7,800 nucleotides of DNA, from the IMG/VR virus record IMGVR_UViG_2671180405_000013; one strand, given 5' to 3'. Each line of letters begins with the position of its first letter. Positions within the stretch are counted from its first letter, which is position 1. Position numbers and translations under genes: made by a program. The notes under the pieces were generated by a model that searched no databases, was not told where the DNA came from, and worked only from the letters and a program-made list of their open reading frames with translations. Shown here piece by piece: positions 1 through 7,800 of the stretch. Source of the stretch: a virus (taxonomy: Duplodnaviria > Heunggongvirae > Uroviricota > Caudoviricetes).

Positions 1-9
1 GTTTCTACA

Positions 10-32
10 ACCCGCCGCCGAGCGGGTTTTTT
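10..32 (+). terminator. Intrinsic terminator, tR'-like (copy 1)
   Basis: GC stem acccgc/gcgggt around loop cgccga, then TTTTTT. Window positions 1-33 match 2225-2257, which lies directly downstream of a PR'-like promoter. Confidence 0.55.
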
Positions 33-152
33 ATGACTGAAATCGCGTCAGTACAGTAAACGCGCTGGTGGCGGTGAATACCTGTCTTTCAGCTTGCTGG
101 CTTTTTCGACAAGAGTTATTGGTGTGTCACGTTAACCGGAAAAGGAAAAGAC

Positions 153-350
153 ATGCTAAAACAGCAGGATATGACAGAAACCGCCAGAGTGGTGTTTAAT
201 GAATTAAGCGTTACCGAACCGGCGACAGTCGGGGAGATAGCGCAGAATACTTACCTTTCACGCGAACGCTGCCAGTTAATACTGACCCAGCTGGTTATGG
301 CGGGTCTGGCAGACTATCAGTTCGGTTGTTACAGACGCCTTCCGCAGTGA
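153..350 (+). CDS. Small hypothetical protein, 65 aa, possible winged-helix DNA-binding fold
   Basis: ATG at 153 preceded by AAGGAAAAG Shine-Dalgarno-like sequence. The segment TVGEIAQNTYLSRERCQLILTQLVMAGLADY resembles small wHTH regulators; that is inference from the translation only. Confidence 0.5.
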   Translation: MLKQQDMTETARVVFNELSVTEPATVGEIAQNTYLSRERCQLILTQLVMAGLADYQFGCYRRLPQ

Positions 351-360
351 AGGCTTTTTT
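337..360 (+). terminator. Intrinsic terminator overlapping the stop codon of the 153-350 ORF
   Basis: Stem gccttc (337-342) / gaaggc (349-354), 6-nt loop, then TTTTTT at 355-360. Confidence 0.45.
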
Positions 361-377
361 ATTTGTGGTAAATGGGC

Positions 378-408
378 GGCTGGTGGGTGTTAGGGGCACC
401 CACCAGCC
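378..408. promoter_or_regulatory. Perfect 12-bp inverted repeat (hairpin) in the methyltransferase leader
   Basis: ggctggtgggtg (378-389) pairs perfectly with cacccaccagcc (397-408) around a 7-nt loop; no T-tract follows. A second 7-bp hairpin lies at 450-468. Confidence 0.4.
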
Positions 409-500
409 ATCTGCTCATGCGTTGGGTTCACAAGCAAACCTCAGGCCCACTGCTTTGCGCAAAAGCAGAATGAGCCTATCAGAGACAGGCTTAATGATCC

Positions 501-1559
501 ATGCTTAATGCTGTAAAAATATCCAGTTGTGAGTTAATCAACGCCGACTGCCTGGAATTTATCCGGTCGTTACCCGAAAATTCTGTTGACCTGATAGTCA
601 CGGACCCGCCGTACTTTAAAGTGAAGCCTGAGGGCTGGGATAACCAGTGGAAGGGCGACGATGATTACCTGAAGTGGCTGGACCAGTGTCTGGCGCAGTT
701 CTGGCGGGTGCTGAAACCTGCCGGAAGTCTTTACCTGTTCTGTGGTCATCGCCTGGCATCTGATATCGAAATCATGATGCGTGAACGCTTCAGTGTGCTG
801 AACCATATTATCTGGGCGAAGCCGTCCGGACGCTGGAACGGATGCAACAAGGAAAGCCTGCGGGCGTATTTCCCCGCCACAGAGCGCATTCTGTTCGCGG
901 AACATTATCAGGGGCCGTATCGTCCGAAAGATGCCGGGTATGCGGCGAAGGGCAGTGCACTGAAACAGCATGTGATGGCCCCGCTGATTTCTTACTTTCG
1001 TGATGCGCGAGCTGCCCTGGGGATAACGGCAAAACAGATTGCAGATGCCACAGGAAAGAAAAACATGGTGTCGCACTGGTTCAGTGCCGGTCAGTGGCAG
1101 TTGCCGAATGAAAGCGATTATCTGAAATTACAGGCGCTGTTTGCCCGGGTGGCAGAAGAGAAGCATCGGCGTGGTGAACTGGAAAAGCTCCACCACCAGC
1201 TGGTGGATACGTATACCTCACTGAACCGGCAGTATGCGGAGCTGCTGAGTGAATATAAACATCTGCGGCGGTATTTTGGCGTGACGGTGCAGGTGCCGTA
1301 TACCGATGTGTGGACGCATAAACCGGTGCAGTTCTATCCCGGGAAACATCCGTGCGAAAAACCGGCAGAAATGCTGCAGCAGATAATCAGCGCTAGCAGT
1401 CGTCCGGGTGACCTGATTGCAGATTTTTTCATGGGGTTGGGTTCGACAGTGAAAGCGGCACTGGCGCTCGGGCGTCGTGCAATTGGCGTTGAGCTGGAGA
1501 CTGAACGTTTTGAGCAGACGGTTCGGGAAGTACAGGATTTAGTCAGCCAGAACGGATGA
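501..1559 (+). CDS. DNA methyltransferase, beta-class amino-MTase (N6-adenine or N4-cytosine), orphan
   Basis: 352-aa ORF with motif IV DPPY near the N-terminus (LIVTDPPYF) and motif I FxGxG near the C-terminus (DFFMGLGST), the beta-class order. No restriction endonuclease gene is adjacent in the window. Confidence 0.85.
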   Translation: MLNAVKISSCELINADCLEFIRSLPENSVDLIVTDPPYFKVKPEGWDNQWKGDDDYLKWLDQCLAQFWRVLKPAGSLYLFCGHRLASDIEIMMRERFSVLNHIIWAKPSGRWNGCNKESLRAYFPATERILFAEHYQGPYRPKDAGYAAKGSALKQHVMAPLISYFRDARAALGITAKQIADATGKKNMVSHWFSAGQWQLPNESDYLKLQALFARVAEEKHRRGELEKLHHQLVDTYTSLNRQYAELLSEYKHLRRYFGVTVQVPYTDVWTHKPVQFYPGKHPCEKPAEMLQQIISASSRPGDLIADFFMGLGSTVKAALALGRRAIGVELETERFEQTVREVQDLVSQNG

Positions 1560-1599
1560 TATTGAAGAATTAATTACGCGTCGTTATTATGCGGCTCCC

Positions 1600-1675
1600 G
1601 GCCCTTTAGCTCAGTGGTGAGAGCGAGCGACTCATAATCGCCAGGTCGCTGGTTCAAATCCAGCAAGGGCCACCA
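1600..1675 (+). tRNA. ileZ: tRNA with anticodon CAU (Ile2/Met type), ileZ-like
   Basis: Hand-folded cloverleaf: acceptor ggccctt/aagggcc, U8, D stem gctc/gagc, anticodon loop ctCATaa, T-loop ttcaaat, discriminator A, encoded CCA. Confidence 0.85.
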
Positions 1676-1682
1676 TCACATA

Positions 1683-1759
1683 CCGCCATTAGCTCATCAG
1701 GAAAGAGCGCCAGCCTTCGAAGCTGGCTGCGCGGGGTTCAAGTCCCCGATGGCGGTCCA
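1683..1759 (+). tRNA. argN: tRNA-Arg, anticodon UCG, argN-like
   Basis: Acceptor ccgccat/atggcgg, D stem gctc/gagc, anticodon stem ccagc/gctgg with loop ctTCGaa, T stem cgggg/ccccg with loop ttcaagt, encoded CCA. Confidence 0.8.
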
Positions 1760-1772
1760 TTATCTGCATCAT

Positions 1773-1849
1773 GCGTTGTTAGCTCAGCCGGACAGAGCAA
1801 TTGCCTTCTAAGCAATCGGTCACTGGTTCGAATCCAGTACAACGCGCCA
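1773..1849 (+). tRNA. argO: tRNA-Arg, anticodon UCU, argO-like
   Basis: Acceptor gcgttgt/acaacgc, anticodon stem attgc/gcaat with loop ctTCTaa, T-loop ttcgaat, encoded CCA. Confidence 0.85.
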
Positions 1850-1863
1850 CACTTATTTTCCCT

Positions 1864-1889
1864 GGCTCGCTTTTGCGGGCCTTTTTTTT
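1864..1889 (+). terminator. Intrinsic terminator downstream of the tRNA cluster
   Basis: Stem ggctcgc/gcgggcc (one U-G pair), loop tttt, followed by 8 T. Confidence 0.6.
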
Positions 1890-1892
1890 AAA

Positions 1893-2152
1893 TGTCTCAC
1901 AATTCAGACGGTTGACAGTTGTCTGTTTTGCGGGGAGTTTGTTAAAAGAAACTGGCATGGTGAATCCCCCTGTGCGGAGGGGCAATCAGCGAGTAGGTAT
2001 ATGGGATAATCGCGGATTCAGGTGCTGGTACTGAATTCACCGGGAGGCACCCGGCATCATGCAATGGCACATAGCGCCACTCTCCAGCCCTCTCCGGAGG
2101 GGCTTTTCTGTGCCGGATACATCACAGTTTCTGGAACCTTAGGTACTACAGT
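1893..2152 (+). repeat. Repeat family X, copy A (terminator-capped structured element; candidate sRNA unit)
   Basis: Positions 1917-2152 are identical to 4215-4450. Contains the TCACAATTCAG motif, a TTGACA box, closing helix catggtg (1956-1962) / catcatg (2055-2061), internal hairpins, and a terminator hairpin at 2087-2108 followed by TTTTCT. Confidence 0.7.
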
Positions 2153-2158
2153 NCTAGG

Positions 2159-2186
2159 TTGATTTTTCCGGAATCTGTGGTAAATT
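2159..2186 (+). promoter_or_regulatory. PR'-like late promoter (sigma70, extended -10)
   Basis: -35 TTGATT (2159-2164), 16-bp spacer, TGg + TAAATT (2178-2186), the same -10 hexamer as phage lambda PR'. A -10-like TAACTAT lies in the initial transcribed region and terminator copy 2 sits about 45 nt downstream, matching the lambda PR' to tR' short-transcript layout. Confidence 0.5.
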
Positions 2187-2234
2187 CGTCATAACTATGG
2201 GCGTTTTATGCCTGACGTTAGAAGAGTTTCTACA

Positions 2235-2257
2235 ACCCGCCGCCGAGCGGGTTTTTT
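2235..2257 (+). terminator. Intrinsic terminator, tR'-like (copy 2)
   Basis: Same hairpin and T-tract as at 10-32. Confidence 0.55.
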
Positions 2258-2296
2258 ATTGCGGAATTAATTACGGACCGTTATTATTCTGCTCCC

Positions 2297-2372
2297 GGCC
2301 CTTTAGCTCAGTGGTGAGAGCGAGCGACTCATAATCGCCAGGTCGCTGGTTCAAATCCAGCAAGGGCCACCA
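2297..2372 (+). tRNA. ileZ: tRNA with anticodon CAU (Ile2/Met type), second copy
   Basis: Same sequence as 1600-1675 with the same cloverleaf and encoded CCA. Confidence 0.85.
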
Positions 2373-2379
2373 TCACAAA

Positions 2380-2459
2380 CCGCCATTAGCTTATCAGGAA
2401 GAGCAGACGACATGATAACAGGGTTGTTGGTGCGGGGGCGGGTCCCCGATGGCGGTCCA
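2380..2459 (+). pseudogene. Degenerate tRNA (argN remnant)
   Basis: Acceptor stem ccgccat/atggcgg and the D-arm are retained, but the anticodon arm and T-arm are replaced by sequence that does not form a cloverleaf and has no T-loop. Confidence 0.5.
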
Positions 2460-2472
2460 TTATCGGTATTCA

Positions 2473-2549
2473 GCGTTGTTAGCTCAGCCGGACAGAGCAA
2501 TTGCCTTCTAAGCAATCGGTCACTGGTTCGAATCCAGTACAGCGCGCCA
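2473..2549 (+). tRNA. argO: tRNA-Arg, anticodon UCU, second copy
   Basis: Matches 1773-1849 except one acceptor-stem change (a to g at 2542) that leaves a U-G pair; anticodon loop ctTCTaa. Confidence 0.85.
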
Positions 2550-2659
2550 TATTCATTCTTCCAGATTCCTTCCGGCAGAGCCTTATACTGAAATATACCT
2601 GGCTCAGGATATTGTTGAAAATATTTTATGTTTGTCAAAAATAAAAGTTCTGTTAAGTA

Positions 2660-3013
2660 TTGATTGAGTGTTTGTTATACGGTCTAATGGTTTTTTCAGC
2701 ATTAAATATTTATCATTCATATGGTGTGGGTAGAGTGAATATTGATGAGGCGTCGGGGTGTTTCATCCTTAGGCAGCGTATTGATATAGTCAATGCAGCA
2801 CGAGCAAAGGCCTTCAGCCGTTTGACAGTTTTGTTCTGTACTCCTGATCGTCTTTCGGGAAGAGACGTTATTATTCTGAATAGTGATGCTATACAGAGGG
2901 TTTGCGATGAGTTCATGGTTGCTAATTCAGAATTATTTGCTCTTGTTCAGGAGTACAACAGAATAGCCAGGACCTGTGGTATGGATGAACTTCGGATTAC
3001 TCATCTGGGGTAG
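2660..3013 (+). CDS. Hypothetical protein, start uncertain (TTG 2660, ATG 2687 or GTG 2735)
   Basis: 354-nt ORF downstream of the second tRNA cluster. No convincing Shine-Dalgarno before any candidate start and no family recognised from the translation. Confidence 0.35.
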   Translation: MIECLLYGLMVFSALNIYHSYGVGRVNIDEASGCFILRQRIDIVNAARAKAFSRLTVLFCTPDRLSGRDVIILNSDAIQRVCDEFMVANSELFALVQEYNRIARTCGMDELRITHLG

Positions 3014-3204
3014 ATACATATCTGGATTATCACCTGTTACGGTAAAAAGTGATTGCTTACTGTTTTTGTGAATGGCATTGCAGCAGCCGGATAATGTCAG
3101 TGCTGGCTGACGGTGTGCTGGTGGCGGGTGTGGTGGTTGTTGCTTTCCCGTTGCTGAAAAAGAAAACGCCAGACTGTTAGCCGGGTATCAGTTAGCGGGA
3201 GAAA

Positions 3205-3428
3205 TTTTTAAATACTTCACAATTCAGGCGGTTGACTGTTGTCTGGTTTGCGGGGAGTTTGTTAAAAGAAACTGGCATGGTGAATCCCCCTGTGCGGAGG
3301 GGCAATCAGCGAGTAGGTATATGGGATAATCGCGGATTCAGGTGCTGGTACTGAATTCACCGGGAGGCACCCGGCACCATGCAATGGCACATAGCGCCAC
3401 TCTCCAGCCCCTCTCCGGAGGGGCTGTT
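3205..3428 (+). repeat. Repeat family X, copy B
   Basis: Same element as copy A with point differences: TTGACT box, closing helix caccatg (perfect pairing), terminator stem gcccctc/gaggggc 7 bp with loop tccg. Confidence 0.7.
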
Positions 3429-3457
3429 TATATTGATTTTGTCAGATGTGAGTAAAC

Positions 3458-3491
3458 TCCTTATGGACTTTGTTGTTTTAGTCCATAAGGA
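3458..3491. repeat. Perfect 11-bp inverted repeat at the left edge of the AT-rich island
   Basis: tccttatggac (3458-3468), 12-nt loop, gtccataagga (3481-3491). It overlaps the last codons of the minus-strand ORF and has no T-tract on either side. Confidence 0.6.
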
Positions 3492-3796
3492 CATATTTGC
3501 AGAGTGCAACGGTTATTAAAGCATTCATTCAATACGTTATCTGTATTTGTAGGGCATTCCTGGCTATTTTTGATTGAATTCCAGAATGTTTTATTGAATG
3601 GTACTACGTTGTAAATGGTTACAGGTAGCACTTTGTTATTGAGCATGATGCCTGTGTGAGTCAGTGTAAATATACTTTCAGGAGGTAAGAAAGCATCCGA
3701 TTGATACCAGATTATTAATTTTATTTTACTCCATATGACTGAAAAAGATATTCCGCATGATGGCTGGATAACTGTATCAATCACAATCCACTTCAT
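3461..3796 (-). CDS. Hypothetical Cys/Trp/Asn-rich protein, 111 aa, island cargo
   Basis: ATG at 3796-3794 preceded by AAGGA with a 6-nt spacer. A 111-codon open frame in very AT-rich DNA is unlikely by chance. Candidate promoter on the minus strand: -10 TATACT (plus 3837-3842), -35 TTTACA (plus 3858-3863), 15-bp spacer. Confidence 0.5.
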
Positions 3797-4056
3797 TTAG
3801 TTTCCTTGTTTATGCCTTGCTGGTGATGTTCTGAAAAGTATAAATGATATTTTTGAATGTAAACCATAGAGCAGAATTATTTTTCTGATGTTGTTTATTG
3901 TTTATTTAAATGCAGGGTGGTTTATATCTCGTCTTGTAGTTTATCCATGCATATCTGCTTGATAATCAGGTTTTTATTTAAGGTATGGTTTTGTGTTTTT
4001 TCTGTATTACATGTCAGGTATTTTAAAGAATTATTTTTCAGATGGTGGAAAGAACC

Positions 4057-4083
4057 ATGGCATTTAAACACTATGATGTTGTC
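4057..4083 (+). CDS. 5' fragment of a second nanS-p-like gene, truncated by the N gap
   Basis: atggcatttaaacactatgatgttgtc encodes MAFKHYDVV, identical in protein to the start of the 5123 ORF, with two synonymous differences and a different AT-rich upstream region. Confidence 0.5.
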
Positions 4084-4214
4084 NNNNNNNNNNNNNNNNN
4101 NNNNNNNNNNNNNNNNNNNNNNNNNNNNNNNNNNNNNNNNNNNNNNNNNNNNNNNNNNNNNNNNNNNNNNNNNNNNNNNNNNNNNNNNNNNNNNNNNNNN
4201 NNNNNNNNNNNNNN
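4084..4214. other. Assembly gap (131 N)
   Basis: Uninterrupted run of n. Confidence 1.
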
Positions 4215-4450
4215 AGTTGTCTGTTTTGCGGGGAGTTTGTTAAAAGAAACTGGCATGGTGAATCCCCCTGTGCGGAGGGGCAATCAGCGAGTAGGTATAT
4301 GGGATAATCGCGGATTCAGGTGCTGGTACTGAATTCACCGGGAGGCACCCGGCATCATGCAATGGCACATAGCGCCACTCTCCAGCCCTCTCCGGAGGGG
4401 CTTTTCTGTGCCGGATACATCACAGTTTCTGGAACCTTAGGTACTACAGT
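4215..4450 (+). repeat. Repeat family X, copy C (5' end lost in the gap)
   Basis: Identical to 1917-2152. Confidence 0.75.
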
Positions 4451-4596
4451 ATCAGTCAGGGTGCTATATTTTCAGATGTGATGAAAGCCTGTCAGCAGGC
4501 AGGGCGTATCGGAAATGACCCAGTAGAGAAAACGTTGACTCAGATACCGGTGCTGAGTTACCGGGAAACCGGCATCACATGACCGCTATCCTTCCA

Positions 4597-4623
4597 GGCC
4601 CATCCGCTCCGGTGGGCCTTTTT
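4597..4623 (+). terminator. Intrinsic terminator closing a partial X-like unit (4535-4623)
   Basis: Stem ggcccatc/gg(t)gggcc of 8 bp including one U-G pair, loop cgctcc, then TTTTT. The preceding ggtgctgagttaccgggaaaccggcatca aligns with the hairpin region of repeat X. Confidence 0.55.
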
Positions 4624-4660
4624 ACTGCAGAAAACAGGTTCCCCGTTAAATGCTATGTTG

Positions 4661-4895
4661 CTCACAATTCAGTAAGTTGACAGTTGCCTGTCAGACTGGG
4701 CATTTGTTAAAAAAATTTCGCATGGTGAATCCCCCTGAGCGGAGGGGCGACTGGTGACGGTATAATCTCTGATTATCAAAACGAGAATGACGCGGGTTTA
4801 GTGGCACCGGGCTGAACTCACCGGGAGGCACCCGGCACCATGTGCATGATGATACAGATACGCGGCTTTAGCCCCTCTCCGGAGGGGTTTTCTTG
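4661..4895 (+). repeat. Repeat family X, copy D (divergent), ending about 230 nt upstream of nanS-p
   Basis: Retains TCACAATTCAG, the TTGACA box, closing helix catggtg (4721-4727) / caccatg, hairpin ccgggaggcacccgg and terminator cccctc/gagggg + TTTTCTT (4871-4895); sequence between the helices has diverged. Confidence 0.65.
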
Positions 4896-4900
4896 TGGGC

Positions 4901-4929
4901 AAAAAAAGCCCGCGCTGGGAGACGCGGGC
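4901..4929 (-). terminator. Intrinsic terminator readable on the minus strand
   Basis: On the minus strand, stem gcccgcg/cgcgggc (7 bp) with loop tctcccag is followed by TTTTTTT (plus-strand A7 at 4901-4907). Confidence 0.4.
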
Positions 4930-5122
4930 GGCAAGGAATAAACAATAAAACGTGAAGTAATATTTCAGCTGGCGAATAATACCCCATAGTAATCACTCTG
5001 CGCAACTGCGCGGTCTTTTTCGAATTGCGGGCTGTCGTCTCTCTTCTGCCATTGTCCTGTAACTTCCGGACTTCAGCCCGCTCCTTATTTTACTCACAAT
5101 ATTATCCCGGCCGGGAGGATTC

Positions 5123-6976
5123 ATGGCATTTAAACACTATGACGTGGTCAGGGCGGCATCGCCGTCAGACCTTGCGAAACGACTGACACAAAAACTGAAG
5201 GAGGGCTGGCAGCCGTTTGGTAGTCCGGTGGCCATAACCCCTTATACCCTGATGCAGGCGATTGCAGCAGAAGGTGATGTGGTCGTCAGTGGTGCAACTG
5301 AGCCGGAGTGGTACTACGTCATCGTACTGGCCGGGCAATCCAATGCCATGGCTTACGGTGAAGGTCTTCCGCTTCCGGATTCATACGATGCGCCCCATCC
5401 GCGCATTAAGCAACTGGCCCGTCGTAACACAGTGACTCCCGGTGGTGAAGTATGCGTATTTAACGACATCATTCCTGCTGACCATTGTCTGCATGATGTT
5501 CAGGATATGAGTACGATTAACCATCCCCGGGCTGACCTGAGCAAAGGGCAGTACGGCTGTGTCGGACAGGGCTTACATATTGCCAAAAAACTGCTTCCGT
5601 ATATCCCTAATAATGCGGGGATCCTGCTGGTACCATGCTGTTGTGGTGGTTCGGCATTCACCCAGGGCACGGAGGGGACATTCAGCGAGTCCACGGGGGC
5701 CAGTCAGGATTCGGCTCGCTGGGGAGTGGGTAAGCCGTTATATCAGGATCTGCTTTTCCGCACGAAGGCAGCATTGCAGAAAAACCCGAAAAACGTTTTG
5801 CTGGCGATATGCTGGATGCAGGGGGAATTCGATATGACGAATGCCAGTTACGCCCAGCAGCCAGCAGCATTTCTTGCAATGGTACAGCAGTTCCGTGCTG
5901 ACCTTGCCGGGCTGGCGGCGCAGTGTCACGGTGGAAGTCCGGCATCAGTCCCCTGGATTTGTGGCGACACGACATACGCGTGGAAACAAGAACACGGTAC
6001 GCAATATGAAGTGGTATATGGTGCATATAAAGGTAAAGAATCCCAGCAGATTTATTTTGTTCCCTTTATGACCGATGGTAGCGGAGTTAATACACCGACA
6101 AACAACCCGTCAGAAGATCCTGATATTGCCGGGTCTGGTTATTACGGTTCGGCATCCCGAACGAACAAAAACTGGGTATCATCAAATCGCCCGACGCATT
6201 TCAGCTCATGGGCGCGTCGTGGCATTATTCCCGATCGTATGGCAACTGCTATTCTGAACGTAGCCGGTCGCACCTTAGCCTTCATTAGTGGTAAGGCACC
6301 GGAAATCAAACCCTCGCCCGGCGGCGACACGCCATCGGGGCCGTCTGAAGATGCATCCATACGCACAATCTCCCTGTTGCCGACAGCCGGAGACGCTGCT
6401 GCGCAGGGCTGGAGCATTAAGAATGGCGGAGTTCAGTTGTCAGATGGTGTATTTAAGATCACCAAGCAGAGCAATAAAGCCTGGTCCCTGACGCGCCCGG
6501 TGGATGACGCAGTCTCCCTGCTGACACGGGGTGGCAGACTGAGCTGTAAGTTTCGACTGTCAGGCGCACTGACCAACAACCAGTTCGGTCTGGGAATTTA
6601 TCTGTATACCGATGTAGCGTTACCTGACGTCGTGGCGATGACCGGGACTGGTAACCCGTTCCTGATGTCGTTCTTCACCCAGACCACAGACGGCAAACTG
6701 AATCTGATGCATCACAAGAAAGCAGGAAACACAAAGTTGGGCGAGTTCGGGAATTACAGTAACGACTGGCTGACGCTGGAGCTGGTGTTCACCGCCGGCA
6801 GTGCCACGGTTACTCCGAAACTGAATGGAGTGGCTGGCCCGGCATTCCAGGTCATAAAAGACAGTCTGACACTGGGGCTGAATGCGCTGACGCTGACGGA
6901 TATTACCAAAAATGCAGCGTATGGCGTTGAGATAGAAAGTCTGGTGCTGGAGATAAATGCACCGGCATCATCATAA
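5123..6976 (+). CDS. nanS: Prophage sialate O-acetylesterase, NanS-p type (N-terminal DUF1737-like segment plus SGNH/SASA esterase domain)
   Basis: 617-aa ORF with strong Shine-Dalgarno GGGAGGA 5 nt upstream of the ATG. N-terminus MAFKHYDVV and the GQSN esterase motif (VLAGQSNAMAYGEG) match the 9-O-acetyl-sialate esterases found downstream of stx in EHEC prophages. Confidence 0.8.
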   Translation: MAFKHYDVVRAASPSDLAKRLTQKLKEGWQPFGSPVAITPYTLMQAIAAEGDVVVSGATEPEWYYVIVLAGQSNAMAYGEGLPLPDSYDAPHPRIKQLARRNTVTPGGEVCVFNDIIPADHCLHDVQDMSTINHPRADLSKGQYGCVGQGLHIAKKLLPYIPNNAGILLVPCCCGGSAFTQGTEGTFSESTGASQDSARWGVGKPLYQDLLFRTKAALQKNPKNVLLAICWMQGEFDMTNASYAQQPAAFLAMVQQFRADLAGLAAQCHGGSPASVPWICGDTTYAWKQEHGTQYEVVYGAYKGKESQQIYFVPFMTDGSGVNTPTNNPSEDPDIAGSGYYGSASRTNKNWVSSNRPTHFSSWARRGIIPDRMATAILNVAGRTLAFISGKAPEIKPSPGGDTPSGPSEDASIRTISLLPTAGDAAAQGWSIKNGGVQLSDGVFKITKQSNKAWSLTRPVDDAVSLLTRGGRLSCKFRLSGALTNNQFGLGIYLYTDVALPDVVAMTGTGNPFLMSFFTQTTDGKLNLMHHKKAGNTKLGEFGNYSNDWLTLELVFTAGSATVTPKLNGVAGPAFQVIKDSLTLGLNALTLTDITKNAAYGVEIESLVLEINAPASS

Positions 6977-7061
6977 AAAGTGAGCCAGCCAAATGGAAGG
7001 TATCGTTAAACTCACCGGTAGTGTCAGTGGGTCGTCTGAGATGCCTGCATGAGTTATCAGA

Positions 7062-7091
7062 GCCATCAGTACTTAACTGGTGGCTTTTTTT
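7062..7091 (+). terminator. Intrinsic terminator between nanS-p and the holin
   Basis: Stem gccatcag/ctggtggc (8 bp, one U-G pair), loop tacttaa, followed by TTTTTTT. Confidence 0.6.
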
Positions 7092-7126
7092 ATTGTTGTC
7101 AGCTTCCGGATAACGGGAGACGGGGT

Positions 7127-7342
7127 ATGTACCAGATGGAAAAAATCACAACAGGTGTGTCATACACCACGTCAGCGGTGGGAACGGGCTACTGGTTCCT
7201 GCAGTTGCTGGACAGGGTTTCCCCGTCTCAGTGGGCGGCAATAGGCGTGCTGGGGAGTCTGCTGTTTGGGCTGCTGACATATCTGACTAACCTGTATTTC
7301 AAAATCAGAGAGGACCGTCGTAAGGCTGCACGGGGAGAGTAA
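7127..7342 (+). CDS. S: Class II holin, S21-type (pinholin), dual-start motif
   Basis: 71-aa product [26 protein letters not shown]...[20 protein letters not shown] closely matches the phage 21 S holin as remembered. Met1 (7127) and Met4 (7136) form the antiholin/holin dual start; GGGAGACGGGG precedes it. The track ORF from 7049 is overextended and runs through the terminator at 7062-7091. Confidence 0.85.
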
Positions 7343-7346
7343 TTCA

Positions 7347-7661
7347 ATGACTCAAAACTATGAACTGATTGTGAAAGGGATCCGCAATTTTGAGAATAAA
7401 GTTACGGTAACTTTAGCGTTACGGGACAAAAAACGCTTTGACGGTGAAATTTTTGACCTGGACATCTCGCTGGACCGTGTTGAAGGTGCCGCGCTGGAGT
7501 TTTATGAGGCAGCAGCCAGAAGGAGCATCAGACAGGTCTTCTTGGATGTTGCTGCCGGGTTATGTGAAGGGGACGAGCTGTTGCCAGAAACGCGCCCCTG
7601 TTCAGAGGCGCGGTATACCATAAAAATTAACAGTTCTGATAACTCGATTACGGGTTGTTAG
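7347..7661 (+). CDS. Hypothetical acidic protein, 104 aa, between holin and endolysin
   Basis: ATG at 7347 lies 4 nt after the holin stop with GGGGAGAG upstream, suggesting translational coupling. No family recognised. Confidence 0.55.
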   Translation: MTQNYELIVKGIRNFENKVTVTLALRDKKRFDGEIFDLDISLDRVEGAALEFYEAAARRSIRQVFLDVAAGLCEGDELLPETRPCSEARYTIKINSSDNSITGC

Positions 7662-7716
7662 CTTTTTGCAGTTGGCTTTCCAGTATCTTTCATTGGTAGC
7701 ATCCTGATAAATATCC

Positions 7717-7800
7717 ATGAGCGCAAAAATCAAATACGGCCTGTCAGCTGCTGTTCTGGCGCTGATTGCAAAATGGCATCTGAATCGATCGCAGTTTGGC
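7717..7800 (+). CDS. Probable endolysin, N-terminal fragment (SAR-type signal-anchor), partial at window end
   Basis: MSAKIKYGLSAAVLALIA resembles the Gly/Ala-rich signal-anchor start of SAR endolysins in lambdoid prophages, and the position after the holin fits. There is no clear Shine-Dalgarno and only 28 codons are visible. Confidence 0.4.
   Translation, partial: MSAKIKYGLSAAVLALIAKWHLNRSQFG

Follow-up and report, generated by a model that had tools for sequence, protein, structure and literature searches.

In the Stx2a phages Stx2a_WGPS2 (NC_049941) and Stx2_EH2246 (LC567837), the late region is made up of Q, a 65-aa ORF, a DNA methyltransferase gene, the tRNA genes ileZ-argN-argO and a terminator, followed, on the far side of the position that the toxin genes occupy, by an STnc100 small RNA (sRNA) gene, iraM on the opposite strand, nanS-p, the holin gene S and the endolysin gene. 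The toxin genes stx2A and stx2B come right after argO, with the stx2AB cassette filling 1,335 bp between the argO terminator and the box upstream of the sRNA gene. In lambdoid phages, Q-modified RNA polymerase starting from PR′ reads through many terminators, and everything up to the lysis genes is expressed on induction. Two of these components are known from elsewhere: nanS-p is also found in non-Stx prophages (PMC10462455), and the STnc100/PasD sRNA family adjoins prophage sialic-acid esterase genes, although its function is not established according to the preprint that describes this (bioRxiv 10.64898/2026.05.13.724894).

The window analysed here, i.e., the whole stretch of 7,800 nucleotides, resembles these phages closely. 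A first-pass annotation had read the order methyltransferase, ileZ-argN-argO, cargo, nanS-p, S holin as the layout of Stx phages, with stxAB expected between the tRNAs and nanS-p; this order was confirmed by Pfam and tRNA calls, and it is that of NC_049941 and LC567837, the late-region synteny running from the methyltransferase through ileZ-argN-argO, the stx position, the sRNA gene and nanS-p to the holin. The window is matched by 403 phage records, mostly of Stx-converting phages, at 90–95% identity over the methyltransferase/tRNA, sRNA, nanS-p and holin modules. The two Stx2a phages align with it at 94% over 9–1887, at 87% over the sRNA gene and at 77% over iraM, and their nanS-p is a longer allele (645 aa annotated) with 75–91% DNA identity to that of the window. 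Of the parts expected of a lambdoid late operon, the holin gene, the start of the endolysin gene and tR′-like terminators (9–35 and 2234–2260) lie within the window; the Q gene lies outside it and is present at the homologous place in every relative examined. The methyltransferase-to-holin synteny is not specific to Stx phages.

That no frame encodes a Stx A or B subunit, as had been noted, was borne out. Stx2A and Stx2B used as tblastn queries at default settings gave no StxA match in the window and, for StxB, nothing above noise, against 657 and 185 bits in the positive control; the best match obtained under lenient settings, at 27 bits, has a stop codon inside and is antisense to an sRNA gene. 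A blastn search of the window with the stx2AB cassette returned nothing, and neither a remnant or scar of stx nor a direct repeat at the flanks was found in it. Within the window, the arrangement by which a Stx-converting phage is recognised, stxA and stxB between Q/PR′ and the lysis genes, is lacking. Homology to the Stx2a phages ends 38 nt past argO and returns at the sRNA upstream box, so that the cassette is cleanly absent, with about 5 nt in its place; the description as a stx-negative relative of Stx phages is thereby upheld.

The interval 1850–5122, which corresponds exactly to the sequence between argO and nanS-p, had been taken for one contiguous cargo slot filled by repeat elements, an ORF and an AT-rich island. 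Three contigs are, in fact, scaffolded in the window: A1, up to 2152, is joined through a single n at 2153 to B (2154–4083), and B through 131 N at 4084–4214 to A2, which begins at 4215. Over 236 nt, the end of A1 (1917–2152) and the beginning of A2 (4215–4450) are 100% identical, and the edges of this identity are the n on one side and the N-run on the other. When 2153–4450 is left out, the window aligns as one 5,300-bp HSP, at 98.6%, to E. coli O121 201805972, and the argO-to-nanS-p distance of the merged locus is 975 bp vs 975–977 bp in the corresponding sequences L004 and L005. Contig B aligns as a single piece, at 99.5% identity, to E. coli 042, between Q and nanS-p. In an N-free contig (L049, GCA_013895505.1), bases 148–2437 are an exact substring of window 1–2152 joined to 4451–4588, and the sRNA region at the join is present once only. 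In all 37 other sequences that have the 34-mer ending at 2152, the next bases are (A/G)TCAGTCAGG, i.e., A2 sequence; of 5,426 complete E. coli genomes, 1,428 hold one half of the junction at 2153 and none has the junction itself. A sister scaffold, L045, contains the same three blocks at 100% identity with its single-N joins placed differently, and since its A2 block starts with the T-run of the argO terminator, A2 must be preceded by A1-type sequence.

These comparisons indicate that the 3.3-kb “cargo slot” is very probably an assembly artefact, with a piece of a second prophage scaffolded into the first; this mis-join, deduced with great confidence, is read from other assemblies. Short-read scaffolding would thus have run together, in the window, the late-region “moron” zones of two prophages, both of the ordinary lambdoid E. 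coli type and both free of stx, here called locus A (1–2152 plus 4451–7800) and locus B (2154–4083). Contig B appears to break at both ends on entering repeats shared with other prophages, the Q gene on one side and nanS-p on the other, and the scaffolder would then have set this 1.9-kb contig between A1 and A2, which truly overlap by 236 nt. Alternatively, the scaffold order could be correct. The strain would then carry a single composite prophage, in which the two copies of a perfect 236-bp direct repeat from the STnc100 region enclose B, a Q-proximal segment of a second phage. The order A1–B–A2 is common to the window and the sister scaffold, and lambdoid prophages recombine often, the modules seen here being shuffled among genomes. 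However, both junctions would be illegitimate, the first leading from the 3′ flank of the sRNA gene to the first base past the Q stop codon and the second from about codon 31 of nanS-p to the argO-terminator T-run; both fall exactly on assembly gaps, and these gaps are placed differently in the two scaffolds; the 100% identical N-free contig runs from A1 straight into A2, and the genome and continuation counts given above tell against the composite junction as well. The nested order, by which one 3.3-kb slot would contain four sRNA genes and two sets of tRNAs, is considered very improbable. The order A1–B–A2 is shared by at least two scaffolds, seemingly from one sequencing project, which could mean real read-pair support; the same repeats and the same pipeline would yield the same artefact in both.

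The presence of stx sequence inside the gap at 4084–4214 had been set beforehand as a refuting test. The size of a scaffold gap is an estimate only, and the gap here is followed by an STnc100 gene, the kind of gene that stxB immediately precedes in Stx phages. At this place in the sister scaffold, however, nanS-p continues for about 65 nt of codons and is followed, past one N, by about 34 nt identical to window 1883–1916, with the T-run of the argO terminator and the box upstream of the sRNA gene; in the N-free contig it is A1 that precedes A2. The gap measures 131 nt against the 1,335 nt of the cassette. In the 900 nt upstream of the A-type sRNA gene, the 34 informative sequences (30 metagenome contigs and four complete genomes) have argO in 29 cases, DUF3927 in five and stx in none. 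The chance that stx genes are hidden in the gap is negligible.

With the two A contigs merged, locus A would read, in its 5′ part, tR′, the 65-aa ORF, the methyltransferase gene, ileZ-argN-argO, a terminator and the empty stx position, and in its 3′ part an STnc100 gene, a degenerate STnc100 unit, a second STnc100 gene, nanS-p, holin S, DUF1327 and the endolysin gene (features here and below are on the plus strand unless stated otherwise). The intrinsic terminator at 9–35, found by a terminator scan and present again with the same sequence at 2234–2260, sits about 60–100 nt past the Q stop codon in complete genomes and is assigned by this position as the late terminator tR′ of the Q gene just upstream of the window. 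The conserved 65-aa ORF between Q and the methyltransferase gene (153–350; phrog_331, E = 1.4e-37) has no assigned function and is a hypothetical protein at the same place in L001, L005, L040 and L041. The DNA N6/N4 methyltransferase (501–1559; PF01555, N6_N4_Mtase, 144 bits) is annotated as DNA methyltransferase in the relatives and in the Stx2a phages. The first tRNA set (1600–1849; ARAGORN and Rfam tRNA, gene names as in NC_049941) consists of ileZ (CAT, 1600–1675), argN (TCG, 1683–1759) and argO (TCT, 1773–1849), all three intact as expected of the phage tRNA cluster. It is followed by a terminator hairpin with T-run at 1864–1889, seen in the terminator scan and in the junction alignment with L040, and because the Stx2a-phage homology stops there, the alignment makes this terminator the 5′ boundary of the stx position, with no cargo present there in locus A. 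Downstream, nanS-p (5123–6976) encodes a prophage sialate O-acetylesterase of 617 aa, annotated as a SASA family carbohydrate esterase in the relatives, in which Pfam places DUF1737 at residues 3–50, SASA at 66–262 and DUF6645 at 467–577. An N-terminal DUF1737 and a C-terminal domain thus flank SASA, the architecture described for NanS-p (PMC10462455), with the enzyme activity being predicted. The lysis genes are represented by a class II holin S of the P21 type (7127–7342; PF04971, 112.5 bits), a DUF1327 protein between holin and endolysin (7347–7661; PF07041, 132.8 bits) and the 5′ part of the endolysin (lysozyme R) gene, which leaves the window (7717–7800) and is homologous to an annotated lysozyme at L001 11929.

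The “repeat X” of the first-pass annotation belongs to a known sRNA family, STnc100/PasD (Rfam RF02076, gathering score 47 bits). Four units score at 124–161 bits, and in all of them an upstream box is conserved and an intrinsic terminator is present. Copy 1, with the upstream box TCACAATTCAG..TTGACA, matches at 1926–2115 (123.6 bits), its gene region (1896–2152) forming the 3′ end of contig A1; copy 2, in locus B, lies at 3216–3435 (132.4 bits); copy 3 (4215–4450, 123.6 bits), the 5′ end of contig A2, is copy 1 shown twice, i.e., a second representation of the physical sequence at 1917–2152; and copy 4 lies at 4661–4900 (161 bits). Only three of the four units are therefore distinct. Copy 4 is 87% identical to L040 5713–5948 and is the variant closest to the sRNA found between stx2B and nanS-p in Stx2a phages. 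A fifth, degenerate STnc100-like unit (4452–4625, with a terminator at 4596–4619) reaches 30 bits (E = 0.0013) and stays below the gathering score.

Locus B would run from post-Q sequence with PR′/tR′ through ileZ, a dead argN, argO, a 117-aa ORF and DUF3927 to an STnc100 gene, an oppositely oriented iraM and the first part of a nanS-p of its own. The 5′ end of contig B is the first base past the Q stop codon in complete genomes (alignment to L002, L003 and L006), and its beginning (2154–2260) holds tR′ (2234–2260), found by alignment and terminator scan, and a putative PR′-like promoter (TTGATT-16-TAAATT) assigned from position only; a simple promoter scan missed the PR′-like hexamers and gave no good -10 element for STnc100. 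A second tRNA set (2297–2549), missed at first pass together with the DUF3927 ORF, comprises ileZ (2297–2372), a degenerate argN (about 2380–2460) and argO (2473–2549), and is also marked by the direct repeats D3 and D4. Only two tRNAs were called by ARAGORN, neither ARAGORN nor Rfam called argN, so that the trio of intact tRNAs fails at this gene, and the RefSeq annotation at the homologous places is limited to tRNA-Ile and tRNA-Arg. The stx position of locus B is filled by the 117-aa ORF (2660–3013, probably 108 aa with the ATG at 2687; phrog_2873, E = 3.8e-70), whose function is unassigned; homologues down to 56% identity keep the motif FSRLTVLFCTPDR, and its AF2 model is helical (pLDDT 70) with no significant fold match in the PDB. 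Next comes a DUF3927/TciB-like small membrane protein of 43 aa (3049–3180; PF13064, 95.6 bits; phrog_1470). The “AT-rich island” of the first reading carries iraM on the minus strand (3461–3796), which scores 162 bits against the curated NF007393 cut-off of 121 and is full length (residues 1–110 of 111). IraM is an anti-adaptor of RssB that protects RpoS. It is annotated at the homologous places in L001, L006 and L041 and holds the same position in RefSeq and in the LC5678xx phage records; here it is borne by a prophage, its activity and regulation being putative. Contig B ends with the first nine codons of the nanS-p of locus B (4057–4083; repeat D9 vs 5113–5149), which runs on as nanS-p in L001, L006 and L045.

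By analogy with lambdoid phages, read-through from PR′ would carry transcription of these late regions to the lysis genes on induction, and the tRNAs, the STnc100 sRNAs and iraM would have signals of their own, so that the lysogen could express them. In this phage group, two positions take alternative cargo: the one from the argO terminator to the STnc100 box is either empty (locus A) or occupied by the 117-aa ORF and DUF3927 (locus B) or stxAB (Stx phages), and the one from STnc100 to nanS-p holds iraM or further STnc100 units. The boundaries at the argO terminator and the TCACAATTCAG box are sharp and reused. That they mark a dedicated cassette-exchange site, i.e., a specific swap of cargo and not homologous recombination in conserved flanks, or else that the nested scaffold order is real, is judged highly doubtful.

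The first-pass annotation had also considered a former Stx phage with its cargo replaced, and a related possibility is that locus A lost stxAB by precise deletion and does not stem from a never-stx lineage. The flanks of the empty position match Stx2a phages with exactly 1,335 bp absent, the stx position is empty in the same way in phage Nil3 of an O157:H7 strain, and repeated stx loss has been raised for esterase/sRNA/holin modules without stx in the Pas-sRNA preprint (bioRxiv 10.64898/2026.05.13.724894). There is nevertheless no remnant or scar of stx, nor a direct repeat at the flanks; the arrangement without stx is widespread, since in 1,279 complete-genome records the tRNAs and the sRNA gene lie within about 0.9 kb, leaving no room for the 1.34-kb cassette; and the nearest relatives (98.6–99% identity) are stx-free at the locus A position, whereas the Stx phages reach about 94% in the methyltransferase/tRNA block and 75–91% in nanS-p. 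The direction, gain or loss, is not readable from a single locus, and a precise deletion is regarded as unlikely. Replacement of a former cargo was not sustained either, the 3.3-kb “cargo” being very probably a product of the scaffolding, with no remnant or scar and with the nearest relatives of both loci (98.6–99.5%) stx-free at this locus and very common.

Besides these Stx2a phages, the closest described counterparts are stx-free lambdoid prophages of E. coli. Locus A is collinear over 5.3 kb, at 98.6%, with a prophage of E. coli O121 201805972 (NZ_CP119441), and locus B over 1.93 kb, at 99.5%, with a prophage of enteroaggregative E. coli 042 (NC_017626); in phage Nil3 (AM051322) the same sRNA gene, at 96.5% identity, comes immediately after argO, and further stx-free relatives are found in NMBU_W05E18 (NZ_CP042878) and WP4-S18-ESBL-09 (NZ_AP022098). 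From these prophages the window shows no difference of substance, except that it alone joins both arrangements, and does so via N characters. The stretch is an ordinary, very common and already known toxin-free E. coli prophage layout.

The window is very probably a scaffold that strings together the late regions of two ordinary stx-free lambdoid E. coli prophages. Positions 1917-2152 and 4215-4450 are 100% identical, and this identity is bounded exactly by the single n at 2153 and exactly by the end of the 131-N run at 4084-4214, the pattern characteristic of two contigs when the end of one repeats the start of the other. When 2153-4450 was removed, what remained of the window aligned at 98.6% identity, within one 5,300-bp HSP, with the E. 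coli O121 201805972 chromosome, and the distance from argO to nanS-p became 975 bp, against 975-977 bp in complete genomes. The middle contig (hereafter contig B) matched E. coli 042 over 2156-4083 in one piece at 99.5% identity, between a Q gene and a truncated nanS-p. Contig B begins at the first base past the Q stop codon and ends 27 nt inside nanS-p, i.e., both of its ends lie where a short-read assembly meets multi-copy prophage sequence.

The 34-mer ending at 2152 was single-copy in each of 33 loci in an exact-pattern scan of metagenome contigs, and in 37 of 37 other sequences (4 complete genomes, 33 metagenome contigs) it was followed by the sequence of the last contig, (A/G)TCAGTCAGG. 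Of the complete E. coli genomes searched with a 121-nt query (5,426), none had the junction across the n, and 1,428 had one half of it. Window 2093-2152 occurs at 100% identity in the E. coli type strain ATCC 11775 (NZ_CP033092.2 2714333-2714392); an exact scan of the genome-contig collection for the 34-mer nevertheless gave no match, which points to another E. coli representative or to masking in that collection. The STnc100 variant type was considered as a clue to what precedes the last contig and was rejected, because the core of copies 1 and 3 is 99% identical to the unit of the Stx1 phage 75/02.

Two further assemblies were found via contigs encoding an identical methyltransferase. In GCA_013895505.1, a contig free of N agrees letter for letter, over its bases 148-2437, with window 1-2152 joined to 4451-4588, so that the first contig runs directly into the last and the 236 nt are present once. 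The second, CXBH01000176.1 (GCA_001253915.1), is a sister scaffold with all three blocks at 100% identity, in which the single-N joins are placed elsewhere, after the equivalent of window 2075 and 92 nt inside nanS-p. Its last block starts with the T-run of the argO terminator and the upstream box of the sRNA, and its contig B ends at GAGGGCTGGCAGCC, the point where its nanS-p turns identical to the other copy. By this comparison the gap at 4084-4214 would conceal the next 65 or so nt of the nanS-p coding sequence and a stretch of about 34 nt that repeats 1883-1916 without a difference; the suggestion that stx might be hidden there is thus contradicted by the sister scaffold, which has no stx at that place. 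The oversized “slot” at 1850-5122, which the first-pass annotation described as filled by repeats, an unknown ORF and an AT-rich island, is very probably a scaffolding artefact, given the repeat identity, the O121 and 042 matches and the N-free contig. In related draft assemblies (CXBH, CXBK, CXBP), prophage contigs are likewise joined where repeats end, by a single N or a short run of N (window 2153 and 4084-4214; positions 2567 and 4493 of the sister scaffold; six N runs in a further draft record, L044, in which the RusA and Q genes are duplicated). Windows from such scaffolds may display false gene orders.

The gene order and coordinates first reported are correct, and the order is shared with the Stx2a phages NC_049941 and LC567837, in which Q, the 65-aa ORF, the methyltransferase and ileZ-argN-argO are followed by stx2A, stx2B, an STnc100 unit, iraM (minus strand), nanS-p and the holin. 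Window 9-1887 is 94% identical to these phages; the homology ends 38 nt 3′ of argO, just beyond the terminator at 1864-1881, and restarts at TCACAATTCAG, the conserved box that precedes the sRNA gene. Between these points the Stx2a phages have 1,335 bp with stx2AB, whereas the counterpart in the window is about 5 nt. That locus A (1-2152 joined to 4451-7800) is a former Stx phage which lost stxAB by precise deletion, rather than a lineage that never carried stx, is unlikely: there is no scar, and the nearest relatives (98.6-99.5% identity) are stx-free at the locus, while the Stx phages are more distant. The absence of Stx subunits was borne out, as tblastn with Stx2A and Stx2B gave nothing credible in the readable sequence (control, 657 and 185 bits). 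A lenient Stx2A match at 4891-4727 (27 bits, E = 0.004) is interrupted by a stop codon in frame and by gaps at 10 positions, lies on the strand opposite the sRNA gene and disappears at default settings. These searches therefore bear out a Stx-phage-like backbone without stx, as far as the sequence can be read. In the 900 nt upstream of the A-type sRNA flank, the 34 sequences that were informative (30 metagenome contigs, 4 complete genomes) had argO in 29 cases, DUF3927 in 5 and stx in none.

Locus A has the order tRNAs, empty stx position, STnc100, degenerate unit, STnc100 and nanS-p, and locus B (contig B) the order PR′/tR′, ileZ, dead argN, argO, 117-aa ORF, DUF3927, STnc100, iraM and nanS-p. 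A 65-aa ORF (153-350, phrog_331) and the DNA methyltransferase (501-1559, PF01555) precede the first tRNA set (CAT, TCG and TCT, 1600-1849); a second CAT (2297-2372) and a second TCT (2473-2549) complete the five tRNAs called by ARAGORN. The argN of the second set (2380-2460), called by neither ARAGORN nor Rfam, retains the 5′ part of the acceptor and D arm and the 3′ end, with unrelated sequence in place of the anticodon arm and half of the T arm, a degenerate form shared with hundreds of complete genomes (L001-L003 and L006). The “repeat X” of the first-pass annotation is the Rfam family STnc100 (RF02076): four units, at 1926-2115, 3246-3435, 4224-4413 and 4691-4900, scored 124-161 bits (gathering score, 47), and a fifth, degenerate one lies at 4452-4625. 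Other Rfam hits, Plastid-ycf2 (antisense to ileZ), Trp_leader (2154-2260), OmrA-B (4901-4989, minus strand) and P26, were under the gathering score and were taken as chance or generic terminator resemblance. Minus-strand ORFs of 42 aa recur in the sRNA units, at 1942-2070, 3262-3390 and 4240-4368; they are probably not genes and likely the source of an antisense annotation in RefSeq, where a partial “hypothetical protein” pseudogene lies opposite the STnc100 gene (L001 8544-8669).

The 117-aa ORF (2660-3013; phrog_2873, a family of unknown function) had nothing in Pfam or NCBIfam, and RefSeq/PGAP left it unannotated in those complete genomes that were examined. Its homologues are E. coli/Shigella hypothetical proteins only; the family membership, and a FSRLTVLFCTPDR motif that is invariant down to homologues of 56% identity, make a genuine small helical protein probable. 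The AF2 model has three helices (pLDDT 70), with no PDB fold match at E <= 0.001. The ORF is followed by a 43-aa DUF3927 protein (3049-3180) and IraM (3461-3796, minus strand; NF007393, 162 bits, cut-off 121). The iraM gene is a recurrent prophage moron immediately 5′ of nanS-p, also in the Stx2a phages (77% identical; 5963-6303 in NC_049941, 5975-6298 in LC567837); its product carries a precomputed Pfam label, PF11183 (PmrD), in the contig collection, and our own Pfam scan gave no family at E <= 0.01. Then come nanS-p (5123-6976; DUF1737, SASA and DUF6645), a P21-type holin (7127-7342), a DUF1327 protein (7347-7661) and the start of the endolysin (from 7717). The nanS-p/holin spacer (6977-7100) folds well (z = -2.6), closes with a strong terminator hairpin of 12 bp and its T-run, and matched no Rfam family; PasA/PasC are located between esterase and holin (bioRxiv 10.64898/2026.05.13.724894).

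A terminator scan of the window gave 22 terminator-like hairpins against 5.4 expected, nearly all on the plus strand, which is consistent with a Q-antiterminated late operon; specific -35/-10 assignments for PR′ or STnc100 had no support in a promoter scan. By analogy with lambdoid biology, transcripts from PR′, just 3′ of Q, would stop at tR′ unless the polymerase is modified by Q, and the modified polymerase would pass the terminators beyond tR′, argO and each sRNA gene into nanS-p and the lysis genes. The tRNAs would read the rare codons AUA, CGA/CGG and AGA, and NanS-p would take O-acetyl groups off sialic acids. IraM would, again by analogy, block RssB and so stabilise RpoS. The STnc100/PasD sRNAs are Hfq-associated (bioRxiv 10.64898/2026.05.13.724894).

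The end of the methyltransferase, the tRNAs and the sRNA gene occur together at one place in 1,279 complete-genome records (pieces no more than about 0.9 kb apart, a rule that excludes the 1.34-kb stx cassette and includes the 117-aa/DUF3927 type), and at least 80% of contig B is present in 863 genomes; by these counts both locus types are common, and E. coli 042 carries both, about 840 kb apart. The modules are freely recombined among the loci that were examined: some have the methyltransferase and others lack it, argN may be intact or degenerate, the position between argO and STnc100 is empty or holds the 117-aa ORF with DUF3927 or stxAB, and that between STnc100 and nanS-p holds iraM or further STnc100 units. 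As a description this map of alternative cargo flanking the STnc100 gene is useful; nothing in it is new in kind.

The finding is mainly a caution, as the apparent oversized slot very probably arose from a scaffolding error: N characters at the ends of perfect repeats are to be treated as contig joins, and in typing pipelines methyltransferase/tRNA/nanS-p synteny is no sign of a present or past Stx phage. What stood of the first-pass annotation is the lack of stx in a Stx-like late region; the filled slot did not, and the configuration is an ordinary, known one. In E. coli this late region most commonly has just this layout, Stx-phage-like and without stx. The empty arrangement of locus A is shared by phage Nil3 (from an O157:H7 strain), nanS-p is known in non-Stx prophages (PMC10462455), and the sRNA-esterase-holin-lysozyme arrangement has been described with and without stx, together with the question of repeated stx loss (bioRxiv 10.64898/2026.05.13.724894).

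Follow-up and report, generated by a model that had tools for sequence, protein, structure and literature searches.

In lambdoid and Shiga-toxin prophages, small RNAs of the STnc100/PasD family occupy the interval from late promoter to lysis genes (PMC7873438, PMC12711010). STnc100 itself (Rfam RF02076) is a gammaproteobacterial sRNA first reported from Salmonella; its reported effects are limited to fimZ and espA on overexpression (PMC7873438). Strain EDL933 has 11 transcribed copies, one of them verified by Northern blot and most with low ribosome coverage (PMC5331693). Another example is EcOnc27 of strain Sakai (sRNA103 of EDL933), an Hfq-bound, Northern-verified RNA just 3' of stx2B that overlaps the STnc100 annotation; flanked by the toxin or tRNA module on one side and nanS-p on the other, it belongs to an sRNA "dyad" in this late promoter-to-lysis interval (PMC7873438, PMC12711010).

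PasD1 and PasD2 of EPEC E2348/69, which are related to STnc100 (bioRxiv 10.64898/2026.05.13.724894), yield Northern bands, show Hfq-dependent stability, and have targets detected by RIL-seq; their seed, UGUGAG, is located 3' of the core and 5' of the terminator (PMC8550237 and supplement). The lambda 6S RNA and StxS likewise are short, constitutive, terminator-ended RNAs of the lambdoid late-operon leader, and StxS also binds Hfq (PMC7873438). However, these two are separate transcription units, running from pR' to tR' directly after Q.

Structured repeats were noted in a 7,800-nucleotide stretch of viral DNA (hereafter the window; IMG/VR record IMGVR_UViG_2671180405_000013) by a first-pass annotation, which proposed a terminator-capped prophage small RNA family and argued against a protein gene or a selfish repeat. 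That reading was borne out by the Rfam match, by plus-strand covariation, by the want of a common reading frame, and by the published relatives: judged by covariance-model match, the elements are copies of the STnc100/PasD family. The observation is genuine but not new, because this family is already catalogued. (Its existing name was not known to the earlier reader.) In the Rfam scan proposed in that annotation, every unit except P exceeds the curated 47-bit gathering score for RF02076, with E-values of 4e-37 to 1.5e-27, far beyond a chance match; these four units (A, B, C, D) match the full-length model with the same helices. Unit P (E 0.0013) falls below the gathering score (Table 1). No match to AsxR or AgvB was found by Rfam within the window.

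Unit D resembles EcOnc27/sRNA103 in having a convergent partner on the minus strand. The setting is unlike that of EcOnc27/sRNA103, since the window is without stx genes and carries three units in tandem (A-P-D). PasD1 and PasD2 fold like the window units, with P1, P2, P4, and a pseudoknot (AAUGAUC/GAUCAUU), and occupy the position Q - ORF - DUF3927 - RNA - esterase or holin; correspondingly, unit B follows a DUF3927 ORF and unit D precedes an esterase gene. They differ in a reduced P5 and in the UGUGAG seed, which inspection did not find in the RNA regions of the window copies. BLAST revealed no similarity between PasD1/PasD2 (L123 5144-5332, L124 4247-4436) and the window copies, and the only level of relation is a score of 33-34 bits against our own covariance model. 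The window copies thus are not close equivalents of PasD1/PasD2, having neither a BLAST match nor the seed.

Units, scaffold joins, and copy number

The first-pass count of five copies is an overcount that arose from scaffold joins. Positions 1917-2152 and 4215-4450 (copy C) are 100% identical. Window positions 2-2152 and 4216-5342 correspond to 4086-6236 and 6001-7128 of L002, a locus of E. coli ATCC 11775; both fall on one continuous stretch there, overlapping by 236 nt. None of 5,426 complete E. coli genomes is continuous across the 2153 junction, whereas more than 350 carry 4215-5200 unbroken. On this evidence copy C is unit A counted twice: the same locus, duplicated by contig-end overlap. 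A 5' motif had been ascribed to every copy; it is missing from copy C because the N-run cuts off the 5' end.

Copy B lies in a block (2154-4083) that starts with a second pR'/tR', ends at the esterase start codon, and has the alternative prophage layout seen in a complete genome (L001). Its sequence context indicates that copy B very probably derives from a second prophage. (Positions 1-34 are identical to 2226-2259.)

What had been called a partial unit (4535-4623) proves to be a complete, diverged member, unit P. It keeps P1, P2, P4, P5, the terminator, and the extended -10 element in altered sequence, with every helix compensated, and is present in 673 of the 5,426 complete E. coli genomes. 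Unit D, directly 5' of a nanS-p-type esterase gene (5123-6976), shares 82-88% identity with the Stx2-phage element; an isolated phage has the element in the same place, in the order tRNAs - element - NanS - holin. Its minus-strand partner aligns locally with an intergenic sRNA candidate from EPEC, E2348C_1409/1408 (PMC8550237 supplement), over 54 columns with three mismatches and two single-base gaps.

Outside the window, the family was detected with our own covariance model at about 70 Enterobacterales species loci. Rfam agrees: every distant homologue collected and re-scanned also was called STnc100. Many genera are represented, non-prophage loci included. A Pantoea plasmid holds tandem arrays of four to five copies, and some matches consist of the core alone. 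Copies of the A type occur at up to 12 places in a complete E. coli genome.

Table 1. Positions of the units and neighbouring features in the window
Feature	Position	Strand	Evidence or remarks
Unit A, STnc100 family	1897-2112	+	Rfam 123.6 bits; own model 193.7 bits; consensus fold; terminator scan
A, upstream motif TCACAATTCAG	1897-1907	+	
A, candidate promoter 1	TTGACA 1912-1917	+	17 nt, then GAGTTT
A, candidate promoter 2	TTGTCT 1919-1924; TAAAAG 1943-1948	+	18 nt between hexamers
A, P1	1955-1962/2055-2062	+	
A, P2	1967-1971/1978-1982	+	
A, predicted pseudoknot	1985-2029	+	AUCAGC 1985-1990 (3' of P2) with GCUGGU 2024-2029 (P4 apical loop)
A, P4	2014-2021/2031-2038	+	
A, P5	2040-2044/2050-2054	+	
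A, variable linker	2063-2085	+	
A, terminator	2086-2104	+	followed by T-tract
Scaffold join	2153		single n; end of unit A contig meets block beginning with pR'
pR' late promoter	TTGATT 2159-2164; TAAATT 2181-2186; AACTAT-GGG 2193-2201	+	context, outside the family; AACTAT-GGG is a lambda-like pause motif
tR' terminator	2234-2259; second copy 9-34	+	terminator scan; pR'/tR' block 2159-2259
Unit B	3217-3432	+	Rfam 132.4 bits; 96% identity with A; same layout in L001; terminator 3405-3426
B, neighbours			DUF3927 ORF upstream; IraM-like gene downstream, minus strand
N-run	4084-4214		gap or masked stretch between esterase gene start (ATG 4057) and unit C interior
Unit C	4215-4410	+	duplicate of unit A; Rfam 123.6 bits; 5' end truncated by N-run; terminator 4384-4402
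Unit P	~4462-4627	+	diverged full member; Rfam 30.1 bits; compensated pairs; single-sequence fold
P, extended -10 TGCTATATT	4462-4470	+	
P, P1	AUGUGAUG 4476-4483/CAUCACAU 4573-4580	+	
P, other helices		+	P2 GCCUG/CAGGC; P4 CUCAG/CUGAG; P5 CCGG-GAAA-CCGG
P, terminator	4596-4619	+	
Unit D	4662-4897	+	161 bits, top RF02076 match of window units
D, motifs	TCACAATTCAG 4662-4672; TTGACA 4677-4682; TTGCCT 4684-4689; TAAAAA 4708-4713	+	18 nt between TTGCCT and TAAAAA
D, P1	4720-4727/4836-4843	+	
D, terminator	4870-4889	+	
sRNA-like convergent element, "dyad" partner of D	4901-4955	-	terminator region in common with unit D; minus-strand terminator 4929-4908 (terminator scan)

Conserved helices and a candidate pseudoknot

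The first-pass annotation located its shared motifs accurately: TCACAATTCAG at 1897, 3217, and 4662; CCGGGAGGCACCCGG at 2040, 3360, 4338, and 4821; and the closing-helix strands CATGGTG at 1956, 3276, 4254, and 4721 and CA(C/T)CATG at 2055, 3375, 4353, and 4836. The closing helix reads CATCATGC in A, CACCATGC in B, and CACCATGT in D, as described there, and a terminator-like hairpin indeed closes each unit (terminator scan; Table 1). Its two examples of helix-preserving change between A and D also are exact (A-T at 2016/2036 versus G-C at 4796/4817; C-G at 2019/2033 versus T-G at 4799/4814).

Consensus-structure analysis, another of its suggestions, found nine compensated pairs among the four distinct window copies. 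It had held that uncompensated helix disruption in a larger alignment would speak against a structured RNA; the helices instead are compensated across 97 distinct homologues. In the model-fitted alignment of these sequences, 94.5% of helix cells are paired, versus 36-50% with slid partners, and 30 of 33 pairs are altered on both sides. A structure-blind MAFFT alignment leaves P1 90% and the outer part of P4 96% paired, with compensations in both. G-U pairs within the helices fix the plus strand as the RNA strand. Folded singly, unit A does not exceed shuffled sequence in stability (z = 0.15); unit D (z = -1.6) recovers P1, P4, P5, and the terminator, and unit P (z = -2.4) recovers its structure.

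A covarying pseudoknot also was found, predicted to join the stretch that follows P2 to the P4 loop. In D the counterpart is CUGGUG/CACCGG, and in P it is UAUCGG/CCGGUG. Support comes from a swapped-partner permutation and same-RNA controls: complementary runs average 6.3 nt in native pairs versus 4.5 nt with swapped partners, a value that 0 of 2000 permutations reach, and control segments of the same RNAs give 4.3 and 3.8 nt. No pseudoknot appears in the Rfam structure line printed by cmscan, nor in a family paper searched for it. Neither the pseudoknot, nor the tandem A-P-D arrangement, nor a sub-threshold P subfamily was found in the literature examined on the family.

Some junction and loop nucleotides are nearly invariant, both in our own set and in the Rfam consensus: GGUGAAUC, GCGG in the P2 loop, and UCACCGGGAGGCACCCGGCACC. 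The apparent conservation of P5 in the homologue set is inflated, because P5 sequence was the bait for collecting loci.

Transcription signals and genomic position

For PasD2, the 5' end was reported at 741157, one base 5' of P1 and 7 nt past a -10 hexamer, TAAAAA, that aligns with TAAAAG/TAAAAA of the window units. The RF02076 model begins 29 nt 5' of P1; from this comparison and the position of the promoter, those first 29 nt probably represent promoter DNA and not RNA. Promoter-like sites scoring at least 8/12 occur just 5' of P1 in 31.5% of members versus 5% of control positions. Of the 97 members, 46 have a strict terminator at most 120 nt from the core, compared with 8% of controls; the median distance is 26 nt. 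About half of the distant homologues are without a strict terminator and some lead straight into an ORF; the ORFs that immediately follow such homologues include eight KdgM-type porin genes and one lipoprotein gene.

The order Q, STnc100, holin-lysozyme, co-oriented without exception, holds in 24 loci, and the same order was seen in complete genomes and a phage. In six prophages, a pR'/tR' block is common to the sequence directly 3' of Q: a TAAATT promoter, 6 nt, and then AACGATGGG, with a terminator of its own 60-80 nt further on. We take AACGATGGG to match the lambda pR' pause element.

A model for the units and its alternatives

By analogy with their relatives, the units probably are independently transcribed "moron" sRNA genes of the STnc100/EcOnc27 (sRNA103)/PasD family, acting in trans through Hfq. 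Lying in the leader of the late operon of a lambdoid (Stx-type) prophage, after Q-pR'-tR' plus the phage tRNA genes and ahead of the nanS-p esterase and holin-lysozyme-Rz genes, each would be a self-contained transcription unit. A σ70 promoter (-10 TAAAAG/TAAAAA; extended -10 in P) would initiate within a few nucleotides of P1, giving an RNA of about 150-175 nt. Its predicted parts are three: about 105 nt of conserved 5' domain, made up of the closing helix P1, the P2 and P5 hairpins (conserved in sequence), covarying P4, and the pseudoknot; a linker of 20-30 nt that differs from copy to copy; and an intrinsic terminator with a U-tail. In the lysogen, the units would be transcribed separately, each stopping at its own terminator. 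Upon induction, Q-modified RNA polymerase from pR' presumably reads through every unit.

The present analysis establishes membership of the family, structure, promoter and terminator motifs, and the place and orientation of the units in the genome. Expression, Hfq binding, and seed position are known from the papers on relatives, and the same mechanism probably holds for the window copies. As mapped for PasD, the linker and terminator would bind Hfq and pair with host and prophage mRNAs; copies therefore would carry different seeds on one scaffold, with the 5' domain as putative stabiliser or scaffold. The features of an Hfq-dependent sRNA visible in the window copies are architectural: a variable linker leading into a terminator with a U-tail. 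RydC, also Hfq-dependent, has a pseudoknotted body thought to protect the RNA and to present the seed; it is only about 64 nt long, has a 5' seed, and is without sequence or architectural homology to the STnc100 family.

Trans-pairing leaves the most conserved part unexplained, since a 105-nt pseudoknotted domain with nearly invariant junction and loop nucleotides far exceeds what a seed-plus-terminator sRNA needs. There is perhaps some chance that this domain is an autonomous pseudoknotted RNA module, spread across Enterobacterales in prophages, plasmids, and the chromosome, to which an Hfq seed was added. If so, the retention of up to a dozen copies per genome by prophages would follow from what the domain itself does, be it binding a protein or ligand or acting in cis on the late transcript. 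Slightly more doubtful is the version in which the domain works as a decoy, sponge, or sensor for a protein, RNA, or small molecule, with the Hfq seed secondary or copy-specific. The near-invariant junction and loop nucleotides, the covarying pseudoknot, the core-only matches and Pantoea arrays, and the spread over many genera and non-prophage loci all point toward such a module. Against it, the relatives are bound by Hfq, the PasD pairing region lies outside the core, and the conservation of P5 is inflated by the way in which loci were fished.

It is improbable that the units are cis-acting leaders (riboswitch or attenuator), with the domain as signal sensor and the terminator as a conditional expression platform for esterase, holin, or porin. 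The succession of promoter, aptamer-like domain, variable linker, terminator, and gene does resemble a transcriptional riboswitch; several distant members are terminator-less, with an ORF starting 30-200 nt past the core; and eight orthologous loci precede a 233-aa protein that by eye is KdgM-family porin-like. However, the downstream genes are heterogeneous (porin, holin, flagellin, Rha-like, esterase, small phage ORFs, or another copy of the element) instead of one consistent class, A-P-D are three full tandem units that have separate promoters and terminators, and in E. coli discrete RNAs bound by Hfq build up from the element (PMC5331693, PMC8550237).

Very unlikely, too, are insulators acting at the level of DNA or transcription, whereby stacked terminators silence the lysis genes, the blocks serve as recombination joints, and the RNA is a by-product. 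At least seven plus-strand terminator-like hairpins do lie between pR' and the holin gene, the repeats coincide with the scaffold breaks and with two alternative prophage layouts, and A-type copies occupy up to 12 places per complete E. coli genome. But compensatory changes, strand-specific G-U pairs, and the covarying pseudoknot denote selection on RNA structure and not merely on DNA identity or a terminator, and each unit keeps its own promoter.

A small protein-coding gene is almost certainly the wrong interpretation: although short hypothetical ORFs are annotated over the element in RefSeq and phage records and each copy has open stretches of 36-59 codons, no frame is conserved across copies relative to the P5 anchor (the longest is frame 0 in A/B, frame 1 in D, and only 36-37 codons in P), substitutions compensate helices, and ribosome coverage is low on most EDL933 copies (PMC5331693).

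There likewise is next to no chance that the units are the terminated late-promoter leader RNA itself, the counterpart of lambda 6S RNA/StxS from pR' to tR', even though in many prophages the element lies between Q and holin, 170-310 nt past Q, and at 150-190 nt is comparable in size to lambda 6S RNA. In the six prophages a distinct pR' and tR' come directly after Q and the STnc100 unit follows further downstream with a promoter of its own, and in the window tR' (9-34) and the pR'/tR' block (2159-2259) are far from units A, P, and D.

Window layout and copy number

The window corresponds to the late-gene leader of a Stx-phage-type lambdoid prophage from Escherichia coli; Q, the antiterminator gene, sits immediately upstream of position 1 in complete genomes. 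The first-pass annotation described five copies of a terminator-capped structured element. All of its listed motifs are present where it placed them, and the three compensatory or wobble changes that it quoted are exact. The count of five is wrong, as the window is a scaffold that strings two alternative prophage paths, each running from the Q-proximal terminator to the esterase start, one after the other. Four observations establish this: duplicated segments within the window (1917-2152 and 4215-4450, 100% identity; 1-34 and 2226-2259, identical); the map to E. coli ATCC 11775, where 2-2152 and 4216-5342 correspond to locus positions 4086-6236 and 6001-7128 of one continuous stretch, overlapping by 236 nt; the junction at 2153, contiguous in none of the complete E. 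coli genomes searched; and the block 2154-4083, which runs from a late promoter and terminator to the opening codons of an esterase gene and matches the layout of a complete genome with an alternative prophage (Q, ORF, methylase, two tRNAs, DUF3927, one STnc100, IraM, esterase). Copy C is therefore copy A counted twice across the contig-end overlap, and a second prophage is the most probable source of copy B. More than 350 complete E. coli genomes carry the segment 4215-5200 (C, P, D, and the esterase start) as one uninterrupted stretch, with 99.6-99.7% identity. A single prophage actually carries, in order, tRNAs, A, P, D, and esterase, so that three diverged units follow one another in some 950 bp; in ATCC 11775, this A-P-D cluster maps to NZ_CP033092 2713.9-2714.6 kb. 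Copy counts can thus be inflated where scaffolds are joined at repeated prophage modules.

Features of the window, and pseudoknot pairings in units and related RNAs
Feature	Position	Strand	Details
tR'	9-34, and within pR'/tR' at 2159-2259		35-60 nt downstream in window
DNA methyltransferase gene	501-1559
tRNA cluster	1600-1849		Met/Ile2-like CAT, Arg TCG, Arg TCT
RF02076, full length (A)	1926-2115	+	123.6 bits
Scaffold join	2153		single n
pR'	within 2159-2259		TTGATT, 16 nt, TAAATT, 6 nt, then AACTATGGG (other prophages: AACGATGGG)
Second tRNA cluster	2297-2549		partly decayed
Small DUF3927 ORF	3049-3180	+	beside unit B; label from RefSeq annotation of matching complete genome
RF02076, full length (B)	3246-3435	+	132.4 bits
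Anti-adapter IraM homologue	3461-3796	-	prophage-borne, beside unit B; label from RefSeq annotation of matching complete genome
N-run	4084-4214
RF02076, full length (C)	4224-4413	+	123.6 bits
RF02076, sub-threshold (P)	4452-4625	+	30.1 bits, E 0.0013
RF02076, full length (D)	4691-4900	+	161 bits
Convergent sRNA-like element	4901-4955	-	own terminator 4929-4908
nanS-p-type SASA esterase gene	5123-6976		holin-lysis region downstream
97-aa ORF	7049-7342		head of holin-lysis region
Strong terminator-like hairpin	7059-7092	+	12-bp stem and T-run, just inside 5' end of 97-aa ORF
Pseudoknot, unit A	1985-1990 with 2024-2029		AUCAGC/GCUGGU
Pseudoknot, unit D			CUGGUG/CACCGG
Pseudoknot, unit P			UAUCGG/CCGGUG
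Pseudoknot, locus L107			AAGUCACA/UGUGACUU
Pseudoknot, locus L013			ACUGGAUA/UAUCCAGU
Pseudoknot, locus L113			GAGCCACAA/UUGUGGCUU
Pseudoknot, PasD2			AAUGAUC/GAUCAUU

The proposal of a prophage small RNA family is correct: an Rfam scan assigns four copies to STnc100 (RF02076; 123.6-161 bits). The observation is thus real and correctly read, but the family is already known. Unit P scores below the gathering score of 47. With all filters off, the window model search found no further hidden copies; the next-best matches (13 bits or less) cover the terminator only. The "partial unit" at 4535-4623 is really this complete unit P, at about 4462-4627, with all helices present, each in changed sequence: P1, AUGUGAUG/CAUCACAU rather than the GCAUGGUG/CA(C/U)CAUGC of other units; P2, GCCUG/CAGGC rather than CCCCU/AGGGG; P4, CUCAG/CUGAG; and P5, CCGG-GAAA-CCGG. 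A terminator and an extended -10 (TGCTATATT) are both present, and the minimum-energy fold (z = -2.4) recovers the same structure. Among 5,426 complete E. coli genomes, 673 carry P-type copies; A-type copies are found in 54% of complete genomes, at as many as 12 sites in a single genome.

Public RefSeq and GenBank records matching A and D (e.g., NZ_CP033092 2714416-2714541; PV189400) leave STnc100 unannotated; across the RNA they show short ORFs labelled "hypothetical protein" or pseudogene. Relative to the cluster at 1600-1849, the tRNA cluster at 2297-2549 has lost its middle tRNA-Arg(TCG), and 2373-2472 is decayed. ARAGORN labels the CAT-anticodon tRNA as Met, and RefSeq labels it as Ile in complete genomes; presumably it is a lysidine-modified tRNA-Ile2, like ileZ of Stx phages.

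Covariation and a pseudoknot in the 5' domain

A covariance model built from A, B, D, and P was run against loci (one genome per species) that had been fished with the P5 sequence. The fishing pattern, CACCGGGAGGCACCCGG, also matched unrelated high-GC Actinobacteria and other phyla by chance, and those loci were excluded. The model yielded 101 matches in 75 sources, which span about 70 Enterobacterales loci, in genera including Salmonella, Citrobacter, Enterobacter, Klebsiella, Raoultella, Kosakonia, Pantoea, Erwinia, Rahnella, and Rosenbergiella; these Enterobacterales homologues are also STnc100 by Rfam.

In the model-fitted alignment, standard pairs fill 94.5% of cells, against 36-50% when partners are slid by one to three columns. 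Changes occur on both sides in 30 of 33 pairs, and no shuffle reached any observed measure. A structure-blind MAFFT alignment of 29 cores gives 90% pairing for P1 and 96% for the outer five P4 pairs, with many compensations. Because G-U pairs are frequent (e.g., GU 47, AU 31, GC 9 at one P4 pair), the structure is assigned to the plus strand, along which late transcription runs. P2 and P5 show sequence conservation rather than covariation; P5 conservation in this sample is biased by the fishing pattern, although the independent Rfam consensus is also invariant there. Folding z-scores (A, 0.15; D, -1.6; P, -2.4) were uninformative, and thermodynamic stability was dropped as evidence. A conserved ORF is rejected: the units share no reading frame, since A/B, D, and P each have their longest open stretch in a different frame when counted from the P5 anchor. 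The reading as structured RNA rather than protein gene is thus borne out, making the case a positive control in which compensatory changes alone sufficed for recognition.

Side-by-side comparison of the cores revealed a further pairing. A stretch of 6-9 nt, starting 2-5 nt after P2, complements the start of the P4 apical loop, in sequence that varies from species to species. The same feature recurs in units B, P, and D and in the compared loci L003-L126. Linker lengths jitter by 1-2 nt and spoil a fixed-column count (46.5% of MAFFT cells paired, no better than slid controls), so native and swapped partners were compared in a register-free test, on a full set of 87 and a non-redundant set of 71. 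The longest complementary run averages 6.25-6.28 nt for native partners, against 4.5 (sd 0.12) for swapped ones; none of 2000 permutations reached the native value. Mean duplex energies are -8.3 and -4.3 kcal/mol, respectively, and duplexes of 6 bp or more occur in 73-76% of native and 19% of swapped pairs, figures that hold in both sets. Among the 29 RNAs long enough for same-RNA control segments, the native partner gives runs of 5.97 nt on average, and the controls give 4.3 and 3.8 nt. These sequence comparisons support a covarying pseudoknot that joins the post-P2 stretch and the P4 loop of STnc100/PasD. It is absent from the Rfam structure line printed by cmscan, and the word "pseudoknot" is absent from a 2026 preprint on the family (bioRxiv 10.64898/2026.05.13.724894). 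Along with the P subfamily and the tandem arrangement of three units, the pseudoknot may be a structural detail not described so far. The pseudoknotted 5' domain and the variable linker offer concrete handles for mutational tests.

Predicted transcript ends

Three observations put the predicted transcription starts just before P1, at roughly 1954-1955 (A), 3274-3275 (B), 4476 (P), and 4719-4720 (D): -35/-10 pairs that resemble promoters and end 2-16 nt before P1 are over-represented, with 31.5% of members scoring 8/12 or higher, compared with 5% of randomly chosen positions within these loci; A, D, locus L095, and PasD2 share a block, GTT(T/A)(A/G)TTAAAA, 7-8 nt before GCAUGG; and the reported PasD2 5' end, 741157 (PMC8550237), is the base directly preceding P1. 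The TTGACA box of the first-pass annotation could plausibly serve as the -35 element for another candidate promoter, which overlaps the first (TTGACA, 17 nt, GAGTTT). In Salmonella LT2, STnc100 promoters are reported to carry sigma-70 and sigma-54 ChIP-exo signals (PMC10794520). Since the predicted starts lie near P1, promoter DNA probably accounts for the first 29 positions of the Rfam model; the pairing with stxB predicted for STnc100 positions 5-15 (PMC12370729) may thus involve sequence that is not transcribed.

A finder that missed some imperfect terminators located a strict intrinsic terminator no more than 120 nt from the core (median, 26 nt) for 46 of 97 members, compared with 8% of controls.

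About 50 nt before P1, the motif (C)TCACAA(TTCAG) occurs at 1897-1907, 3217-3227, and 4662-4672 (weaker at 4417-4430), and recurs in several genera (e.g., loci L008, L048, L116, and L121). The core of this motif, CUCACAA, is perfectly complementary to UUGUGAG, the PasD seed region, perhaps by coincidence.

Prophage position and proposed mechanism

STnc100 is among the most frequently annotated sRNA families (PMC9029176). All 11 copies in EDL933 are transcribed, mostly with low ribosome coverage, and one is Northern-verified (PMC5331693). The copy after stx2B, EcOnc27/sRNA103, binds Hfq and makes up a dyad with AsxR; in at least eight Sakai prophages, dyads of this kind are located between late promoter and lysis genes (PMC7873438). 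PasD1 and PasD2 of EPEC, described as STnc100 relatives (bioRxiv 10.64898/2026.05.13.724894), are abundant, Hfq-stabilised, and Northern-verified, with RIL-seq targets (PMC8550237). With the family long in Rfam, the O157 copies profiled, and relatives established as Hfq-binding sRNAs, the discovery value is small. The RNA is nevertheless very abundant, and the copy adjoining stx2 carries SNPs that predict HUS in a machine-learning study (PMC12711010).

These features suggest a mechanism that, taken as a whole, we consider probable. The repressed prophage would express each unit as a moron-type sRNA gene. The conserved 5' domain, with its pseudoknot, would act as a scaffold and perhaps shield the 5' end; the linker that directly precedes the terminator and differs between copies would provide the seed, by analogy with that mapped for PasD; and the U-tailed terminator would recruit Hfq. 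Upon induction, Q-modified polymerase would read through the units. The very conserved 5' domain is the part least explained by this mechanism; that it has an activity of its own seems unlikely.

A riboswitch or cis-leader role would fit those members that lack a terminator and run into the next ORF. Homologues outside recognisable prophages adjoin, by eye, dcp, a porin gene, and plasmid-region genes. The downstream genes are heterogeneous and share no common theme, however, so this role is disfavoured and unsupported.

In eight species of Kosakonia, Klebsiella, and Enterobacter (loci L064, L067, L059, L020, L083, L094, L111, and L050), a 233-aa gene, by eye a KdgM-family porin, follows an STnc100-type core at a distance of 80-200 nt on the same strand, and no strict terminator intervenes. 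This arrangement suggests a 5' UTR version of the element at these loci. In E. coli, the KdgM-family porin NanC and the esterase NanS are encoded in one operon, an arrangement echoed by unit D, which precedes nanS-p. Three to five members, spaced 200-350 nt apart, also occur in tandem arrays: L082 (895-1987) and L062 (3117-4484; Pantoea sp. App145 plasmid); L079 (6326-7014); and L075. Of these arrays, one is carried by a 400-kb Pantoea plasmid, and another, in Superficieibacter, directly precedes a holin gene.

Genes for Q and/or holin, lysozyme, and Rz are recognisable in 24 foreign loci, always in the co-oriented order Q, STnc100 (one to three copies), holin. E2348/69 shows the same order, its matches coinciding with PasD1 and PasD2, as does an isolated phage (tRNAs, STnc100, NanS, holin). 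Because STnc100 sits between Q and holin, it might represent the pR'-tR' leader itself, an analogue of 6S RNA or StxS. This is rejected: six prophages share, directly after Q, a lambda-like promoter (TTGATT/TTTACT ... TAAATT/TAATTT, 6 nt, AACGATGGG), then a terminator 60-80 nt further on, and then a separate STnc100 unit with its own promoter. AACGATGGG is identical to the sigma-dependent pause motif of lambda pR'. The short pR'-tR' transcript of the window would be the StxS counterpart. The Q protein has 273 aa, and the pairing of a lambda-like pause site with such a Q may be noteworthy.

The hairpin at 7059-7092 is conserved in E2348/69 prophages. The esterase-holin spacer of the window shows no similarity to the E2348/69 PasA and PasC regions, and no minus-strand sRNA of the PasA/PasC type. 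Beside unit D, the minus-strand element at 4901-4955 aligns locally with the EPEC sRNA candidate E2348C_1409/1408 (54 columns, with three mismatches and two single-base gaps), which was reported to have the most RIL-seq partners among accessory-genome sRNAs (PMC8550237). Together, unit D and this element resemble the EcOnc27/AsxR dyad.

Follow-up and report, generated by a model that had tools for sequence, protein, structure and literature searches.

The tandem arrangement of late-region modules in a lambda-like prophage sequence of the Escherichia coli type is very probably an assembly artefact, in which the late region of a second prophage was scaffolded into that of the first at a single N. 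The sequence analysed here, referred to as the window, is a 7,800-nucleotide stretch of a Caudoviricetes record in IMG/VR (IMGVR_UViG_2671180405_000013) and represents a late region read from left to right throughout. The initial annotation proposed that two modules, each with a terminator and tRNA genes, either form a real tandem late-promoter arrangement or result from a mis-join of two related prophages. The second proposal is strongly supported: the junction is absent elsewhere, both of its flanks continue in other ways in related sequences and sister assemblies join the same pieces differently. The first is unsupported, with the junction present in no collection searched. We infer the probable true layout of this strain from sister assemblies together with closed genomes of other strains.

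The window can be read as three contigs separated by a single N at position 2153 and a 131-N scaffold gap at 4084-4214, with all features on the plus strand unless stated. Contig 1 begins with the tR' intrinsic terminator of prophage A (module 1, 1-35), identified by a terminator scan as a stem at 9-28 followed by a T-run. Downstream are ORF65, a 65 amino acid frame from the ORF list (153-350), and an N6/N4 DNA methyltransferase gene (501-1559; PF01555, E = 7.9e-42). Together they form a cassette (153-1559) located between tR' and the tRNA genes of module 1 that is not present in module 2. The module 1 tRNA trio consists of tRNA(CAT), tRNA-Arg(TCG) and tRNA-Arg(TCT) (1600-1849; ARAGORN and Rfam tRNA). 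The contig ends with the first copy of an element initially named repeat X (1896-2152), which is an STnc100 sRNA gene with its flanks. Contig 2 starts with the last codons of a Q antiterminator ORF (2154-2194), whose frame and TAA stop codon (2192-2194) were read from the sequence. A PR'-type late promoter of prophage B is predicted at 2159-2186 based on its sequence and its position after Q. It is followed by the tR' terminator of prophage B (2226-2260; terminator scan and repeat match), a tRNA(CAT) (2297-2372; ARAGORN), a degenerate relic of an Arg(TCG) tRNA recognized by alignment (ca. 2380-2460) and a tRNA-Arg(TCT) (2473-2549; ARAGORN). The remainder of this prophage B arm (2660-4083) contains ORF117 (2660-3013), a DUF3927 gene (3049-3180), STnc100 copy 2 (3246-3435; Rfam), a minus-strand IraM-like gene (3461-3796) and, cut by the gap after its first 9 codons, a nanS-p/DUF1737 esterase gene (4057-4083). 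Contig 3 opens with a second copy of 1917-2152 (4215-4450) that includes STnc100 copy 3 (4224-4413). The continuation of prophage A (4451-7800) then carries a weak STnc100-like unit (4452-4625), STnc100 copy 4 (4691-4900), a complete nanS-p esterase gene (5123-6976), a P21-type holin gene (7127-7342) and a DUF1327 gene (7347-7661).

As initially noticed, the N at 2153 is located exactly at the junction, and similarity to all other sequence breaks there on both sides. On the left, the identity between 1917-2152 and 4215-4450 (100% over 236 nt) ends exactly at 2152. In copy 3 and in all related loci, the equivalent base is followed by ATCAGTCAGG and not by module 2. On the right, the part that begins at 2154 or 2156 is in every case preceded by the 3' end of Q. 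Judging from the pattern in related scaffolds, the single N likely represents a scaffold join and not an ambiguous base within continuous sequence. A 261-nt junction query spanning the N (2040-2300) was searched against 5,426 closed E. coli genomes. It was matched in part in 2,731 of them, and the intact junction was found in none of the 5,426. Coverage of at least 80% was reached in only 8 genomes, each time by two pieces spread over 561-752 bp. The two of these eight that were inspected carry the pieces in the opposite order, PR' and tRNA first and STnc100 downstream. Among the matches listed, 21 of 22 start at window position 2156. Searches of species-representative genomes, metagenome contigs and IMG/VR returned zero hits for the exact junction pattern and for a pattern allowing 0-30 unknown bases; the window's own record was also unmatched. 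Positive controls were recovered in IMG/VR, with the left-flank continuation GGTACTACAGT|ATCAGTCAGG present in 67 viral contigs and the right flank in its Q context in 6 contigs. Broad megablast searches (1560-3100 and the whole window) gave high coverage values that pool separate pieces. The possibility that the places found in this way contain two modules was ruled out, local BLAST showing a single module there. Overall, no independent assembly searched contains the junction, each flank has a well-attested other continuation, an N is placed exactly at the break and identical sequence is joined differently in sister assemblies.

Deleting positions 2153-4450 from the window yields a merged sequence that is contiguous at 99.9-100% in several N-free contigs. 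It matches L008 (6088-11186) over 5,099 nt with 4 mismatches and no gaps and L039 at 99.9% with one gap. The independent NCBI draft contig L084 and a stretch of L081 (489-2902) are 100% identical to it. L071 shows one mismatch in 1-2152 and none in 4215-7800, with the two matches overlapping by 236 nt. All five possess one copy of the 236-nt repeat and run from 2152 straight into 4451. An 803-nt query over the merged junction was found as one piece at ca. 99% identity in at least 15 closed genomes and was covered to at least 80% in 344. The closed genome L012 encodes Q, ORF65, the methyltransferase, three tRNAs, the esterase and the holin in this order, and the merged sequence aligns with it as a single colinear block. 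Arm B, the insert between the single N and the 131-N gap, has its own continuous context. A sequence composed of Q, 2154-4083 and a full SASA esterase gene is present as one piece in the best 12 closed genomes and is covered to at least 80% in 792. L007 likewise carries arm B as one uninterrupted stretch, preceded by Q and followed by a complete SASA esterase gene. The esterase gene that naturally follows 4083 is 1.85 kb long and the 131-N gap is too short to hold it. Closed genomes carry late-region modules in multiple distinct locations (a median of 2 and a maximum of 8 places per genome), which fits a two-prophage model. The downstream nanS-p genes of two prophages are ca. 99% identical (L006).

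Sister NCBI drafts, found through a look-up of the methyltransferase protein, contain pieces 100% identical to the window that are differently joined, in each case at Ns. L080 shows a 2075|N|2224 join, again with a single N, and has lost PR'. In L081, arm A is unbroken through 4712 and is followed by an N and the right part of arm B. Arm B precedes arm A in L008, where nanS-p is cut after ca. 14 codons, and in L011 the join cuts STnc100 in the middle. The IMG/VR scaffolds L006, L008, L009 and L011 all carry single Ns at abrupt sequence changes. At least two copies of tRNA(CAT) are present in 4 of 87 fetched loci, all of them with N joins, and in 0 of 76 N-free loci (Fisher p = 1.5e-4). The sister draft L078 (GCA_001257435.1), with yet another layout, contains two 273 amino acid Q genes only 38 nt apart (2748-3569 and 3607-4428), with an N-run inside the first (3494-3504), as well as two RusA genes. 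Its layout looks like serialized repeat arms as in the window.

In the arrangement that we propose, the genome would carry at least two lambda-like prophages whose late regions are nearly identical upstream (Q, PR' and tR') and downstream (nanS-p and lysis genes) but unlike each other in the middle. Arm A, represented by 1-2152 and 4451 onward, would consist of tR', ORF65, the DNA methyltransferase, three tRNAs and STnc100 units. Arm B (2154-4083) would consist of PR' preceded by Q, tR', tRNA-Ile, a degenerate tRNA, tRNA-Arg, ORF117, DUF3927, STnc100, the IraM-like gene and nanS-p. A short-read assembler would break its contigs where shared and differing sequence meet, and contig 2 would for this reason extend from the last Q codons to the first nanS-p codons. 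A scaffolder, whose exact behavior we reconstruct here from its product, would then insert the contig of arm B between the two contigs of arm A, which overlap, string all of them in one line and mark the joins by a single N and by 131 Ns. The exact copy of 1917-2152 at 4215-4450 would be present because contigs 1 and 3 overlap, and the gap would be far too short for a 1.85-kb gene because the two arms were serialized. Join positions would differ between sister assemblies because alternative arms are strung together by the scaffolder.

One observation runs counter to an artefact. Two independent scaffolds, the window and L080, place arm B between the left and right parts of arm A, and true linkage, instead of one repeat-driven error made twice, might account for this shared order. 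The contigs might be true neighbors, with partial prophages nested or in tandem and the N standing for an unsequenced stretch containing at least Q. Consistent with this, contig 2 starts in the last Q codons, so that Q-like sequence must precede it, scaffolders place contigs by read-pair links and L080 has the same order. We nevertheless consider such missing sequence very unlikely. A full 1.85-kb esterase gene is needed at the right end of contig 2, but what follows there is 131 Ns and then the interior of an sRNA gene. Contigs 1 and 3 share an exact 236-nt overlap and form one uninterrupted sequence in sister contigs, and the sister scaffolds L008, L011 and L081 show different orders.

Even less probable is a genuine tandem, in which illegitimate recombination placed a fragment of a second late region, beginning 5 bases upstream of PR', just after STnc100 copy 1 and a base was miscalled as N. 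A single prophage would in that case possess two consecutive PR'-tR'-tRNA modules. The window sequence is colinear on one strand, and both the window and L080 put arm B after the first STnc100 of arm A. However, neither the 5,426 closed genomes nor three other collections contain the junction, and the insert is flanked by an exact 236-nt duplication with an N-run at its other end. In addition, 2152 and 4451 are contiguous at 100% in N-free contigs, and the 2075|2224 breakpoint of L080 in otherwise 100%-identical sequence is impossible from a single inherited recombination. A true ambiguous base within a real recombinant was rejected as an explanation of the N, given that L080 breaks the same sequence at 2075|2224. 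It is very unlikely that a truncated second PR'-tR'-tRNA module truly lies inside the late operon of the other prophage in this strain; if it did, a single Q would act on two successive PR'/tR' units, and the middle of the operon would give rise to another constitutive short RNA. Finally, a culture in which the same prophage was present both in a form carrying the methyltransferase cassette and in one lacking it, the two alleles having been serialized by the assembler, would match the alternation of cassette variants at the same position in closed genomes but is barely conceivable. Closed genomes commonly carry several late regions at separate loci (median 2 places), making two prophages in one clone simpler, and the same pieces recur across several sister assemblies.

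With the window read as a scaffold of two prophages, modules 1 and 2 represent two variants of the same region. Module 1 contains three tRNA genes in the order CAT, Arg-TCG and Arg-TCT according to ARAGORN and Rfam. At the homologous locus of a closed genome, tRNA(CAT) is annotated as tRNA-Ile in RefSeq. Module 2 had been described as a second tRNA set with a degenerate middle gene, which is borne out by ARAGORN calls at 2297-2372 and 2473-2549 with nothing between them. It thus possesses only the first and third genes of the Ile-CAT/Arg-TCG/Arg-TCT series, and the middle tRNA is called neither by ARAGORN nor by Rfam at E <= 0.01. By alignment, the relic keeps both ends of the Arg(TCG) tRNA, namely the 5' acceptor and D arm and the 3' T arm and acceptor. 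Its interior, which begins where the D arm ends and reaches the 5' side of the T arm, has diverged beyond recognition. The closed genome of strain 2D carries the same degenerate form (L001, 6217-6300). The relic is predicted to fold into a cloverleaf-like structure that has an acceptor stem of 7 bp and an oversized 'anticodon' loop but lacks a T-loop motif; this fold is no better than that of shuffled sequence (z = -0.77).

The block upstream of the tRNA clusters is common to both modules, in line with the initial annotation (94% between 1560-1703 and 2257-2400), and the third tRNA with its flanks is 91% identical (1742-1862 vs 2442-2562). The description of module 2 as the module 1 region minus a ca. 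1.5-kb cassette of ORF65 and DNA methyltransferase also holds, with each variant occurring singly in closed genomes. The order Q, 65 amino acid ORF, methyltransferase and tRNAs is likewise found in closed genomes. The cassette appears as a clean insertion of ca. 1.5 kb directly after the T-run of tR' (30-45 and 1555-1575 compared with 2255-2275), and its downstream edge carries a similar short sequence (tattg.. gaattaattacg). In closed genomes it is paired with either tRNA set, the intact trio in L012 and the degenerate set in L004, L005 and L079.

The apparent lack of Q in module 2, by contrast, reflects the start of the contig and is not a property of the module. As written, the window has an STnc100 flank and the N immediately upstream of module 2, not Q. 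The same module 2 sequence directly follows Q in closed genomes, in IMG/VR contigs and in phage mEp460, and in these natural contexts Q is a 273 amino acid PF03589 protein (E = 2.2e-54). Contig 2, whose natural left flank is always the 3' end of Q, therefore starts inside the last Q codons, and the window lacks the remainder of Q because the contig starts at 2154. In closed genomes, the Q stop codon is located 3 bases before the start of the match and the sequence reads ...GGTAACTAGGTAACAA|GGTTGATTTTT. Six IMG/VR loci have Q upstream and read ...AAAAAGGTAA|CTAGGTTGATTTTTCC, with the window matched down to the CT at 2154-2155. The six IMG/VR contigs carry a Q allele with an 8-bp deletion (...AAAAAGGTAA|CTAGGTTGATTTTT). 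In this allele, which is represented by 2154-2194 in the window and found in L006-L011, the deletion (AACAAGGT) at the 3' end removes the usual stop codon. The ORF is ca. 12 codons longer and extends across the -35 and -10 elements of PR' to the TAA at 2192-2194.

The putative late control region of module 2 contains a repeated terminator and a promoter-like site. Recurrence of the terminator block was confirmed at 93% identity between 1-41 and 2226-2266, with the first 34 bases identical; the second copy corresponds to 2226-2259, and the coordinates first given for it (2225-2257) were one base too far left. The terminator scan detects the same stem-loop and T-run at 9-28 and 2234-2253. Given their length and identity, the internal repeats of the window cannot be due to chance. 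The lambda-like promoter site that had been pointed out is present, its -35 element (TTGATT, 2159-2164) being separated by 16 nt from an extended -10 element (TGgTAAATT, 2178-2186). A manual count gives matches at 8 of 12 consensus positions. The sigma-70 promoter scan, whose threshold is 9 of 12 positions, does not list 2159-2186 because of these 8 matches, and the promoter call therefore rests on position and conservation. The site directly follows Q in the loci inspected and is part of the junction query that 2,731 closed genomes match in part. In natural contexts it lies directly after a PF03589 Q gene, which agrees with its placement as PR'. In the N-free contig L071, the 3' end of Q and the PR' known from module 2 are found ahead of the module 1 tR', the only differences being one base and the 8-bp indel. 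Judging from this contig, the PR' and Q gene of module 1 are located just left of the window start.

The tR' stem of module 2 (2234-2253) contains 5 G-C pairs and is followed by a T-run, the features of an intrinsic terminator. When 2193-2260 is folded in silico, its terminal element is a GC-rich hairpin of 7 bp with a U-run. PR' and tR' of module 2 would yield a short RNA of ca. 66 nt, which matches no Rfam family at E <= 0.01. We infer promoter activity of 2159-2186 and Q dependence of module 2. By analogy to lambda and Stx phages, PR' would fire constitutively with transcription stopping at tR' ca. 66 nt downstream, and Q would allow RNA polymerase to pass tR' into the tRNAs, STnc100 sRNAs, nanS-p and lysis cassette. 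In lysogens, PR' has been reported to be constitutively active and terminated at tR', with Q allowing read-through (PMC7547250). Module 2 would accordingly represent the usual Q-dependent late control region of the second prophage, as in other lambda-like phages whose Q belongs to PF03589. Its elements are already known and it adds nothing to what is known of Q-dependent late regions.

The element initially called repeat X corresponds to STnc100 (RF02076), with a match at 1926-2115 scoring 123.6 bits compared to a gathering score of 47. Rfam detects four STnc100 matches above this threshold in the window (123.6-161 bits) and a fifth below it (30.1 bits). A short row of tandem STnc100 genes lies between the tRNA genes and nanS-p. 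Once the scaffold duplicate is removed, arm A contains two strong units and one weak unit (30 bits) in a row. A recent preprint ties STnc100 to PF03589 Q and esterase genes (10.64898/2026.05.13.724894, 2026). The start region of nanS-p is present twice (4057-4083 and 5123-5149, 84% over 37 nt). The first copy is the 9-codon stub, carried as a truncated DUF1737 gene in the gene calls of L080 and L081. The 111 amino acid protein encoded on the minus strand at 3461-3796 is named anti-adapter protein IraM in RefSeq and has a precomputed PF11183 PmrD hit; our Pfam scan returned nothing for it at E <= 0.001.

The main value of these results lies in quality control of short-read prophage scaffolds. 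Single Ns in prophage late regions can produce apparent tandem modules, truncated genes and duplicated sRNA genes. In the window, they lead to a spurious extra STnc100 copy and to a nanS-p stub that can be mis-annotated as a truncated DUF1737 gene. Counts of prophage tRNAs, sRNAs and late promoters based on such scaffolds would come out too high.

The region is similar to that of Stx2-converting phages, which it matches at ca. 88-89% and in which the tRNA genes are annotated as tRNA-Met and two tRNA-Arg. The module 1 trio has the same order downstream of tR' as the tRNA cluster of Stx and related lambdoid phages, named ileZ-argN-argO in the 933W literature. Unlike in that cluster, the middle tRNA of module 2 is a relic, and no stx genes follow. 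Another similar late region is that of Escherichia phage mEp460_ev081 (LR597641.1), which matches window positions 2156-2660 at 98.4% over 505 nt beginning 2 bases after the end of its Q gene. In contrast to the window, mEp460 has a single module, and its downstream region differs. As in lambdoid PR'-tR' regions, which give rise to the lambda 6S RNA and StxS of Stx phages, a promoter-like site, located after a PF03589 Q in natural contexts, is followed by a strong terminator, and the late genes of the window (tRNAs, esterase and holin) are located downstream of it. The predicted RNA of module 2 is only ca. 66 nt long, unlike in Stx phages, where PR' and tR' are reported to be 258 nt apart (PMC7547250). 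The window as written also differs from a lambdoid late control region in having no Q before module 2, which we attribute to the contig start. In its overall construction, the window resembles known scaffold joins in repeat-rich prophage regions: its Ns lie at abrupt changes in similarity, multi-copy sequence (3' end of Q and 5' end of nanS-p) borders its insert, an exact duplicate is found on both sides of the insert and sister assemblies vary.

Follow-up and report, generated by a model that had tools for sequence, protein, structure and literature searches.

What does an AT-rich island encode that lies, in a lambdoid prophage, in the interval where Stx phages carry their toxin genes? We addressed this question for positions 3430-4056 of a 7,800-nucleotide stretch of DNA (the window) from a Caudoviricetes virus record (IMGVR_UViG_2671180405_000013). 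The GC content of this segment is 0.324 (0.345 in its coding sequence), as compared with 0.522 for the flank at 3049-3429 and 0.514-0.535 over 4215-6976; the first-pass annotation, which had been made from the letters alone, described the same drop, and the two sets of values (32% against about 52%) bear it out. The only substantial open reading frame (ORF) in 3430-4056 lies on the minus strand and encodes a protein of 111 amino acids containing 5 Cys, 4 Trp and 11 Asn. It is intact and has a Shine-Dalgarno sequence and a promoter of its own, in keeping with the single minus-strand gene described earlier. The product, which had gone unrecognised, can be named: the gene is iraL, a prophage-carried anti-adaptor for RssB that is already known and was characterised in 2014 (PMC4045071). 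The coordinates of the island and its borders are given in Table 1.

Table 1. Features of the iraL island and its borders (positions in the window).
Feature	Position	Strand	Basis or remark
pR'-tR' short late transcript module, STnc100 type (repeat copy B)	3246-3435	+	Rfam RF02076, 132.4 bits (gathering score 47); repeat families D1/D2; left border of the island
tR' terminator hairpin closing repeat copy B	3405-3426	+	terminator-like site
iraL coding sequence, 111 aa, RssB anti-adaptor, IraM family; S74 Shigella-type allele	3461-3796	-	ORF list, NCBIfam NF007393, 8twd_A, CFT073 identity
iraL 5'UTR and promoter region (-100 to +33 of the published construct)	3797-3929	-	sequence; CFT073 identity
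AT-rich spacer, iraL regulatory region to nanS-p	3930-4057	.	GC 0.296 over 3797-4056 (intergenic, upstream of iraL)
nanS-p/DUF1737 esterase gene, first 26 nt (MAFKHYDVV)	4058-4083	+	cut by the scaffold gap 4084-4214; annotated DUF1737 or SASA esterase in matching genomes

The protein matches the NCBIfam profile NF007393 (IraM) at 162 bits, against a cutoff of 121, with residues 1-110 aligned to positions 1-113 of the 114 in the profile, and its residues 1-78 match PDB chain 8twd_A, the IraM chain of 8TWD, at E=6.3e-31. In a comparison with iraL of Escherichia coli CFT073, 110 of 111 amino acids are identical (the exception being L74S), as are 334 of 336 nucleotides of the coding sequence (99.4%), 131 of 133 nucleotides of the promoter (98.5%; inferred -100 to +33) and 256 of 260 across the whole intergenic region. 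Since the paper that described iraL defines it by at least 95% identity over the coding sequence and at least 96% over the promoter and upstream region relative to CFT073 (PMC4045071), the values found here lie above both subtype thresholds. Identity to K-12 IraM is 58.6%, close to the 58.9% published for the IraL-IraM pair (PMC4045071). In CFT073 itself, we found iraL (c1429, WP_000871291.1), in the potB region, to lie within a complete lambdoid prophage. The exact S74 sequence is present on at least 999 contigs and is named IraM [Shigella sonnei] or MULTISPECIES [Shigella] by its sources, and RefSeq labels the ORF "anti-adapter protein IraM" in matching genomes. As to whether the ORF is under coding selection at all, a doubt raised in the first-pass annotation, comparison with K-12 iraM gave a dN/dS of 0.146 (Nei-Gojobori; dS is 1.77, which is near saturation), a signature of purifying selection that therefore marks a real coding gene.

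The function of this gene is hidden in phage-oriented resources. Its only PHROGs match is phrog_4407, listed as "unknown function", and a scan of a local copy of Pfam-A at E<=0.01 and E<=10 returned no usable match for IraL and none for K-12 IraM; the sole Pfam match, to Nairovirus_NSm at E=0.056, was dismissed as chance. Precomputed tables assign PF11183 (PF11183.15, PmrD) to the family, yet the local Pfam-A copy had no match even at E<=10.

The arrangement of the window itself has to be read with care. One isolated "n" occurs at 2153 and a run of N at 4084-4214, and the sequence at 1917-2152 is repeated at 4215-4450 with 100% identity. Of 5426 complete E. coli genomes, none has contiguous sequence across position 2153 and 566 have 1950-2152 joined contiguously to 4451-4650 at 99.5%; 2156-4083 is collinear with the prophage of E. 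coli 042, beginning right after the Q stop codon. The window is therefore a mis-scaffolded draft that interleaves two lambdoid prophages, one with a methylase and an intact nanS-p and the other with iraL. Because of this mis-scaffolding, synteny across the window is unsafe; the identity of the island is unaffected. We considered whether the island might itself be an assembly artefact and rejected this, as positions 2154-4083 (1930 nt) are 100% identical to the complete, finished chromosome HE616528.1, which we take to be that of S. sonnei 53G, so that only the scaffold placement is artefactual. Shigella is folded into E. coli in GTDB. An earlier proposal that the island replaces about 670 bp of a parallel arrangement at 4451-5122 is correct as to length (672 bp), but the two are not alternatives in one phage, since the parallel segment belongs to a different prophage. 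Homology with that other prophage picks up again at about 4047 (repeat D8, 4047-4083 against 5113-5149), and the peptide encoded from the ATG at 4058 is identical to the start of a 617-aa ORF at 5123. The latter (5123-6976, plus strand) encodes an intact nanS-p-type esterase with DUF1737, SASA and DUF6645 domains; the nanS-p gene beside iraL is a 26-nt stub here and is truncated or cut by an IS element in CFT073, 042 and Shigella-type loci.

In the iraL prophage, the gene order is Q, tRNA-Ile(CAU), (tRNA-Arg), tRNA-Arg, an AT-rich stretch, a DUF3927 ORF, pR'/tR', iraL (minus strand), nanS-p, holin, YdfR and lysozyme, an order common to E. coli 042, CFT073, STEC 2013C-3252 and phage vB_EcoS-640R1. 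The STnc100 copy that borders the island on the left represents the pR'-tR' module found in lambdoid late operons. The Stx2a phage 06-3462 is arranged as Q, pR', tR', tRNAs, stx2A, stx2B, (IS) and nanS-p, so iraL does occupy the tRNA-to-nanS-p interval that holds stx2AB in that phage, as had been proposed from position alone. The resemblance ends there: stx is co-oriented with, and dependent on, Q-antiterminated late transcription, whereas iraL lies on the opposite strand under its own promoter, and the products are unrelated. Island DNA was matched in 1446 of the 5426 complete E. coli genomes (in 1428 over at least 80% of its length) and is absent from siblings with the same backbone (ATCC 11775; window 4215-5122), where Q is followed by a methylase, three tRNAs, pR'/tR', about 670 bp without a coding sequence, and nanS-p. 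With its own promoter, its deviant GC, its place between backbone genes (just downstream of tR', on the strand opposite the late operon) and its variable presence, iraL is a moron by the criteria used for lambdoid phages, which agrees with the organisation first read from the sequence.

Taken with the published work on IraL, these data make it very probable that a lambdoid prophage of the CFT073 potB-prophage/E. coli 042/Shigella sonnei type carries the island as its iraL moron, and that the product stabilises sigma-S via RssB. The CFT073 protein, 99.1% identical to the one encoded here, co-purifies and interacts with RssB and stabilises sigma-S in log phase; log-phase sigma-S is reduced when iraL is deleted, both in CFT073 and in S. 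sonnei, and iraL supplied under its native promoter increases sigma-S in K-12 and makes it stable again in CFT073 (PMC4045071). In published transcript data, iraL mRNA increases when fur is mutated in CFT073 and when the temperature is shifted to 37 °C. A point against simple transfer of these results is that residue 74 is Ser here and Leu in the CFT073 protein that was assayed; we infer that the S74 allele behaves as CFT073 IraL in the source strain. In the mechanism we envisage, leftward transcription of iraL would start at the gene's own sigma-70 promoter and would not rely on the Q-dependent late operon, and the PmrD-like beta-barrel of the IraL N-domain would dock on the N-terminal receiver domain of RssB, sitting on its 4-5-5 face. 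With RssB, the adaptor that delivers sigma-S (RpoS) to ClpXP, occupied in this way, sigma-S would be spared degradation, and a lysogen would maintain elevated levels of sigma-S and of general-stress gene expression while growing exponentially.

Structure prediction, proposed in the first-pass annotation as a check, yielded a fold that matches this family. In an AlphaFold2 model built on an alignment of 11 family members, the N-domain (residues 1-79) has a pLDDT of 72-86 and comprises seven strands (residues 2-66) and a helix (69-77), so that residues 1-78 are predicted to form a PmrD-like antiparallel beta-barrel with a C-terminal helix. The top Foldseek match is 8twd_A, IraM bound to RssB (TM 0.88, rmsd 1.5 Å, E=1.3e-7), and three PmrD structures come next. 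IraM is itself reported to resemble PmrD only, and its contacts with the RssB N-domain (cluster I) are I4, I6, W22, K26 and I42 (PMC10844676). All five of these residues are identical in the IraL encoded here. At the positions through which IraM contacts the RssB C-terminal domain (CTD) and linker (clusters II and III), C14, F18, W30, I61, Y62 and P66 are kept and four residues are changed (T13S, L75I, H63N and I64V); S74 adjoins residue 75, Leu75 being a contact with the RssB CTD in IraM. Partial change in the CTD/linker clusters would fit the published two-hybrid signal of IraL with the RssB N-domain only (PMC4045071).

Three other accounts of the gene have to be set against this one. The shared family and fold, together with the RefSeq label "IraM", could be taken to mean that the gene is a functional equivalent of K-12 IraM, that is, a PhoP/PhoQ-induced anti-adaptor of Mg2+ starvation that clamps both RssB domains, rather than one of the log-phase IraL type. 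This is very unlikely, given an identity of 58.6% to K-12 IraM as against 99.1% to IraL, and given that IraL is expressed under another condition and binds only the RssB N-domain (PMC4045071). Homology to the K-12 locus is moreover found only in the coding sequence, while promoter and flanks are unrelated. A regulatory region shared with the K-12 iraM locus had been entertained as a candidate and was rejected, the coding sequence alone aligning in the flank comparison. The gene might also be an inactive remnant that merely looks intact, left in a decayed prophage, with L74S abolishing RssB binding. Decay is visible around it, in that IS elements flank the locus in the Shigella loci (L007-L012) and DUF1737 is reduced to 57 aa there, and none of the other members among 12 aligned for the family has Ser at position 74, which adjoins contact residue 75. 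Set against this, neither the ORF nor its Shine-Dalgarno sequence or promoter is disrupted, their identity to the assayed CFT073 locus is 98.5-99.4%, the S74 allele is maintained on those 999 or more contigs, and loss of iraL affects sigma-S in an S. sonnei strain that may or may not carry S74, so we give this account very little chance of being right.

That the island is a moron for a toxin, a secreted effector or anti-phage defence, the possibility suggested at first by a position between tR' and nanS-p like that of stx2AB, by AT-richness and by the opposite strand, is the least probable of the three, its chance being close to nil. The identity of the product to IraL already refutes it: the match is strong and specific, to a family of cytoplasmic regulators with a solved complex, and we found no toxin similarity and no PADLOC family (0 defence families in PADLOC-DB at E<=0.01). 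With the anti-adaptor reading thus preferred, the locus represents a prophage in which the cargo slot of stx serves to alter how the host handles stress, through RpoS stability, rather than to deliver a toxin. As a discovery it carries little weight, since gene, product, target and phenotype were published in 2014 and the complex of the paralogue IraM was solved in 2023. What is left of interest is minor, namely an invariant, unstudied four-cysteine tail and the orientation of iraL, convergent with late transcription.

Expression signals for iraL could be located in the intergenic region. A Shine-Dalgarno sequence, AAGGA, lies at 3807-3803, 6 nt 5' of the iraL ATG, and a -10 element, TATACT, at 3842-3837 is preceded by a -35-like TTTACA at 3863-3858 with a spacer of 15 nt; both the good ribosome-binding site and the plausible sigma70 promoter of the first reading are therefore present, the latter with this short spacer. 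Our consensus promoter scanner demands a spacer of 16-18 nt, which is why it did not call the TATACT promoter, and on the minus strand it returned two hits (3904-3876 and 3745-3718, the second inside the coding sequence) where 3.0 are expected, that is, chance level. The iraL transcription start site has been mapped by 5' RACE, and complementation was performed with a "-100 to +33" construct (PMC4045071). By that text the start would lie near 3829 in the window, which would place TATACT 7 nt upstream and give a 33-nt leader. At the other end of the gene, a hairpin of 12 bp with 100% complementarity (inverted repeat I1, 3458-3491, minus strand) spans the last iraL codons and the stop codon, and minus-strand positions 3396-3500 fold at -39.2 kcal/mol (z = -6.0). 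The hairpin is probably a 3'-end stabiliser or a terminator stem. QQSP, the four-residue extension that separates IraL from IraM, falls within it.

The gene is convergent with late transcription, and only 31 nt separate its 3' hairpin from the tR' stem. Prophage induction could therefore silence iraL, which would be met head-on by Q-antiterminated late transcription; if true, such interference would couple the RpoS level of the lysogen to its lysis-lysogeny state. A further speculation concerns the C-terminal tail, in which the motif C81-P-x9-C92-x4-C97-x4-C102-P-x-G (residues 81-105; about 3482-3556 in the window, minus strand) is invariant in 12 of 12 aligned family members, down to 60% identity. 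C81, P82, C92, C97, C102, P103 and G105 are all invariant in these 12 members, and the contact residue C14 is not. The 30-residue tail was cut from the crystallised IraM and called less conserved and flexible (PMC10844676), and the words zinc and cysteine are absent from that structure paper. In our 11-sequence AlphaFold2 model the tail (residues 80-111) is disordered, with a pLDDT below 50, a result that favours neither the presence nor the absence of a metal site. One may tentatively suppose that the C-terminal 30 residues form a functional module that binds metal or senses redox state and so sets stability or activity, with iraL silencing linked to induction in addition, but we regard this combined proposal as rather unlikely. 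Neither the tail-module idea nor the transcriptional-interference idea was found in the IraL/IraM literature.

Comparison with known systems places the gene closest to iraL of CFT073, which shares the prophage gene order of the segment from Q, tRNAs and DUF3927 through pR'/tR' and iraL to nanS-p and holin. Apart from L74, the CFT073 prophage differs in having IS200 after Q and three intact tRNAs, where the segment here has two tRNAs and a degenerate one. K-12 IraM (YcgW/ElbA), encoded next to the cryptic prophage e14, shares with the IraL encoded here the family NF007393, the PmrD-like N-domain fold seen in 8TWD with RssB, an identical RssB-NTD contact cluster and an identical four-Cys tail pattern; it differs in length (107 aa against 111) and in lacking the QQSP extension and the terminal hairpin. 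Mg2+ starvation induces IraM, which makes contact with the two domains of RssB, whereas IraL acts in log phase and gives a two-hybrid signal with the N-domain only (PMC4045071, PMC10844676). PmrD (PDB 4HN7, 2JSO and 2RQX) has the same small beta-barrel and helix as IraL (TM 0.68-0.75, 14-19% identity) and also acts by binding the receiver domain of a response regulator (PMC10844676), but its target is PmrA rather than RssB, and it has no Cys-rich tail.

The IraL/IraM family is narrow, consisting of 20 clusters, all of which are named Escherichia by their sources, save that the cluster of the query also has Shigella-named members. In 2014 no overlap between the IraL and IraM classes was reported (PMC4045071). 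Four clusters (P0002, P0005, P0007 and P0008) are 88%, 75%, 69% and 65% identical to IraL, the last being from E. albertii, and bridge the gap between the two proteins; with the intermediate clusters at 88%, 75% and 69%, the two-class picture therefore now appears as a gradient.

Some further features of the window deserve mention. A second AT-rich stretch (2551-3048, GC 0.386) contains a plus-strand ORF of 108 aa at 2687-3013 (117 aa if a TTG at 2660 is used), which matches phrog_2873, of unknown function, over its full length at E=2.8e-70 and has no Pfam, NCBIfam or PADLOC match. PGAP gives it no annotation in CFT073 and 042, and it is called in phage mEp460_ev081 and in one assembly of Shigella type (L011). 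This ORF, which lies upstream of pR', may be another moron, as yet uncharacterised. Just 5' of the pR'/STnc100 copy, a 43-aa hydrophobic ORF (3049-3180, plus strand), annotated DUF3927 elsewhere, matches phrog_1470, [quoted passage not shown], at E=7.8e-13. The STnc100 family has four plus-strand copies in the window (1926-2115, 3246-3435, 4224-4413 and 4691-4900). In the prophage that has no iraL, the copies at 4224-4413 and 4691-4900 are diverged and in tandem, the latter being the best Rfam match (161 bits), with a terminator-like hairpin at about 4600-4625 between them. A minus-strand ORF of 42 aa lies wholly inside the STnc100/pR'-tR' repeat at 3262-3390, with equivalents at 1942-2070 and 4240-4368; in 042, CFT073, 2013C-3252 and ATCC 11775, PGAP lists it as a partial pseudogene ("hypothetical protein"), a call that is probably an artefact, the sequence beneath it being that of a non-coding RNA. 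ARAGORN and Rfam together place three tRNAs at 1600-1849 and two at 2297-2549. In the iraL segment, the middle tRNA of the ileZ-argN-argO cluster (2373-2472) is degenerate, with acceptor-stem ends preserved around a scrambled core.

Follow-up and report, generated by a model that had tools for sequence, protein, structure and literature searches.

The DNA examined was a 7,800-nt stretch of a Caudoviricetes record (IMG/VR IMGVR_UViG_2671180405_000013), referred to below as the window. Its gene order is methylase, tRNAs, RNA units, nanS-p and holin, with the Q gene lying upstream in UTI89, and the interval directly 5' of nanS-p (4440–5122) is occupied by tandem RNA units that end in terminators. 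The initial annotation had described such sRNA-like units at this place, and they were recovered by a repeat finder, by alignment and by a terminator scan, which returned 7 terminator-like sites over 4400–5200 against 0.8 expected (Table 1). One of these, the hairpin within the conserved nanS-p leader, is kept in Sp4, Sp5, EPEC and Stx2a phages. NanS-p itself (Pfam PF08410, PF03629 and PF20350; domains DUF1737, SASA and DUF6645) is encoded by the first late gene 3' of the sRNA cluster.

The array begins with X3, which scored 123.6 bits against RF02076 at 4224–4413 and 83.2 bits against the core model R1 described below; its 5' end is masked by an N-run, and over 236 nt it is 100% identical to X1 (1917–2152). 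The same cores follow each other in the same order (X, pX, D) in UTI89 and other complete genomes, so the array is not an artefact of the N-run. Many ExPEC genomes, UTI89 among them, match positions 4420–5130 at 100% identity, 353 genomes contain 80% or more of this interval, and the window can be aligned to the Sp4, Sp5, Stx2a-phage and EPEC loci. X1 and X3 were also seen to flank a 2.3-kb inserted module. Small minus-strand ORFs (4691–4831, 4868–5005 and 4993–5124) overlap the structured RNA genes and are without support; ORFs of this kind occur in phage records only via PHANOTATE.

Convergent pairs of Hfq-binding sRNAs were assigned by Tree et al. 2014 (PMC4104026) to this very locus, which runs from the moron site 3' of PR' to a conserved ORF of the nanS-p type; the initial annotation had pointed to anti-sRNAs in the late region of EHEC lambdoid prophages. 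For at least eight Sakai phages a review (PMC7873438) describes such dyads, located between late promoter and lysis genes, and it equates EcOnc27 with sRNA103. The region has this published 'sRNA dyad' architecture, from late promoter to lysis genes, and its units resemble known prophage sRNAs, of the STnc100, EcOnc27 and EcOnc08 types.

Table 1. Features of the sRNA cluster and its surroundings (window coordinates; promoters are predictions).
Feature	Position	Strand	Description
X copies	1896–2152; 3216–3435; 4215–4450		Repeat finder and alignment
X3	4215–4450	+	First unit of the tandem array; STnc100-type sRNA gene, core 4249–4363
pX, repeat	~4452–4625	+	Diverged copy; repeat finder and alignment
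pX, RNA gene	4478–4625	+	Complete divergent short-form STnc100/PasD superfamily member, by covariance model
pX promoter	4462–4470	+	Predicted extended -10 TGCTATATT; predicted +1 ~G4478
pX closing helix	4478–83/4573–78	+	GUGAUG/CAUCAC; encloses three internal hairpins
pX linker	4579–4595	+	17 nt, single-stranded
pX terminator	4596–4619	+	Followed by U-tract; end of pX
D unit	4661–4897	+	Repeat finder and alignment
D, Rfam match	4691–4900	+	Canonical STnc100 of EcOnc27/sRNA103 type
P1	4651–4659	+	Candidate extended -10 TGCTATGTT for D long form (~230–235 nt)
5' motif	4661–4672	+	CTCACAATTCAG; opens 60-nt 5' extension specific to E. coli/Shigella copies
Small hairpin	4677–4694	+	3' of 5' motif
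P2	4705–4713	+	Predicted extended -10 TGTTAAAAA, family-standard position; +1 ~4721, giving ~175-nt short form
D core	4716–4846	+	
D linker	4843–4869	+	Variable; candidate seed
D terminator	4870–4889	+	Followed by UUCUUGU; end of D
Convergent sRNA	4901 to ~5090–5093	-	Hfq-type gene, EcOnc08/21/42 type by sequence; antisense to nanS-p leader
Its terminator	4929–4908	-	Followed by U7
Its seed	4936–4930	-	CCUUGCC
Its promoter	5106–5101; 5129–5124	-	Predicted -10 GATAAT; predicted -35 ATGCCA
Leader hairpin	4998–5013	+	Terminator-like; CTGCGCAACTGCGCGG then TCTTTTTCG, within conserved nanS-p leader
nanS-p	5123–6976	+	617-aa sialate O-acetylesterase; ORF list

The STnc100-type units D and pX

D was matched by RF02076 with 161 bits (E 4e-37, model positions 1–206), far above the gathering threshold of 47, and the X copies scored above it too (up to 132.4 bits, X3 being the lowest). 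A core model independent of Rfam, R1, draws on 42 copies from other genera; its alignment contains compensatory changes at 11 of 26 pairs, and it finds five cores in the window, with 87.6 bits for D. The family architecture is a multibranch core composed of a closing helix around hairpin 1, a junction helix, hairpin 3 and hairpin 4, and this core, with its covariation, is present in both D and pX. Judged by sequence, D is a canonical STnc100 RNA extending from about 4661 or 4721 to ~4897. In one MFE fold hairpin 1 of D paired with the terminator; this pairing is not conserved in pX or PasD and was therefore treated as a folding artefact.

D is ~90% identical to the Stx2a-phage copies and 84.5% identical to EcOnc27 of Sakai Sp5, where the STnc100 match (208 bits) is directly followed by convergent AsxR. 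EcOnc27/sRNA103 (RF02076) is encoded 3' of stx2B in the Stx2 phages Sp5/933W and has in common with D the 5' extension (CUCACAAUUCAG...UUGACAG), the core, the terminator architecture and the place directly 5' of a convergent sRNA and nanS-p. It differs in that the prophage examined here is without stx and has pX in front of D where stx2B stands, that the linker between core and terminator, the candidate seed, is of another sequence in D, and that the convergent partner here is not AsxR. EcOnc27/sRNA103 binds Hfq (Hfq CRAC peaks and northern sizes in Tree 2014, Table S2), Hfq binding and Hfq-dependent stability have been reported for orthologues (Tree 2014; Pearl Mizrahi 2021), and EDL933 has 11 transcribed STnc100 copies, 1 of them confirmed by northern blot. 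In the literature no direct target has been validated for any STnc100-type RNA.

Promoter-like elements stand at the family position in pX (TGCTATATT) and D (TGTTAAAAA), with the additional TGCTATGTT upstream of D, and terminators are present. P1 and P2 were not called by the promoter scan, and both are consensus-level predictions. For P1, a -10-like hexamer was found 6–7 nt 5' of the A in CACAAUUC in most of the E. coli-type copies examined. P2 takes the position of the PasD2 promoter (GCAUGGUGAAUCC), the 5' end of whose product was mapped by RNA-seq coverage; this position is conserved across family copies and is compatible with the 177-nt EcOnc06. All + strand units are oriented as late transcription and lie between Q/PR' and the lysis genes; in other genera they are likewise found between Q and the holin/lysozyme genes.

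The unit before D had been described as a partial X copy. It is complete: R1 matches it over positions 1–120 of 120 at 4472–4583, and the one part missing is the 60-nt 5' extension that is particular to E. coli copies. Its score against Rfam STnc100 is 30.1 bits (E 0.0013 in the window, 3.4e-5 in 201 nt), below 47, and pX was therefore grouped with PasD2 (41.4 bits) as a relative within the superfamily, not as a curated STnc100. R1 gave 28.4 bits (E 2.2e-6, end to end), the next match having 11 bits. The MFE fold of pX reproduces the family architecture (z = -2.58), every family helix being kept via compensatory changes, and its predicted -10 element sits at the -10 position of 78 family copies from other genera, in which the +1 lies 1–3 nt 5' of UGGUGAAUCC. 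A sequence-only profile (nhmmer) found the four canonical cores and missed pX, so that pX is detectable only by structure-aware models. By these models pX is a structurally intact, divergent member of the STnc100/PasD group.

PasD1 and PasD2 are Hfq-dependent sRNAs of EPEC (172–173 nt), homologous to EHEC EcOnc13, with coordinates and seed known from EPEC RIL-seq (Pearl Mizrahi 2021). Zhu, Shabalina and Storz 2026 give PasD and STnc100 a common origin and place pasD directly 5' of a sialate esterase gene. PasD resembles pX in its short form starting at the closing helix and in its location on the + strand 5' of that gene, and PasD2 also resembles it in falling under the Rfam STnc100 threshold yet giving a significant structural match (41 vs 30 bits). 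Identity with PasD was rejected, the PasD probe/seed region (CCTTGTGAGTTCTGGCTGCGCATG) having 0 matches with up to 3 mismatches and pX being without sequence identity to PasD; the pX linker is unlike that of PasD, and any targets of pX would therefore differ. PasA was not found in the spacer between nanS-p and holin.

The convergent minus-strand sRNA and the AgvB/AsxR slot

A third RNA gene, absent from the initial annotation, lies inside the interval on the minus strand. The 182-nt EPEC RNA E2348C_1409-1408.IGR, which Pearl Mizrahi 2021 states to be homologous to EcOnc08/21/42, maps to 4901–5082; alignment with the EPEC and Sakai Sp4 loci gave 97% mean column identity, BLAST gave 94.6–95% identity, and the fold has z = -2.2. 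Homology to EcOnc08/EcOnc21/EcOnc42 (EHEC Sp4 and others; E2348C_1409.E2348C_1408.IGR in EPEC, 182 nt) was found over the whole mapped 182 nt, terminator and seed included: the terminator, the terminator-adjacent CCUUGCC and the position antisense to the nanS-p leader are shared, and the difference amounts to a few substitutions only. The EcOnc08-type RNA of EPEC has cfa and dppA as RIL-seq partners and GGCA(A/G)GG as target motif (Pearl Mizrahi 2021). An OmrA-B match at 4901–4989 (-) reached 25 bits against a threshold of 40 and was dismissed because the similarity is mainly in the terminator.

By sequence and position, the minus-strand sRNA gene fills the slot that is held by AsxR or AgvB in other prophages (AsxR in Sp5). 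Occupants of that slot are alike in being Hfq-binding, convergent with an STnc100-type gene and located between moron site and nanS-p, whereas the slot here holds an RNA of ~180–190 nt from another family. The suggestion that the + units might be AgvB or AsxR did not hold up. The conserved 42-nt 3' core of AgvB/AsxR (AGUAUCUCAUGC..UUGCCCGAACCCAYUCGGGC) was matched nowhere in the window even when 3 mismatches were allowed, and RF02702 and RF02703 gave nothing at E<=1 in the window or at E<=10 in 4880–5130, while the same covariance models returned Sakai Sp5 AsxR with 88.1 bits as positive control. AgvB and AsxR are RNAs of 51–60 nt on the strand opposite to late transcription, whereas the units in question are on the + strand and measure 147–235 nt; these units are the partners of such anti-sRNAs and not anti-sRNAs themselves.

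The 5' motif and other readings of the units

It is improbable that the units nevertheless are, or act like, anti-sRNAs of the AgvB/AsxR kind, with the 5' CUCACAAUUCAG as a mimic that sponges GcvB, FnrS or a PasD-like sRNA with a UUGUGAG seed. The locus is the correct one, the first 8 nt of D are predicted to be unpaired, and CUCACA is the RIL-seq target motif reported for PasD1/2 (seed UGUGAG), although the MEME E-values of that motif are poor (2.4e3 and 6.5). The unit boundary that the initial annotation had drawn at CUCACAAUUCAG is consistent with published northern sizes, orthologues with the 5' extension measuring ~222 nt (EcOnc05) and ~235/247 nt (EcOnc27) and relatives without it ~177 nt (EcOnc06) and 172 nt (PasD2); these sizes imply that the long RNA form probably starts at the motif or close to it. 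Against this reading stand the missing sequence and covariance-model similarity to AgvB/AsxR, the wrong strand and a length four times too great. The pairing proposed for the motif was examined by RNAduplex against shuffled sequences, a comparison that neglects intramolecular structure: the 12-mer gave -7.9 kcal/mol with GcvB and -5.4 kcal/mol with FnrS, which is what shuffled sequences give, and had no excess complementarity to GcvB, FnrS or PasD2 (energies equalled by 46%, 77% and 31% of shuffles), while the AgvB control stood out. A 30-mer specific to D forms an imperfect 13-bp duplex with GcvB nt 57–69 (-22.5 kcal/mol) that 3% of shuffles match; this is not significant because 24 comparisons were made, and the extended duplex is lost in the X copy, Sp5-type copies having GUCAG for GUAAG. 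The pX linker against PasD2 likewise had 3% of shuffles as good, among the same 24 comparisons in all.

The motif is kept in the X, D, Sp4, Sp5, Stx2a-phage and phi296 copies, and outside the E. coli/Shigella type it is missing from 75 of 85 family copies; a promoter or initiation region could account for its conservation equally well. Relatives have their mapped Hfq peak and their RIL-seq seed in the 3' linker adjoining the terminator, and a role of the 5' motif as seed or mimic is not favoured. The related ACTCACAAT of the nanS-p leader is at 5092–5100 and not, as first given, at 5091–5099. CTCACAAT has 3 copies in the window against 0.25 expected; 2 of them belong to homologous units, and the single independent extra copy is therefore not significant.

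Rather unlikely, too, is a reading in which the ~115-nt core acts as a decoy, aptamer or scaffold, a structured module that binds a protein, a ligand, the ribosome or RNA polymerase; phages would carry several copies of it, and seed base pairing would be secondary or absent. Lambdoid prophages across Enterobacterales would then keep 2–6 copies between Q/PR' and the lysis genes, X-pX-D of E. coli would be the terminator-separated version of arrays that are concatenated elsewhere, Pantoea would have several cores fused into one transcript, and specificity would be added by the variable linker and, in E. coli, by the 5' extension that opens with CUCACAAUUCAG; if true, this would explain the existence of the dyad region, the reason for which the literature (PMC7873438) calls unclear. 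The exact 19-mer CACCGGGAGGCACCCGGCA occurs at no fewer than 120 loci spread over many genera of Enterobacterales, late regions carry 2–6 cores each, and in 8/8 sampled loci the orientation is that of the lysis genes. In Pantoea, cores are concatenated 6–20 nt apart, four of them before a single terminator. GAAUCC...GGGGC and hairpin 4 do not vary, in contrast to the closing helix and hairpin 3, which covary freely; the invariance of hairpin 4, however, is partly by construction, as it was part of the search pattern, and pX and PasD persist with another hairpin 4 and another hairpin 1. RIL-seq moreover shows PasD to be an ordinary Hfq sRNA, and no candidate partner was identified: a CsrA-type GGA motif in hairpin 1 was considered, but its A varies, and CsrA is disfavoured because this GGA is not conserved.

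The three + terminators within 420 nt 5' of nanS-p, the X1/X3 identity around the 2.3-kb module, which suggests recombination between copies, and the far divergence of the pX sequence would suit decaying duplicates that survive as terminators, recombination substrates or 3' UTR-like remnants. We regard this as very improbable. The helices of pX are kept by compensatory change and its promoter-like element is at the family position, which is unlike decay; the orthologues are abundant, discrete, Hfq-bound RNAs, 4420–5130 is invariant in the listed ExPEC genomes, and the ORF list contains no CDS 5' of pX or D. A unit consisting of PR' promoter, leader and tR' (6S/StxS-like) was rejected, the PR'-tR' modules being elsewhere: a tR' end is at 1–35 and a second PR'-tR' copy, 89% identical to the post-Q sequence in UTI89, at 2158–2259, and in UTI89 and Enterobacter such modules come directly after Q. 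StxS and lambda 6S RNA are constitutive short terminated lysogen transcripts of the late region that are read through by Q-modified polymerase, whereas the STnc100 units lie 3' of the PR'-tR' modules as genes of their own.

The probable late-operon sRNA cluster

The interval is likely a lambdoid prophage late-operon sRNA cluster of three independent RNA genes, pX, D and the convergent sRNA of EcOnc08/21/42 type, and it lies between the PR'/tRNA/moron region and nanS-p with the lysis genes. This assignment draws on family membership, covarying structure, intrinsic terminators and a conserved placement and orientation in the stretch from antiterminator Q to the lysis genes, all of which were observed here. 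Orthologues are transcribed in lysogens and Hfq-bound, their stability being partly Hfq-dependent, and many mRNAs occur in Hfq-mediated chimeras with PasD and with the EcOnc08-type RNA (Pearl Mizrahi 2021). Sigma-70 polymerase would transcribe each unit from its own extended -10 promoter to its own terminator, the U-tail of which would bind Hfq. Targets may then be recognized by the hypervariable single-stranded linkers of D and pX and, for the minus-strand RNA, by CCUUGCC. After induction, Q-modified polymerase from PR' would read through the terminators into nanS-p and the lysis genes, and, more speculatively, the cluster might also insulate the lysis genes from constitutive lysogen transcription. 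The near-invariant first 12 nt and internal loops of the core, and the terminator-less core concatenates of Pantoea, fit a classic seed-type sRNA poorly.

The three RNA genes belong to prophage families that have already been described, and the feature is real and largely ordinary. In RefSeq they are unannotated or covered by pseudo-ORFs in hundreds of ExPEC genomes, which calls for a correction of the annotation, and they could be mistaken for AgvB/AsxR. Variants of the orthologous RNA in Stx phages rank with the strongest genomic predictors of HUS (PMC12711010), and overexpression of the Stx-phage orthologue raises fimZ and espA transcripts (PMC12711010, PMC7873438), where the effect of sRNA103 on espA appears indirect and the link to fimZ is an in-silico prediction only (PMC7873438 for fimZ). 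The pX variant and the concatenated arrays provide natural sequence variation for testing the role of the multi-copy core, and the Hfq-sRNA cluster of Stx phages is also present in non-Stx prophages of extraintestinal E. coli.

Layout of the late region

A lambdoid prophage late region, mosaic in make-up, fills the window. The initial annotation had placed tandem, terminator-ended units before nanS-p, and these were recovered as real features by repeat finding, alignment and a terminator scan, the last giving 7 terminator-like sites in 4400-5200 against 0.8 expected. UTI89, S88, 55989 and numerous further E. coli genomes carry the sRNA block with 100% identity, and coverage of 80% or more extends to 353 genomes; since complete genomes carry the X-pX-D array (X, repeated unit; pX, strongly diverged copy; D, divergent unit), the N-run at 4084-4214 is not its source.

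Features of the window and of three Pantoea loci (bit scores refer to Rfam STnc100, RF02076)
Feature	Position	Strand	Detail
tR' terminator end	1-35		
Small ORF	between tR' end and DNA methylase		
DNA methylase	501-1559		PF01555
Three tRNAs	3' of DNA methylase, before repeated RNA units		
X1, X2, X3	1896-2152, 3216-3435, 4215-4450		repeat finder, alignment; 124-132 bits
nanS-p 5' fragment	4047-4083		within 2.3-kb module
pX	~4452-4625	+	repeat finder, alignment; 30 bits, below threshold (4452-4625)
pX terminator with U-tract	4596-4619	+	terminator scan
Candidate upstream -10 of D	4651-4659	+	TGCTATGTT
D	4661-4897	+	repeat finder, alignment; 161 bits, E 4e-37, full model (4691-4900)
Predicted family-standard promoter of D	4705-4713	+	TGTTAAAAA
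D terminator	4870-4889	+	terminator scan
Strong terminator, then seven U	4929-4908	-	terminator scan
Sigma-70-like promoter	5129-5101	-	-10 GATAAT; predicted start ~5093
nanS-p	5123-6976		DUF1737, SASA, DUF6645
P21-type holin, then DUF1327 protein	3' of nanS-p		
Pantoea concatenated array, L083	6359-7021 (own coordinates)	-	
Pantoea concatenated array, L099	4135-4758 (own coordinates)	-	
Pantoea concatenated array, L052	947-1992 (own coordinates)	-	

Window 1-35 is the tR' end of a first PR'-leader-tR' copy; a second such module, without a Q gene, lies at 2158-2259 between X1 and a second tRNA set and is 89% identical to the UTI89 sequence directly 3' of the Q stop codon. It looks like a short late transcript of the StxS/6S type, and a weak Rfam Trp_leader match is probably only the terminator. 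Two STnc100 copies of 236 nt, 100% identical to each other (1917-2152 and 4215-4450; N at 2153), stand on either side of a 2.3-kb module of PR'-tR', tRNAs, ORF 2660-3013, X2, an AT-rich stretch and the nanS-p 5' fragment. Among complete E. coli genomes none matched the window in one piece (best, 87% coverage in 5 pieces), and the arrangement stems either from recombination between sRNA copies that belong to different prophages or from an assembly/scaffolding artefact. The second tRNA set (2297-2549) comprises tRNA-Met(CAT) and tRNA-Arg(TCT) only; the middle tRNA-Arg(TCG) position (~2380-2460) is degenerate and was called by neither ARAGORN nor Rfam. ORFs 2660-3013 (+) and 3461-3796 (-), of 117 and 111 aa, lie in AT-rich sequence between this set and the N-run and had no Pfam matches; in related genomes this neighbourhood has an annotated anti-adapter IraM gene. 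The spacer from nanS-p to the holin gene has a strong hairpin with a U-run on its + strand (CCATCAGTACTTAACTGGTGGCTTTTTTT, 7060-7095); PasA, which lies in that spacer on the opposite strand in EPEC, is absent from it.

Plus-strand units of the STnc100 family

Searched with RF02076 (threshold 47 bits), D and the X copies were identified as STnc100. The same model gave 208 bits directly 3' of stx2B in Sakai O157 prophage Sp5, where AsxR (RF02703, 88 bits) is next, on the opposite strand. This Sp5 + strand RNA was named EcOnc27 (Tree et al. 2014, PMC4104026) and is sRNA103 of EDL933 (PMC7873438); D shares 84.5% identity with it and ~90% with the copies of many Stx2a phages. D is an already known sRNA of the STnc100/EcOnc27 type. 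The AgvB/AsxR reading of the initial annotation picked the correct neighbourhood but misidentified the RNAs; AgvB and AsxR are both absent from the window. Eight Sakai prophages were described as having convergent sRNA pairs, placed between a conserved phage ORF and the moron site 3' of PR'; EcOnc27 showed an Hfq CRAC peak across the 3'-terminal 80 nt and ran at ~235/247 nt on northern blots, the longer band being destabilised without hfq (Tree et al. 2014). Eleven STnc100 copies are transcribed in EDL933, one confirmed by northern blot; transcripts of fimZ and espA rose on sRNA103 overexpression, no direct target being validated. SNPs in EcOnc27/sRNA103 were strong HUS predictors in a 2025 study (PMC12711010), the two variants 3' of stx2B being a T/C change at +90 and loss of a T at +103; by our count they fall in or beside the family-standard extended -10 and discriminator of EcOnc27 (TTTGTTAAAAAAATTTCG; 4437-4451 of the Sp5 locus, window ~4704-4718), with a numbering offset uncertain by 1-2 nt. 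According to a 2026 Storz laboratory preprint, EPEC PasD1/2 and STnc100 derive from one ancestor, and pasD is often directly 5' of a sialate esterase gene.

Family copies of other genera were gathered via the invariant 19-mer CACCGGGAGGCACCCGGCA, which matched at least 120 loci (Kosakonia, Enterobacter, Pantoea, Klebsiella, Erwinia, Rahnella, Salmonella and others). The consensus structure from 42 non-redundant aligned cores has 26 pairs, with compensatory changes in 11, and a covariance model was made from this alignment and run on the window with filters off. The four canonical cores scored 83-88 bits; pX was matched at 4472-4583 (28.4 bits, E 2e-6; next match 11 bits) and missed by a sequence-only profile of the same copies. 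The initial annotation had taken pX for a partial unit, and this does not hold, as it aligned across 120/120 model positions with the whole fold present. Its helices are retained via compensatory change, with AUGUGAUG/CAUCACAU for family CAUGGUG/CACCAUG in the closing helix and GCCUG/CAGGC for CCCCC/GGGGG in hairpin 1; hairpin 4 is CCGG-GAAA-CCGG. The whole family architecture came back in the MFE fold of the single sequence (z = -2.6), together with the terminator and a single-stranded linker of 17 nt. A predicted extended -10 of pX (TGCTATATT, 4462-4470) is at the family promoter position; in 78 other-genera copies a TTGACn-17-TAnnnT promoter puts +1 1-3 nt 5' of UGGUGAAUCC, and the RNA-seq-mapped PasD2 5' end (GCAUGGUGAAUCC) coincides with this +1 position. 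PasD, at 41 bits against the STnc100 model, is likewise a short form below the Rfam threshold. From model match, kept helices, fold and promoter position, pX is a PasD-like short-form relative and not a truncated remnant. It is divergent and unannotated.

The 5' extension and the convergent RNA

The motif CACAATTCAG is restricted to E. coli/Shigella phage-type copies (10 of 85 with a recognisable core). Published northern sizes follow the presence of the 5' extension (EcOnc05, ~222 nt; EcOnc27, ~235/247 nt) or its absence (EcOnc06, the AgvB partner in Sp10/Sp17, ~177 nt; PasD2, 172 nt), so that the extension is very probably transcribed; the proposed unit start at the 5' motif is consistent with these sizes. 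Most copies examined have a -10-like hexamer 6-7 nt 5' of the A of CACAAUUC, and as D has both such a hexamer and the family promoter, two forms of ~230-235 nt and ~175 nt are plausible from the predicted starts. The first 8 nt are predicted to be unpaired in D, less so in other copies. Within the motif, AAUUCAG complements hairpin 3 of the core on its 3' arm, which reads CUGAAUU in X (1901-1907 with 2031-2037 in X1) and CUGAACU in D (4666-4672 with 4812-4818), so the extension could compete with this hairpin.

The motif had also been proposed as a candidate seed or mimic, with pairing to core sRNAs such as GcvB or FnrS to be checked. Pairing was evaluated with RNAduplex against 300 shuffles each, in 24 comparisons in all. 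The 12-mer gave -7.9 kcal/mol with GcvB (46% of shuffles as good), -5.4 with FnrS (77%) and -8.6 with PasD2 (31%); the control, the AgvB 5' end with GcvB, gave -17.1 (3%). The D 5' 30-mer reached -22.5 kcal/mol with GcvB nt 57-69 (3%), which is not significant over 24 comparisons; this duplex is imperfect (13 bp), is lacking in the X copy, and its paired bases GUAAG are replaced by GUCAG in Sp5-type copies. The 5' seed idea is unsupported, though for the long form improbable rather than refuted. In relatives the evidence favours another segment: the Hfq peak of EcOnc27 maps to the hypervariable linker that precedes the terminator, and so do the seed and the RIL-seq chimera coordinates of PasD. 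The PasD seed is UGUGAG and the reported target motif CUCACA, with poor MEME E-values of 2.4e3 and 6.5 (Pearl Mizrahi et al. 2021); CUCACA also forms part of the 5' motif. The linkers of the three tandem units were unrelated to one another in alignment.

A third gene in the interval, on the minus strand, was missed by the initial annotation. The RNA ended by its terminator aligns to loci of Sakai Sp4, with Hfq peaks EcOnc08 and EcOnc21 (Tree et al. 2014), and of EPEC prophage PP6 (mean column identity 97%; ~95% by BLAST), and is a known EcOnc08-type sRNA. The EPEC RNA, E2348C_1409.E2348C_1408.IGR (182 nt; homologous to EcOnc08/21/42), has RIL-seq partners including the 5' UTRs of cfa (767 chimeras) and dppA (197) and the target motif GGCA(A/G)GG, complement of CCUUGCC (Pearl Mizrahi et al. 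2021); it corresponds to window 4901-5082, and CCUUGCC is kept at 4930-4936. ACTCACAAT is present in the nanS-p leader as noted initially, at 5092-5100 rather than 5091-5099, and overlaps the start region of the minus-strand promoter. AsxR takes the place of the convergent gene's 3' part in Sp5, where the remaining leader is shared; in Sp10 and Sp17, AgvB occupies the slot. A terminator-like hairpin followed by UCUUUUUCG, another site of the terminator scan, lies at 4998-5013 (+) in the nanS-p leader, inside and antisense to the convergent sRNA, and is conserved in Sp4, Sp5, EPEC and Stx2a-phage leaders.

Core invariance and proposed mode of action

For an sRNA of the seed type the core varies unusually little, even in its first 12 nt, and nearly everywhere it is present in several copies. 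Pantoea arrays have four to six cores each, all called STnc100 by Rfam and fused head to tail 6-20 nt apart with one common terminator, and one transcript of ~660 nt would carry four; closing helices covary (GGUG/CACC, GGAACG/CGUUCC, UUGCUAUG/CAUAGCAA) while internal loops are fixed. Such arrays suggest a core acting as a repeated binding module, a reading we consider improbable; some of the invariance reflects the search pattern, and in those very loops pX and PasD deviate.

Our preferred reading is a cluster of seed-type Hfq sRNAs; the feature is real and already described in kind. The units belong to the family, have terminators and a covarying structure, and keep its place and orientation: in the other-genera loci sampled they lie 3' of Q (PF03589) and 5' of holin (PF04971, PF16931) or endolysin (PF00959, GH19) genes, in the same orientation. 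Orthologues are expressed in lysogens, bind Hfq and have many Hfq-mediated RNA partners. This identity and general mode are held with good confidence, any particular target with much less. Each unit would be an autonomous sigma-70 transcription unit; it would recruit Hfq through the U-tail of its terminator and select targets through its linker, or through CCUUGCC in the convergent RNA. Upon induction, Q-modified polymerase would pass the three + strand terminators into nanS-p and the lysis genes, which the cluster may also shield from constitutive upstream transcription.

Follow-up and report, generated by a model that had tools for sequence, protein, structure and literature searches.

The window analysed here, a stretch of 7,800 nt of viral DNA (IMG/VR record IMGVR_UViG_2671180405_000013), is the late region of a lambdoid prophage. 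It holds seven ATG-initiated ORFs of at least 104 aa, compared with about 1.2 in random shuffles. A DNA methylase gene (501–1559) is followed by five tRNA genes (1600–2549; two Met-CAT, one Arg-TCG and two Arg-TCT) and, further along, by a nanS-p-type sialate O-acetylesterase gene on the plus strand (5123–6976; DUF1737 + SASA + DUF6645). An IraM-like anti-adaptor ORF lies on the minus strand (3461–3796). This ORF and the esterase gene sit where Stx phages carry their toxin genes, and no stx-like protein was found among the window ORFs of at least 40 aa. Four copies of the STnc100 sRNA (Rfam RF02076; 124–161 bits), all on the plus strand (1926–2115, 3246–3435, 4224–4413 and 4691–4900), are interspersed among repeated tRNA modules in a stretch of 3 kb upstream of the esterase and lysis genes, an unusual redundancy. 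The window also contains ambiguous bases, an N at 2153 and a 131-base run of Ns at 4084–4214, and the repeated tRNA/STnc100 blocks may be either real duplications or the product of a scaffolded or collapsed assembly.

The lysis genes begin with that for a phage-21-type (class II) pinholin of 71 aa (7127–7342, plus strand; Pfam PF04971, E 2.3e-32), whose product also matches PHROG holin families. The open frame extends mechanically to 7049, and annotated homologues start at the equivalent of 7127, where dual starts, Met1 and Met4, occur in the motif M-Y-Q-M (MYQMEK). A strong terminator-like hairpin (7059–7087, plus strand), with a 12-pair stem followed by the T-run TTTTTATTGTT, precedes the holin start by about 40 nt. 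Presumably, Q-modified polymerase reads through this hairpin, and the lysis genes would then depend on Q antitermination.

The holin gene ends with TAA (7340–7342), and the gene of interest begins with an ATG at 7347, 4 nt after that stop. It occupies 7347–7661 of the plus strand, ends with TAG (7659–7661) and encodes a product of 104 aa that is mildly acidic (pI 4.85; net charge -4.5; 18 D + E versus 14 K + R). This confirms what a sequence-only reading of the DNA had described: an acidic 104-aa gene lying between holin and endolysin with a tight upstream junction. A Shine–Dalgarno sequence, GGGGAGAG (7332–7339, plus strand), falls within the last codons of the holin gene, and the geometry of this sequence and the junction would permit translational coupling from holin to ORF. 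The 3–4 nt interval between stop and ATG is retained in all 80 related junctions scored, and the Shine–Dalgarno and junction are constant whether a YdfR-family gene (see below), a coiled-coil ORF or the endolysin comes next. Judged by these junctions, GGGGAGAG serves any gene that is next after the holin. There is no promoter-like site for the ORF in 6900–7800, and it is presumably transcribed from the upstream late promoter; because a site of its own is absent there, we regard it as a gene expressed late rather than in the lysogen. Two overlapping ORFs, 7438–7623 in another plus-strand frame and 7602–7733 on the minus strand, were unsupported and set aside, and a weak hairpin at 7636–7661 was within chance expectation.

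A 55-nt spacer (7662–7716, plus strand) follows the ORF. It contains no obvious Shine–Dalgarno for the endolysin, and ends in the invariant motif ATCCTGATAAATATCC (7701–7716). The motif CCTGATAAATATCC precedes the endolysin ATG, invariant and without a Shine–Dalgarno, in all YdfR-containing cassettes (7701–7716 here; 3294–3312 in locus L002). In Escherichia coli K-12 there is an ATGA overlap of ydfR with the endolysin start instead of a spacer, and the bases equivalent to the endolysin-leader motif are the 3' coding end of ydfR. Because ydfR and rrrQ overlap in this way in K-12, the arrangement suggests an ancestral chain of translational coupling, holin–ydfR–endolysin, that has been broken in the window allele.

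What remains of the SAR endolysin gene is its 5' end (MSAKIKYGLSAAVLALIA...; 7717–7769, plus strand). Identity to intact homologues stops at 7769; codon 18 is the last complete one, the break falling within codon 19, and 7770–7800 has no match to intact endolysin genes. These last bases (plus strand) form the end of an insertion sequence of the IS3 family that is present in many copies: the final 31–33 nt of the window recur in as many as 35 positions of a single genome, and on plasmids too, with an IS3-family transposase gene about 95 nt downstream. Since the endolysin has been cut by this element, this copy of the prophage probably has a dead lysis cassette; the ydfR gene itself is intact.

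Family, conserved core and variable tail

The ORF product belongs to a named family, DUF1327 or 'YdfR family protein', of which E. coli K-12 ydfR is the type gene. It matches Pfam DUF1327 (PF07041) with 132.8 bits (cut-off 25; E 5.1e-39) over positions 1–90 of the 93-position profile, and PHROG 2735 over its full length (E 3.5e-55). No NCBIfam model matches it, and a PDB sequence profile search returned noise (Rab5a, E ~1). Two other Pfam models, DUF6408 and ROF, a Rho modulator, gave weak matches, that to ROF in 8 of 30 members with a best E of 0.075; these are insignificant and probably an effect of near-identical sequences. Matches to the gene occur in 4249 of 5426 complete E. coli genomes (78%), at up to eight places per genome, and are labelled 'YdfR family protein' or 'DUF1327 domain-containing protein'. 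At the best locus (NZ_CP025903.1, 99.7% identical), where the holin is annotated 'class II holin family protein', the order is holin, YdfR family protein, lysozyme and lysis protein (Rz). The identical 104-aa protein, a member of a cluster of 594, is already in public collections under the name 'YdfR family protein [Shigella sonnei]' and is found on at least 1000 contigs. By sequence identity with database copies, then, the gene is an already known DUF1327/YdfR member, and it is among the commonest prophage ORFs of E. coli and Shigella. The family itself is narrow, with 260 matches in 5.8 billion proteins and 79 representative clusters among 1.84 billion at E ≤ 0.001; its named members come from Escherichia, Shigella and Salmonella. 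Literature searches for DUF1327, for the YdfR family with holin, and for essQ with rrrQ found nothing functional. The sequence-only reading had not recognized the gene. At the level of the family this no longer holds, the gene being extremely common; at the level of function it does. The same reading would have counted itself refuted had homology searches revealed a routine, well-characterized lysis component: in its occurrence the gene is indeed routine, but well characterized it is not.

Between divergent alleles, the first 75 codons differ by about 33 synonymous and about 55 non-synonymous changes (dS ~1.5, dN ~0.4), giving a dN/dS (omega) of ~0.25–0.31 over the N-terminal domain. Close alleles differ mainly by synonymous changes. 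Purifying selection acts on the YdfR-family gene. These figures bear directly on whether the ORF is decaying, a non-functional remnant that hitch-hikes in prophages. The prophage copy is defective, its endolysin cut at 7770, and frameshifted or fused variants of the gene are numerous in databases, both of which would fit decay. A dN/dS of ~0.3 across alleles with saturated synonymous divergence largely refutes it, however. The gene's presence in so many complete E. coli genomes, its integrity in inducible phages including BP-4795 and mEp460, and the confident model obtained for its domain (described next) also speak against it. We consider decay very improbable.

The product divides into an N-terminal core domain (aa 1–75; 7347–7571, plus strand), delimited from an AlphaFold2 model and alignment, and a variable C-terminal tail (aa 76–104; 7572–7658, plus strand) that is predicted to be disordered. 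In the AlphaFold2 model made with a deeper alignment, the core comprises three antiparallel β-strands (residues 5–14, 18–27 and 34–43) and a single long helix (50–74). pLDDT is 79–95 over residues 1–74 and below 50 in residues 75–104, and the topology is identical to that of the first model. Y53, E54 and A57 are invariant among 30 sequences, down to 25% identity, and the signature of the helix start in the ~72-aa core, G-x2-L-x-[FY]-Y-E-x2-A, is present in the window protein. The predicted fold, three strands plus a helix, is of a generic kind. Searches of the PDB and of BFVD (viral) with Foldseek gave no match to the core at E ≤ 0.001, and neither profile nor fold comparison tied it to a characterized family. 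A dsRBD-like domain was considered and rejected, the product not showing the α-β-β-β-α fold combined with a match to the dsrm profile. In a distant family member of 176 aa, P0181, two DUF1327 cores occur in tandem, which hints that the core might act as a dimer. No transmembrane or signal-anchor segment is evident in the ORF product by Kyte–Doolittle analysis (maximum 19-residue mean 0.75; GRAVY -0.26).

Alignments identify the ~72–75-residue core as the conserved unit, behind which at least three types of tail are interchangeable. Distant stand-alone relatives consist of the core alone (72–76 aa); in some YdfR variants coiled-coil extensions bring the length to 161–296 aa. YdfR of E. coli K-12 (b1555, UniProt P76160), encoded in the Qin prophage, shares both the family and the predicted β-β-β-α core with the window protein. 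The two are identical at 59 of residues 1–72 (82%), with mostly conservative changes, and at 65% overall; they differ at their tail ends, ...ETRPCSEARYTIKINSSDNSITGC in the window and ...SEKVESYLQHQYSFKIENPANKHERPHHKYL in K-12. Gene order in Qin, holin–ydfR–rrrQ–rzpQ, matches that of the window (the holin is essD in the database record and essQ in K-12 nomenclature). Alleles from Stx phages are more divergent, ~52–56% identical to the window N-domain (the MKKKYELVVKGINNYPDK type), and have an 'ILEAQ...ITGSLKTPP' tail or long coiled-coil extensions, for total lengths of 114–296 aa. Nucleotide matches between the window gene and other prophages end at ORF nt ~200–252, within or just before the tail. 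From these comparisons, the tail is recombination-shuffled among alleles.

Distribution among cassettes and phages

The genes on either side of the ORF belong to the lysis machinery, and the sequence-only reading had offered two explanations for it, an accessory gene riding in the cassette or a lysis regulator. Among 80 IMG/VR loci with a holin at least 97% identical to that of the window, 75 have enough downstream sequence to be scored. In 51 of these a DUF1327 gene begins 3–4 nt after the holin stop, and in 24 it is absent; half of the latter (12) have the SAR endolysin at that junction, and in the other 12 an unrelated ORF with a coiled coil (MNHEEMNQRFSRLENEIAELNKK...) is present, complete or as a fragment. 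In a set of GenBank phage records with a phage-21-type holin, the DUF1327 core is present in 101 of 436 and absent from 335. Its frequency varies sharply with phage type: 2 of 124 for Stx2a, versus 41 of 47 for Stx1a and 15 of 17 for Stx2c. Phage VT2phi_272, for example, has the lysozyme gene directly after the holin, and BP-4795 has holin, YdfR (114 aa) and lysozyme in that order. Several inducible phages or their genes share both the slot and the holin type of the window: BP-4795 (ORF47), the Stx1a and Stx2c genes, Stx2 phage 86 (orf5), mEp460 and YYZ-2008.

The interval between holin and endolysin varies from a 4-nt junction, without any gene, to over 1 kb. The slot after the holin holds, in L003, L021, L076 and other loci, a different ORF of 122–213 aa encoding the MNHEEMNQRFSRLENEIAELNKK coiled coil, and this same sequence is also found fused as the C-terminal extension of 176–296 aa YdfR variants. 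Across these cassettes, the interval is a hot spot for module shuffling. In Escherichia the gene invariably adjoins the holin. Distant stand-alone homologues, found on metagenomic and Logan contigs (L083–L091), lie in other places: between tail genes M and L (L084 and L090) or L and K (L085–L087), while others follow the tape-measure gene (L083) or Rz (L091), or precede unrelated holins (L088). Their orientation is always that of the late genes. Downstream of every one lies a convergent gene without known function; two families of these recur, encoding ~100 aa (phrog_25324) and ~182 aa (phrog_18578). A distant DUF1327 gene and its convergent neighbour may thus constitute a two-gene moron unit.

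Because it is patchy in cassettes and phages, and because distant homologues occur elsewhere, we regard the gene as optional cargo, outside the holin–endolysin–spanin machinery. A core component of that machinery would be present wherever the cassette type is, and this gene is not. Nor does its product resemble one: it has no Pfam or PHROG match to holins, it lacks the transmembrane or signal-anchor segment of holins, antiholins and membrane-bound lysis regulators (S21-68/71, lambda S107, T4 RI-type), and, with no hydrophobic N-terminus, it shows neither the membrane anchor nor the lipobox-bearing lipoprotein signal of a spanin (Rz/Rz1). The intact homologous locus, moreover, has its own 'lysis protein'/Rz gene further downstream. 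The description of an accessory gene riding in the cassette is therefore borne out, by the 51 loci with and 24 without it, by the 101 of 436 records and by its relatives in tail modules; the comparison across phage-21-type-holin cassettes that had been recommended finds the gene optional.

The second explanation, regulation of lysis timing, would have an acidic cytoplasmic protein, coupled to pinholin synthesis and made in fixed proportion to it, bind the basic cytoplasmic C-terminal tail of the holin, or else tune triggering or the holin:endolysin ratio. Several features are compatible with this. The Escherichia genes always begin 3–4 nt after the holin stop, with their Shine–Dalgarno inside the holin gene; the charge of the product (-4.5) is opposite to that of the basic holin tail; and by taking the endolysin's slot the gene leaves the endolysin behind a conserved leader without a Shine–Dalgarno, which could shift the holin:endolysin ratio. 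An envelope-integrity screen is also said, in PMC13232886, to have picked up ydfR, but the main text of the screen cited there (PMC3879167) does not mention it. Against such a role stand the 335 phage-21-type-holin records without the gene, which include nearly all of the Stx2a phages, the occurrence of holins at least 97% identical both with and without it, the distant members in tail modules away from any holin, and the lack of a membrane or signal segment in the product. In addition, the passages of PMC13232886 consulted attribute growth arrest to yegJ only, and mention no effect of ydfR overexpression on growth. With no positive support for it, and with lysozyme directly after the holin in Stx2a phages, we find a lysis regulator unlikely.

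The same distribution can be read more generally, as that of moron-type cargo unrelated either to lysis or to the RNase E interaction discussed below, settled in a recombination-prone slot behind the holin. Examples would be an anti-defence function, exclusion of competitor phages, or a small adaptor for some other host target. In its favour are the variability of the holin–endolysin interval, which can hold a coiled-coil ORF instead, the shuffling of C-terminal tails and extensions among alleles, the placement of distant homologues at classic moron sites in tail modules, beside genes of phrog_25324 and phrog_18578, and the annotated morons that phi80-like relatives have in the same region. 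On the other side, PADLOC defence models gave no family at E ≤ 1 for the window protein and two long variants, the gene has no promoter-like site of its own in 6900–7800 and is hence expressed late, and no specific alternative target is supported, RNase E being the sole partner found by experiment. We hold cargo with a different target to be rather doubtful, although it ranks above lysis timing, which in turn ranks well above decay.

RNase E as a candidate partner, and comparison with known systems

The one experimental lead comes from K-12 YdfR, and is described in a 2026 paper on partners of RNase E (PMC13232886). With RNase G as the bait, a bacterial two-hybrid screen yielded codons 1–72 of ydfR on three occasions. 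YdfR 1–72 interacts with RNase G, with full-length RNase E and with RNase E 1–597; full-length T25-YdfR was positive with Rne1-597 only. The core of the window protein corresponds to this interacting segment, in which 82% of its residues are those of K-12 YdfR. Strep-YdfR co-purifies FLAG-Rne(1-598) together with much DNase-resistant nucleic acid. The lysates had received no nuclease, and RNA may therefore have linked the two proteins; for the RNA seen with Strep-YdfR, the authors themselves allow that a contaminant may be responsible. Overexpression of ydfR altered few transcripts.

The reading that we favour, at a probability of roughly 40%, is that the gene encodes an accessory protein, made late, which attaches itself to RNase E/G and to RNA. 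We go no higher because each functional step derives from one orthologue under overexpression. A soluble, cytoplasmic YdfR-family protein would be made from the Q-dependent late transcript of lambdoid prophages, translated straight after the pinholin by way of a shared ribosome-binding site. It would act outside the lysis machinery, through a conserved 72-residue core with a swappable tail. Its docking site on host RNase E would be the N-terminal, catalytic half; RNase G would be bound as well, and RNA would probably take part in the contact. In the late phase of infection, docking might then alter how RNA is degraded or processed, whether because the long late transcript is shielded or because RNase E is redirected. 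For the window allele, we infer such docking, and its relevance to phage RNA metabolism, from the likeness of its core to that of K-12 YdfR. Strict adjacency to the holin in Escherichia is a point against RNase E docking; a lysis-linked role would explain it more directly. [quoted passage not shown] Such a core could serve as a RapZ-like adaptor or as a shield, stabilizing, for example, the ~25-kb late transcript including the Shiga-toxin and lysis mRNAs. For temperate lambdoid and Stx phages, no RNase E effector would have been described before it.

The interest of the gene lies in its near ubiquity and in its neighbours: it shares a transcript with lysis genes and, in phages of the Stx1a and Stx2c types, follows the toxin genes. 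Manipulation of RNase E, if real, could affect the expression of late genes, toxin and lysis functions. The split between Stx2a phages, which rarely carry the gene, and Stx1a and Stx2c phages, which usually do, provides natural material for addressing the question.

Three phage proteins provide precedents for the targeting of RNase E (PMC4980113): T4 Srd, T7 gp0.7 and phiKZ Dip. Neither in sequence nor in fold was homology found between the ORF product and any of the three. T7 gp0.7 phosphorylates the RNase E scaffold. Dip (gp37), an inhibitor of the degradosome, binds RNA-binding segments of the C-terminal scaffold rather than the catalytic half (PMC4980113), and its fold match to the DUF1327 core is no better than dozens of matches to unrelated three-strand-plus-helix proteins. 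A host protein, RapZ, offers a different likeness: it binds the N-terminal domain of RNase E, co-purifies with RNA and, in the work that identified YdfR (PMC13232886), served as the positive control. RapZ is an adaptor that presents the sRNA GlmZ. Unlike YdfR, RapZ is large and tetrameric, has two domains and serves a defined RNA client (none is known for YdfR), and the two are not homologous.

The closest functional analogy is T4 Srd, which, as PMC4980113 relates (citing Qi et al. 2015), attaches to RNase E at its N-terminal catalytic half and promotes the decay of host mRNA. The circumstances of the two proteins differ. Srd is the product of an early gene of a virulent phage and has a strong effect on host mRNA, whereas ydfR is a late gene of temperate phages with little effect on the transcriptome when overexpressed. 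Srd and K-12 YdfR, even so, are alike in being small phage proteins that contact the catalytic half of RNase E. Should the interaction of K-12 YdfR with RNase E prove to be physiological, the phages that manipulate RNA decay in their hosts, T4, T7 and phiKZ among them, would come to include temperate lambdoid ones.
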